Shown here: positions 1 through 6,109 of the stretch, piece after piece
Numbering within the stretch: position 1 is the stretch's first letter
Layout: each line of letters begins with the position of its first letter
DNA from: a virus
Taxonomy: Duplodnaviria; Heunggongvirae; Uroviricota; Caudoviricetes
Reading direction: 5' to 3' (one strand)
IMG/VR virus record: IMGVR_UViG_2778261418_000002
Span: 1 to 6,109 of that record
Length of the DNA stretch: 6,109 nt
Translations under genes and position numbers: made by a program
The notes under the pieces: model-generated
Seen by the model: only the letters and a program-made list of their open reading frames with translations
Told to the model about the DNA's origin: nothing
The model's database searches: none

Positions 1-292
1 CATTGGCAAAGGCTGCACGCAACCCGGCCTTAATTTCCTCTACCTCATCAGCACCTGGCGATGAATCTGACAGTGCGTGATGGAATGCGTAAGCCATGTC
101 GTCGTTTACTGCAACTGGCTCTGCTTCAAGCGATGTCAGTGCGATTCGTGCCAGTTCTAGATCTCGTTCAACCATCTCAAGAACAACTTTGCAGTCCGCA
201 CCTTCTTTGCTAACGCGTCCTTTCACGTTTTCCAGATAACTAACGCTTTCGCGTGCATGGGAGATTAACTGTTCTTTGGTAAAGGTGGTCAT
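1..292 (-). CDS. hypothetical phage protein, partial (3' end lies beyond the window start)
   Basis: ATG at 292-290 with AGGAG (303-299) 6 nt upstream. Hand translation (MTTFTKEQLSSHARESVSYLENVKGRVSKEGADCKVVLEMVERDLELARIALTSLEAEP...) stays open to position 1. Absent from the ORF track, presumably because it runs off the edge. No family recognised. Confidence 0.45.
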   Translation of the reverse strand, partial: MTTFTKEQLISHARESVSYLENVKGRVSKEGADCKVVLEMVERDLELARIALTSLEAEPVAVNDDMAYAFHHALSDSSPGADEVEEIKAGLRAAFAN

Positions 293-302
293 TTGTTACT
301 CC

Positions 303-566
303 TTAACCCGCAGTGCTTTCAACTGACGAGGGGAACAAAATCGTTTCATCAAATCCGGCATTCATATCATGGACAGCAGCACACCAATCCATCGACGAAC
401 GATTATCAAGAGCCTCCATGATTACATCCATGCGGCGTAGGTCATACAGGTAAATGTTTTTATCGCCAATGGTGTAAAAGCCTATTTTTTTCGGTGACGG
501 ACAGCGATCAAGAACGTCCTGTAATTCGTTCAACCATGCTTGTTCTTTTTTTGTCAAAGTTGCCAT
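303..566 (-). CDS. hypothetical protein (~87 aa)
   Basis: Part of track ORF 303..656. The track start is implausible because it overlaps the upstream gene. Internal ATG at 566-564 (MATLTKKEQAWLNELQDV...) has an AGGA-type SD about 8 nt upstream and sits 1 nt after the stop of the gene at 568-786. Stop TAA at 305-303. Confidence 0.45.
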   Translation of the reverse strand: MATLTKKEQAWLNELQDVLDRCPSPKKIGFYTIGDKNIYLYDLRRMDVIMEALDNRSSMDWCAAVHDMNAGFDETILFPSSVESTAG

Positions 567-567
567 A

Positions 568-786
568 TCAGCTTTCCTTATATGGGTTGATTTTGTTGTG
601 CAGTGTGTTGAACGACGCCCATACCACGTCGTTATACAATTCAATAACTGGCTCAATTACTTTTCCGATTATCCAGGCCAGTAATAGCGGGGATATCGGT
701 ATCATCAACACGATAAACAGAATGAGAAACAAAAATTCTGTCGCTCTACTTTTTCGCGGATATTCTTTTCTGAATAATGTAGTCAT
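568..786 (-). CDS. small membrane protein (~72 aa, one predicted transmembrane helix)
   Basis: Track ORF 568..786 with ATG at 786-784. Hydrophobic stretch FLFLILFIVLMIPISPLLLAWIIG. Tightly packed with the next gene downstream. A GC hairpin lies directly upstream of the start (793-808). Confidence 0.45.
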   Translation of the reverse strand: MTTLFRKEYPRKSRATEFLFLILFIVLMIPISPLLLAWIIGKVIEPVIELYNDVVWASFNTLHNKINPYKES

Positions 787-792
787 TTCTTA

Positions 793-808
793 CCGCCCTT
801 TCGGGCGG
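793..808 (-). promoter_or_regulatory. RNA stem-loop (6-bp GC stem, GAAA tetraloop on the - strand transcript) 6 nt upstream of the 786 start codon
   Basis: Plus strand CCGCCC-TTTC-GGGCGG at 793-808. On the - strand mRNA it reads CCGCCCGAAAGGGCGG followed by taagaaATG. There is no U-run after it on either strand, so it is not a classical intrinsic terminator. The only purine-rich SD-like bases for the 786 start lie inside the stem. Confidence 0.4.
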
Positions 809-818
809 CCTCCTGACA

Positions 819-1031
819 TTAATCGTTGTAATAACTCATAGCTTCATTTGCAGCATCAACTGGATCAACATCCCACCAGCAATAATTTGGCTCGACTCCT
901 TCAGGTGTCCACAGTTCTAATTCATTTTTTGCCGCATTCTCGTCGCCAGTAATTTTAAAAATCTGCTCAGAAAATTTCCTCACCCACTCGTTATATTTTT
1001 CCGTATTAATGGTTTTCTGTGTATTTAACAT
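819..1031 (-). CDS. hypothetical protein (70 aa)
   Basis: Track ORF 819..1031. ATG at 1031-1029 preceded by GGAGG about 7 nt upstream (minus-strand reading of 1046-1032). No recognisable domain. Confidence 0.5.
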   Translation of the reverse strand: MLNTQKTINTEKYNEWVRKFSEQIFKITGDENAAKNELELWTPEGVEPNYCWWDVDPVDAANEAMSYYND

Positions 1032-1081
1032 AGATATACCTCCAGTTAAGGATTTGATTTTATTTACAGTGCTAAATTTAT

Positions 1082-1438
1082 TTATTCAGTTCTGGATTTC
1101 GTCGCCCTGCGTATCCGCGCTTTCGCGTTACGCTCAATCTGAATTAACTTTTCTATATTTTTCCGCCTTTCCTGTTCCTCCTGGCGCAATAGCCTTACAT
1201 CATCTGCCAGTCTGGTTTCTCTTTTCGCCACTGAGAGCATCCAGTCAAACGGCTCCACAACTGCACCGCAGATTTTACAGCGGACCTGACGCTCTTTTTC
1301 GTCAACCCGGACAGAAGCGTGATGGCAGTATGGTCTTTCCGATGGCTCATAAAGAAAATTAACTTGATTACGTGGGTCATCCTCTTTTACCGGAAATAAA
1401 ACAATATTACTTAACTCATCCTCTGGTTTTATTTCCAT
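1082..1438 (-). CDS. hypothetical protein with Cys/His cluster (C-H-H-x13-C-x2-C) and a basic coiled-coil-like C-terminus
   Basis: Track ORF 1082..1495 begins with GTG immediately after the upstream stop. Preferred start is ATG at 1438-1436 (MEIKPEDELSNIVLF...) preceded by AGGAGAGGAG. Motif PYCHHASVRVDEKERQVRCKICG, then a charged tail RLLRQEEQERRKNIEKLIQIERNAKARIRR. Confidence 0.5.
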   Translation of the reverse strand: MEIKPEDELSNIVLFPVKEDDPRNQVNFLYEPSERPYCHHASVRVDEKERQVRCKICGAVVEPFDWMLSVAKRETRLADDVRLLRQEEQERRKNIEKLIQIERNAKARIRRATKSRTE

Positions 1439-1495
1439 GCTCCTCTCCTTTGATGCGAATGCCAGCGGCAATTGAAGCCTGATAGCTAATTTCAC

Positions 1496-1918
1496 TCACA
1501 GTACCGCCTCCTGAAAATTACCCTGATAGAAAGCCAGTACACGCTGCATAGCTTCGCTCTTCCGGCACTCGCGACAGATTATATTCAGGCGCCTGTCGTA
1601 GCGGCGTATTTCTCCGTCTGGTAATGACCAGATAAGGTCCGGATCAACCGCAGATGGTTTCTTCGGCTTTGCCCTTGAGAGCTTTTTACGGGCATTTTGC
1701 CAGTCCTTACGCGCCTGTTCAGACGGGAATAACCCGTAACCAGAGTTGTATACATCGCCACTGGCAACCAGCTCTCTGGCCAGAACGCTCATCAGATATC
1801 TTGTTGCCCCAGTTTTAGTTTCCAGTTGTCGTAACGTCTCGCGCCCACTCTGGCGTACGAGTTCAACAACCTGCCCTTTAATTTTTTCCCGCTCTTCTTG
1901 TGTAAATACTTTTGCCAT
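1496..1918 (-). CDS. hypothetical protein with an HTH-like segment
   Basis: Track ORF 1496..1933 begins with TTG. Preferred start is ATG at 1918-1916 (MAKVFTQEEREKIKGQ...) with GGAGG 5 nt upstream. HTH-like segment GRETLRQLETKTGATRYLMSVLAREL; C-x2-C near the C-terminus (CRECRK). Confidence 0.55.
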   Translation of the reverse strand: MAKVFTQEEREKIKGQVVELVRQSGRETLRQLETKTGATRYLMSVLARELVASGDVYNSGYGLFPSEQARKDWQNARKKLSRAKPKKPSAVDPDLIWSLPDGEIRRYDRRLNIICRECRKSEAMQRVLAFYQGNFQEAVL

Positions 1919-1933
1919 AGGTGCCTCCGGCAA

Positions 1934-2704
1934 TCACTTTTCCGACACAATACGACTGGAGGAATCGAAAATCTGTCGGACAATATCCCGGTGCCTGTTC
2001 AGCTCCCGCAGCGCAGCGCAGACACGCTCCCACTTCTGGACATGATTTTTCGCCCGACGCAGTTCGCGGTTTGCCAAATGCAGCGATGGCAAAATCAAAT
2101 CATCAGCTCGCGTTGCAGTAAACGATGGCAGCGACTGCACAATGTCCGCTACAGTTTCTGTTTTAATATCTTCCTGTGTTGCAGCTTCCTGTACTGGTAA
2201 CGCAATGCCGGCTGGCTGAGGAAAGGCTTTACCATCATTCTCCGTTACCGATGCGACTTTCGGCTTTACTGGTAAATTCTCGCCCGGCATGCAGTAGCGA
2301 AATTTACCGTTCTGGTTTACGCGTGCCAGCCGCCCCGTTGCGGTTACTACCGCCAGCGTGGAAGCAACCTTGCGAGTGCTGACACCGAACTTACCCGCCA
2401 GTTCCTCACACGTTTTAGCGCCCTCCTGACCGATAAACCCAATCATCATGTCAGCGGTAACTTTTCGTTCGACCTCCCTGGTTAGCACATCCTGTACTTC
2501 AGATTGTGCTGGCTGCTCTTCGGCTACCCCGGATTCACCTTCACCAGCCACACGCCAGGTGTATACGCTTTTATCAACGAAGCCAGCCTTTTTCAGTTCC
2601 CACAGCTCGTTCAGTACTTCTTCACGACTGATATCAAGTCGCGCAGCCAGCTCTACCGACGTGGCTTTTCCCATCGCTTTCAGTGCGTCAAAAACAGTCT
2701 CCAT
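1934..2704 (-). CDS. phage protein with two winged-helix-like domains separated by an acidic linker (resembles prophage proteins I recall as DUF1627; unverified)
   Basis: Track ORF 1934..2704, ATG at 2704-2702 with GGAAGGA SD. N-terminal wHTH-like [43 protein letters not shown]; acidic linker; second wHTH-like [44 protein letters not shown]. Lies directly downstream of the P-like gene. Confidence 0.6.
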
Positions 2705-2736
2705 AAATTTCCTTCCGGTAAAAATTACTTCTCAAC

Positions 2737-3402
2737 TCAAACAAACCCAGCCGCTTTCCGGCGTTCATATTCCTGTTTCAGCAACTCAATTGGCGTTGGT
2801 CCCGCAGGACGTATGGGTGCTGCCAGTTGCCTACGGACGGGTGGAACACTCAGTCCGTTACCAACATGCTTTGCCCATTTCGTCAGCTGCCGTTCTGCAA
2901 GCCGTTTTAACTCCCCCTCGGTCATCTGCCGCTCAATCCCCTTTGAACGCATCTCGAGGCAAATGTGATACAGCACGGGCTGAGGCCACGGATATTTATC
3001 GCTTCCGTCGTATCGCCAGGACTCATTGCGCCAGCGGCGATATTCCTCCATCACGTTATCCACCGTCAGACCAAATGGATTTGCCCCGCTCTCCGAAATC
3101 AGCGCCACAAACTCAGCCAGGTCCGGAGGCCATGTTTCACCCGCCCGGCAGCGGTCCATGCACTGGCGGCAGACCTGCCGGATTTGCTGCTCAGTCATCG
3201 CGCCAATCTGTACAATCCAGAGCTTCGAAGGTGCGGCCCCGTTCTTCTGGGTCCAGCGGTTCGAATAAATCTCCCCCATGAGTTCCCACAGCTTCCAGGC
3301 AGTTTCCGTCGTTGATAAATCCGTTTTCACGTTCCCACTGCTCACGTGCTGCCCGAATTTCCTGAACTGCCCGTGATGCGGTGCCACCTGGTGCTGCTGC
3401 AT
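2737..3402 (-). CDS. replication protein P-like (lambda P family helicase loader)
   Basis: C-terminal two thirds align by eye to lambda P as I recall it ([19 protein letters not shown] / [13 protein letters not shown] versus lambda AESYPWKSNAHYWLVTNLY / TDAELRRKAADEL). ATG at 3402-3400 has a strong SD (AAGGGGG, about 6 nt spacing) but overlaps the O-like ORF by about 212 nt out of frame. Alternative in-frame ATG at 3198-3196 forms ATGACTGA with the O-like stop. Start uncertain. Confidence 0.75.
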
Positions 3403-4231
3403 GGTTTACCCCCTTGCTGACTGGTTTAGCCTGCGCCCTGACGTGATTTACGTGACGGGCGAATTTCTGCTCCCACTGAACCTGCGTGAAAACTTTACCC
3501 TCCGCTGCCCAGTAGTCCCGGAAGGCGGCAAGTTCAGCTGGTGTAAATTCCGGCTCCGGCAGAGCCACTCCCCACAGAGCCGCCCGTCGTCGAAAATCCG
3601 GCGACGGATGCCAGCCATCGGTCATCGGAAATTTCCCGATGGGTTCGCTCAGGCCTTCCAGGTAATCAGGTTCCGATGTTTGCAACGGCACGCCATTTGC
3701 CTCACTGACCGGAGCACTCTCGCGCACGCGCGCGTTATGTGTGGGGTTTAATTCTTTATCTGTATCTTTATCTGTCGTGACTCGTCGTGACATGTCGTGA
3801 CATATGCGTGACTCGTCGCGCGCCCCCTCATTCTGTTTTCGTAATTTTTCCCTCTCGCGCTGCGCTCTCTTGCGCTCTGCCGGGGATTTCGCGGTTTGTG
3901 AAACGTTGCCATTGTCCTCTTTCAGTACCTGGCGTTTTTCCCATCCACTGATCAAATCTCCATCAAGTACCCGCCCCTGCATTGCCTGTAAAATTGAATC
4001 AATTACTTCTTCCGTCACATCAAGCGCACTTGCTAAATCTTCCGTCGTGACATCAATGTGACCACGTAGTGACACGCCGTGACATGTCGTGACATTTCGT
4101 GACGCGCTCACCAGAAGGTGGATATACACAGCCATCACTGTTGCGATTGGCTGCCCTGACACCCTGGCAATTGTTCGCCACTTAGGGTCATTTGGCATGT
4201 CATGCCATAATCTGAGCCAGGCGTTAGCCAT
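3191..4231 (-). CDS. putative replication initiator (lambda O position; YdaU/DUF1376-like by recollection)
   Basis: Track ORF 3191..4237 begins with GTG. Preferred start is ATG at 4231-4229 ([18 protein letters not shown]...) with GAGGTG SD. Sits between the CII-like and P-like genes as O does in lambda. Contains two embedded GTGAC repeat arrays and an AT-rich block, as ori lambda lies inside O. The family name is from memory. Confidence 0.65.
3775..3812 (+). repeat. iteron-like array A: four direct (T)CGTGAC repeats at 10-11 bp spacing
   Basis: GTGAC at 3777, 3787, 3797 and 3808. Preceded by an AT-rich block with two ~11-bp direct repeats (tctttatctg, 3752-3774) and an alternating CG tract (3721-3734); followed by GCGCGCC. 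Confidence 0.55.
4044..4103 (+). repeat. iteron-like array B: six direct GTGAC-core repeats at 10-11 bp spacing
   Basis: GTGAC at 4047, 4058, 4069, 4079, 4089 and 4099, all in the same orientation. The motif falls in all three codon phases of the O-like frame (peptide [20 protein letters not shown]). Confidence 0.55.
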
Positions 4232-4302
4232 ACTCACCTCTTTTGATACCGAATCTTTTTACTCACAAATTGCCGGAAGTGATCTGGTATGAATATCGCG
4301 AG

Positions 4303-4728
4303 TCAATGCACAGCCACAATATTTCCTGCAGGGCCACCACGATTCATCTGGTTGAAACCAGCGATCGCCACTGCGACAAAATCATCAGCGTCTCTCACCA
4401 GTCGTTCCCGCGTCTCCACCAGCTCCCGAAAATAGGCTGAACTGTGGCTGCGCATTCGGGCCACCAGCAGAGGTGGCATTGCTTTTTCGATCGCTGGTAA
4501 CAACGCCTGAATTTTTTTAACCGCATCAGGGGTGTCTTTCTCCACCCAGCGGAATATTTTCTGAGTATTGCGAGCCAGGGCTTCCGGATGGCTGTCGTCA
4601 TATAGCTCCGGGAACGTCATACCAAGCTCAAAATAAGCCCGGGTTATTTCAGCTGCCGGAACTTTTTCACCGTCCGGATGCGCCCAGACATTCATCGCCA
4701 TGCGGATGTGTTCATGCTTGATTTTCAT
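4303..4728 (-). CDS. ydaT: YdaT-like protein (CII functional analog in Rac/CP-933P-type prophages)
   Basis: Track ORF 4303..4728, 141 aa. Begins MKIKHEHI and ends IVAVH, matching my recollection of E. coli YdaT in length and termini. Its ATG overlaps the stop of the Cro-like gene (TAATG). Occupies the cII position. Confidence 0.7.
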   Translation of the reverse strand: MKIKHEHIRMAMNVWAHPDGEKVPAAEITRAYFELGMTFPELYDDSHPEALARNTQKIFRWVEKDTPDAVKKIQALLPAIEKAMPPLLVARMRSHSSAYFRELVETRERLVRDADDFVAVAIAGFNQMNRGGPAGNIVAVH

Positions 4729-4940
4729 TAATCATTCTTTCCTTCGTTCGAGGTGCTATCCTGCTTCTTGTAAAGTTCTGGGTTGTATTTCAATTCACCG
4801 TTAGTAATTTCATCCAGTTCCATTGCGCGAAGTTTGGGAATAACTGCTTTCCACCGCACAACAGCCACATGTGAAATTCCAAGAGCCTCAGCTACTAGTC
4901 GCTTTTTTTTGAAATAGCGCAGAACATCATCTTTGAACAT
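4728..4940 (-). CDS. Cro-like HTH regulator (YdaS/DicC-like)
   Basis: Track ORF 4728..4940, 70 aa. ATG at 4940-4938 with AGGAG SD at about 6 nt. HTH signature KRLVAEALGISHVAVVRWK. First gene of the operon divergent from the repressor. Confidence 0.75.
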   Translation of the reverse strand: MFKDDVLRYFKKKRLVAEALGISHVAVVRWKAVIPKLRAMELDEITNGELKYNPELYKKQDSTSNEGKND

Positions 4941-4969
4941 AAAACTCTCCTGTTATTTCGAGCGGGAGG

Positions 4970-4983
4970 GTAACAATAGTTAC
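4970..4983. promoter_or_regulatory. operator-like palindrome GTAAC-AATA-GTTAC (proximal to cro)
   Basis: Perfect 5-bp inverted arms with a 4-bp spacer in the cro/cI intergenic region. Lies where the -10 of a leftward promoter would fall, given the perfect TTGACA -35 at 4996-4991 on the - strand. Confidence 0.45.
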
Positions 4984-5017
4984 ATAGAAATGTCAACCAT
5001 AGCAACATCACTTGGTA

Positions 5018-5031
5018 GTAACATTGGTTAC
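5018..5031. promoter_or_regulatory. operator-like palindrome GTAAC-ATTG-GTTAC (abuts repressor start codon)
   Basis: Same half-sites as the 4970-4983 site. Ends 1 nt before the ATG at 5032. Contains TAACAT, a possible -10 for a leaderless repressor transcript. Confidence 0.45.
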
Positions 5032-5706
5032 ATGAAAAACACTATCAGCGAACGTATTCGGAATCGTCGAAAAGACGTTGGATTAACCCAACAGCAGGTT
5101 GCGAAAGCAATCGGCATATCTCGTGTATCCGTAACAAAATGGGAAAATGGCTCTTCAAAACCTGACGGTGAGAATTTGCATCTACTGTCAAAATTGCTTT
5201 CCAAATCTCCTGAATGGATTCTTTATGGAAAGGACTGTCACGATAAAACCGATGATCTGCGTCTGAATCAGTACCCTTACATTAGTGACAACATCGCCCG
5301 GTTGCCCGTTTTAACGTGGGAACAGGCTGGTTATTGGGATATGAGTTGTCCAGTAACCGAGATTCCTGGTATTAAGAATTGGGTTGATGTCATGACAAAA
5401 ACCGCTGAAAACTCTTTTTTATTGCATGTTGAGGGAGATGCGATGACAAACTCTAACGGCCTCCCAACCATCCCCGACGGATCTACCGTGCTGATCACAC
5501 CATGCTCAAGTAACATTAGAGAACTGGTGGGAAAAATAATCTTAATCCAATTGGAAGGAACGCCAAACGTAACACTAAAAAAAGTTGCGATTGACGGACC
5601 AAACATCTATCTGTTGTCACTGAATCCGCTTTACAAACCCATCGAACTGAATGGTGGTTACACCATTAAAGGTAAAGTTTCACAAATACATCAATACTTA
5701 GACTGA
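5032..5706 (+). CDS. CI-like prophage repressor: N-terminal XRE-type HTH plus C-terminal LexA/S24-like domain with Ala at the nucleophile position
   Basis: Track ORF 4933..5706 begins with TTG. Preferred start is ATG 5032 (MKNTISERIRNRRKDVGLTQQQVAKAIGISRVSVTKWENG), which leaves both operators intergenic; ATG 4990 is an alternative. C-terminal domain aligns by eye to lambda CI/LexA: QAG at the Ala-Gly cleavage position, VEGDAM where lambda has VEGNSM and LexA VSGMSM, and TLKKV...LNPLY versus lambda TFKKL...LNPQY. Confidence 0.8.
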   Translation: MKNTISERIRNRRKDVGLTQQQVAKAIGISRVSVTKWENGSSKPDGENLHLLSKLLSKSPEWILYGKDCHDKTDDLRLNQYPYISDNIARLPVLTWEQAGYWDMSCPVTEIPGIKNWVDVMTKTAENSFLLHVEGDAMTNSNGLPTIPDGSTVLITPCSSNIRELVGKIILIQLEGTPNVTLKKVAIDGPNIYLLSLNPLYKPIELNGGYTIKGKVSQIHQYLD

Positions 5707-5711
5707 GTCAG

Positions 5712-5738
5712 AACCCGCATTCATTGCGGGTTTTTTAT
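5712..5738 (+). terminator. rho-independent terminator of the repressor gene
   Basis: 8-bp stem AACCCGCA / TGCGGGTT with loop TTCAT, followed by TTTTTTAT, 6 nt after the stop codon. Confidence 0.65.
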
Positions 5739-5768
5739 GCCCTCAAGTGTACCTTTTGCAACATTGTA

Positions 5769-5797
5769 TTGACTCTAATGGTAACTCTTGTTACCTT
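5769..5797 (+). promoter_or_regulatory. putative rightward promoter (PL-like) with embedded operator GGTAAC-TCTT-GTTACC
   Basis: TTGACT (5769-5774), 17-bp spacer, TACCTT (5792-5797; weak -10). The 16-bp palindrome at 5780-5795 has the same half-sites as the two operators in the cro/cI intergenic region and covers the spacer and -10. Confidence 0.4.
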
Positions 5798-5975
5798 AAC
5801 AACATACCAACCCACCCCGCCCCACAGAACGCAGGGCAATACTTCGAGTTACCAGGCAGTGGTCAGGGGGTAAGTAGCCAGCCCGAGGCGTAAGAACATG
5901 ACGGCAGGGTTCAACTTTAACTATGCAGCAGGTTTTTGTTCCGCTACCCCGGCGTTAAGGGGAAATGAGGTCAAC

Positions 5976-6109
5976 ATGGATACTATCGATCTTGGCAACA
6001 GCGAATCTCTGGTATGTGGCGTGTTCCCCAATCAGGACGGTACGTTCACCGCGATGACGTATACCAAAAGCAAAACGTTTAAAACCGAAAATGGTGCCCG
6101 TCGCTGGCT
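5976..6109 (+). CDS. hypothetical early-left gene, partial (continues beyond window end)
   Basis: ATG at 5976 with GAGG 5 nt upstream; frame open to the window end (MDTIDLGNSESLVCGVFPNQDGTFTAMTYTKSKTFKTENGARRW...). In-frame upstream ATG at 5898 is an alternative start. Resembles a small Rac-region protein I vaguely recall; no name assigned. Confidence 0.5.
   Translation, partial: MDTIDLGNSESLVCGVFPNQDGTFTAMTYTKSKTFKTENGARRW

Follow-up and report, generated by a model that had tools for sequence, protein, structure and literature searches.

A well-supported start of the P-like helicase loader gene about 70 codons inside a DnaT-like replication initiator gene in many enterobacterial genera

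Closest described systems

The closest described counterpart of the locus is the O-P replication module of phage lambda. The window (the whole stretch of 6,109 nucleotides that was analysed, from the IMG/VR virus record IMGVR_UViG_2778261418_000002) shares with this module the order cI / cro / gene in the cII position / initiator / loader, the iterons inside the initiator gene (putative here) and a loader of the PF06992 / PHROG 109 type, for which a lambda-P-like fold is predicted. The initiator of the window is not lambda-O-like and carries a DnaT-like ssDNA-binding domain. The O and P genes of lambda overlap by 4 nt (ATGA), whereas the overlap is 212 nt here, with an internal Shine-Dalgarno sequence (SD) for P. 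Moreover, the N-terminal arm of P displays no sequence similarity with domain I of lambda P.

Host DnaT is related to the initiator by its C-terminal ssDNA-binding domain, to which the C-terminal half of the O-like protein is ~60% identical. However, the N-terminal domain is another one, and the tail of ~70 aa that ends the O-like protein is absent from DnaT. This disordered acidic C-terminus, placed after an ssDNA-binding domain, recalls the tails of E. coli SSB, T7 gp2.5 and T4 gp32. The likeness is a resemblance only: the O tail has no sequence homology with these tails and no terminal motif conserved across genera, and its composition is partly forced by the P codons.

Long same-strand overlaps of phage genes are represented by phiX174 D/E and A/B/K, lambda Rz/Rz1 and the MS2 lysis gene. 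As in these overprinted genes, the overlap in the window is out-of-frame on the same strand, extends over tens of codons and has an independent internal start. One partner is predicted to be disordered where the other is structured, a pattern reportedly typical of overprinted regions. It differs from them by being a terminal overlap of two neighbours with products expected to cooperate, instead of an embedded gene, and by a residue constraint that is partitioned and not superimposed. Literature searches for this overlap or for DnaT-like/P modules returned nothing relevant and turned up no proteomic or ribosome-profiling detection of the two products, within an incomplete coverage that leaves absence unproven.

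Organization of the two reading frames

The coordinates of all features are given in Table 1. On re-reading the sequence, both frames were open over the whole overlap and the ATG of P was located deep inside the O-like ORF, as described in an earlier note on this DNA, and the length of about 212 nt given there was confirmed. The P frame is closed by TAA 3408-3406 one codon before ATG 3402. The likely start of the O-like gene is ATG 4231, with an SD duplex energy of -7.1 kcal/mol versus -3.0 for GTG 4237. The overlap sequence is identical in a complete genome that is 99.9% identical to the window and whose PGAP annotation was used for the O-like gene.

Table 1. Features of the initiator-loader locus (window positions)
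Feature	Position	Strand	Remarks
O-like ORF	3191-4237	-	GTG 4237, 348 aa, as in the ORF list
O-like replication initiator gene	3191..4231	-	346 aa from likely start ATG 4231; stop TGA 3193-3191
DnaT-like ssDNA-binding domain of the O-like protein	3428..3631	-	PF17948; ~60% identity to the C-terminal domain of host DnaT
Shine-Dalgarno AAGGGGG of the P-like gene	3409..3415	-	inside the O-like coding sequence; six nt from ATG 3402
P-like helicase loader gene, long form	2737..3402	-	221 aa; ATG 3402-3400; stop 2739-2737
Out-of-frame O-like/P-like overlap	3191..3402	-	212 nt; P frame = O frame +1
5' part of overlap	3317..3399	-	substitutions follow the O frame
3' part of overlap	3191..3316	-	substitutions follow the P frame; P residues ~30-69
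ATG of Met42	3277..3279	-	PGAP start of 180-181-aa forms (Salmonella, Klebsiella, Citrobacter, Pectobacterium)
ATGACTGA, P Met69 codon overlapping the O stop	3191..3198	-	RefSeq/PGAP start, 153-aa "replication protein P"

Domains of the initiator and of the loader

The O-like protein is composed of an N-terminal replisome-organizer part with iterons, the DnaT-like ssDNA-binding domain and the tail. The domain PF17948 is detected at aa 203-270 with 66.3 bits (cut-off 25) and is modelled with confidence by AF2; the gene also matches PHROG 1408/3992. The NCBIfam model NF002770 (DnaT equivalog) aligns only over its positions 81-167 and gives 97.9 bits, below its cut-off of 201. In host DnaT and in the other DnaT-like proteins of phages, 25-30 aa follow the domain, and the end falls near the position where P starts. 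In the O-like protein, AF2 predicts a helix at aa 289-304. The residues ~308-346 are acidic, Gly-rich and predicted to be disordered (pLDDT below 50); their frame is kept open and their residues are not conserved. The mean net charge of the O tail is -6.6 over the 34 loci compared below. The putative iterons are GTCACGAC-type repeats with a phasing of 10 bp, grouped in the clusters 3774-3813 and 4044-4105, and 13 matches were found where 3.9 are expected.

The P-like protein is placed by its profiles among the lambda-P-like loaders. PF06992 (Phage_lambda_P) matches with 60.2 bits (cut-off 26) from aa 58, and phrog_109 ("P-like helicase loader") aligns aa 19-220 with positions 22-235 of its 236 (E = 3.3e-62). 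AF2 predicts a disordered stretch at aa 1-26 (pLDDT below 50) and helices between 25 and 217; the first are at 25-46, 48-54 and 60-67, with a pLDDT of ~85 over aa 31-70. The best PDB matches found by Foldseek are the full-length lambda P chains 9oa1_Z/Y/V (probability 1.0), with 198-219 aligned columns and a TM of 0.44-0.52, a modest global value that is expected because the domains are flexibly linked. The model has the domain order of lambda P, with a disordered arm, a compact helical domain II, a domain III and a C-terminal lasso. The domain limits used for this comparison were taken from the description of lambda P, where domain II spans ~30-119 (PMC12661323).

Conservation of the overlap across loci

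The comparison set was composed of 34 independent loci from about 18 enterobacterial genera. In these loci the overlap measures 149-227 nt, and a strong SD followed by an ATG is found 25-36 codons upstream of the P motif W36xxW39, inside the O-like ORF. The O-like stop falls 74-122 nt beyond W36, at a position that varies by genus. Motifs of the GGAGG, GGGGG or GAGG type are located 5-8 nt ahead of the P ATG in 34/34 loci, so that an independent start of the downstream gene within the upstream gene is conserved in all of them. The median SD duplex energy over the 34 loci is -10.2 kcal/mol for the P ATGs versus -3.0 for background ATGs, and 85% of the P starts are under the 5th percentile of the background. 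In the loci L011, L019, L023, L026 and L033 this ATG is the sole ATG, GTG or TTG of the P frame upstream of W36.

IMG/VR was scanned with the aim of finding more remote relatives, and all contigs recovered were of the E. coli type, 95-98% identical, and useful as no more than a polymorphism check; SD, ATG and both open frames are kept in 76 of the 79. The recurrence of one SD-ATG architecture, in the 34 loci of the comparison set and in these viral contigs, supports the alternative of a genuine long overlap, which the earlier note had left beside that of a mis-called boundary. No "pre-overlap" ancestor was found in which the same P subfamily would follow an initiator gene without overlap; among the relatives, overlap is absent only from true lambda-type O/P loci (L042-L045).

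P genes that stand alone, with no initiator gene before them, were observed in two places, next to ttcA (L029) and next to a PTS gene (L039). They were considered as an independent test of the constraint on P and set aside as truncated prophage remnants, weakly informative.

Across the overlap of the 34 loci, the third frame contains 126 stops and the O and P frames none. Synonymous choices that create a stop are avoided (0/393 versus 268/968, and 0/186 versus 311/860), with p = 8e-46 and 1e-32 in the risk-site tests, all without correction for phylogeny. With the same reservation that the statistics ignore phylogeny, the two frames are open beyond chance, as expected of a dual-coding overlap. 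Taken alone, the open P frame of the window is unremarkable: with random synonymous codons for the O protein it stays open with a probability of 0.30, the O frame staying open with a probability of 0.046 when the P protein is given. The significance comes from the comparison across loci. Synonymous resampling of each locus gives a median probability of openness of 0.27 for the P frame and 0.04 for the O frame, and despite these values 25 of 25 representatives are open in both frames.

Distribution of the constraint between the two frames

In the 5' part of the overlap, the phase-specific variability is.378/.303/.463 and the amino-acid identity is.51 in the O frame,.39 in the P frame and.33 in the third frame. 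The helix motif of the O tail is encoded here, at about 3326-3373. The P residues 2-~29 are variable and predicted to be disordered, with an identity barely above that of the third frame; they are comparable to the "lasso" of lambda P domain I. That P is translated here, from residue 1 onward, is suggested by three features: the SD-ATG is conserved, the frame is open and alternative starts are lacking.

The 3' part encodes the P residues W36-K-L-W39-E-L-M42...W50...W62, which correspond to the first helices of domain II. The variability is here of.110,.119 and.399 at the positions P1, P2 and P3 of the P codons, and of.13,.07 and.50 in a window centred on W36. The identity in the P frame reaches.81, a value equal to that of the part that encodes P only. 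In the O frame it is.54, versus.56 in the third frame, and this comparison reveals no signal of residue-level selection on the O tail at 3191-3316. At P-synonymous sites, the BLOSUM scores of the changes in the O frame reveal no conservative tendency. A sliding window places the switch from the O-type to the P-type pattern at ~3316-3325.

Simultaneous purifying selection at the residue level on both frames was thus not detected at the same nucleotides. The "dual-coding" description stands insofar as both frames are kept open, and fails at the level of residues, where the 5' part is constrained as O and the 3' part as P. Judged by these substitution patterns, the constraint on the shared DNA is handed off, not doubled.

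Start of the helicase loader

The predicted anti-SD duplex is -11.8 kcal/mol for ATG 3402, -4.2 for ATG 3279 and -3.1 for ATG 3198, in agreement with the claim that ATG 3402 has the strongest SD of the region. Long P forms of 215-223 aa are present in many genera, and the shorter forms are consistently preferred by PGAP.

The first competitor of ATG 3402 is Met42 (ATG 3279), which would give the 180-aa form and an overlap of 89 nt. This codon is nearly invariant among the P-like proteins compared, is chosen by PGAP in many genera and is preceded by a weak GGGA. However, W36, W39 and their neighbours are upstream of it and are conserved with the P-type codon variability, the predicted helix 25-46 runs across it, and in every locus the much stronger conserved SD-ATG is located upstream. 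We consider a start of P at Met42 unlikely.

Even less credence is given to ATG 3198, the start called by PGAP in E. coli records. The earlier note was correct that this ATG overlaps the O stop as ATGACTGA and that its use would cost 68 residues, and an ATGA-type coupling to O termination is the lambda arrangement, with 3199-3402 then untranslated in the P frame. The coupled start itself agrees poorly with the comparison between genera. Met69 is internal to the P-constrained segment and lacks conservation beyond the Enterobacteriaceae; Pectobacterium, Brenneria, Serratia and Rouxiella have L, F or C in its place, and the O stop is elsewhere in other genera. The loader start is not set on the initiator stop as in lambda, the conserved SD-ATG being 212 nt upstream of the O stop. 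The P-frame codon pattern and the P-frame identity of 81% include 3199-3316, and the SD of ATG 3198 is weak. A start at this codon would cut a folded domain, since P 36-68 is P-constrained, helical and aligned with lambda P domain II, of which about 40% of the equivalent would be dropped. Similarity with lambda P had been noted from near 3198 onward; this holds for pairwise BLAST and phmmer, which begin at aa 72-86, and not for the Pfam and PHROG 109 profiles, which already align upstream. By these profiles and the predicted fold, the homology of P with P-like loaders extends well upstream of 3198 (residues ~19-68). ATG 3198 is less likely than ATG 3402 to be the true start of P.

The loaders called in RefSeq, with 153 aa in E. 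coli and 180 aa in other genera, are truncated, and we infer that they arise from the disfavouring of long overlaps in annotation. Additional internal initiation of P at Met42 or Met69 may occur.

Frameshifting and sequence artefacts

The frame of P is +1 relative to that of O, and the two are open over ~70 codons, which raises the question of a programmed +1 frameshift producing an O-P fusion besides or instead of separate products. PHROG 15931 (482 positions) matches O at 1-347 and P at 280-482, and fused sequences exist in databases. P nevertheless owns a conserved strong SD-ATG, and a non-systematic, non-exhaustive look identified no slippery or hungry-codon motif. RNAalifold around the P start in 10 genera gave four uninformative pairs without covariation, and the single-sequence fold has a z-score of -0.04, so no conserved RNA structure was found there; for the same reasons an RNA structure acting as coupling device at the P start was rejected. 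The fused ORFs examined are explained by differences in homopolymer length in a decaying prophage. The DNA of two of them (L126 and L127) differs in the length of a G run, G4 versus G5, just upstream of W36; neither length gives the standard architecture, and the prophage contains further frameshifts in O and at the 3' end of P. The fused proteins P0108 and P0095 (phrog_15931), considered as natural fusions or products of programmed frameshifting, were treated as decay or assembly errors. Programmed frameshifting appears very improbable.

Long overlaps in prokaryotic annotation are often mispredictions and frame-fused O-P ORFs exist in some assemblies, but an artefact at the end of the O gene (a frameshift, an indel or a sequencing error) that would falsely extend O or open P has a negligible probability. 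The mis-called boundary is ruled out by the same geometry in the 34 loci, which represent many genera, and in 76/79 viral contigs. The 99.9% identical complete genome carries the same sequence, and the fused ORFs come from one lineage with the G4/G5 run and several other frameshifts, and reflect decay or assembly error.

Proposed reading and its meaning

We therefore favour, with a probability of roughly 85%, a real and old overlap in which P starts at ATG 3402 and O is read through to 3191. The P-like loader would be translated from its own strong AAGGGGG-N6-ATG within the initiator gene, and the O-like initiator would be translated through the ribosome-binding site of P up to its stop, so that the 212 nt would be read twice. 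Over the first ~85 nt, O is the constrained frame and encodes a conserved helix placed after the DnaT-like domain, where P would have only its variable disordered N-terminal arm. Over the last ~125 nt, P is the constrained frame and encodes the first helices of its compact domain II, and O would have only its acidic disordered tail, with a sequence dictated by the P codons and yet a frame held free of stops. That both products are made from these boundaries is what the sequence comparisons suggest.

The O tail is probably a product of overprinting on the 5' end of the P coding sequence, since host DnaT and the DnaT-like phage proteins end near the P start. The acidic tail may have a role at the level of composition, for instance as an SSB-like tail on the ssDNA-binding domain or as a contact with P. 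A more specific and rather doubtful idea is that the ~70-residue tail overprinted on the loader is now functional and selected for composition, and that it gates, for instance, the DnaT-like domain or docks the loader-DnaB complex. If this were true, the DNA of loader domains I and II would also encode the segment of the initiator that contacts the loader, and two specificity determinants would be locked together and non-recombinable. Such a locking would explain why lambdoid mosaics always exchange the C-terminal half of the initiator jointly with the loader.

The start of the loader ~70 codons inside the initiator gene, kept across many enterobacterial genera, is well supported and corrects the annotation. 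The replication module was matched in 2599 of 5426 complete E. coli genomes (about half), and the RefSeq loader is short by 68 residues in E. coli and by 41 residues in several other genera. Cloning, modelling or classification of the annotated "replication protein P" would start from a protein in which part of a folded domain is missing. In bacteria and phages, long overlaps on the same strand are commonly set aside as mispredictions, and this one is clean enough to be used as a test case. It represents two proteins that share DNA by alternating constraint, the unconstrained partner being disordered. The C-terminal half of the initiator forms a single mosaic unit with the loader, and the overlap gives a simple explanation for this inheritance as a block.

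Gene content of the replication region

The window covers the immunity and replication genes of an E. coli prophage of lambdoid (Rac/Stx-like) type. A stretch 99.9% identical to it is present in E. coli O126:H45 MIN10, and related modules were found in 2599 of the 5426 complete E. coli genomes. The O-like gene, coding for a DnaT-domain replication initiator, is given a GTG start at 4237 by the ORF tool and an ATG start at 4231 by PGAP (346 aa); the ATG is the better candidate, its Shine-Dalgarno (SD) sequence GAGGTGAG giving -7.1 kcal/mol vs -3.0 at the GTG. The DUF977 gene of MIN10 (1293-1719 of its locus L001; ~1492-1933 in the window) is a frameshifted pseudogene according to PGAP, and the same region of the window contains an ORF of 145 aa with a TTG start and, directly downstream, an ORF of 137 aa. 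This DUF977 region suggests that the prophage is not fully intact.

Features of the window (6,109 nt), with positions and strand
Feature	Position	Strand
LexA/CI-type repressor gene	4933-5706	plus
Cro-like gene	4728-4940	minus
YdaT-family gene	4303-4728	minus
O-like initiator gene	3191-4237	minus
Repeat cluster 1	4044-4105	minus
Repeat cluster 2	3774-3813	minus
Recombination joint	~3754-3758	
AAGGGGG (SD of P)	3415-3409	minus
P-frame stop TAA	3408-3406	minus
P-like gene	2737-3402	minus
P-like ATG	3402-3400	minus
O/P overlap	3191-3402	minus
ASRAVQ-I--AR--W motif (O frame)	about 3326-3373	minus
Switch from O-type to P-type pattern	~3316-3325	minus
W36 codon (P frame)	3297-3295	minus
Met42 ATG (P frame)	3279	minus
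Met69 ATG (P frame)	3198	minus
ATGACTGA	3198-3191	minus
O-like stop TGA	3193-3191	minus
DUF1627 gene		minus
DUF977 gene		minus
145-aa ORF	1496-1933	
137-aa ORF	1082-1495	

A long overlap conserved across Enterobacterales

The 5' end of the P-like gene, coding for a lambda-P-type helicase loader, overlaps the 3' end of the O-like gene by 212 nt, both frames being open and the P frame being +1 relative to O. All the features described in the earlier note were recovered, including the AAGGGGG located 6 nt before the P ATG and the rival P start that overlaps the O stop as ATGACTGA. The P ATG lies one codon past a P-frame TAA. The duplex with the 3' end of the 16S rRNA reaches -11.8 kcal/mol at this ATG, vs -4.2 at Met42 and -3.1 at Met69. 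In the window alone, synonymous resampling leaves the P frame open in 30% of draws when the O protein is fixed, and the O frame open in 4.6% when the P protein is fixed. This single overlap is statistically unremarkable, and the decision therefore rests on comparative data.

A scan with one genome per species detected 40 Enterobacterales loci, 34 of which contain the same P subfamily with an upstream DnaT-domain initiator. These share the conserved P-frame motif W36-x-x-W39-E-x-M42-x-x-I-Y-x-x-R-W-x-x-K-N-G. In all 34 loci the initiator ORF extends 74-122 nt beyond this motif, and an ATG preceded at 5-8 nt by GGAGG, GGGGG or GAGG is found 25-36 codons upstream of W36, the overlap from ATG to O stop being of 149-227 nt. 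The SD duplex has a median of -10.2 kcal/mol at the P ATGs vs -3.0 for all other ATGs of both genes, and 85% of the P-start values are below the 5th percentile of this background. In five loci (L011, L019, L023, L026 and L033) the SD-bearing ATG is the only P-frame ATG, GTG or TTG upstream of W36. Moreover, SD, ATG, open P frame and O stop are all kept in 76 of 79 E. coli-type viral contigs. This recurrence bears out the genuine long overlap considered in the earlier note and excludes a frameshift or sequencing artefact in the window, a frameshift being the example given there of how a boundary could be mis-called.

Two Erwinia genomes (L029 2492-3118 and L039 2471-3040) contain intact-looking P-like ORFs of 208 and 189 aa with the W36 motif, without upstream initiator and adjoining host genes (TtcA-like and PTS transporter, respectively). 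Each is apparently the only gene left of a deleted prophage.

Both frames are kept open

Across the 34 overlaps, stops number 0 in the O frame, 0 in the P frame and 126 in the third frame (0.055 per codon), the off-frames elsewhere in both genes having 0.04-0.07 stops per codon. An O-frame stop requires a T at the third position of a P codon followed by a P codon starting with AA, AG or GA; none of the 393 eligible sites of the overlap has such a T, compared with 268 of 968 in the P-only part. For P-frame stops, tested in the converse way, the counts are 0/186 vs 311/860 (Fisher p = 8e-46 for O-frame and 1e-32 for P-frame stops, statistics that ignore shared ancestry). In locus-by-locus synonymous resampling, the P frame has a median probability of 0.27 of being open and the O frame one of 0.04, and 25 of 25 representative loci are open in both. 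For both frames, openness is far beyond chance, even when only eight lineages are counted as independent.

The constraint is handed off within the overlap

Phase variability was calculated as the mean pairwise nucleotide difference in a gap-free alignment of ten representative Enterobacteriaceae loci.

Phase variability and amino-acid identity in the overlap and in control regions
Region	O1=P3 / O2=P1 / O3=P2	Identity O	Identity P	Identity third frame
O-only control	.24 /.22 /.54			
Overlap 5' part (P aa 2-35)	.38 /.30 /.46	.51	.39	.33
Overlap 3' part (W36-Met69)	.40 /.11 /.12	.54	.81	.56
P-only control	.53 /.17 /.10		.81	

The first ~85 nt of the overlap, which include a conserved helix motif, behave as O coding and the last ~125 nt as P coding, the sliding window placing the switch 6-9 codons upstream of the W36 codon. 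In the 3' part, the O-frame changes resulting from P-synonymous differences are not more conservative than all possible such changes, nor than a non-coding control. The phase variability, the identities, the switch and these non-conservative changes therefore indicate a constraint handed off rather than doubled, the partner frame in each part appearing merely kept open. Dual coding thus holds in that both frames are open (no stop in 34 loci), but not as residue constraint on both at once.

The N-terminal residues of P and the rival starts

Similarity to lambda P had been placed near 3198. Pairwise alignment with lambda P does begin only at aa 72-86, but Pfam PF06992 aligns from aa 58 and PHROG 109 ("P-like helicase loader") covers aa 19-220 (profile 22-235 of 236, E = 3e-62). 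The AlphaFold2 model of P, built on 35 homologues, predicts disorder for aa 1-26 and helices at 25-46, 48-54, 60-67, 71-86 and 95-105, aa 31-70 reaching a pLDDT of about 85. Among PDB entries the model is best matched by full-length and domain II-IV chains of lambda P in the DnaB-lambda P complex (9oa1_Z/Y/V), with probability 1.0 over 198-219 aligned columns. Lambda P itself has a disordered "lasso" as domain I (1-29/39), followed by a compact domain II (~30-119) that builds the loader spiral (PMC12661323). The long form of 221 aa is therefore predicted to reproduce the lambda P layout.

According to this model, a Met42 start would cut the first helix of domain II and a Met69 start would delete roughly its first 40%. 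Both starts, although used in databases, are also contradicted by their weak SD and by the sequence upstream, which has a P-type codon pattern and conserved residues. Met69 is replaced by Leu, Phe or Cys in Pectobacterium, Brenneria, Serratia and Rouxiella, and the ATGA coupling of O and P known from lambda is not a conserved feature of the window-type loci. Translation of P would instead begin independently at the strong internal SD, the O ribosomes reading through this site. No conserved RNA structure was found around the P start, hence no evidence for structure-mediated coupling.

Programmed frameshifting, to which fused O-P ORFs might point, is neither needed nor supported, the inspectable ones coming from a prophage that is decaying or error-prone and has, besides a G4/G5 run, several other frameshifts. 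In this lineage (L126 ~2150-2180; L127 ~2500-2530) the run lies just upstream of the W36 codon, with G5 in one assembly and G4 in the other; with G5 the O frame continues into the P body, with G4 the frame opened at the P start runs on as that of the O tail, and the standard architecture results from neither. Decay or homopolymer error probably explains the difference, yielding the database "O-P fusion" proteins P0108 and P0095. The PHROG phrog_15931 (482 positions, "unknown function"; O-like at 1-347, P-like at 280-482) seems to be built from initiators mixed with frame-fused initiator-loader ORFs.

The tail of the O-like initiator

Part of the C-terminal half of the O-like protein is a DnaT-like domain (PF17948) that shares about 60% identity with host DnaT. 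Beyond this domain, host DnaT and the other DnaT-domain proteins of phages continue for only 25-30 residues, roughly to the position of the P start, whereas the extra tail of ~70 residues is found only in the P-linked lineage. In the AlphaFold2 model of O, the DnaT domain is confident, a helix at 289-304 has low confidence, and 308-348 is predicted to be disordered. The last ~40 residues (window 3191-3316) are Gly-rich and, in 34 of 34 loci, acidic (mean net charge -6.6, range -10 to -1); no constraint is detectable on any single residue there. If selection acts on this property at all, its target would be the composition or the length and not the sequence. In the simplest reading, the initiator ORF was extended into the 5' end of the loader gene, which makes the tail a product of overprinting, and the 3' part of the tail would be a passenger shaped by the P codons, selection keeping the frame open. 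A composition-level role (SSB-like acidic tail) or a length requirement are candidate reasons for this openness.

Module exchange and a probable origin of replication

The Megablast matches, from phages and E. coli genomes, are interrupted halfway through the O-like gene. Some relatives share only its N-terminal half (~3754-4300), others only its C-terminal half and P (2700-3758). The break marks a mosaic joint at which the origin-binding half has recombined with the DnaT-domain/loader block. Since the break lies inside the O gene, the C-terminal half of O and P are exchanged as a unit, separately from the iteron-bearing N-terminal half. Such joint exchange is consistent with the physical overlap and with O and P being expected partners; the lambda O protein binds the N-terminus of P through its own C-terminus. 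The N-terminal half contains two clusters of GTCACGAC-type repeats in 10-bp phasing, about 270 bp apart (4 copies in 3774-3813 and 5-6 in 4044-4105; 13 matches vs 3.9 expected), which are probably the iteron-type origin of this replication module. The lambda origin is likewise located within O.

Annotation of the loader

In E. coli, the "replication protein P" of RefSeq/PGAP has 153 aa and starts at Met69 (overlap of 8 nt). For Salmonella, Klebsiella, Citrobacter, Pectobacterium and Brenneria, PGAP starts the protein at the Met42 equivalent (180-181 aa), two different internal methionines thus being used according to the genus. A DDBJ Stx-phage record has 140 aa, and other submissions or gene callers 215-223 aa. 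Lengths thus vary by pipeline and genus, and three different starts circulate for one gene family.

Phages are known to have long out-of-frame overlaps in which the second gene starts inside the first, and the 221-aa ORF is already in some GenBank records. In the literature covered, which was incomplete, we found no description of the conservation of this overlap across Enterobacterales, of the folded-domain truncation in RefSeq models or of the clean hand-off of constraint. The long overlap is conserved across Enterobacterales, and the RefSeq gene models would cut a folded domain of the loader.

Follow-up and report, generated by a model that had tools for sequence, protein, structure and literature searches.

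A probable replication origin of short, once-per-turn iterons inside the initiator gene of a lambdoid Escherichia coli prophage

Within the gene of an O-like initiator protein a cluster of short repeats lies next to an A+T-rich segment, which raises the question whether this part of the gene is the origin from which the phage is replicated. The DNA analysed here (the window, 6,109 nucleotides of the virus record IMGVR_UViG_2778261418_000002) belongs to a lambdoid E. coli prophage and represents its immunity and replication region. A first-pass annotation, made from the letters of the window, had proposed a replication origin at this place. As relatives from very different bacteria keep the repeats letter for letter, we suggest that the element is very probably the vegetative replication origin of the prophage, situated inside the gene of its own initiator. 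The genes of the region are the following.

4933–5706, plus strand: LexA-family cI-like repressor gene (open reading frame list and Pfam)
4728–4940, minus strand: Cro-like gene (open reading frame list and Pfam)
4303–4728, minus strand: YdaT-family gene (open reading frame list and Pfam)
3191–4231, minus strand: O-like initiator gene, 346 amino acids from the ATG at 4231 (open reading frame list)
2737–3198, minus strand: lambda-P-like helicase-loader gene (Pfam Phage_lambda_P, PHROG 109 and the RefSeq annotation of a 99.9% identical copy)
after the lambda-P-like gene, minus strand: DUF1627 and DUF977 genes (open reading frame list and Pfam)

Besides the ATG at 4231 an in-frame GTG is present at 4237; RefSeq annotates the gene with 1041 nt in a copy that is 99.9% identical. 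The prophage of E. coli O126:H45 MIN10 carries such a copy, annotated alike, with hokD, dicB, and an exonuclease among its neighbours. In the window (1496–1933) the DUF977 gene is an intact open reading frame of 145 codons, but it is annotated as frameshifted in the MIN10 prophage (L132, 3893–4319), which is nearly identical otherwise. The initiator module is common, as sequence matching positions 3600–4300 of the window is present in 2274 of 5426 complete E. coli genomes, O157:H7 strains among them, and the initiator module is also found in prophages of many other Proteobacteria. The P-like protein matches Pfam Phage_lambda_P (E = 2.8e-16) and PHROG 109 (“P-like helicase loader”), has 22% identity to lambda P (E = 6e-7), and is a distant homologue of it. 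At 3191–3198 the stop codon of the O-like gene overlaps the ATG of the P-like gene (ATGACTGA); this arrangement points to a coupled translation of the initiator and its loader.

The immunity region has repeats of its own. Three perfect GTAAC-N4-GTTAC palindromes are found in the window (4970–4983, 5018–5031, and 5781–5794; 0.09 expected, and none of 200 shuffles reached three), two of them in the divergent intergenic region between cro and cI and one about 75 bp downstream of the cI-like gene. These palindromes look like immunity-region operators, and the third site could allow looping. Directly after the stop codon of the cI-like gene a GC-rich hairpin followed by a T run is read from the sequence (5709–5737, gaacccgcattcattgcgggtttttt), likely an intrinsic terminator.

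The elements inside the O-like gene are listed below.

3721–3734, no strand assigned: alternating CG tract cgcgcacgcgcgcg, coding for A-R-V-R-E, part of the Rac-type C-terminal module
3747–3775, minus strand: A+T-rich block, candidate unwinding element, purine-strand-biased, reading ACAGATAAAGATACAGATAAAGAATTAAA on the gene strand
3776–3812, minus strand: iteron array A, four GTCACG cores (CGTGAC on the plus strand at 3776, 3786, 3796, and 3807)
3817–3822, minus strand: degenerate fifth iteron, 10 bp from the core at 3807, recognised by alignment with the loci L015, L072, and L061 and phage Evi
4014–4018, plus strand: single inverted core, GTCAC on the plus strand and thus GTGAC on the gene strand, in the codons GTG ACx of D-V-T
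4046–4103, minus strand: iteron array B, six GTCAC cores (GTGAC on the plus strand at 4047, 4058, 4069, 4079, 4089, and 4099)

The four CGTGAC repeats of array A at a spacing of 10/10/11 bp (G of GTGAC at 3777, 3787, 3797, and 3808), the two copies of TCTTTATCTGT, the CG tract, and the GCGCGCC at 3818–3824 were all found exactly where the first-pass annotation had located them. The repeats are more frequent than chance would allow: CGTGAC occurs 10 times in the window versus 2.67 ± 1.70 expected, eight of these inside the two arrays, and none of 1000 dinucleotide-preserving shuffles of the window contained four identical 6-mers at 10/11-bp steps (at most three, in two of the 1000). The GCGCGCC had been taken for a flanking element of the origin design. 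This view has to be given up, since most close relatives have TGTCACGAC there and the GCGCGCC is accordingly a mutated fifth iteron. At the fifth position the window reads CGCGCG and most close relatives CGTGAC; in 80 related viral contigs, groups of 32 and 11 and others possess five sites in array A, and 14 share the variant of the window. In the window and these 14 relatives the fifth core was changed by a clustered substitution.

Array B belongs to a stretch (4040–4110) that had been named before only as an optional fragment in a cloning experiment. The stretch contains sites, at 4046–4103, and they turned out to be as strongly conserved as array A. On the gene strand the six cores are spaced by 10/10/10/11/11 bp. 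The inverted core is located 33 bp downstream of array B in gene direction; it is kept at gene nt 193 in most GTCACG-type loci, with GTG as the valine codon in 19 of 19 sequences. Among the 80 close relatives the number of sites varies from four to six in array B and from three to five in array A, and two of the six cores of array B in the window sit in a 21-nt insertion (seven amino acids, TCHGVSL) relative to most of the family. Insertions and deletions in the arrays measure 21 nt, that is seven codons and two sites; no smaller unit would preserve reading frame and helical phase together. The distance between both arrays, about 240 bp in the gene of the window, ranges from 219 to 319 bp across the family and does not keep the helical phase; thus, a fixed looped geometry is unsupported.

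Such repeats inside a gene might reflect no more than a repetitive protein, a low-complexity linker whose conservation is a constraint on the peptide. The D-K/D-T repeat indeed resembles an ordinary charged linker, and the residues S, R, V, T, and H at the core positions are invariant in the protein alignment. Successive cores are, however, read in different frames. The cores of array A lie in frames 2/1/2/0 and encode E-S-R, C-H-D, M-S-R, and V-T-T, and those of array B lie in frames 2/0/1/2/1/0 and likewise encode different peptides. As a period of 10 bp rotates the reading frame and the peptides differ, the repeat resides in the DNA and not in the peptide.

The comparison of homologues argues against the peptide explanation as well. 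A scan with one genome per species gave 49 loci; the 22 of them that form the GTCACG-type comparison range from E. coli/Shigella to Entomomonas, Bordetella, Acidovorax, Gilvimarinus, and Pseudothauera, with GC contents of 33–69%. In these 22 loci GTCAC is found at gene nt 129/139/149/160 and about 387–418, and the rest of each 4.4-kb locus has few copies or none. The codon alignments read GCG TCA Cxx AAT GTC ACG / CGx GGT CAC xxx GAT GTC ACG for array B and xGT CAC GAx GxG TCA CGC xAx GTC ACG xxA GAT AAA GAT AAA for array A and the beginning of the following block. The codons TCA, GTC ACG, GGT CAC, and GAT AAA are invariant, and other conserved residues use three to six synonymous codons. Among the columns with a conserved amino acid, the 12 core columns have a normalised synonymous entropy of 0.064 and the 61 others one of 0.78 (Mann–Whitney p = 7.7e-8). 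With three to six codons in use in the other columns, the synonymous sites have reached saturation, so that common descent is no explanation for the fixed cores. Synonymous fixation is limited to the core and GATAAA codons, and the GAT AAA codons are retained even in hosts of 66–69% GC. We therefore regard a repeat without DNA function as the least probable of all explanations considered, its chance being practically negligible. The first-pass annotation had proposed to examine whether the GTGAC positions are conserved at synonymous sites beyond the need of the peptide, and this is what the 22 loci display; the opposite pattern, in which the peptide is kept and the cores vary freely and which it had named as a refutation, is not seen. 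Both the cores and the (GATAMA)n block are under selection at the DNA level that overrides codon choice.

The A+T-rich block directly adjoins array A and lies downstream of it in the direction of transcription. It contains a hexamer repeat, (GATAMA)3, at 3755–3772, and the sequence TCTTTATCTGT occurs in it twice (3753–3763 and 3765–3775) with a step of 12 bp. According to nearest-neighbour energies 3735–3774 is the least stable 40-mer within the O-like gene (z = 2.2 for the window). The block is nevertheless short (∼30 bp) and moderately unstable, and the window has five intergenic stretches of lower stability. The first-pass annotation had described the layout as iterons plus an unwinding element between CG tracts. 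The core of this description holds, as array A stands beside the A+T block; the CG flanks have to be removed from it, and the element consists of two parts with an equally conserved array B.

The CG tract is better explained by the mosaic structure of the gene. From the tract at 3721–3734 onwards everything downstream has ∼93% DNA identity to ydaU of phage Rac-SA53, which shares the CG tract, the GATACAGATA... block, and the C-domain, yet has an unrelated N-domain. In phage Evi the similarity extends over the N-domain, both arrays, and the (GATAMA) block and ends immediately behind this block, where a different C-module without the CG tract takes over. The tract, formerly regarded as an element of the origin, is thus a swappable part of the Rac-type C-module which is absent when another C-module is present, and we rejected the idea of conserved CG flanks around the unwinding element. 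Relative to the Rac-type and the Evi-type relatives the junction of the mosaic is the end of the A+T block, which indicates that the N-domain and the iterons travel as one exchangeable module. The C-domain together with the CG tract forms a second one. Further relatives join the same N-domain to several unrelated C-terminal modules.

A mosaic junction at the A+T block could also be expected if the element were a recombination site, and the conserved letters might belong to a packaging site or to a structure or signal in the mRNA. Several points disagree with this group of explanations, which we consider extremely unlikely as a whole. Junctions at origins are expected if the N-domain and its sites form one module, so that a recombination function need not be invoked. 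A packaging site is not in line with direct repeats on one helical face, which in a complete relative lie far from the terminase genes. As to RNA, no Rfam family matches the element and the predicted fold is no better than that of shuffled sequences (z = −0.78), by which an RNA element was ruled out.

The distribution of core variants bears on the question where the protein that binds the cores is encoded. Diverged subfamilies without GTCAC keep the two-array layout with other cores. In the CGAACG(C) subfamily the cores are found at about 131/141/151 and about 355–411 with the peptide ASNATERGRT, and in the GTAACG subfamily at 139/160/181/224 and 412/422/451. In both a purine-rich A+T block follows which starts with CAGATAA and is in many cases a repeat (GATAMA)n with n up to nine. 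Between initiator subfamilies the core changes jointly in arrays A and B. Because array B overlaps the coding sequence of the N-domain, its linkage to the protein subfamily is automatic, and only the concordance between A and B is informative.

One might argue that a host protein conserved across Proteobacteria binds the sites and that the phage gene merely tolerates them, as the same GTCACG core is found with hosts from the Gamma- and the Betaproteobacteria. On the contrary, a change of the initiator subfamily is accompanied by a change of the core to CGAACG or GTAACG, and this happens even within one host genus (Acidovorax, L097 versus L127 and L128), which indicates that the binder is encoded by the element rather than by the host. 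In addition, DnaA boxes are not enriched (13 near-matches, 13.15 expected), and none is associated with the arrays. Recognition by a host factor therefore appears very improbable to us.

The two-array rule has exceptions. The distant homologues L120 and L130 from Serratia and Pantoea have ACTACG repeats only near the position of array A (gene nt about 326–360) and no obvious array B. In L108, L113, and L118 a repeated core is absent, and a long (GATAAA)n run is present in L118 only. A denser arrangement than the usual once-per-turn pattern of the family occurs in L093 from Erwinia phyllosphaerae, where in gene nt 141–224 and 411–451 CGTCACG is also found at 5-bp steps, with some copies inverted (GTCACGTCACGTCACGTGAC).

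The O-like protein encoded by the gene begins with an N-domain and a basic helix, which a disordered linker joins to a C-domain of the DnaT-like, single-stranded DNA-binding type. An AlphaFold2 model (58-sequence alignment, mean pLDDT 70) places helices of the N-domain at residues 2–11, 16–25, 29–45, 63–70, and 74–85, followed by a hairpin, and a conserved basic helix at residues 117–141. Residues 144–188 are disordered (pLDDT below 50) and separate the N-domain and the basic helix from the DnaT-like domain, which is modelled confidently. Array A and the A+T block encode residues 140–165 and thus lie within this disordered linker. The earlier proposal that the array sits in the linker-coding part of an initiator gene is borne out by this model and by the lambda-P-like gene which follows.

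For the C-domain the assignment is clear. Pfam DnaT spans residues 201–268 (E = 2e-18), and Foldseek aligns the domain with the single-stranded DNA-binding domain of DnaT (PDB 6aeq and 4ou6) at 58–60% identity and target-relative TM scores of 0.85–0.92. The likeness to the host DnaT (window 3191–3630, residues 201–346) is very close for a phage module, and the domain is paired here with a P-type and not with a DnaC-type loader. An equivalent of full-length DnaT is not indicated, as NCBIfam PRK02854 gave 97.9 bits versus a cut-off of 201 and aligned only with profile positions 81–167 of 179.

The N-domain could not be assigned in the same way. The N-terminal 130 residues have 60–66% identity to proteins of Pseudomonas, Chromobacterium, Bordetella, Azotobacter, and others. 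No Pfam family covers the domain in a search with 58 members, and neither a PDB sequence profile search nor Foldseek gave a significant match to a solved DNA-binding fold, the DnaT C-domain being the only result. Matches to winged helix–turn–helix proteins (CAP, GntR) were too weak to be used (E = 7–9). Homology to lambda O was not detected with hhalign (58-sequence profile against lambda O, probability 0.14%), and Pfam Phage_rep_O matches none of the 58 family members. Pfam Phage_rep_org_N (PF09681) does not match the protein of the window and matches one of the 58 members weakly (E = 0.079). PHROG 4880, “replisome organizer”, is matched with E = 3.6e-5, and NCBI names many members of this O-like family “phage replisome organizer”. 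Earlier it had been supposed that initiator and iterons form a pairing distinct from that of lambda. We come to the same opinion, because homology of the protein to lambda O is not detectable and the sites are short direct cores and not 18-bp iterons.

If the O-like protein binds the cores, the arrays might be operator-like sites of this or another phage protein, used for autoregulation or as a roadblock, and the origin might be found elsewhere. Array B and the inverted copy are situated early in the gene, 130–220 nt past the start, where binding would block RNA polymerase, and short repeated cores do seem to serve as regulatory sites in this window, as the GTAAC-N4-GTTAC palindromes illustrate. 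Nevertheless, array A adjoins an A+T repeat that is kept against the GC content of the host, and a pure operator needs none. Position, order, and the P-like neighbour match ori-lambda, and the complete 40-kb genome of phage Evi has only two GTCACG clusters, both in the O-like gene; a distal third array, as SPP1 oriR would suggest, is absent from this genome. Promoter-like sites were not found within 3100–4400, that is inside the O-like gene and around it. Two terminator-like matches in the same interval are the CG tract on the antisense strand and were discarded. Sites with a purely regulatory function thus seem unlikely to us, and a regulatory role could coexist with origin function. None of the rival explanations accounts for the conserved A+T repeat together with the concordance of the cores in A and B.

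For replication from this element we suggest the following course. The N-terminal part of the O-like protein would bind to the cores along one helical face, and the bound protein would form a nucleoprotein complex similar to the O-some, possibly joining arrays A and B across ∼240 bp. The stress or distortion exerted by this complex might open the adjacent (GATAMA)n block. Delivery of the host DnaB helicase to the opened DNA could then fall to the DnaT-like single-stranded DNA-binding domain and the P-like protein. Possible roles of array B are a contribution to cooperativity, restraint by the O-like protein of the transcription of its own gene, or looping.

Array B encodes about residues 44–62, which form a surface loop of low pLDDT between helices of the N-domain in the AlphaFold2 model. 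With considerable doubt we put forward that this loop may help to read the core, so that site and binding determinant would be coupled by construction and array B would be beyond auxiliary. The peptide of the loop changes with the core: SRNVTRGH with GTCACG, SNATERGRT with CGAACG, and SQNVT..GVT with GTAACG. Since the cores of array B are written in the codons of this loop, any change of the core alters the site and the protein at once. If the loop indeed reads the core, this would explain the concerted switches of specificity and also why the N-domain is 60–66% identical from E. coli to Pseudomonas and Chromobacterium.

An origin located inside the gene of the initiator is a textbook principle, known from lambda and from oriL of phage SPP1 (PMC7466680, PMC6316719). 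In lambda and the Stx phages ori-lambda lies in gene O and comprises iterons and an A+T-rich tract; the O-some assembles there and P mediates the loading of DnaB, and in Stx phages two extra iterons add 13 residues to the initiator (PMC7466680). The element described here resembles ori-lambda in its location in the linker-coding part between the N- and C-terminal domains, in the order of repeat array, A+T-rich tract in transcription direction, and P-like gene immediately after, and it resembles the Stx phages in that extra sites add amino acids in frame. In contrast, it uses 6-bp direct cores every 10–11 bp, whereas the lambda origin has four sites annotated as 18 bp. Further differences are the initiator with its DnaT-like C-domain and without detectable homology to lambda O, the second conserved array inside the N-domain coding region, and the hexamer repeat as A+T block.

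The initiator G38P of SPP1 binds direct repeats beside an A+T-rich unwinding element in its own gene (oriL in gene 38) and has two discrete binding regions, the second of which, oriR, is ∼13 kb away (PMC6316719, PMC5615212). The prophage element likewise has direct repeats and an A+T-rich candidate unwinding element in the initiator gene, and two discrete regions, but both of its arrays are found in the same gene.

In the architecture of its proteins the module is close to DopC/DopE of Cellvibrionales and Oceanospirillales, a domesticated O-like protein with a DnaT C-terminal motif and a P-like protein (PMC5509034): in both an O-like N-part is combined with a DnaT-like C-domain, and the P-like gene comes next downstream. 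By the account of its authors neither iteron-like sequences nor origin function were reported for dopC (PMC5509034). The O-like family studied here differs in having strongly conserved iterons and in residing in a prophage, and our results bear on the domestication of DopC/DopE, for which iterons were reported absent. Two loci from Gilvimarinus (Cellvibrionales), L092 and L098 (gene at 2001–2966 in L098), contain pairs of an O-like and a lambda-P-like gene, either prophage or dopCE; they have full GTCAC arrays (129/139/149/160 and 387–418) and a YdaT-like gene before the pair.

An origin feature is not annotated in the copies that were examined, and a literature search (for the core, ydaU, oriJ, and replisome organizer with iterons) found no description of this origin, which is weak evidence as the coverage of subscription journals was thin. 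What appears to be new here are the 6-bp once-per-turn cores of this initiator family, the second array in the coding sequence of the N-domain, and the unwinding block of hexamer repeats. Now that core and layout are defined, sequence alone can serve to predict where the origin of such a prophage lies and to which replication-specificity group it belongs. The natural specificity variants GTCACG, GTAACG, and CGAACG are ready for swap experiments, and the locus lends itself to a clean study of how selection acts on DNA sites which overlap codons. It is the wide spread of this common initiator module and the clean overlap of coding and site constraints that carry its interest.

For the Rac prophage itself an active origin, oriJ, has been reported (PMC3945230). 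Rac YdaU is similar to the O-like protein in its C-terminal half (∼93% identical DNA, including the GATACAGATA... block and the CG tract), yet its unrelated N-domain is without GTCAC cores, and an inverted repeat, TGTTCAAACA/TGTTTGAACA, is found upstream of the A+T block instead. In phage Rac-SA53 (L002) ydaU gene nt 420–540 correspond to about positions 3721–3775 of the window, with this inverted repeat just upstream of the block, and its position may mark the Rac origin oriJ.

Follow-up and report, generated by a model that had tools for sequence, protein, structure and literature searches.

The replication initiator gene of an E. coli lambdoid prophage contains two arrays of one short direct repeat, and the second of them (array B) lies within the coding sequence of the DNA-binding domain of the protein. 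Array B is constrained at the DNA level, co-varies in motif with the first array (array A) and is linked to the N-terminal domain (N-domain) of the initiator. Judging from the sequences of homologous loci, array B is very probably a selected binding-site cluster for the prophage's own initiator.

The replication module and its initiator

The window (the whole stretch of DNA analysed, 6,109 nt) covers the immunity and replication genes of a lambdoid prophage of E. coli (Table 1). Positions 3700-4300 showed 99.8% identity to E. coli O126:H45 MIN10. DNA similar to this portion was found in 2,227 of 5,426 complete E. coli genomes (~40%), nearly always in the chromosome (3,173 of 3,181 placements), and only 11 of 72,556 plasmids carried the module; it is not a plasmid-maintained replicon. 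The lambda-P-like gene lies directly downstream of the initiator gene and overlaps its stop codon. The start codon of the initiator gene, as annotated, is the ATG at 4231 but not the GTG at 4237. No sigma-70-like promoter was found in the region 3600-5100, array B included, and an internal promoter at array B was rejected on this ground.

Table 1. Features of the window and their coordinates
Feature	Position	Strand	Remarks
DUF1627 and DUF977 genes			also in the window
Lambda-P-like gene	2737-3198	-	probable helicase loader; PF06992 Phage_lambda_P, E 2.8e-16; RefSeq 'replication protein P'
Replication initiator gene	3191-4231	-	346 aa
GC-rich palindrome CGCGCACGCGCGCG	3721-3734		just beyond the AT tract
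AT-rich, purine-skewed tract	3747-3775	-	coding strand ACAGATAAAGATACAGATAAAGAATTAAA; GC 0.35; directly after array A
Array A	3774-3813	-	four direct copies of GTCACG on the coding strand, in the initiator linker; probable origin-core iterons
Inverted core copy	4014-4018	+	single; GTCAC on the plus strand, GTGAC on the coding strand; inside L-D-V-T codons
Array B	4044-4106	-	six direct copies of GTCAC(G) on the coding strand; examined for positions, phases, shuffles, covariation and frozen codons
YdaT-family gene	4303-4728	-
P22-Cro-like gene	4728-4940	-
LexA-family repressor gene	5032-5706	+

The initiator consists of a predicted N-terminal winged-helix domain (residues ~1-104, encoded by 3920-4231), a K/R/E-rich linker in which array A lies, and a DnaT-like ssDNA-binding domain (residues 203-270, encoded by 3428-3631). 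The last of these gave the only Pfam match of the whole initiator (PF17948 DnaT, 66.3 bits versus a cutoff of 25), and the threshold for the full-length DnaT equivalog was not reached (97.9 versus 201 bits). In PHROGs, the initiator belongs to 'replication initiation protein' families. Pfam and PDB sequence searches with the N-domain returned nothing usable; the fold search alone was informative, with the N-terminal domain of DnaD as the closest structure. Going by this closest fold, the N-domain is predicted to be a DnaD-like winged helix. Matches of the N-domain to PF09681 were weak and were obtained in 4 of 49 relatives. The lambda O family of Pfam (Phage_rep_O) matched neither the whole initiator nor the N-domain. 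The label 'O-like', given to this protein in the initial annotation, is therefore appropriate as an analogy to lambda O but not as a statement of homology, considering the missing lambda O match, the DnaD-like N-domain and the DnaT-like C-domain.

The initiator gene is a mosaic. Its C-terminal half matches ydaU of Rac-SA53 and other 'primosomal protein' genes, whereas matches to the N-terminal half, in which both arrays lie, come from other phages. These two types of matches overlap only at 3753-3773, which places the mosaic junction in the AT tract. The N-terminal module (N-module) is combined with a DnaT-like half and a P-like gene, with an 'organizer' half and a DnaC-like ATPase, or with a third type of partner in CFT073; it also occurs as a stand-alone 160-aa protein together with a primase-helicase. 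Rac-SA53 YdaU was considered as a second example of the two-array gene and rejected, because it shares the C-terminal half only and has another N-domain, other repeats and no array B. GTCACG arrays were found beside LexA-type, RacR, CI-type and Pseudomonas S24 repressors, with or without YdaT. This distribution supports the view that the arrays behave as iterons of one protein: they accompany the N-domain in mosaic recombination and are found with unrelated repressors. The repeats are inherited with the DNA-binding domain of the initiator and co-evolve with it.

Some further arrangements were noticed among the relatives. In the Pseudomonas aeruginosa prophages L010 and L011 (3001-3483), the stand-alone 160-aa N-module ends just after array A and the AT tract and is followed by a 135-aa ORF and then by a Toprim-DnaB-type primase-helicase. 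Some phage annotations divide the initiator gene in two. In several metagenomic relatives, an HNH endonuclease gene lies directly upstream of the N-module or is fused to it (L007, 2696-3001; L009, 2508-3008; proteins P0038, P0063 and P0079).

Array B is constrained at the DNA level and co-varies with array A

The initial annotation had described array B as six plus-strand copies of GTGAC at a spacing of 10-11 bp that occupy all three codon phases, and each part of this description was borne out. The copies are located at 4047, 4058, 4069, 4079, 4089 and 4099, with spacings of 11, 11, 10, 10 and 10 bp; they are translated, as had been listed, within SR, VT, CHG, VSL, GHI and DVTT. On the coding strand, they start at positions 134, 144, 154, 164, 175 and 186 of the gene, counted from the GTG at 4237, in codon phases 2, 0, 1, 2, 1 and 0, respectively. 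In array A, GTGAC is found on the plus strand at 3777, 3787, 3797 and 3808. The reported distance of 239 bp between the arrays (3808 to 4047), their common orientation within one gene and the placement of array B in the N-terminal coding region were all correct. Inside the initiator ORF, there are thus four copies in array A and six in array B, in the same orientation and about one helical turn apart.

Ten of the 11 plus-strand copies of GTGAC in the window fall within arrays A and B. Counted on both strands of the window, GTGAC occurs 16 times versus 10.5 expected, an unremarkable total; what is unusual is the clustering and phasing of the motif, not its number. Both properties stood up to the permutation check that had been proposed, with a phased run taken as copies at 9-12 bp spacing. 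Such runs never exceeded two copies in shuffles of codon order (n = 20,000), and a run of six appeared only twice in synonymous shuffles that kept the protein (n = 20,000). The latter test is conservative, because the protein itself is shaped by the repeats.

The conserved unit is longer than 5 bp. GTCACG (coding strand) is present in 4 of the 6 copies of array B and in all four of array A, the consensus of the unit on the coding strand is approximately (A/G)TGTCACGAC, and a repeat finder merged both arrays into one family with a unit of about GTCGTGACAT on the plus strand. Array B encodes residues ~44-63, a stretch that runs from the end of helix 3 into a loop of the predicted winged-helix N-domain. 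When six E. coli versions were aligned, every GTCACG was invariant while the spacers varied. E. coli relatives have six copies in array B (the window and O157 FORC_044) or four, and the difference is a 21-bp in-frame indel equal to two units and 7 residues; array A has four or five copies in these relatives.

A protein search with the N-domain identified homologues down to ~50% identity, and a genome scan yielded 79 loci in Gamma-, Beta- and Alphaproteobacteria. About 85 homologous loci were classed by the 5-mer repeated in array A, and this 5-mer predicts the 5-mer of region B in each of five classes (GTCAC, GAACG, GTAAC, GTGAC and GCAAC). In the GTCAC class, region B contains 130 copies of GTCAC in 1,941 nt versus 4 copies in 9,462 nt of neighbouring control coding DNA; in the GAACG, GTAAC, GTGAC and GCAAC classes, the motif of the class itself is the commonest of the five in region B. 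At full length, the motifs of the lineages are GTCACG, GAACGC, GTAACGCA, GTGACGCA or GCAACGC, with the same motif in both arrays of a lineage. Because each lineage repeats one DNA motif in both arrays, a change in the peptide encoded by one array goes with a change in that of the other (ASRNVTRGH..VT with CH..SRNVT.DKD; ASNATERGRT with SNATERNRT.DKD; VTQCN with VTQCN). The five classes share an ACG(C) core (GTC-ACG, CGA-ACGC, GTA-ACGCA, GTG-ACGCA and GCA-ACGC) and differ in two or three bases 5' of this core. Motif class tracks the clade of the N-domain: with region B masked, identity is 0.68 within classes and 0.54 between them.

Codon usage was compared in 30 non-identical loci of the GTCAC class, from E. 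coli to Pseudomonas and Bordetella. In array B, V47 is encoded by GTC, T48 by ACG, G57 by GGT, H58 by CAC and V61 by GTC, each in 29 of 29 loci; the second Thr is encoded by ACG in 28 of 30 and Ser by TCA in 27 of 29. For V, T, G, R and S residues of equal conservation in other parts of the N-domain, 3-6 codons are used. The proposal of the initial annotation that the repetition is imposed at the DNA level is upheld by these comparisons, which show fixed codons in array B across genera and joint variation of its motif with that of array A over five classes. Together, the covariation, the frozen codons and the 21-bp steps in copy number point to selection on array B as DNA.

The two-array layout is widespread but not universal. 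The copy number of array B ranges from 2 to 6 or more, and array B is missing from nine lineages in which array A and the AT tract are retained (L079, L059, L049, L066, L072, L081, L084, L087 and L090). At least 120 viral contigs contain four phased copies of GTCACG. The N-domain is encoded in 116 of the 120 matches listed; all of the listed matches are on the sense strand of the gene, at a distance of 100-520 nt from the start, and in 84 of the contigs the pattern occurs two times, with the two occurrences separated by 260 or 271 bp. The motif array is therefore a specific feature of the gene family, which usually has the two-array layout.

In the AlphaFold2 model, the loop encoded by array B has low confidence, which is lowest where the 7-residue indel falls. 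In lineages that lack array B, the loop is different and retains only an invariant Arg-Gly. On these two grounds, a surface loop tolerant of change appears to have taken up the iterons. Only in the B-encoded loop are there residues that distinguish the GTCAC class from the GAACG class, and no residues tracking iteron class were found outside it. We considered the loop as the reader of the iterons and judged this unlikely, since L079 and L059 have GTCACG in array A together with an unrelated loop and no array B. Two loci suggest that iteron-like repeats may colonise other loops of the N-domain. In L060 (Pseudomonas sp. JAI111), region B is expanded to 123 nt and encodes a peptide with ...ITCHDMSRENVTNVTFVTCHE...; in L084 (Lysobacter), VTSVTSVTNVT is located between helices 1 and 2, outside the usual loop.

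A single inverted copy of the core, absent from the earlier list of sites, lies 29 bp from the promoter-distal end of array B. It is present in 27 of 33 loci of the GTCAC class, and its Val72 codon is GTG in 25 of 25. The inverted copy is retained where the peptide becomes DCD (L029 and L035), and in L038 and L013, whose arrays have GTAAC, GTTAC is found at this position. Near the 5' end of the initiator gene, there is also a perfect 15-bp palindrome, TGGCATGTCATGCCA, at 4193-4207 over conserved W-H-D-M-P codons. It is invariant in E. coli relatives yet broken in distant ones and is therefore probably peptide-driven.

A probable origin core at array A and the proposed role of array B

Array A is present in nearly all homologous loci, immediately 5' of an AT tract. 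Across 52 related loci, A+T averages 65% in the 40 nt that follow array A, compared with a gene-wide mean of 45%, and purines make up 73% of the sense strand there. The tract in the window is probably a DNA-unwinding element, to judge from its composition and position. Along the gene, array A is followed by the AT tract and then by the GC-rich palindrome; iterons, an AT-rich tract and a GC-rich element in succession are the classical order of an origin. After array B, no AT-rich tract was found, and the 40 nt there average 47% A+T versus the same gene mean. Based on this difference in AT content, array A and the tract form a probable origin core, whereas array B represents sites without an unwinding element. 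The AT tract at array A alone and the lineages that keep array A without array B indicate that the two arrays are not equivalent.

In every iteron class, array A is followed by a (GATAAA/GATACA)n tract that encodes DKDKD or DTDTD (3747-3775 in the window; L014-L092). Its conservation where the iteron motif differs suggests a sequence-specific element, beyond mere AT-richness. Near-identical forms of the palindrome CGCGCACGCGCGCG occur in E. albertii and O157 FORC_044, with 1-2 base changes, and the Serratia prophage L023 has a related one.

The arrays follow the N-domain and not the host, the repressor or the C-terminal partner, so the simplest reading is that the N-domain binds both. With moderate confidence, we propose that array B is an accessory iteron cluster that helps the origin complex, with a positive effect on initiation. 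Its accessory status, as opposed to that of an independent origin, is suggested by the AT-rich tract being at array A only, and the helper role is favoured by analogy to the extra iterons of Stx phages and to P4 ori/crr. In the proposed mechanism, the N-terminal winged-helix domain of the initiator would bind the 10-11-bp units in both arrays. Array A adjoins the AT-rich tract where the strands would open, and array B lies ~240-270 bp upstream in the same orientation; protein bound to array B would contact protein bound to array A by looping or wrapping of the intervening DNA. This contact would raise the local concentration of the initiator and stabilise a large origin complex, the AT tract beside array A would melt, and the DnaT-like C-domain and the P-like protein would then recruit the host helicase. 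Since array B occupies codons of the DNA-binding domain, its units are translated in three frames and have changed the shape of a loop on the surface of that domain. In the lineages that lack array B, it is evidently not required for origin function, as their gene sequences indicate.

A more specific form of cooperation, which we entertain only tentatively and consider improbable, is that arrays A and B are the ends of one phased origin complex, with a ~10-bp register across 190-340 bp of coding DNA, that wraps or bridges the code for the DNA-binding domain. The helical register between the arrays has a resultant length of 0.65 at ~9.9 bp, versus a 99th percentile of 0.52 in shifted controls, and is apparent though the intervening coding DNA spans 188-319 bp among lineages; it is only a lead, because the loci are related and gain or loss of whole units preserves register trivially.

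The same initiator could also use array B as a negative control element, a possibility that is less probable than not in our estimate but deserves attention. It might act by titration of the initiator, by handcuffing with array A or with array B of a sister copy, or as a roadblock to RNA polymerase; in the last case, at 130-190 nt into the initiator gene, a high level of initiator would shut off both the initiator and the P-like gene. Array B indeed has the motif of array A with no AT tract, like the control arrays of iteron plasmids, and sites without an unwinding element are also the typical look of negative control; it is dispensable in some lineages, varies in copy number and lies inside the transcribed 5' part of the operon. 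On the other hand, the module belongs to integrated temperate phages, for which a limit on copy number offers no obvious gain in lytic growth, and handcuffing for copy-number control is less likely given that the module is almost absent from plasmids. Autorepression of the classical operator type is opposed by the lack of any promoter-like site overlapping array B, and in the nearest precedent from experiment, the extra iterons of Stx phages were found to be required, not inhibitory (PMC7466680). It is very unlikely that array B serves for recognition in a second origin, independent of the first. Array B has four to six well-spaced sites, as many as array A, and SPP1 G38P binds two separate origin regions (PMC5737612); nevertheless, we rejected a second origin because no conserved AT tract follows array B, and the local AT-rich segment at 3980-4019 of the window is not kept in GC-rich relatives.

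Binding of array B by another protein, namely a host factor, Cro, YdaT or the repressor, is equally improbable. The neighbouring genes do encode DNA-binding proteins, and Cro-, YdaT- and repressor-type proteins had been suggested as binders in the initial annotation, but they are not favoured by the occurrence of the same arrays beside different immunity genes. Motifs also differ within a host group (GTCACG or GTAACG in Enterobacterales; GTCACG or GAACGC in Pseudomonas), while motif class goes with the N-domain clade, and a site for a host factor or an immunity protein was rejected on this distribution. It is scarcely credible that array B is functionless, either as a by-product of array A through slippage or gene conversion or as a result of selection on the encoded peptide. 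Tandem units of 10-11 bp are prone to slippage, the copy number varies and some lineages have no array B. However, synonymous sites in the motif are invariant where other synonymous sites are saturated, the 10-11 bp spacing is kept, and the motif persists when frame or peptide changes; selection on the peptide cannot explain how the A- and B-encoded peptides co-change in five classes in different frames.

Relation to known origins and significance

By function, this is probably an iteron origin inside an initiator gene, like ori-lambda and SPP1 oriL, as its layout suggests; in terms of descent, it constitutes a family of its own, whose N-domain is predicted to be DnaD-like. As in ori-lambda with O and in the six-iteron origins of Stx phages (933W and P27), the initiator ORF contains repeats and, after them, an AT-rich tract; the iterons are exchanged as a single module together with the N-terminal DNA-binding half; and a gene for a P-type helicase loader follows. 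In the O genes of Stx phages, two extra iterons lengthen O by 13 residues, and although their binding of O is weak, plasmid establishment requires them (PMC7466680); the extra iterons here likewise lengthen the protein, by 7 residues. Unlike in lambda, the initiator is not a lambda O homologue, its fold being closest to the N-terminal domain of DnaD. Lambda has dyads of ~19 bp in one linker cluster, whereas direct repeats of 10-11 bp form two clusters 239 bp apart here, of which one falls within the codons of the DNA-binding domain.

The oriL of SPP1 is located in the organizer gene and consists of AB-box iterons and an adjacent unwinding element, and G38P also binds oriR (PMC5737612). The present module resembles G38P and the organizers of Gram-positive phages in having the origin, with iterons and an unwinding element, in the organizer gene; as in G38P, there is no AAA+ domain. 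The fold search and the weak PF09681 matches suggest a winged-helix N-domain of the DnaD/organizer type. The module differs in that the second site of SPP1 is far off in the genome but here is in the same gene, sequence similarity is marginal, and the C-terminal domain is DnaT-like.

P4 ori and crr are two clusters, in cis, of one repeat bound by the initiator; one cluster initiates, and initiation also needs the other as a helper, which is believed to work through looping. Arrays A and B share with them the presence of two clusters of the same repeat in cis. In P4, however, the alpha protein is a primase-helicase, crr is several kb from ori and outside the coding sequence of the DNA-binding domain, and the orientation of the repeats differs. 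The control arrays of plasmids (P1 incA, F incC, RK2 and R6K) flank the rep gene, are bound by the same Rep protein and limit copy number by handcuffing. Like array B, they are second arrays of origin-type iterons without an unwinding element; unlike them, array B belongs to a lytic replication module of integrated prophages that is rare on plasmids.

To our knowledge, origins inside initiator genes, a textbook feature of lambda, always have one iteron cluster in the linker. Here, a second cluster overlies the code for a folded DNA-binding domain, with selection at the DNA level from E. coli to Pseudomonas and Burkholderiales. In the open-access literature, we found no account of the arrays of this family, of protein binding to them or of their replication, and no description of a second selected iteron cluster inside the code for a DNA-binding domain that co-varies with the core array over at least five specificities. 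Array B is a clear natural case of overlapping codes, one for protein and one for protein binding, and its role is directly testable, since synonymous recoding can destroy every site of array B and leave the protein unchanged. Array B also provides a sequence signature for finding such origins and their specificity classes. If arrays A and B were the ends of one phased complex, this would be an origin architecture undescribed for phage or plasmid replicons, present in ~40% of complete E. coli genomes and across Proteobacteria, and a switch of specificity would have to rewrite array A, array B and the protein loop together. Array B indicates a further layer, regulatory or architectural, in a replication module that prophages carry in ~40% of complete E. 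coli genomes, including those of O157:H7 strains; in Stx prophages, phage replication is reported to be needed for effective production of Shiga toxin (PMC7466680).

Follow-up and report, generated by a model that had tools for sequence, protein, structure and literature searches.

Gene content of the immunity and replication region

The DNA analyzed here, called the window below, is the whole 6,109-nt stretch of a Caudoviricetes record from IMG/VR (IMGVR_UViG_2778261418_000002). It comes from a lambdoid E. coli prophage, of which it forms the immunity and replication region (the rightward early segment), and its best genome match is E. coli O126:H45 MIN10 (99.1% over positions 1504-6109). The minus strand carries, in this order, a Cro-like gene, a YdaT-like gene, an O-like gene with a DnaT domain and a lambda-P-like helicase loader, with DUF1627, DUF977 and small ORFs downstream of the loader. 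The sole plus-strand gene in the window encodes a CI-like repressor and is divergent from cro; beyond it, the MIN10 genome continues with ydfA/ydfB/ydfC/dicB-like genes and then with exo and int. The ydaT gene lies between the cro-like gene and the replication genes. The cro-cII position that the initial annotation gave to this gene pair is therefore borne out, with the CI-like repressor on one side and the O/P-like replication genes on the other. The features of the locus are as follows.

4237-3191, minus strand: O-like replication initiator with a DnaT domain (Pfam, PHROG)
4303-4728, minus strand: YdaT, 141 aa, predicted CII-like tetrameric transcription activator with a POU-like HTH (PF06254, phrog_163, 3C4R, 8BT1)
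4718-4735, no strand assigned: predicted YdaT-box, an 18-bp inverted repeat reading ATGATT-AATGAA-AATCAA on the minus strand and TTGATTTTCATTAATCAT on the plus strand
4726-4730, minus strand: TAATG stop/start overlap, with base 4728 common to both codons (read from the sequence)
4728-4940, minus strand: Cro-like gene, 70 aa, of the P22-Cro/DicC type (ORF list, Pfam, phrog_409, 1RZS)
4737-4744, minus strand: Shine-Dalgarno-like AAGGAAAG for ydaT, within the last cro codons (AAGGA at 4744-4740)
4754-4762, plus strand: predicted extended -10 element TGcTATCCT, TGCTATCCT, reading towards the repressor gene, 21 nt past the box
4970-5031, no strand assigned: candidate OR region, with GTAAC-N4-GTTAC palindromes at 4970-4983 and 5018-5031 and a degenerate site between them
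5032-5706, plus strand: CI-like repressor, HTH_3 and Peptidase_S24 domains (Pfam, alignment to 3BDN; the RefSeq start is 4990)
5781-5794, no strand assigned: candidate OL site matching the OR palindromes (repeat search)

The GTAAC-N4-GTTAC palindromes are likely the OR and OL operators, a role assigned to them from their position. The terminator search gave matches at only two places, 4460-4477 on the plus strand and 5093-5076 on the minus strand, both within coding regions and at chance frequency.

The YdaT-like protein is a member of the YdaT family, as had been proposed from the sequence alone. It matches PF06254 with 39.1 bits (cut-off 21) and phrog_163, annotated as 'CII-like transcriptional activator', at 1e-44. 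It is also ~97% identical to the structural-genomics entry PDB 3C4R (E 5e-91) and 84-85% identical to PDB 8BT1, the YdaT protein of CP-933P (E 5e-80). The alignments to both structures are gap-free and full-length, and a fold carried over from them would give the window protein a POU-like HTH and the long C-terminal helix that forms the tetramer. The DNA-binding domain (residues 2-96) is identical to that of CP-933P YdaT at 89 of 95 positions (94%), and the whole protein is about 32-34% identical to Rac YdaT. The window YdaT has no detectable sequence similarity to lambda CII.

The function of this family has been studied in two prophages. CP-933P YdaS and YdaT are analogues of Cro and CII and form no toxin-antitoxin pair; the YdaT protein was non-toxic and turned on a silent promoter, PRE933P, located between ydaS and ydaT (PMC8630535). 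It is a tetramer with a POU-like HTH, and its footprint falls on 5'-TTGATTN6AATCAA-3' at the ydaS/ydaT border (PMC9986795). For Rac, the published study ascribes the toxicity of YdaT to activation of the host gene rcsA and reports that a 29-fold rise in leftward transcription towards racR depends on the YdaT-box (PMC11879457). The statement in the initial annotation that YdaT is a CII-like DNA-binding regulator and not a toxin agrees with these reports (PMC8630535, PMC9986795, PMC11879457). In thousands of E. coli genomes, the genes that carry the label 'toxin YdaT family protein' or 'Rha family regulator' would be CII-type activators of lysogeny establishment.

The upstream protein was initially taken for a member of the YdaS family, and this part of the annotation is not supported at the threshold of that Pfam family. 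PF15943 gives the Cro-like protein 18.6 bits against a cut-off of 30, while the YdaS proteins of Rac and CP-933P score 107.7 and 46.2 bits, respectively, and BLASTP of the Cro-like protein against Rac YdaS returned no alignment. In contrast, P22_Cro (PF14549) matches residues 3-60 with 59.5 bits (cut-off 30.2), covering model positions 2-59 of 60, and the protein aligns end to end with the P22 Cro structure 1RZS (E 9e-12).

The facing repressor is annotated as a 'LexA family protein' in the matching genome. In the alignment to 3BDN, Ala137 (GCG, 5440-5442) stands opposite Ser149 of lambda CI within a GDAM motif, so that the Ser-nucleophile pattern of S24 peptidases (G-[DEN]-S-M) is absent. The cleavage site Ala99-Gly100 (5326-5331) and the general base Lys183 (5578-5580) are kept, EQA99-G100YW and LK183KV aligning with lambda A111-G112 and K192. 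Loss of the catalytic serine abolishes self-cleavage in LexA and CI proteins. Hence the alanine at the Ser149-equivalent position supports the earlier prediction that the repressor is non-cleavable. Among the 76 database homologues in which a G-[DE]-x-M motif could be recognised, 72 have a serine. Within the immunity type of the window, GDAM is the majority allele (87 of 91 loci, vs four with GDSM). A Salmonella homologue with 70% identity has GDAM as well, while GESM or GDSM is found in homologues at a greater distance. The annotation of the 28.6 kb of matching prophage includes no antirepressor, and nothing relevant on prophage repressors with a natural Ser->Ala replacement turned up in a search of the literature. 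The majority status of the Ser->Ala allele points to widespread lambdoid prophages that would not be inducible via RecA-mediated cleavage of their own repressor.

The cro-ydaT junction and the YdaT-box

On the minus strand, the junction of the two genes reads ...GGA AAG AAT GAT TAATG AAA ATC AAG.... The Cro stop codon TAA occupies 4730-4728 and the YdaT start codon ATG occupies 4728-4726; direct reading of the sequence thus confirms the one-base overlap at 4728 that had been pointed out initially. There is support for both start codons: the match of Cro to P22 Cro begins at residue 1, and its gene has an AGGAG Shine-Dalgarno sequence, while the alignment of YdaT with the solved YdaT structures begins at residue 1-2. 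Stop/start overlaps of 1 or 4 nt are common between co-directional phage genes. The overlap leaves no room for a nutR/tR1-type terminator between cro and ydaT, and therefore ydaT is transcribed whenever cro is transcribed.

The junction lies within an inverted repeat of the YdaT-box type. A search of the window for TTGATTN6AATCAA with up to one mismatch gave one match, at 4718-4735 with one mismatch, where 0.04 are expected. The start codon of ydaT is inside the box spacer, and the Cro stop codon takes its T from the end of the left half-site and its two A's from the beginning of the spacer. The half-sites are those of the Rac YdaT-box, ATGATTCATGAAAATCAA, which was footprinted with DNase (PMC11879457); compared with the OM site of CP-933P (PMC9986795), the half-sites differ by one base and the spacer by one base. 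A YdaT site upstream of the repressor gene, for which a search had been proposed with the initial annotation, was therefore found, and it is predicted to be the inverted repeat of the junction itself.

A second box-like site at 4289-4306 was rejected, as it has three mismatches and 4.3 such sites are expected by chance. Apart from this chance-level site, no second box with up to three mismatches was found in the window, and a search for further boxes with up to two mismatches in the 28.6 kb of matching prophage found only the junction site. We saw no evidence of analogues of lambda PI or PaQ in these 28.6 kb.

Given the 94% identity of its DNA-binding domain to that of the CP-933P protein, we infer that the window YdaT binds 4718-4735 and turns on leftward transcription across the repressor operon. 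Both binding and leftward activation of the repressor operon were shown for the CP-933P and Rac proteins (PMC8630535, PMC9986795, PMC11879457).

For a comparison across YdaT loci, we collected 80 IMG/VR loci with close relatives of the window YdaT, 80 IMG/VR loci with a Rac-type YdaT, and 7 genome loci. The alignment scan of genome contigs contributed these 7 loci only, and the diversity of the set is owed to IMG/VR and to a tblastn search of phage records. The box hardly varies over the 168 related loci and reads [T/A/G]TGATT-CATGAA-AATCA[A/G] at the ATG. The genes upstream are varied: they encode 51 distinct proteins with about 12 unrelated classes of 3' ends, from the families YdaS_toxin, P22_Cro, HTH_3 and other HTH. 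The homology of the window to sequenced phages ends at 4734 or at 4784, that is, at the box or just past it. This combination of an invariant box, unrelated upstream genes and a homology break at the box marks the box as a joint between exchangeable modules. On the sequence comparison, immunity modules would be joined there to a ydaT-replication module, and the C-termini of the Cro proteins would be given by the frame that reads into the box.

The position of the upstream stop codon varies among the same 168 loci. Relative to the ydaT ATG, it lies at -4 in 75 loci (an ATGA overlap), at -17 in 60 loci (where the Cro tail is ...LIHENQA) and at +22 in 28 loci (the Rac type); a stop at -1 occurs in the window only. 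The relatives with the same Cro encode a 71-aa protein that ends in ...GKNDS and has the ATGA overlap, and the window differs from them by a single C->A change in the box spacer, which turns TCA (Ser) into TAA. In its TAATG version, the exact 27-mer with the same 3' end of cro occurs in two IMG/VR contigs, vs 98 for the ATGA version. By this comparison, the TAATG arrangement reads as a rare single-letter C->A allele of the common ...GAT TCA TGA / ATGA junction.

A predicted box-proximal promoter and its alternatives

Along the strand directed towards the repressor, a hexamer of the form TAnnnT starts 21-22 nt after the end of the box in 11 of the 12 cro classes (which are not all fully independent). 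With a background of 0.024 per position, this corresponds to a binomial P of ~3e-14, and no other offset of TAnnnT recurs in more than one cro class. The same offset is found in all four box-bearing distant homologues (33-55% identity), which belong to two Klebsiella phages, Stenotrophomonas phage BUCT708 and Pectobacterium phage ZF40. In BUCT708 and ZF40 the box is located 36-41 nt upstream of the start codon and not over it. Since the -10 spacing is kept where the box precedes the start codon, the conserved unit is the box with the -10 element and not the box with the start. The cII gene of HK639, a partial match without the box, was left out as an example of the family.

Strong hexamers (TATGAT in Rac and TACAAT in the CP-933P type) stand without an extension, whereas the weak hexamers TAGCCT, TAACGT, TATCCT and TAACTT carry a preceding TGn extended -10 motif. 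The hexamer at the -35 position in the window, ATTCTT (4734-4739), is poor, and a sigma-70 consensus scan of 4200-6109 on both strands found no promoter. Such a result is expected for an activator-dependent promoter but gives no independent support. We infer that the hexamer at 4757 is the -10 element of a lambda-PRE-like promoter activated by YdaT. If transcription starts ~7 nt after the -10 element, the predicted start would be near 4768-4770 and the center of the box at about -42. Activators overlapping the -35 region classically occupy this position, and the geometry would be of class II.

We also mapped the primers of the PRE933P-gfp reporter (Table S3 in PMC8630535) onto CP-933P-type loci. 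The reporter fragment is 120 bp long, with 18 nt ahead of the box and 84 nt behind it. TACAAT, at offset 22, is the single -10-like hexamer in the fragment, and the F-PRE primer is identical to window positions 4700-4719. This 120-bp fragment gave YdaT-dependent expression (PMC8630535), and thus the promoter activated there is box-proximal. The published descriptions of the two systems disagree on where the YdaT promoter is located, a question on which the fixed 21-22 bp spacing between box and -10 bears. The OM site is said to contain 'an alternative transcription start' (PMC9986795), which is at odds with the geometry proposed here, and the Rac study credits a software-predicted promoter ~190 bp from the box (PMC11879457). 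We found no mapped transcription start for a YdaT-activated promoter in the accessible parts of the published CP-933P and Rac work.

The gene identities, the box and its conservation, and the fixed -10 spacing are established by this analysis. The explanation that we consider probable combines them as a P22-type Cro and a YdaT protein as CII analogue, with their junction in the YdaT-box and a box-proximal leftward promoter activated by YdaT. After infection or derepression, PR would transcribe cro-ydaT-O-P. The YdaT tetramer would then occupy the box at 4718-4735 as its high-affinity site and, from about -42 in a class-II-like manner, would activate a weak leftward promoter with the extended -10 element at 4754-4762. 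The resulting transcript would run antisense through cro into the repressor gene, following the logic of lambda PRE, with establishment of repression and an anti-cro RNA. As parts of this same probable explanation, the predicted YdaT site and the adjacent -10 element would be what lies behind the invariant sequence of the junction, and the stop/start overlap would be a by-product of whichever cro frame enters the invariant box.

A different reading of the overlap is that it couples translation of ydaT to that of cro by termination-reinitiation and so sets the Cro:YdaT ratio, and a claim of fixed stoichiometry had been made on these grounds. In its favor, a ribosome that completes cro would halt right at the start codon of ydaT, and the upstream stop overlaps the ydaT start or lies within the first ydaT codons (-4, -17 and -1) in 136 of the 168 loci. 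In the window, the AGGA sequence is separated from the ATG by a long spacing of 11 nt, which could raise the weight of reinitiation. Most other alleles have their own well-spaced GGAG at 7 nt, however, and no RNA structure masks the ydaT start, the mRNA around it being unstructured on RNA folding (z = +1.15). The overlap itself comes in three geometries and gives way to a 22-nt gap in Rac and to gaps of 36-60 nt in distant homologues, and the TAATG form is the minority allele. The DNA site already explains the invariant sequence, and coupling alone would not yield a fixed stoichiometry. The comparison thus does not show fixed stoichiometry through coupling to be what is conserved: the stop varies, ydaT has its own Shine-Dalgarno sequence in unstructured mRNA, and TAATG is a rare SNP. 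Some coupling of ydaT to cro may take place, as a feature that is neither required nor conserved, but we regard it as a possible rather than a probable account of the junction, and the overlap should not be taken as a stoichiometry device.

Two further readings accept YdaT binding at the box and differ in its consequence; we hold each of them to be unlikely. In one, box-bound YdaT activates no box-proximal promoter but a distant leftward one, ~190 bp off in or near the 5' part of cro, similarly to PracR4. The Rac study offers two points for it, the box-dependent 29-fold activation of a reporter in which the predicted PracR4 is included, and a -35 mutation in PracR4 that relieved interference with PydaST (PMC11879457). 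But PracR4 is itself a software prediction according to the same text, the Rac reporter also includes the proximal TATGAT at offset 21, and the 120-bp CP-933P fragment suffices for YdaT-dependent expression (PMC8630535). A distant promoter would also leave unexplained a -10 spacing conserved over unrelated cro genes. The other reading, to which we assign an equally low probability, makes the box mainly an autoregulatory operator: sitting on its own start codon, YdaT would keep PR transcription from entering ydaT-O-P and would so limit YdaT and the replication proteins. The box does span the ydaT start and the DNA proximal to its Shine-Dalgarno sequence, and a tetramer able to hold two duplexes could loop DNA or act as a roadblock (PMC9986795). 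Against such a role, Rac ydaT expression was constant across the range of YdaT induction with a wild-type or a mutated box (PMC11879457), and the Stenotrophomonas and Pectobacterium phages keep the -10 spacing though their box is upstream of the start codon. It is highly improbable that the two proteins, Cro-like and YdaT-like, make up a type II toxin-antitoxin module, and we rejected this reading on published experiments and genomic context. It can draw on the Pfam names 'YdaS_toxin' and 'YdaT_toxin' and on the reported toxicity of overexpressed Rac YdaS/YdaT (PMC5700377, PMC5700373). That toxicity was traced for Rac YdaT to rcsA activation (PMC11879457), while the 84-85% identical CP-933P protein is a non-toxic transcription activator (PMC8630535) and its structure is that of a DNA-binding tetramer (PMC9986795). 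Moreover, the pair occupies the cro-cII position between repressor and replication genes, and the partner in the window is a P22-type Cro.

Returning to the box-proximal promoter, it may extend beyond the window to the family as a whole. The functional unit in E. coli, Klebsiella, Pectobacterium and Stenotrophomonas phages would then be the box, 21-22 bp and a -10 element, forming a class-II-type box-proximal PRE that stays intact as unrelated cro genes are exchanged next to it. To this generalization we give about even weight. If it is true, the Rac model of 'activation from a distance via PracR4' needs revision, and the box doubles as a recombination joint that dictates the Cro tails (...VDS, ...LIHENQA, ...ND). 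The lysogeny switch of the window's immunity type would in that case run with a naturally non-cleavable repressor, and the prophage would not be inducible by RecA-dependent cleavage.

Comparison with known lysogeny switches

The closest described system is that of CP-933P (Sp12) in E. coli O157:H7, with the genes PaaR2/YdaS/YdaT. As in the window, its YdaT site is at the border of the cro-like gene and ydaT, and a -10-like hexamer is found at a comparable offset of 22 nt. The gene upstream of ydaT encodes a 100-aa YdaS protein (PF15943) with an ATGA overlap in CP-933P, whereas it encodes a 70-aa P22-type Cro with TAATG in the window. The CP-933P repressor is PaaR2, followed by the paaA2-parE2 toxin-antitoxin pair, while the window has a CI-like repressor with HTH and S24 domains and the Ser->Ala replacement.

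The racR-ydaS-ydaT locus of the Rac prophage in E. coli K-12 shares with the window the half-sites ATGATT and AATCAA and an ATG in the spacer (PMC11879457). The N-terminus of Rac YdaT, MKIKHEHI, is also that of the window YdaT, and TATGAT is found 21 nt past the Rac box. Unlike in the window, the ydaS stop lies 22 nt before ydaT in Rac and the genes do not overlap. According to the same study, Rac YdaT also binds at two further places, the racR-ydaS intergenic region and the host gene rcsA (PMC11879457).

The gene order is common to the cro-cII-PRE region of lambda, where the activator gene also follows cro and the activator site is at the 5' end of the activator's own gene. Transcription from lambda PRE runs back across cro and enters the repressor gene, a parallel drawn in PMC8630535 and PMC11879457. 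The sites differ, as lambda CII recognizes the direct repeats TTGC-N6-TTGC flanking the -35 element, whereas the YdaT site is an inverted repeat centered further upstream. In lambda, nutR and tR1 lie between cro and cII, while the corresponding genes of the window overlap.

On the immunity side, the Cro-like protein belongs with the P22 Cro/DicC family (PF14549; 1RZS; NF007282), whose genes are likewise divergent from the repressor gene; the DicC model (NF007282) gives the window Cro 56 bits, below its NCBIfam cut-off of 130. Qin has ydfA/B/C-dicB-like genes on the PL side, as does the genome that matches the window. In P22, cro is followed by c1, a gene of the lambda-CII type whose place is taken in the window by ydaT. 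A lysogeny switch of this kind is already described in CP-933P and Rac, and what is new in the window is the combination of a known YdaT module with a different Cro/CI immunity module. The further contribution, a modest one, is that the junction is dictated by the YdaT-box and that the fixed spacing between box and -10 element points to a box-proximal PRE.

Module boundary and the ends of YdaT

Sequenced Escherichia phages share 91-93% nucleotide homology with the window over the whole of ydaT and the beginning of the O-like gene (window 4200-4784 compared). This homology ends at position 4734 or 4784, that is, at or just past the YdaT-box, and for the adjoining cro-repressor module no close match was found among 50,697 phage records.

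At the protein level, the N-terminus MKIKHEHI is invariant among YdaT proteins that are just 32-34% identical (alignment A1), and the C-terminal GG...V.VH is likewise invariant in this set. The right half of the YdaT-box coincides with ydaT codons 2-4 (AAA ATC AAG), and therefore the N-terminus is also constrained at the DNA level. That the conserved C-terminal tail serves as a protease tag, as in lambda CII, is pure speculation. The box was also located in two phages with distant YdaT homologues, in the loci L272 and L273:

L272, 648-665: CTGATT-N6-AATCAA box of Stenotrophomonas phage BUCT708
L273, 629-646: CTGATT-N6-AATCAA box of Pectobacterium phage ZF40

The YdaT homologues of these phages are 33% identical, and both the box and a TAnnnT sequence 21 nt past it are conserved. 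Unlike in the window, where the box spans the ydaT ATG, in BUCT708 and ZF40 it lies in the cro-cII spacer and precedes the start codon by 36-41 nt.

Repressor gene and putative operators

The following features were identified on the repressor side of the module:

5032-5706, plus strand: CI-like repressor gene, in which codon 5440-5442 is GCG (Ala)
4970-4983 and 5018-5031: GTAAC-N4-GTTAC palindromes in the cro/repressor intergenic region
5781-5794: GTAAC-N4-GTTAC palindrome downstream of the repressor gene

The alanine replaces the nucleophile serine of the S24 self-cleaving repressors, giving a GDAM motif in place of GDSM or GESM, and the Ala-Gly site and the lysine are retained. Most loci of this immunity type carry the GDAM allele (87 of 91 in IMG/VR), and it is present too in a 70%-identical Salmonella homologue.

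The three palindromes are likely the OR and OL operators. The RefSeq start of the repressor is equivalent to position 4990 (238 aa) and would place operators within the open reading frame, so that the start at 5032 looks better. Palindrome 5018-5031 directly adjoins this ATG, and, like lambda cI, the repressor gene may be leaderless.

Related prophage copies and repeats in the O-like gene

In the 28.6 kb of the E. coli MIN10 prophage (L001) searched around the window, a single YdaT-box was found at up to two mismatches, and thus there is no sign of targets resembling lambda PI or PaQ. Genes resembling ydfA/B/C-dicB are located on the PL side of L001, and the replication genes are followed downstream by a gene for the toxin hokD. 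In MIN10 the annotation gives frameshifts for both the integrase and the DUF977 gene, suggesting that this prophage copy may be defective.

Short contigs with an E. coli-type ydaT were also observed in two metagenome-assembled genomes, labeled 'Collinsella sp.' (L164; 98% identical to the window's type) and 'Candidatus Nanosynbacter' (L168; Rac-type), most likely because E. coli prophage DNA contaminated these metagenomic bins.

Within the O-like gene, a heptamer forms two clusters:

3786-3802 and 4046-4094, plus strand: CGTGACA repeats

Five copies are present on one strand versus 0.79 expected. By analogy, these clusters resemble origin iterons inside an initiator gene, as lambda likewise carries its iterons within the initiator gene.

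Follow-up and report, generated by a model that had tools for sequence, protein, structure and literature searches.

What is the layout of an immunity switch whose cro-like and repressor genes diverge across only 91 bp, and which proteins read it? The question is raised by a 6,109-nucleotide stretch of a Caudoviricetes record (IMG/VR record IMGVR_UViG_2778261418_000002, positions 1 to 6,109), referred to throughout as the window, in which the original prediction had described a compact switch with two operators. We consider it highly probable that these 91 bp make up the OR of an E. coli prophage whose lambdoid immunity module is of the P22 immC type, and the ordinary reading of the comparisons presented here is that the switch would be a five-site OR/OL system of P22 immC type with an operator specificity that we did not find described.

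The immunity region and its prophage

By Pfam and genome comparison, the window is the immunity and replication region of an E. coli lambdoid prophage. The genes and signals around the switch, in window coordinates, are as follows.

2737-3402: lambda-P-like gene (Pfam)
3191-4237: gene for a DnaT-domain protein (Pfam)
4303-4728, minus strand: ydaT gene, CII analogue (Pfam YdaT_toxin, PF06254, E=1.1e-9)
4718-4735, no strand assigned: YdaT-type inverted repeat TTGATTTTCATTAATCAT, in a PRE-like position at the cro/ydaT junction, one mismatch to TTGATT-N6-AATCAA
4728-4940, minus strand: cro-like gene, 70 aa (Pfam P22_Cro, PF14549, E=2.8e-16; PDB 1rzs, E=9e-12)
4945-4951, minus strand: Shine-Dalgarno sequence AGGAGAG of cro, 4 nt ahead of its ATG, read from sequence
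5032-5706, plus strand: CI-like repressor gene, 224 aa, HTH_3 and Peptidase_S24 domains (Pfam; matches to lambda CI and P22 C2)
5711-5737, plus strand: intrinsic terminator downstream of the repressor gene, with a hairpin (-15.8 kcal/mol, z = -3.8) ahead of a U run
5977-6109: DUF1391/YdfA open reading frame (MDTIDLGNSESLV...), running off the end of the window

Because the cro-like open reading frame begins at 4940 on the minus strand and the repressor gene at 5032 on the plus strand, the region between these divergent genes is 4941-5031, 91 bp as originally given, and the gene context (Pfam, PDB) upholds its reading as a cro/cI control region of lambdoid type. The match of the Cro protein to YdaS in Pfam is sub-threshold only. 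Both repressor domains are recognized by Pfam (HTH_3, E=2e-16; Peptidase_S24, E=9.6e-17), lambda CI aligns over residues 11-217 in the repressor comparison, and among proteins of solved structure lambda CI and the N-terminal domain of P22 C2 (E=2.5e-12) come closest. The inverted repeat TTGATTTTCATTAATCAT spans both the cro stop and the ydaT start, and by our own estimate about 0.01 such matches would be expected by chance. A scan of the window against Rfam gave two sub-threshold matches only; Trp_leader (5646-5739) was rejected since the match consists of the terminator hairpin alone.

Of 5426 complete E. coli genomes, 702 contain a 1.2-kb stretch of this region with a coverage of at least 80%. 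In the best-matching genome it lies inside a prophage adjoining tRNA-Ser/mtfA, followed downstream by ydfA, ydfB, ydfC, dicB, an exonuclease gene and a frameshifted integrase gene; the DUF977 gene of this prophage is also frameshifted. The open reading frame at the end of the window is the first gene of a ydfA-ydfB-ydfC-dicB block that resembles the block of the Qin prophage. In the phage genome collection there was no close DNA or protein match, the top repressor identity being 43%.

Number and position of the palindromes

The two palindromes of the original prediction are present as described: GTAAC-N4-GTTAC occurs without mismatch at 4970-4983 and at 5018-5031, the second directly followed by ATG 5032 and containing TAACAT at 5019-5024, and TGTCAA at 4991-4996 reads TTGACA on the minus strand. 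There is also a third perfect copy, at 5781-5794, which lies outside the intergenic region and had been missed. The motif GTAACNNNNGTTAC thus occurs three times in the 6,109-bp window against 0.01 expected, and none of 200 shuffled sequences contained three or more copies. Three sites that depart from the motif at two positions (1736, 2294 and 5353, the last within coding sequence) were set aside as noise, 1.78 matches being expected at two or fewer mismatches.

The count of perfect copies bears on whether these palindromes are operators at all. They might have arisen by chance or be recognised by something else, for instance a host protein or a restriction/modification system, and our search of the literature for GTAAC/GTTAC operators, which found no description of a GTAAC-N4-GTTAC operator, could be taken to point that way. 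We regard this as extremely improbable given the excess of perfect copies, and for two further reasons developed below: the positions of the sites relative to the repressor gene are fixed across genera, and the half-site covaries with the recognition helix in both the repressor and Cro.

The claim that only two sites are visible is wrong or incomplete. Conserved site positions in relatives and in P22 point to five sites rather than two:

4970-4983, no strand: OR1, GTAACAATAGTTAC, perfect, overlapping the PR -10; at -62 from the ATG in all relatives
4993-5006, no strand: OR2, TCAACCATAGCAAC, degenerate, 6/10, overlapping the PR -35; positional homologue of CAAACAACAGTTAC at -39
5018-5031, no strand: OR3, GTAACATTGGTTAC, perfect, adjoining the repressor ATG; perfect in 20/20 relatives
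5749-5762, no strand: OL2, GTACCTTTTGCAAC, 7/10; positional homologue of the relatives' OL2 and a conserved island
5781-5794, no strand: OL1, GTAACTCTTGTTAC, perfect; found by motif search

The comparison rests on a scan of one genome per species, which yielded 58 loci; the 20 closest, with repressors 43-53% identical to that of the window and from about 15 genera (including Yersinia, Buttiauxella, Kluyvera, Edwardsiella, Erwinia, Rahnella, Kosakonia, Klebsiella, Arsenophonus and others), were used as relatives. All 20 carry a perfect GTAAC-N4-GTTAC at the repressor ATG, a site found at none of the more distant loci; in 18 it adjoins the ATG, and in the other two (L002 and L019) a few bases intervene. 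When the relatives are aligned on the ATG, GTAACAAAAGGTAC stands at -62, CAAACAACAGTTAC (8/10) at -39 and GTAACATT(G/A)GTTAC at -14, with a length of 90-93 bp for the intergenic region in this GTAAC clade. The middle site is found within two mismatches in 14 of the 20; its counterpart in the window, with a centre 23 and 25 bp from those of its neighbours, matches at 6/10 compared with the relatives' 8/10, which is not significant by itself. Two or three further sites, spaced 31-35 bp apart, are found in 18 of the 20 relatives downstream of the repressor stop codon and a terminator, and nearly all of these relatives have a TTGAC(A/C/T) hexamer between the OL sites. The window would follow this pattern, with a perfect OL1, an OL2 at 7/10 and TTGACT between them.

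The two weak sites leave room for a different view, in which the switch of this E. coli clade truly has two operators, only OR1 and OR3 (and OL1) being functional and the middle site and OL2 decayed remnants. The scores of 6/10 and 7/10 speak for it, as do the frameshifted integrase and DUF977 genes of the prophage in the best-matching genome and the OR2 right half, of which five close relatives show five different forms (GCAAC, GTAAC, GGTAC, GTGAC and ACAAC). Yet both weak sites sit at conserved positions, and both have the right half GCAACAT, mirroring the GTTACAT of the strong sites. The population data also count against decay. When IMG/VR was scanned with a sequence pattern, 96 prophage copies of the same clade were recovered, with 29 distinct versions of OR and 36 distinct in-register versions of OL. 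The search pattern itself specified OR1 and the TGTCAAC of the PR -35 (4991-4997), so that neither is informative in column counts, and OR2, with 3 of 14 columns variable, offers only 9 of 14 that are free of this bias; the other operators vary at 3/14 (OR3), 5/14 (OL2) and 4/14 (OL1) columns and the PL -35 at 2/6. Variable columns make up 21/26 of the cro leader, 5/7 of the spacer from OR1 to the -35, 9/11 of the OR2-OR3 gap and 4/6, 5/6 and 10/12 of the gaps beside the PL elements. Across the 96 copies, then, operators, -35 hexamers and the TA..T of the -10s form conserved islands between variable gaps; within OR2 the right half, G[C/T][A/G]AC, varies only at the two positions that mismatch the consensus, and in both OR2 and OL2 the consensus-matching positions are conserved while the flanks vary. 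A true two-operator switch is therefore, in our judgement, rather unlikely, and we proceed with five sites.

Half-sites and recognition helices

If the palindromes are operators, the proteins that bind them would be expected to change with them, and three clades allow this to be seen. In the GTAAC clade the CI recognition helix is (S/T)RVSVTKWE and that of Cro is ..AV(C/V/S)RW, with half-sites GTAAC/GTTAC and the arrangement GTAACATTGGTTAC-ATG. In phage mEp390 and seven genomic loci the helices are NRVTVTGWE (CI) and SHASVSGW (Cro), the half-sites are GTAGG/CCTAC and the arrangement is GTAGGATTGCCTAC-ATG; the 62-bp distance from OR1 to the ATG is kept. In a third clade CI has GTVSQWV, Cro has TVSLWK, and the half-sites are GTTTAA/TTAAAC, again with a site adjoining the ATG. 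The residue ahead of the conserved Trp shifts in parallel in both proteins (K/R, G and Q/L, respectively) along with the inner half-site bases. By sequence comparison, half-site specificity matches the recognition helices of repressor and Cro across all three clades.

These loci (L163, which is mEp390, 1085-1197; L022-L027, L030 and L045; L040, L042 and L043) look like sister immunity types, in which the base-pair layout and the operator at the ATG are the same and the half-sites and both helices have changed together.

Four things are directly observed: the sites themselves, the non-random number in which they occur, the constancy of their positions from genus to genus, and the way in which they covary with the recognition helices. 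It is on these that we base the conclusion, which we hold with considerable confidence, that the palindromes of the window represent a 14-bp operator core, GTAAC-N4-GTTAC, for the CI-like repressor and the P22-family Cro, in agreement with their original reading as operators.

Candidate promoters and the proposed circuit

A consensus scan for promoters and terminators over 4700-6109 returned no sigma-70 promoter, and it also missed the obvious repressor terminator; the promoters were therefore assigned from manual reading and comparative data, and the terminator was verified by folding. The candidate elements are:

4991-4996, minus strand: PR -35, TTGACA; invariant in close relatives found via protein and not via sequence
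4967-4975, minus strand: putative PR extended -10, TGT-TACCCT, 18-nt spacer; TAC..T kept in 29/29 same-clade versions
5019-5024, plus strand: PRM -10-like TAACAT, -13 to -8 from the A of the ATG; TA..AT kept in clades with other half-sites and in P22
5769-5774, plus strand: putative PL -35, TTGACT; TTGAC(A/C/T) stands between OL2 and OL1 in nearly all relatives
5789-5797, plus strand: putative PL extended -10, TGT-TACCTT, 17-nt spacer, from sequence reading

TTGACA occurs three times on the minus strand of the window and is not significant alone; it gains weight because it is conserved, being constant in close relatives. The comparative data favour the original assignment of this hexamer as the cro-side -35, with a -10 that would overlap the first palindrome. 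In both PR and PL the GTTAC half-site and its flank make up the extended -10; the hexamers match TATAAT at only three of six positions and depend on the TGn extension. Among related copies the PR -10 reads TACCCT, TACCAT, TACTCT or TACCTT, with variation in neighbouring bases as well; opposite the final T of the proposed hexamer, all versions have an A. The start of PR would lie near 4960.

On the repressor side there is no recognisable -35 for PRM and no Shine-Dalgarno sequence ahead of 5032. What is kept there is TA..AT or TA...T at the same distance from the ATG whatever the half-site (TAACAT, TAGGAT, TAAGTT/TAAATT and, in P22, TAAGAT), at -13 to -8 in the three clades and at -15 to -10 in P22. 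The OR3 spacer ATT(G/A) is kept in two clades, while spacers elsewhere differ, and the ATG adjoins the operator in all three clades and in P22. The PR and PRM elements read manually appear conserved in related copies, and PR, PL and a leaderless PRM together would fit the conservation pattern; a leaderless PRM transcript for the repressor, as had been suggested, is what we infer from it. There is a precedent: in CP-933P, a YdaS/YdaT prophage, a leaderless repressor mRNA has been established by 5' RACE, N-terminal sequencing and mass spectrometry (PMC8630535).

The circuit that we propose runs as follows. OR1 would overlap the PR -10 and the degenerate OR2 the PR -35, and OR3 would overlap TAACAT and the start of PRM, the promoter from which the repressor itself is transcribed; behind the repressor terminator, OL2 and OL1 would flank and cover a PL-like promoter driving the ydfA-dicB side. 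Repressor bound at OR1 (and OR2) and at OL1/OL2 would silence PR and PL, and OR3, once filled by high levels of repressor or by Cro, would turn PRM off. Most likely the PRM transcript would begin at, or within 1-2 bases of, the A of the ATG, leaving the repressor mRNA leaderless. The order of protein binding, the transcription starts, cooperativity and looping between OL and OR are all inferred from this arrangement. We rejected a geometry like that of lambda, in which OR2 would stand at -42 from PRM: the sites come about 10 bp nearer to where the repressor begins, just as they do in P22. In P22 itself, C2 at OR2 reportedly stimulates PRM, a result said to be that of Poteete and Ptashne in 1982.

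Since the PL-like promoter lies ahead of the ydfA to dicB block, it would control a cell-division inhibitor operon. Its leader has a feature of its own, a block at about 5860-5910 (AAGTAGCC...GAGGCGTA.GAA...) that is non-coding and conserved in relatives (for example, L007:3293-3382 and L164:1926-2015), with the consensus …AAGTAGCC-GCCnn-GGCGTATGAAg-nnGGC/GATGATTCGC. It includes a 5-bp stem; at four of its five pairs, compensatory substitutions are seen among the relatives, ZF40 and AH07 included (CCCCA/TGGGG, CCGGT/ACCGG, CCGAT/ATCGG and CTACC/GGTAG). The hairpin has no match in Rfam; it could be an antitermination or translational element. Separately, a boxA-like sequence, GCTCTTTAACAA, lies downstream of PL in two relatives (L010 and L011), about 150-200 bp past the repressor stop, and suggests N-type antitermination there; none was seen in the window up to 6109.

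The repressor start codon

Where the repressor begins matters for everything said about OR3. PGAP places the start at 4990, 14 codons upstream, which would give a protein of 238 aa; OR3 would then lie in coding sequence, the start codon and TTGACA would overlap, and a promoter further upstream would yield a leadered repressor mRNA. Besides the annotation, the longer form can call on the in-frame ATG 4990 being kept in 29/29 distinct same-clade versions (and appearing as a GTG start codon in L062), and it was for this reason retained as a rival. Several observations argue against it, however. Twelve of the 20 distant relatives have an in-frame stop ahead of the conserved Met and no other possible start codon in the interval, the stop often being a TAG exactly where the window has ATG 4990. 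The 14 additional residues are unconserved except for NIGY, which is the operator AACATTGGTTAC translated, and substitutions in them are mostly non-synonymous, by about 5 to 3 on our reading of the alignment. ATG 4990 includes the complement of the T after TTGACA, so promoter conservation can explain its retention. There is no Shine-Dalgarno sequence ahead of 4990 either, and P22 C2, which aligns with the repressor from residue 5/6, has no such N-terminal extension. We find both the longer protein and the leadered mRNA that goes with it improbable, and take 5032 as the probable start: the ATG adjoining the second palindrome is, to judge from the alignment of relatives, the conserved repressor start that it had been proposed to be.

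Annotated repressor starts in this group look over-extended more generally. Like the PGAP model, with its additional 4990-5031, the ZF40 record (L164 1099-1176) has a cI that begins at a GTG overlapping cro, with an extension that crosses the operators.

A repressor without its catalytic serine

The self-cleavage apparatus of the repressor is incomplete. A QAG site (aa 98-100, with Ala-Gly at 5326-5331) and a Lys (in LKKV, aa 182-185, at 5575-5586) are present, but the Ser is absent: the residue aligned to lambda Ser149 is Ala137 (GCG, 5440-5442), in GDAM as against GNS149M. Residue 137 is Ala in 88 and Ser in 6 of the 96 related IMG/VR copies, and Ser occupies the catalytic position in most relatives in alignment A1 (G[DE]SM). 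The replacement predicts a repressor that would be unable to cleave itself and that RecA could not induce to do so, as if the prophage were locked.

It is tempting to speculate that the switch has been rewired into an SOS-blind lock, with the Ser lost in most copies, OR2 and OL2 decayed and the strong operators doubling as -10 elements for all three promoters, although we think this more probably wrong than right by a wide measure. Under the same doubtful reading, GTTACC(C/T)T would supply TGnTACCYT for PR and PL, and GTAACAT would supply TAACAT for the leaderless PRM. If it were true, the module would be a permanent, non-inducible silencer of dicB/kil-type genes rather than a bistable lysis-lysogeny switch, and the GTAAC-N4-GTTAC specificity would be common to, and the prophages possibly cross-immune among, many enterobacterial genera.

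On the five-site reading, what has been gained, purely by sequence analysis, is an operator set, with probable promoters, for an immunity type that roughly one complete E. coli genome in eight carries and that recurs throughout many Enterobacterales, both in prophages and in phages such as ZF40 and AH07. It may be of use for correcting repressor start codons, for predicting which prophages share immunity and for designing reporter and induction experiments.

Comparison with known systems

The window resembles lambda in gene order and logic, in what would be three OR sites about two helical turns apart, and in the position of OL/PL downstream of cI in the same orientation; the lambda cI mRNA made from PRM is leaderless (PMC8630535). 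It differs in that the lambda operators are 17 bp long and of other sequence, in its use of YdaT instead of CII, and in the fold family of Cro, and the centre of OR3 is 7.5 bp from the repressor start compared with about 19 bp in lambda. The operator type of 933W was rejected as a match, as the published 933W repressor site differs.

A second point of reference is CP-933P (PaaR2/YdaS/YdaT) of E. coli O157:H7, where divergent repressor and cro-like genes are separated by 97 bp and where PR and a leaderless PRM have been mapped by RACE and there is a PL with OL sites (PMC8630535). YdaT of CP-933P is a CII analogue with a footprint on TTGATT-N6-AATCAA at the ydaS/ydaT junction (PMC9986795), and the placement of this site is shared by the window, whose motif at 4718-4735 has one mismatch. 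PaaR2, at about 15 kDa (PMC8630535), is far smaller than the 224-aa repressor of the window. The operators also differ, those of CP-933P being GTTTAGTAA repeats and four inverted repeats, as does the Cro family, which is P22_Cro in the window and YdaS in CP-933P. To our knowledge, PaaR2 has no S24 domain.

In the temperate Pectobacterium phage ZF40 and Pantoea phage AH07, the repressors are 43% identical to that of the window, and GTAAC-type sites occupy the same OR positions, one of them adjoining the ATG. They differ in host and genome backbone. AH07 has a better OR2 (8/10) and three OL sites, and its repressor P0036 retains the Ser (G[DE]SM), unlike Ala137 of the window; ZF40 has one site within two mismatches in the OL region. 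The ZF40 genome paper does not mention operators, and a search of the literature for operators of this phage gave nothing of relevance.

The best parallel is immC of P22, the closest solved homologue for both proteins (C2, E=2.5e-12; Cro, E=9e-12). Its operators likewise have 5-bp half-site cores and a 4-bp A/T-rich centre, its OR spacings of 23 and 25 bp are identical to those of the window, and its OL pair lies 35 bp apart after the repressor gene. The 18-bp P22 operators stand at -66, -43 and -18 from the c2 ATG, so that OR3 adjoins the start codon. There are differences: the half-site is TTAAG in P22 and GTAAC in the window, the sites of the window are 2 bp closer to the ATG, and the intergenic region is 91 bp compared with 80 bp. 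The PR hexamers of the window would also lie about 14 bp nearer cro, which puts the -10 in OR1 and the -35 in OR2; a P22-like placement, with the -35 to the right of OR2, was not found on reading the window. Finally, the window has a degenerate OR2, YdaT as its CII analogue and a repressor with Ala at the position of the catalytic Ser. The principle is not new: apart from an operator specificity that was not found described, what the window presents is the architecture of P22 carried by a different half-site.

Follow-up and report, generated by a model that had tools for sequence, protein, structure and literature searches.

The window is the whole stretch of 6,109 nt and contains the immunity and replication region of a lambdoid prophage. 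The features are listed in Table 1. A CI-type immunity repressor gene and a divergent cro-type gene have operators between them, and a further operator is located beyond the repressor gene, which is the classical OR / cI / OL layout. The genes leftward of cro are all on the minus strand. They encode a YdaT-family protein at the position of cII and an O-like initiator, followed by a lambda-P-like helicase loader, DUF1627, a DUF977/Ren-like gene and three further small genes.

A search for the operator pattern GGTAAC-N4-GTTAC gave 5 matches, where 1.7 are expected. The stem-loop and T-run found directly 3' of the repressor stop codon probably represent an intrinsic terminator; the segment 5704–5745 folds with a free energy of -15.7 kcal/mol (z=-3.7). 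A consensus promoter and terminator scan of positions 4880–6000 listed no promoter and missed this hairpin.

Table 1 Positions of genes, sites and sequence motifs in and around the immunity region of the window
Feature	Positions	Strand	Remarks
O-like initiator with DnaT domain	3191–4237	-	
YdaT-family protein at cII position	4303–4728	-	Pfam YdaT_toxin; phrog_163 'CII-like transcriptional activator', E=1.3e-44
cro-type gene, P22_Cro family, 70 aa	4728–4940	-	PF14549, E=2.8e-16; PHROG transcriptional regulator
OR-like operator array	4969–5032		between repressor and cro; from GGTAAC-N4-GTTAC pattern search
GGTAAC-N4-GTTAC sites	4969–4984 and 5017–5032		second site overlaps ATG 5032
RefSeq start of repressor	ATG 4990	+	238 aa, WP_000103683.1, label 'LexA family protein'
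Invariant ATGTCAACC	4996–4991	-	between the two OR-like sites; position and strand are those of its TTGACA
CI-type immunity repressor gene	5032–5706	+	ORF, 224 aa from ATG 5032
HTH_3 domain	5056–5220	+	Pfam HTH_3; 42% identity and TM 0.94 to P22 C2 N-terminal domain
Putative recognition helix R-V-S-V-T-K-W-E-N-G	5122–5151	+	conserved in Ala- and Ser-type clusters
Ala99-Gly100 ('eqAGyw', W-E-Q-A-G)	5326–5331	+	aligned to lambda CI scissile Ala111-Gly112 ('vQAGmf')
E-G-D-A-M-T motif	5431–5448	+	GAG GGA GAT GCG ATG ACA
Lys183-Lys184 (T-L-K-K-V)	5578–5583	+	Lys183 ('tlKkv') aligned to lambda CI general base Lys192 ('tfKkl')
Stem-loop and T-run	5711–5736	+	directly 3' of repressor stop; probable intrinsic terminator
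Perfect palindromic operator GGTAACTCTTGTTACC (OL-like)	5780–5795		0 mismatches; upstream of ydfA/DUF1391-like gene
ydfA/DUF1391-like gene	start 5977		gene order from annotated relatives

The repressor and the residue at its nucleophile position

Most homologues of the repressor start at the MK of position 5032. Pfam analysis of the protein shows an HTH_3 domain (PF01381, residues 9–63, E=2e-16) and a Peptidase_S24 domain (PF00717, residues 92–216, E=9.6e-17) whose score of 61 bits is above the cut-off of 23.3. The PHROG match is to phrog_4, transcriptional repressor, with E=2.9e-43. The best PDB sequence match is the lambda repressor chain 3bdn_A (phmmer, E=2e-14), where the query segment 'hvegdAmtn' lies over 'eVEGNSMTa' and the alignment is ungapped through the motif. 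Ala137 of the repressor is in the column of lambda CI Ser149, with chain positions counted in the phmmer alignment. The alanine codon is GCG at 5440–5442, and the residue is number 151 when counted from the RefSeq start. The initial annotation had read E-G-D-A-M-T here, with alanine in place of the S24 nucleophile, and both the codons and the lambda CI alignment confirm this reading. A check of the column assignment, by way of the alignments with lambda CI and with the family, reveals no serine at the nucleophile position. The threonine two residues downstream was considered as a replacement nucleophile and rejected, as it is also present in lambda CI (S-M-T).

The remainder of the cleavage site, which the initial annotation had described as intact, is so in the alignments with lambda CI and with the family. 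The W-E-Q-A-G and T-L-K-K-V motifs are present in all full-length Ala-type sequences examined except one, a Salmonella member that has Val-Gly at the scissile site, and the lysine general base is conserved in every full-length cluster member read. In a set of 78 sequences (77 homologues and the window), the nucleophile column is otherwise almost invariant, with serine in 72. Alanine is found in 5 sequences, which are the window and its nearest relatives only; the set also holds one decayed Arsenophonus sequence and one fragment. By these alignments the alanine is a real and specific departure and not alignment noise.

An AlphaFold2 model of the repressor has a pLDDT of 81, and its best Foldseek match is lambda CI. 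The C-terminal domain of the model has a TM score of 0.73 to both 2hnf, a cleavage-competent lambda fragment, and 8gmu, a RecA-bound structure. The fold matches include LexA structures with the serine replaced by alanine, i.e., LexA S119A, M. tuberculosis LexA S160A and P. aeruginosa LexA S125A (entries 1jhh, 1jhc, 6a2s and 8s7g). Serine to alanine at the S24 nucleophile is the standard substitution for obtaining a non-cleavable LexA or CI, and the 1987 study of Slilaty and Little is said to be the classical reference. The earlier description of the change as the textbook non-cleavable substitution is thus supported. By fold and architecture the repressor is of the LexA/CI type, but the catalytic serine is missing, and the protein should be classed among the non-peptidase homologues rather than the S24 autopeptidases.

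Distribution of the alanine and selection on the protein

The repressor gene is present in 702 of 5,426 complete E. coli genomes, with at least 80% of the query covered in all 702 records and at least 99% identity in 679. A 61-nt stretch that includes the GCG codon is identical in nearly all of 683 matching complete E. coli genomes. The Ala-type repressor is found in about 13% (about one in eight) of complete E. coli genomes, a count that is inflated by clonal lineages such as ST131.

The close family consists of five protein clusters at 90% identity (c1–c5). Cluster c1 is from E. coli and E. albertii and has 499 member sequences, the window included; its residue is alanine, encoded by GCG. 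The E. coli cluster c2 also has alanine (GCG), as does c4 from Salmonella enterica (GCA). Serine is present in c5 from Enterobacter bugandensis (TCG) and in c3 (TCA), which is found in E. coli, mostly STEC, and includes the Stx2a prophage repressor of O178:H19 2012C-4431. All full-length members read agree within each cluster, and serine is kept in c3, c5 and all 72 more distant homologues. The Ser-type c3 allele occurs in only 8 complete E. coli genomes, which gives a ratio of Ala-type to Ser-type of about 690 to 8. None of the 8 also has an Ala-type allele, with one place counted per record.

An artefact, i.e., a sequencing or assembly error or a misplaced column with a neighbouring residue as the true nucleophile, is extremely improbable. 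The same codon is found in hundreds of independent complete genomes, and two alanine codons, GCG and GCA, occur in separate clusters. The G-x-S-M segment aligns to lambda CI without a gap, and the flanking M-T-N is conserved. The alanine is a fixed trait of the clade and neither a sequencing error nor a private mutation.

By pairwise identities and in a neighbor-joining tree, whose bootstrap values are unreliable at some nodes after re-rooting, c3 falls among c1 and c2, c4 lies outside them and c5 is outermost. Because the Ser-type c3 groups among the Ala-type clusters c1 and c2, the residue is one that, on this topology, has changed at least twice. Two independent losses and one loss followed by a reversion require equal numbers of parsimony steps, on residues as well as on codons (TCG, TCA, GCA and GCG).

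Serine is present in 89 of 106 CI-like sequences of comparable length that represent clusters of 50% identity. About a dozen well-aligned representatives have threonine, alanine or another residue, and many of these also have a degenerate Ala-Gly site. Serine is lacking in about 10% of diverse CI-like cluster representatives, and the phenomenon therefore recurs. The clade of the window, with the nucleophile alone lost, looks like a more recent instance. A megablast search with the gene found no match among 50,697 phage records, and the best tblastn match has 43% identity. This absence was rejected as a sign of non-inducibility, since the Ser-type sister allele is equally absent.

The OR-like sites are conserved in clusters c1–c5, and an equivalent of the OL-like site is found 3' of the repressor in c1, c2, c3 and c5. 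Given the conservation of the operators and of the putative recognition helix from c1 to c5, the Ala- and Ser-type repressors probably share immunity specificity.

The Ala-type protein is well maintained. In a comparison of the two Ala-type clusters c1 and c2, dS is 0.59; the C-terminal domain has a dN/dS of 0.05 and the HTH domain one of 0.07, and the linker between the domains, at about 1, is the only part to evolve without constraint. Between clusters, dN/dS is 0.05–0.10 in both domains. The corresponding values within the Ser-type cluster do not fall below those of the Ala-type. The repressor ORF is an intact CDS in every record with listed features. Purifying selection on the C-terminal domain of the Ala-type protein is strong, and the gene is maintained by selection and is not a pseudogene. 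The low dN/dS at a dS of 0.59, together with the conserved OR and OL operators, implies that the Ala-type protein is functional.

The retention of Ala-Gly and lysine in nearly all Ala-type sequences, together with the degeneration of Ala-Gly in many other serine-less CI-like representatives, raises the question of whether the repressor is still cleaved. An S24 protein that has the serine, such as a homoimmune Ser-type repressor, a different CI or a LexA- or UmuD-like protein, could cut the repressor in trans, or another protease could act at the Ala-Gly bond, such that SOS or another signal still inactivates it. Intermolecular cleavage, of LexA and lambda CI in vitro and also by UmuD, was reportedly described by Kim and Little in 1993 and by McDonald and co-workers in 1998. 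LexA S119A and CI S149A, however, stay non-cleavable in vivo although wild-type S24 proteins are present. No regular partner is evident either, in that the Ala-type allele is absent from all 8 Ser-type genomes at the one place counted in each. The retained residues are uninformative at the observed divergence: the probability that four residues survive by chance at the 75% C-terminal-domain identity between c1 and c4 is about 0.3. Their retention was accordingly rejected as proof of continued use, and continued cleavage of the Ala-type protein is considered very unlikely.

Carrier prophages and candidate antirepressor genes

The identical protein WP_000103683.1 is found in three prophage backbones and sites, i.e., at yccA, from tRNA-Ser/mtfA to potB, and at potC. 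The carrier in UMNF18 is a decayed prophage at yccA. In MIN10 the protein is encoded by a near-complete HK97-like prophage with a frameshifted integrase, and in ECL27977 by a near-complete lambda-like prophage at potC with a frameshifted gpJ; the latter is the best overall match to the window, with 97% identity over 86%. Variants of 99% identity are encoded in O111:H8, by a heavily decayed, effector-carrying remnant at yccA, and in ST131 JJ1887, by an ompW prophage that looks complete and has int, xis and every virion module. An ISEcp1-blaCTX-M-15 unit is located inside the tape-measure gene of the JJ1887 prophage, and ISEc12 inside lom. The yccA copies of UMNF18 and O111:H8 have IS insertions and have lost structural genes, and their integrase is frameshifted or a remnant.

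The replication modules and integrases that flank the near-identical repressor differ between carriers, which indicates that the immunity module has recently been exchanged among lambdoid prophages. Near-complete carriers and a recent transfer from backbone to backbone would be hard to explain without some path to lytic growth.

The state of the carriers also bears on an alternative in which the substitution is a lesion selected by the host. The prophage would be locked in place, the repressor would be kept by the host for immunity and for the silencing of toxic genes (dicB, kil and lysis genes), the elements would be in the process of becoming defective, and no other route of induction would exist or be needed. 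The decay at yccA in O111:H8 and UMNF18 and the frameshifts in the MIN10 integrase and ECL27977 gpJ agree with this, and purifying selection on the repressor is expected here too. A predominance of the Ala-type in complete genomes is likewise expected if non-inducible prophages persist, but clonal lineages, ST131 among them, inflate the counts. A benefit to the host has a parallel in Salmonella, which is protected from ciprofloxacin and mitomycin C by removal of Gifsy-2 inducibility (PMC13320796). Against this, the alanine persists over a dS of about 0.6 in E. coli and into Salmonella, which is long for a dead-end element. The occurrence of an identical protein across backbones, replication modules and sites implies continuing horizontal spread, and the ST131 carrier has intact int and xis and a full set of virion genes. 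A host-selected lesion is considered an unlikely explanation.

If the repressor is a functional one that does not cleave itself, induction could be by way of an antirepressor, as had been suggested in the initial annotation. Candidate genes are present in some of the carriers. In the two near-complete carriers JJ1887 and ECL27977, gathering-score matches to the Rfam families isrK and C4 antisense RNA immediately precede a 45-codon 'ash' ORF and an antirepressor-like gene. The latter is of the Rha family in JJ1887, where it adjoins attR. In ECL27977 it has an ORF6N domain and is located about 2 kb past the left end of the window. This arrangement matches that of P1 immI (c4-icd-ant). It is also the same layout as isrK-orf45-anrP in Gifsy-1 (PMC4825925). 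A BRO-N antirepressor-like gene is present in UMNF18 in an adjacent element.

The MIN10 prophage has no isrK/C4-antirepressor module, and none was seen in the other loci examined, of which the Ser-type prophage was partly covered. A PHROG scan of all proteins of the window and of the unannotated proteins of the MIN10 prophage found no antirepressor. Searches for LexA boxes (CTGT-N8-ACAG and CTG-N10-CAG) in the MIN10, JJ1887 and ECL27977 loci gave chance-level or coding hits only, with no box at the antirepressor-like genes in these three carrier loci. An excess of LexA-box-like matches in the ECL27977 locus is most simply attributed to codon bias. A search for an antirepressor gene with the same operator motif as the repressor, as proposed earlier, found nothing of the kind; to our knowledge, known antirepressor systems are not wired through a shared operator motif. 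An antirepressor of the Rem type at the hokD-DUF968 position, as in Qin, was also considered and rejected, as the small gene at that position is unrelated to Rem. In Qin, Rem acts as the antirepressor of DicA (bioRxiv 10.1101/2023.04.14.536235). The part of the suggestion that stands is the presence of candidate genes in some carrier prophages; none has a LexA box, and MIN10 is without the module. The antirepressor route is a concrete lead, and the genes, identified by similarity, are candidates only.

Proposed behaviour of the repressor and its significance

The preferred interpretation, which is considered likely, is that the protein is a working immunity repressor that is unable to autocleave, such that any induction needs another route. 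The N-terminal HTH domain would bind the GGTAAC-N4-GTTAC operators on both sides of the repressor gene, and the C-terminal S24-fold domain may have been kept for dimerization and cooperative operator binding. No RecA-stimulated or alkaline self-cleavage is predicted because the nucleophile is missing. Without the serine, the Ala99-Gly100 bond would stay uncut upon formation of RecA filaments and repression would not be lifted directly through SOS, i.e., the protein would be a natural 'ind-minus' repressor. Ala-type prophages probably cannot sense SOS directly. Upon DNA damage, the lytic genes and the downstream division inhibitors of the dicB/kil type would remain silent unless another mechanism inactivates the repressor. 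The most likely other route would be an antirepressor, encoded by the prophage itself or by another one in the cell, or occasional stochastic switching by way of Cro.

The protein shares several properties with lambda CI and P22 C2: the HTH_3 domain and S24 fold, the divergent cro, the shared operator array, the second operator downstream, and the Ala-Gly site and lysine in the same alignment columns. It differs from lambda CI in having alanine in place of Ser149, with an identity of only about 25%. It differs from both in the operator half-sites, here GGTAAC/GTTAC, and in the presence of a YdaT-family protein at the cII position. The laboratory mutants LexA S119A and lambda CI S149A ('ind-minus') have the same substitution with the rest of the site intact, but here the change is natural, fixed in three clusters (E. 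coli, E. albertii and Salmonella) and found in a protein under purifying selection.

The non-cleaving LexA of cyanobacteria, SpsA of S. aureus and SipA of S. pyogenes are different proteins with a different biology, and the loss in them usually extends to further residues of the catalytic or cleavage site. They are similar to the present repressor in that the fold is kept and catalytic residues are lost (papers on the subject: PMC7567884, PMC4049620, PMC12414704). The repressors GfoR/GtgR of Gifsy, DicA of Qin, RacR of Rac and those of Sakai Sp6, Sp9 and Sp10 are similar in expectation, with no self-cleavage and with induction by an antirepressor or not at all (PMC3121763; bioRxiv 10.1101/2023.04.14.536235; PMC2669165). 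Their carriers are the same kind of prophage, with a ydfABC-dicF-dicB operon downstream. In contrast, the Gifsy/DicA-type repressors are about 135–150 aa and have no peptidase domain, whereas the present protein of 224 or 238 aa has a full S24 domain, the scissile bond and the lysine. By analogy it should work like these short non-cleavable repressors, without being one of them.

Prophage inducibility is usually predicted from domains: a repressor with HTH and Peptidase_S24 is taken as SOS-inducible, and absence of the peptidase domain is taken to mean that it is not (e.g. PMC2669165, PMC8951638). The O157 Sakai lambdoid prophages Sp6, Sp9 and Sp10, whose repressors have no peptidase domain, are not induced by mitomycin C, but Sp4, with a repressor that likewise has none, is still excised (PMC2669165). 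In a survey of Stx-phage CI proteins the serine is conserved in all clades that bear the S24 domain (PMC8951638). A search of the literature found no paper on the present protein or on natural Ser-to-Ala or otherwise nucleophile-dead CI-type phage repressors.

A broader proposal, which is speculative and has a low probability, is that serine and alanine represent a toggle within one homoimmune group. Ser-type members would sense SOS and Ala-type members would be blind to it, with the rest of the cleavage machinery kept. The Ala form would remain infectious by means of an isrK/C4-controlled antirepressor. Because the operators are shared, the Ala repressor would in addition be trans-dominant over a Ser-type Stx2a phage and suppress toxin induction. 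With respect to hosts, serine is found in Stx2a-converting prophages, and alanine in ST131, EHEC of the O111/O26 type, E. albertii and Salmonella.

The mechanism of the substitution is textbook knowledge, and SOS-blind prophages are already known. What is new is the abundance and maintenance of the Ala form, its mislabelling in annotation and the existence of Ser sister alleles that permit a direct test. The repressor breaks the domain rule: it is annotated as a 'LexA family protein / S24 family peptidase' and the nucleophile is absent, so that domain-based annotation would predict SOS inducibility for it. The nucleophile is a signal that is easy to add to annotation pipelines. With a reversion of one base (GCG to TCG) and Ser sister alleles, the family offers a natural experiment on prophage domestication.

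The carriers include the ST131 ompW prophage, with chromosomal blaCTX-M-15 in JJ1887, and the effector-carrying yccA remnant of O111:H8. If the repressor is truly non-cleavable, quinolones or mitomycin C would not trigger Ala-type prophages, and this would bear on the survival of lysogens under DNA-damaging antibiotics and on gene transfer. The Ser-type sister with the same operators controls Stx2a prophages, and the Ala-type repressor could thus affect toxin induction in mixed lysogens as well.

Start codon, transcript and linker of the repressor

In the region at window positions 4969-5034, the repressor start annotated in RefSeq, ATG 4990, lies within the operator array. The residues MK encoded at 5032 are the start in most homologues, and this second ATG overlaps the operator at 5017-5032. 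The 14-residue N-terminal extension that is annotated for the repressor is probably not real. There is a TAACAT hexamer at 5019-5024, 7 nt upstream of ATG 5032, and no Shine-Dalgarno sequence is present ahead of this ATG. The two properties suggest that the repressor mRNA from ATG 5032 is a leaderless transcript of the PRM type, like that of lambda cI.

In every comparison, dN/dS is about 0.3-1.0 for the inter-domain linker and 0.03-0.12 for the two domains that flank it. Within the 99% cluster, most of the amino acid differences are found in this linker (C71G, T75A). The mechanically defined P-like ORF and the O-like gene in the window overlap by about 210 nt; the P start in RefSeq relatives is later, giving a 462-nt gene with an 8 nt overlap with O.

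Features of the window and of two carrier prophages
Feature	Location	Strand	Description
P-like loader	window 2737-3402	-	mechanical ORF
O-like initiator	window 3191-4237	-	has DnaT DNA-binding domain
Inter-domain linker	window 5236-5301		repressor residues about 69-90
isrK/C4 module, JJ1887	L019 14209-15003		isrK (RF01394), C4 antisense RNA (RF01695), 45-codon 'ash' ORF, antirepressor-like gene
isrK/C4 module, ECL27977	L020 31890-32680		same four elements

The sister allele and the carrier prophages

The Stx2a-converting prophage of O178:H19 2012C-4431, located at the Qin site (rspB/ynfP), uses as its repressor the sister allele that keeps Ser at the nucleophile position (L002 8871-10111, 19944-20660). 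This Ser-type allele has 88% aa identity to the Ala-type repressor, and the two share their operators. None of the eight complete genomes that carry the Ser-type allele has the Ala-type allele. Both alleles are missing from 50,697 deposited phage genomes, where the best match shows 43% aa identity; despite this absence, 13% of complete E. coli genomes carry a member of the immunity group.

The ompW prophage of JJ1887 (ST131), an Ala-type carrier, holds ISEcp1-blaCTX-M-15 in its tape-measure gene (L013 38320-44808), and its lom gene is broken by an ISEc12 element (L019 4057-7242). In MIN10, the prophage borders on tRNA-Ser/mtfA at its integrase side and on potB at its tail side (L011 5281-6331 and 46652); potC adjoins the integrase of the ECL27977 prophage. 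These flanks suggest that the MIN10 chromosome has been rearranged between two prophages.

The isrK/C4 modules of JJ1887 and ECL27977 have a promoter-leader sequence in common and an arrangement identical to isrK-orf45-anrP of Gifsy-1. The antirepressor-like gene is of the Rha family in JJ1887 and is ORF6N in ECL27977. The module adjoins attR in the former and is in the nin region in the latter.

The nucleophile position in the CI-like family

In two insect-symbiont relatives the site is in further decay. P0028 from Arsenophonus nasoniae reads D-D-K-T instead of G-D-S-M, and the Ala-Gly is missing; P0010 keeps the Ser, with Ile-Ser replacing Ala-Gly.

In about a dozen of 106 diverse CI-like cluster representatives (P0143, P0156, P0164, P0168, P0174, P0208, P0216, P0232, P0240 and others), the nucleophile position is taken by Thr, Ala or another residue. 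Thr variants (D-D-T-M, G-D-T-M) are equal in frequency to Ala. The Ala-Gly site is also degenerate in many of the dozen or so representatives, and the Lys is usually retained. From these sequences, loss of the nucleophile seems to recur in the CI-like family.

Follow-up and report, generated by a model that had tools for sequence, protein, structure and literature searches.

In phage lambda, the repressor gene and the early-left promoter lie on one strand in the order cI, rexAB, terminator, OL/PL and N, with operators of the OR sequence class overlapping the core of PL, which heads the arm carrying the recombination, xis and int genes. The lambda operators are 17 bp long, three of them are adjacent on the left, and nutL and the N gene belong to this arm. 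The operator of phage 434 spans 14 bp and has conserved outer bases around a variable centre that appears uncontacted. In the Qin prophage of E. coli K-12, the operon reads ydfA-ydfB-ydfC-dicF-dicB-ydfD-ydfE, and dicBp (TTGACC-17-TAATCT), which has been described as similar to lambda PL, carries a DicA Oc-like site over its spacer and -10 hexamer. DicA, a short HTH protein that has no S24 domain, recognises the operator TTGTTAGTCATAACTAACAA (PMC3441716). It represses dicBp 22-fold, and the promoter is derepressed by deletion of dicA but not by deletion of dicC (PMC10448788). In HK022 and phiKO2, only the repressor gene lies between the divergent lytic promoters. Their repressors loop OL to OR in vivo over ~700 bp and ~630 bp, respectively, as the lambda repressor does over 2.3 kb, and it has been suggested that repressor looping is widespread among lambdoid phages (PMC8053113).

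The window, meaning the whole 6,109-nt stretch of DNA analysed here, is the 6.1-kb part of an E. coli lambdoid prophage that carries the immunity and replication functions. A prophage that strain MIN10 has at tRNA-Ser/mtfA matches it with 99-100% identity. The gene order of the window runs from a cro-like gene on the minus strand through OR, a plus-strand repressor gene, a terminator and a plus-strand promoter to ydfA, also on the plus strand. The cro-like gene (4728..4940; Pfam P22_Cro family, E 2.8e-16) is the first of the rightward early operon and is annotated as a Cro/CI family regulator in the 99%-identical prophage. The minus strand also carries a gene of the YdaT family (4303-4728), located where lambda has cII, an O-like gene for replication whose product has a DnaT domain (3191-4237) and a lambda P homologue (2737-3402). 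At the other side, ydfA (5976..6109; Pfam DUF1391, E 1.8e-25) continues past the end of the window. The initial annotation had aimed a promoter at the gene starting at 5976, and this gene indeed heads the early-left operon, which in the 99%-identical prophage reads ydfA-ydfB-ydfC-dicB-DUF1482-exonuclease-DUF4224-integrase (also given as ydfA-ydfB-ydfC-dicB-exonuclease-xis-int). That best-matching prophage carries frameshifted int and DUF977 genes.

The window resembles lambda in that its repressor gene and early-left promoter share a strand, the promoter core is overlapped by operators of the OR class, this promoter heads the recombination, xis and int arm, and the repressor is homologous to CI in both domains. 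It differs in its 14-bp operators (GTAAC-N4-GTTAC), and where lambda has three adjacent left sites it has a strong one and a candidate weak one 32 bp upstream. Since rex genes are absent, the OL-OR distance is ~0.8 kb, compared with 2.3 kb in lambda. In place of N and nutL there is a 170-nt leader and then ydfA, and the window repressor has Ala where lambda CI has its catalytic Ser. The length and the conserved outer bases around a variable centre recall the 434 operator, though the half-site GTAAC differs. HK022 and phiKO2 are alike in the lone repressor gene between divergent promoters and close in OL-OR distance, but differ in operator numbers and spacings; looping and cooperative binding have been measured in those phages. 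Qin shares the homologous operon and both the position and the architecture of the promoter but has a different immunity cassette. Based on the layout of dicBp and its likeness to PL, the window element appears to be the PL/OL (dicBp) of the same prophage family with a different immunity allele. It is very probable that 5781-5794 is the operator of the window repressor over the early-left promoter. On this reading, the arrangement is the classic one of lambda, found in an immunity type that is common though unstudied; in kind it is ordinary and leaves the understanding of lambdoid switches unchanged.

Palindromic sites at the two predicted early promoters

The pattern GTAAC-N4-GTTAC occurs exactly three times in the window, at 4970, 5018 and 5781. 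With up to one mismatch allowed, the window gives 3 matches where 0.09 are expected, and all 200 shuffles stayed below 3; chance is an unlikely origin of the three copies. In 13.4 kb of the 99%-identical prophage, no further exact site was found beyond these three. The distal site, the predicted left operator OL1, has a 14-bp core that matches the pattern exactly (5781..5794, GTAAC-TCTT-GTTAC) and lies within the 16-bp palindrome GGTAAC-TCTT-GTTACC (5780-5795). This palindrome had been described as carrying the half-sites of both proximal operators at a distance of about 750 bp, and both statements hold, the computed distances being 811 bp to the site at 4970 and 763 bp to that at 5018.

OL1 covers the spacer and -10 of the early-left promoter (the PL or dicBp equivalent), which on the plus strand consists of the -35 hexamer TTGACT (5769..5774), a 17-nt spacer (5775-5791) and the -10 hexamer TACCTT (5792-5797). 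A TG at 5789-5790 makes the latter an extended -10, TG-T-TACCTT (5789..5797). The overlap proposed in the initial annotation was confirmed at these coordinates, as was its lambda-like succession of repressor gene, terminator and operator-bearing promoter on one strand: HTH_3 and Peptidase_S24 domains are found in the repressor, and a hairpin with a T run follows the gene. This intrinsic terminator (hairpin 5710-5734, T's to 5736, plus strand, -15.8 kcal/mol) shows compensatory changes in its stem in three homologues (L010, L011 and L013). The transcript is predicted to start near A5804 on the plus strand, as homology to heteroimmune phages begins at ~5803, 7 nt past the -10. The -10 hexamer matches the consensus at 3/6 positions, as does that of PR, and a generic promoter and terminator scanner flagged neither PL nor PR nor the cI terminator. 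This miss is attributed to the weak -10 hexamer and was judged a matter of threshold, not evidence of absence; together, the miss and the 3/6 match are the main weakness at the sequence level.

The predicted PR (4967..4996, minus strand) consists of TTGACA (4996->4991), an 18-nt spacer and TGn-TACCCT (4975->4967). The OR1-like operator GTAACAATAGTTAC (4970..4983, exact match) is predicted over its spacer and -10, with the same overlap and register as at the distal promoter, and at both the right half-site of the operator forms TGTTACC(T/C)T. Thus, operator and -10 are arranged alike at the two divergent early promoters. The site equivalent to that at 4970 is kept in L010, L011 and L013. The predicted OR3-like operator GTAACATTGGTTAC (5018..5031, exact match) abuts the repressor ATG at 5032. 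Between these lies a possible weak middle site, TCAACCATAGCAAC (4993..5006, 4 mismatches), 23-25 bp centre to centre from either flanking site. It overlaps the PR -35, and its conservation may reflect just the constraint on that hexamer. On the left side, the candidate weak operator OL2, GTACCTTTTGCAAC (5749..5762, 3 mismatches), lies 32 bp upstream of OL1 and is the degenerate partner of the one perfect site. It is polymorphic at 4/10 half-site positions within the lineage of the window. At the same place in the alignment, L010 has a perfect GTAACAATAGTTAC, and the sites of L013, L119, L216, L218 and L220 are better than that of the window.

The commonest same-immunity allele, found in most copies (among them L037, L059 and L064), has a 20-bp palindrome at window positions 5778-5797, AAGGTAAC-TCTT-GTTACCTT, from which the full operator may be 18-20 bp long; the window copy differs from it, with ATGG on the left side. 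A full-text literature search for the operator sequences found no occurrence.

PGAP places the repressor start at ATG 4990, giving a protein of 238 aa whose 14-residue extension is poorly conserved. In the Yersinia and Hamiltonella homologues, the protein begins at the position corresponding to 5032, so this start is favoured over that of PGAP. Neither ATG is preceded by a Shine-Dalgarno sequence, and the operator at 5018-5031, which abuts ATG 5032, contains a -10-like hexamer, TAACAT. This suggests that the repressor mRNA is leaderless or nearly so, as at lambda PRM.

Conservation and exchange with immunity type

Within the immunity type, conservation was assessed in 82 copies from IMG/VR and RefSeq (56 distinct sequences over ~1.1 kb, 4901-6000). 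Both intergenic regions are rather polymorphic across these copies, yet no half-site column (0/30) shows a non-singleton polymorphism, compared with 30/158 other intergenic columns (Fisher p = 0.005, a rough value because the copies are related). The half-sites of OL1 are intact in 81/82 copies, the right one being broken in a single copy (L088) and the left one invariant (82/82). Those at 4970-4983 are likewise intact in 81/82, and those at 5018-5031 are invariant. The 4-bp centre varies, and positions 5775-5779, just 5' of OL1, exist in at least seven versions.

Among more distant relatives, those with repressor homologues of 90% (L011), 88% (L013 and L119) and 67% (L010) identity have a perfect site after their terminators, with TATT, TCTT or TTCT as its centre, in a promoter of the form TTGAnn-17-TGTTACCTT. 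Their -35 hexamers are TTGACT, TTGACA or TTGATC at the same 17-nt spacing, while TGTTACCTT is identical at the extended -10 in all four; PR has TGTTACCCT. In L010, a second perfect site lies 35 bp upstream and aligns with window positions 5749-5762, so that two perfect sites flank the -35. Prophages of Yersinia, Hamiltonella and Arsenophonus, whose repressors keep the recognition helix, have GTAAC-like sites at OR, and after the repressor gene they have a site in the same register within a TTGACx-17-TACxxT promoter, with a partner site ~32 bp upstream; in the latter two a cI terminator precedes this promoter. In the Salmonella homologues (L007-L009, 70% identity, short contigs), no GTAAC palindrome was found over 250 bp beyond the repressor gene. 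The OR sites are kept, and the gene next to the repressor encodes 204 aa of no assigned function and has its own TTGACA promoter; it may be a moron inserted between cI and PL, similar to lambda rexAB.

A scan of IMG/VR with a 20-nt word from the leader returned 120 loci, in which at least 12 unrelated promoter cassettes meet one common leader where transcription is predicted to start. Most cassettes have a -35-like hexamer at a fixed distance from the leader, with inverted repeats both near this hexamer and across the spacer/-10, and the repeats of each recur in its own upstream cro/repressor intergenic region. The 7-mers common to PL and its own upstream region number 12.9 on average; mismatched pairs have 5.7 (sd 2.9). 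For most cassettes, 7-mer sharing and the longest common substring serve well, but both under-score the GTAAC cassette, as only its 5-bp half-sites are fixed, and a gapped-pattern test is the right one here. An exact GTAAC-N4-GTTAC lies at the promoter in 19/120 loci; both OR sites, and no further copy, occur in 19/19 of these, a co-occurrence that is expected from linkage within one cassette. The remaining 101 leader loci, of other immunity types (974 kb), contain no GTAAC-N4-GTTAC site. The operator sequence thus appears to change with the immunity type, the cassette being exchanged as a unit.

The anatomy of the distal site, its conservation and its co-variation with the immunity type are observed in these comparisons, and they bear on a reading in which the palindrome is conserved only as a part of the promoter, derived from PR by an ancient duplication and linked to its cassette, with the repressor not acting there. 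The right half-site GTTAC overlaps TGn-TACCTT, and promoter constraint could account for part of the conservation; OL and OR are also inherited as one block. The left half-site, in turn, lies in the spacer, where a GTAAC satisfies no sigma-70 sequence demand, so promoter constraint does not explain why it is invariant next to positions (5775-5779) that vary freely. Relatives have a second GTAAC-type site upstream of the -35, perfect in L010, and heteroimmune cassettes have their own OR-type repeats at the same place. An exclusively promoter-based origin of the conservation is therefore very improbable.

The repressor and its predicted action

The immunity repressor (5032..5706, plus strand, 224 aa) is lambda cI / P22 C2-like and matches the Pfam families HTH_3 (E 2e-16) and Peptidase_S24 (E 9.6e-17). 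Among PDB structures, it matches full-length lambda CI (3bdn, E 2e-14), with both domains aligned. The HTH_3 domain is closest to that of P22 C2, whose N-terminal domain matches with E 2.5e-12, and the 434 repressor is matched too; the C-terminal domain matches the lambda CI C-terminal entries 2ho0, 1kca and 1f39. The recognition helix, SRVSVTKWE, is invariant among homologues down to 47% identity. Two elements of self-cleavage are kept: the Ala-Gly cleavage site, where EQAGYW (A99-G100) aligns with lambda VQAGMF, and the Lys general base, where LKK (K183/K184) aligns with lambda FKK. The catalytic Ser is missing, GDAMT (Ala137; within EGDAMT, residues 134-139, window positions 5431-5448) standing in place of lambda GNSMT (Ser149, within VEGNSMT). 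Ala137 is found in 83/84 copies, while the 88% homologue and more distant relatives have Ser. Based on this substitution, the repressor is predicted to be unable to cleave itself, and the switch would then not be directly inducible by the SOS response.

Binding, repression, the start site, cooperativity and looping are inferred from sequence. A dimer of the cI-like repressor (5032-5706) would bind the two GTAAC half-sites of OL1. Since OL1 covers the spacer and extended -10 (TTGACT-17-TGnTACCTT, start near 5804), the bound repressor would exclude RNA polymerase, and ydfA-ydfB-ydfC-dicF/dicB-exonuclease-xis-int would be kept silent in the lysogen, as by lambda CI at OL/PL and by DicA at dicBp. 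The weaker site at 5749-5762 may fill cooperatively. Later in lytic growth, the Cro-like protein (4728-4940) probably binds the same half-sites.

It could be argued that the distal site is mainly a target of this Cro-like protein, lowering early-left transcription in lytic growth instead of maintaining lysogeny, given that the P22_Cro-family gene adjoins OR. Lambda Cro and CI bind the same operators, and to our knowledge both proteins use the same operators in every lambdoid system studied, so that a role for the Cro-like protein adds to repressor control of the site and does not replace it. A site serving mainly the Cro-like protein is also hard to reconcile with Qin, where dicBp is freed by deleting dicA and not dicC (PMC10448788), and we consider it very unlikely.

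The absence of the catalytic Ser from the repressor would fit a different account, in which the locus is a decaying relic whose promoter and operator no longer function and are intact in the window copy by chance. Related prophages such as Qin are cryptic, and the best match has the frameshifted int and DUF977 genes described above. Decay is at odds with the repressor reading frame, which is intact in 84/84 copies, and with the 81/82 intact half-sites, both amid abundant nearby polymorphism. Moreover, the equivalent circuit is active even in the cryptic Qin (PMC10448788). Such decay is highly unlikely. That the palindrome instead acts as an RNA hairpin in read-through from the repressor gene, such as a processing or stability element, is scarcely credible. 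As RNA, a 6-bp stem closed by 4 unpaired nt could form (-7.6 kcal/mol), but the palindrome lacks a T run and is preceded by a strong terminator, and its two further copies are in the divergent promoter region, to which an RNA function of this kind does not apply. Its loop varies while its arms keep specific sequences beyond mere complementarity, and no compensatory arm changes, altering the sequence but keeping the pairing, were seen.

With 5781-5794 read as the repressor operator, the repressors bound at OL and OR may bridge the 763-811 bp between them. This distance falls among those of the proven loops (630 bp, 700 bp and 2.3 kb), and the C-terminal domain is homologous to that of lambda CI. 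However, OL has only one strong site and a degenerate second one. Looping between OL and OR is plausible here, with chances that are about even. The OR-to-OL distance is 761-765 bp in six of eight lineages, a clustering that is not counted in favour of looping, as the distance is largely fixed by the length of the repressor gene and phasing is minor at such range.

A further and rather doubtful proposal is that the locus is a domesticated, non-SOS switch in which a Ser137Ala CI acts at a minimal OL of one strong site looped to a two-site OR, with the leader as a second cis-acting layer. If so, the dicBF and recombination operon would be held off by an uncleavable CI, and induction would depend on an antirepressor or another signal. 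The 170-nt leader would then stem from a nutL region and function, for example, as an RNA of the rut or antitermination type.

Leader of the early-left operon and distribution of the immunity group

The conserved 5' leader of the early-left operon (5804..5975, plus strand, ~170 nt) is common to at least 12 cassette types. It precedes at least 4 different first genes. Its 5' end is rich in C and poor in G, its core, TAAGTAGCCAGCCCGAGGCG...CATGACGGCA, is invariant, and a CCCC-GGCGTTAA-GGGG hairpin lies before the ydfA ribosome-binding site. The leader has no match in Rfam and is annotated in no phage record, and RNAalifold gives a weak consensus with essentially one covarying pair; thus, no claim of RNA structure is made for it. 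Most of the long leader is absent from Qin in K-12.

No N-family gene and no recognisable nutL were found in the window, where ydfA (DUF1391) follows the leader. In an Arsenophonus prophage (L220, 3790-4130, compared with window positions 5870-5965), the leader core is followed by boxA CGCTCTTTAA, boxB TCGCTGAAAAAGCGA and a boxC-like GGGGTGTGTG, that is, a lambda-like nutL, and then by an N_peptide-family gene. At the position of this boxA, the window has only a CCGCTACCCC stretch. Because the leader core lies upstream of nutL and an N gene in this relative, the leader in E. coli may have originated as an N leader and be a remnant of it.

An upstream start for ydfA at ATG 5898 was considered and rejected as unlikely, since in L010 a stop follows after 5 codons, and 5898-5975 is probably not coding. 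This ATG is in frame with ydfA, 26 codons upstream, and a 3-nt indel in relatives keeps the frame. In some phage records it is the start of a coding sequence mislabelled as 'head-DNA stabilization protein D'.

The immunity module is found in 702/5426 complete E. coli genomes (~13%), and its carriers include STEC O26/O111 and ST131 strains. Among the isolated phages in the collection, none has a repressor more than 43% identical, and megablast against isolated phages matched mosaic flanks only and the immunity region in none. A scan of genome contigs with the repressor returned just two irrelevant HTH matches (Ruminococcus and Onthoplasma). For this immunity group, carried by ~13% of complete E. 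coli genomes and predicted to control the dicF/dicB cell-division inhibitors together with recombination and excision genes, the analysis defines the sequence of the operator (GTAAC-N4-GTTAC), maps the promoter and predicts where the transcript starts. These may be of use in predicting superinfection immunity groups, in engineering reporters or the derepression of prophages of the same immunity, and in annotating the many allelic PL/OL cassettes behind one leader.

In the replication region, clusters of CGTGAC/GTCACG-type repeats (e.g., tcgtgactcgtcgtgacatgtcgtgacat) lie at ~3760-3830 and ~4040-4110 on the minus strand, inside the O-like gene. These repeats within the gene of the replication initiator resemble origin iterons as in lambda O/ori.
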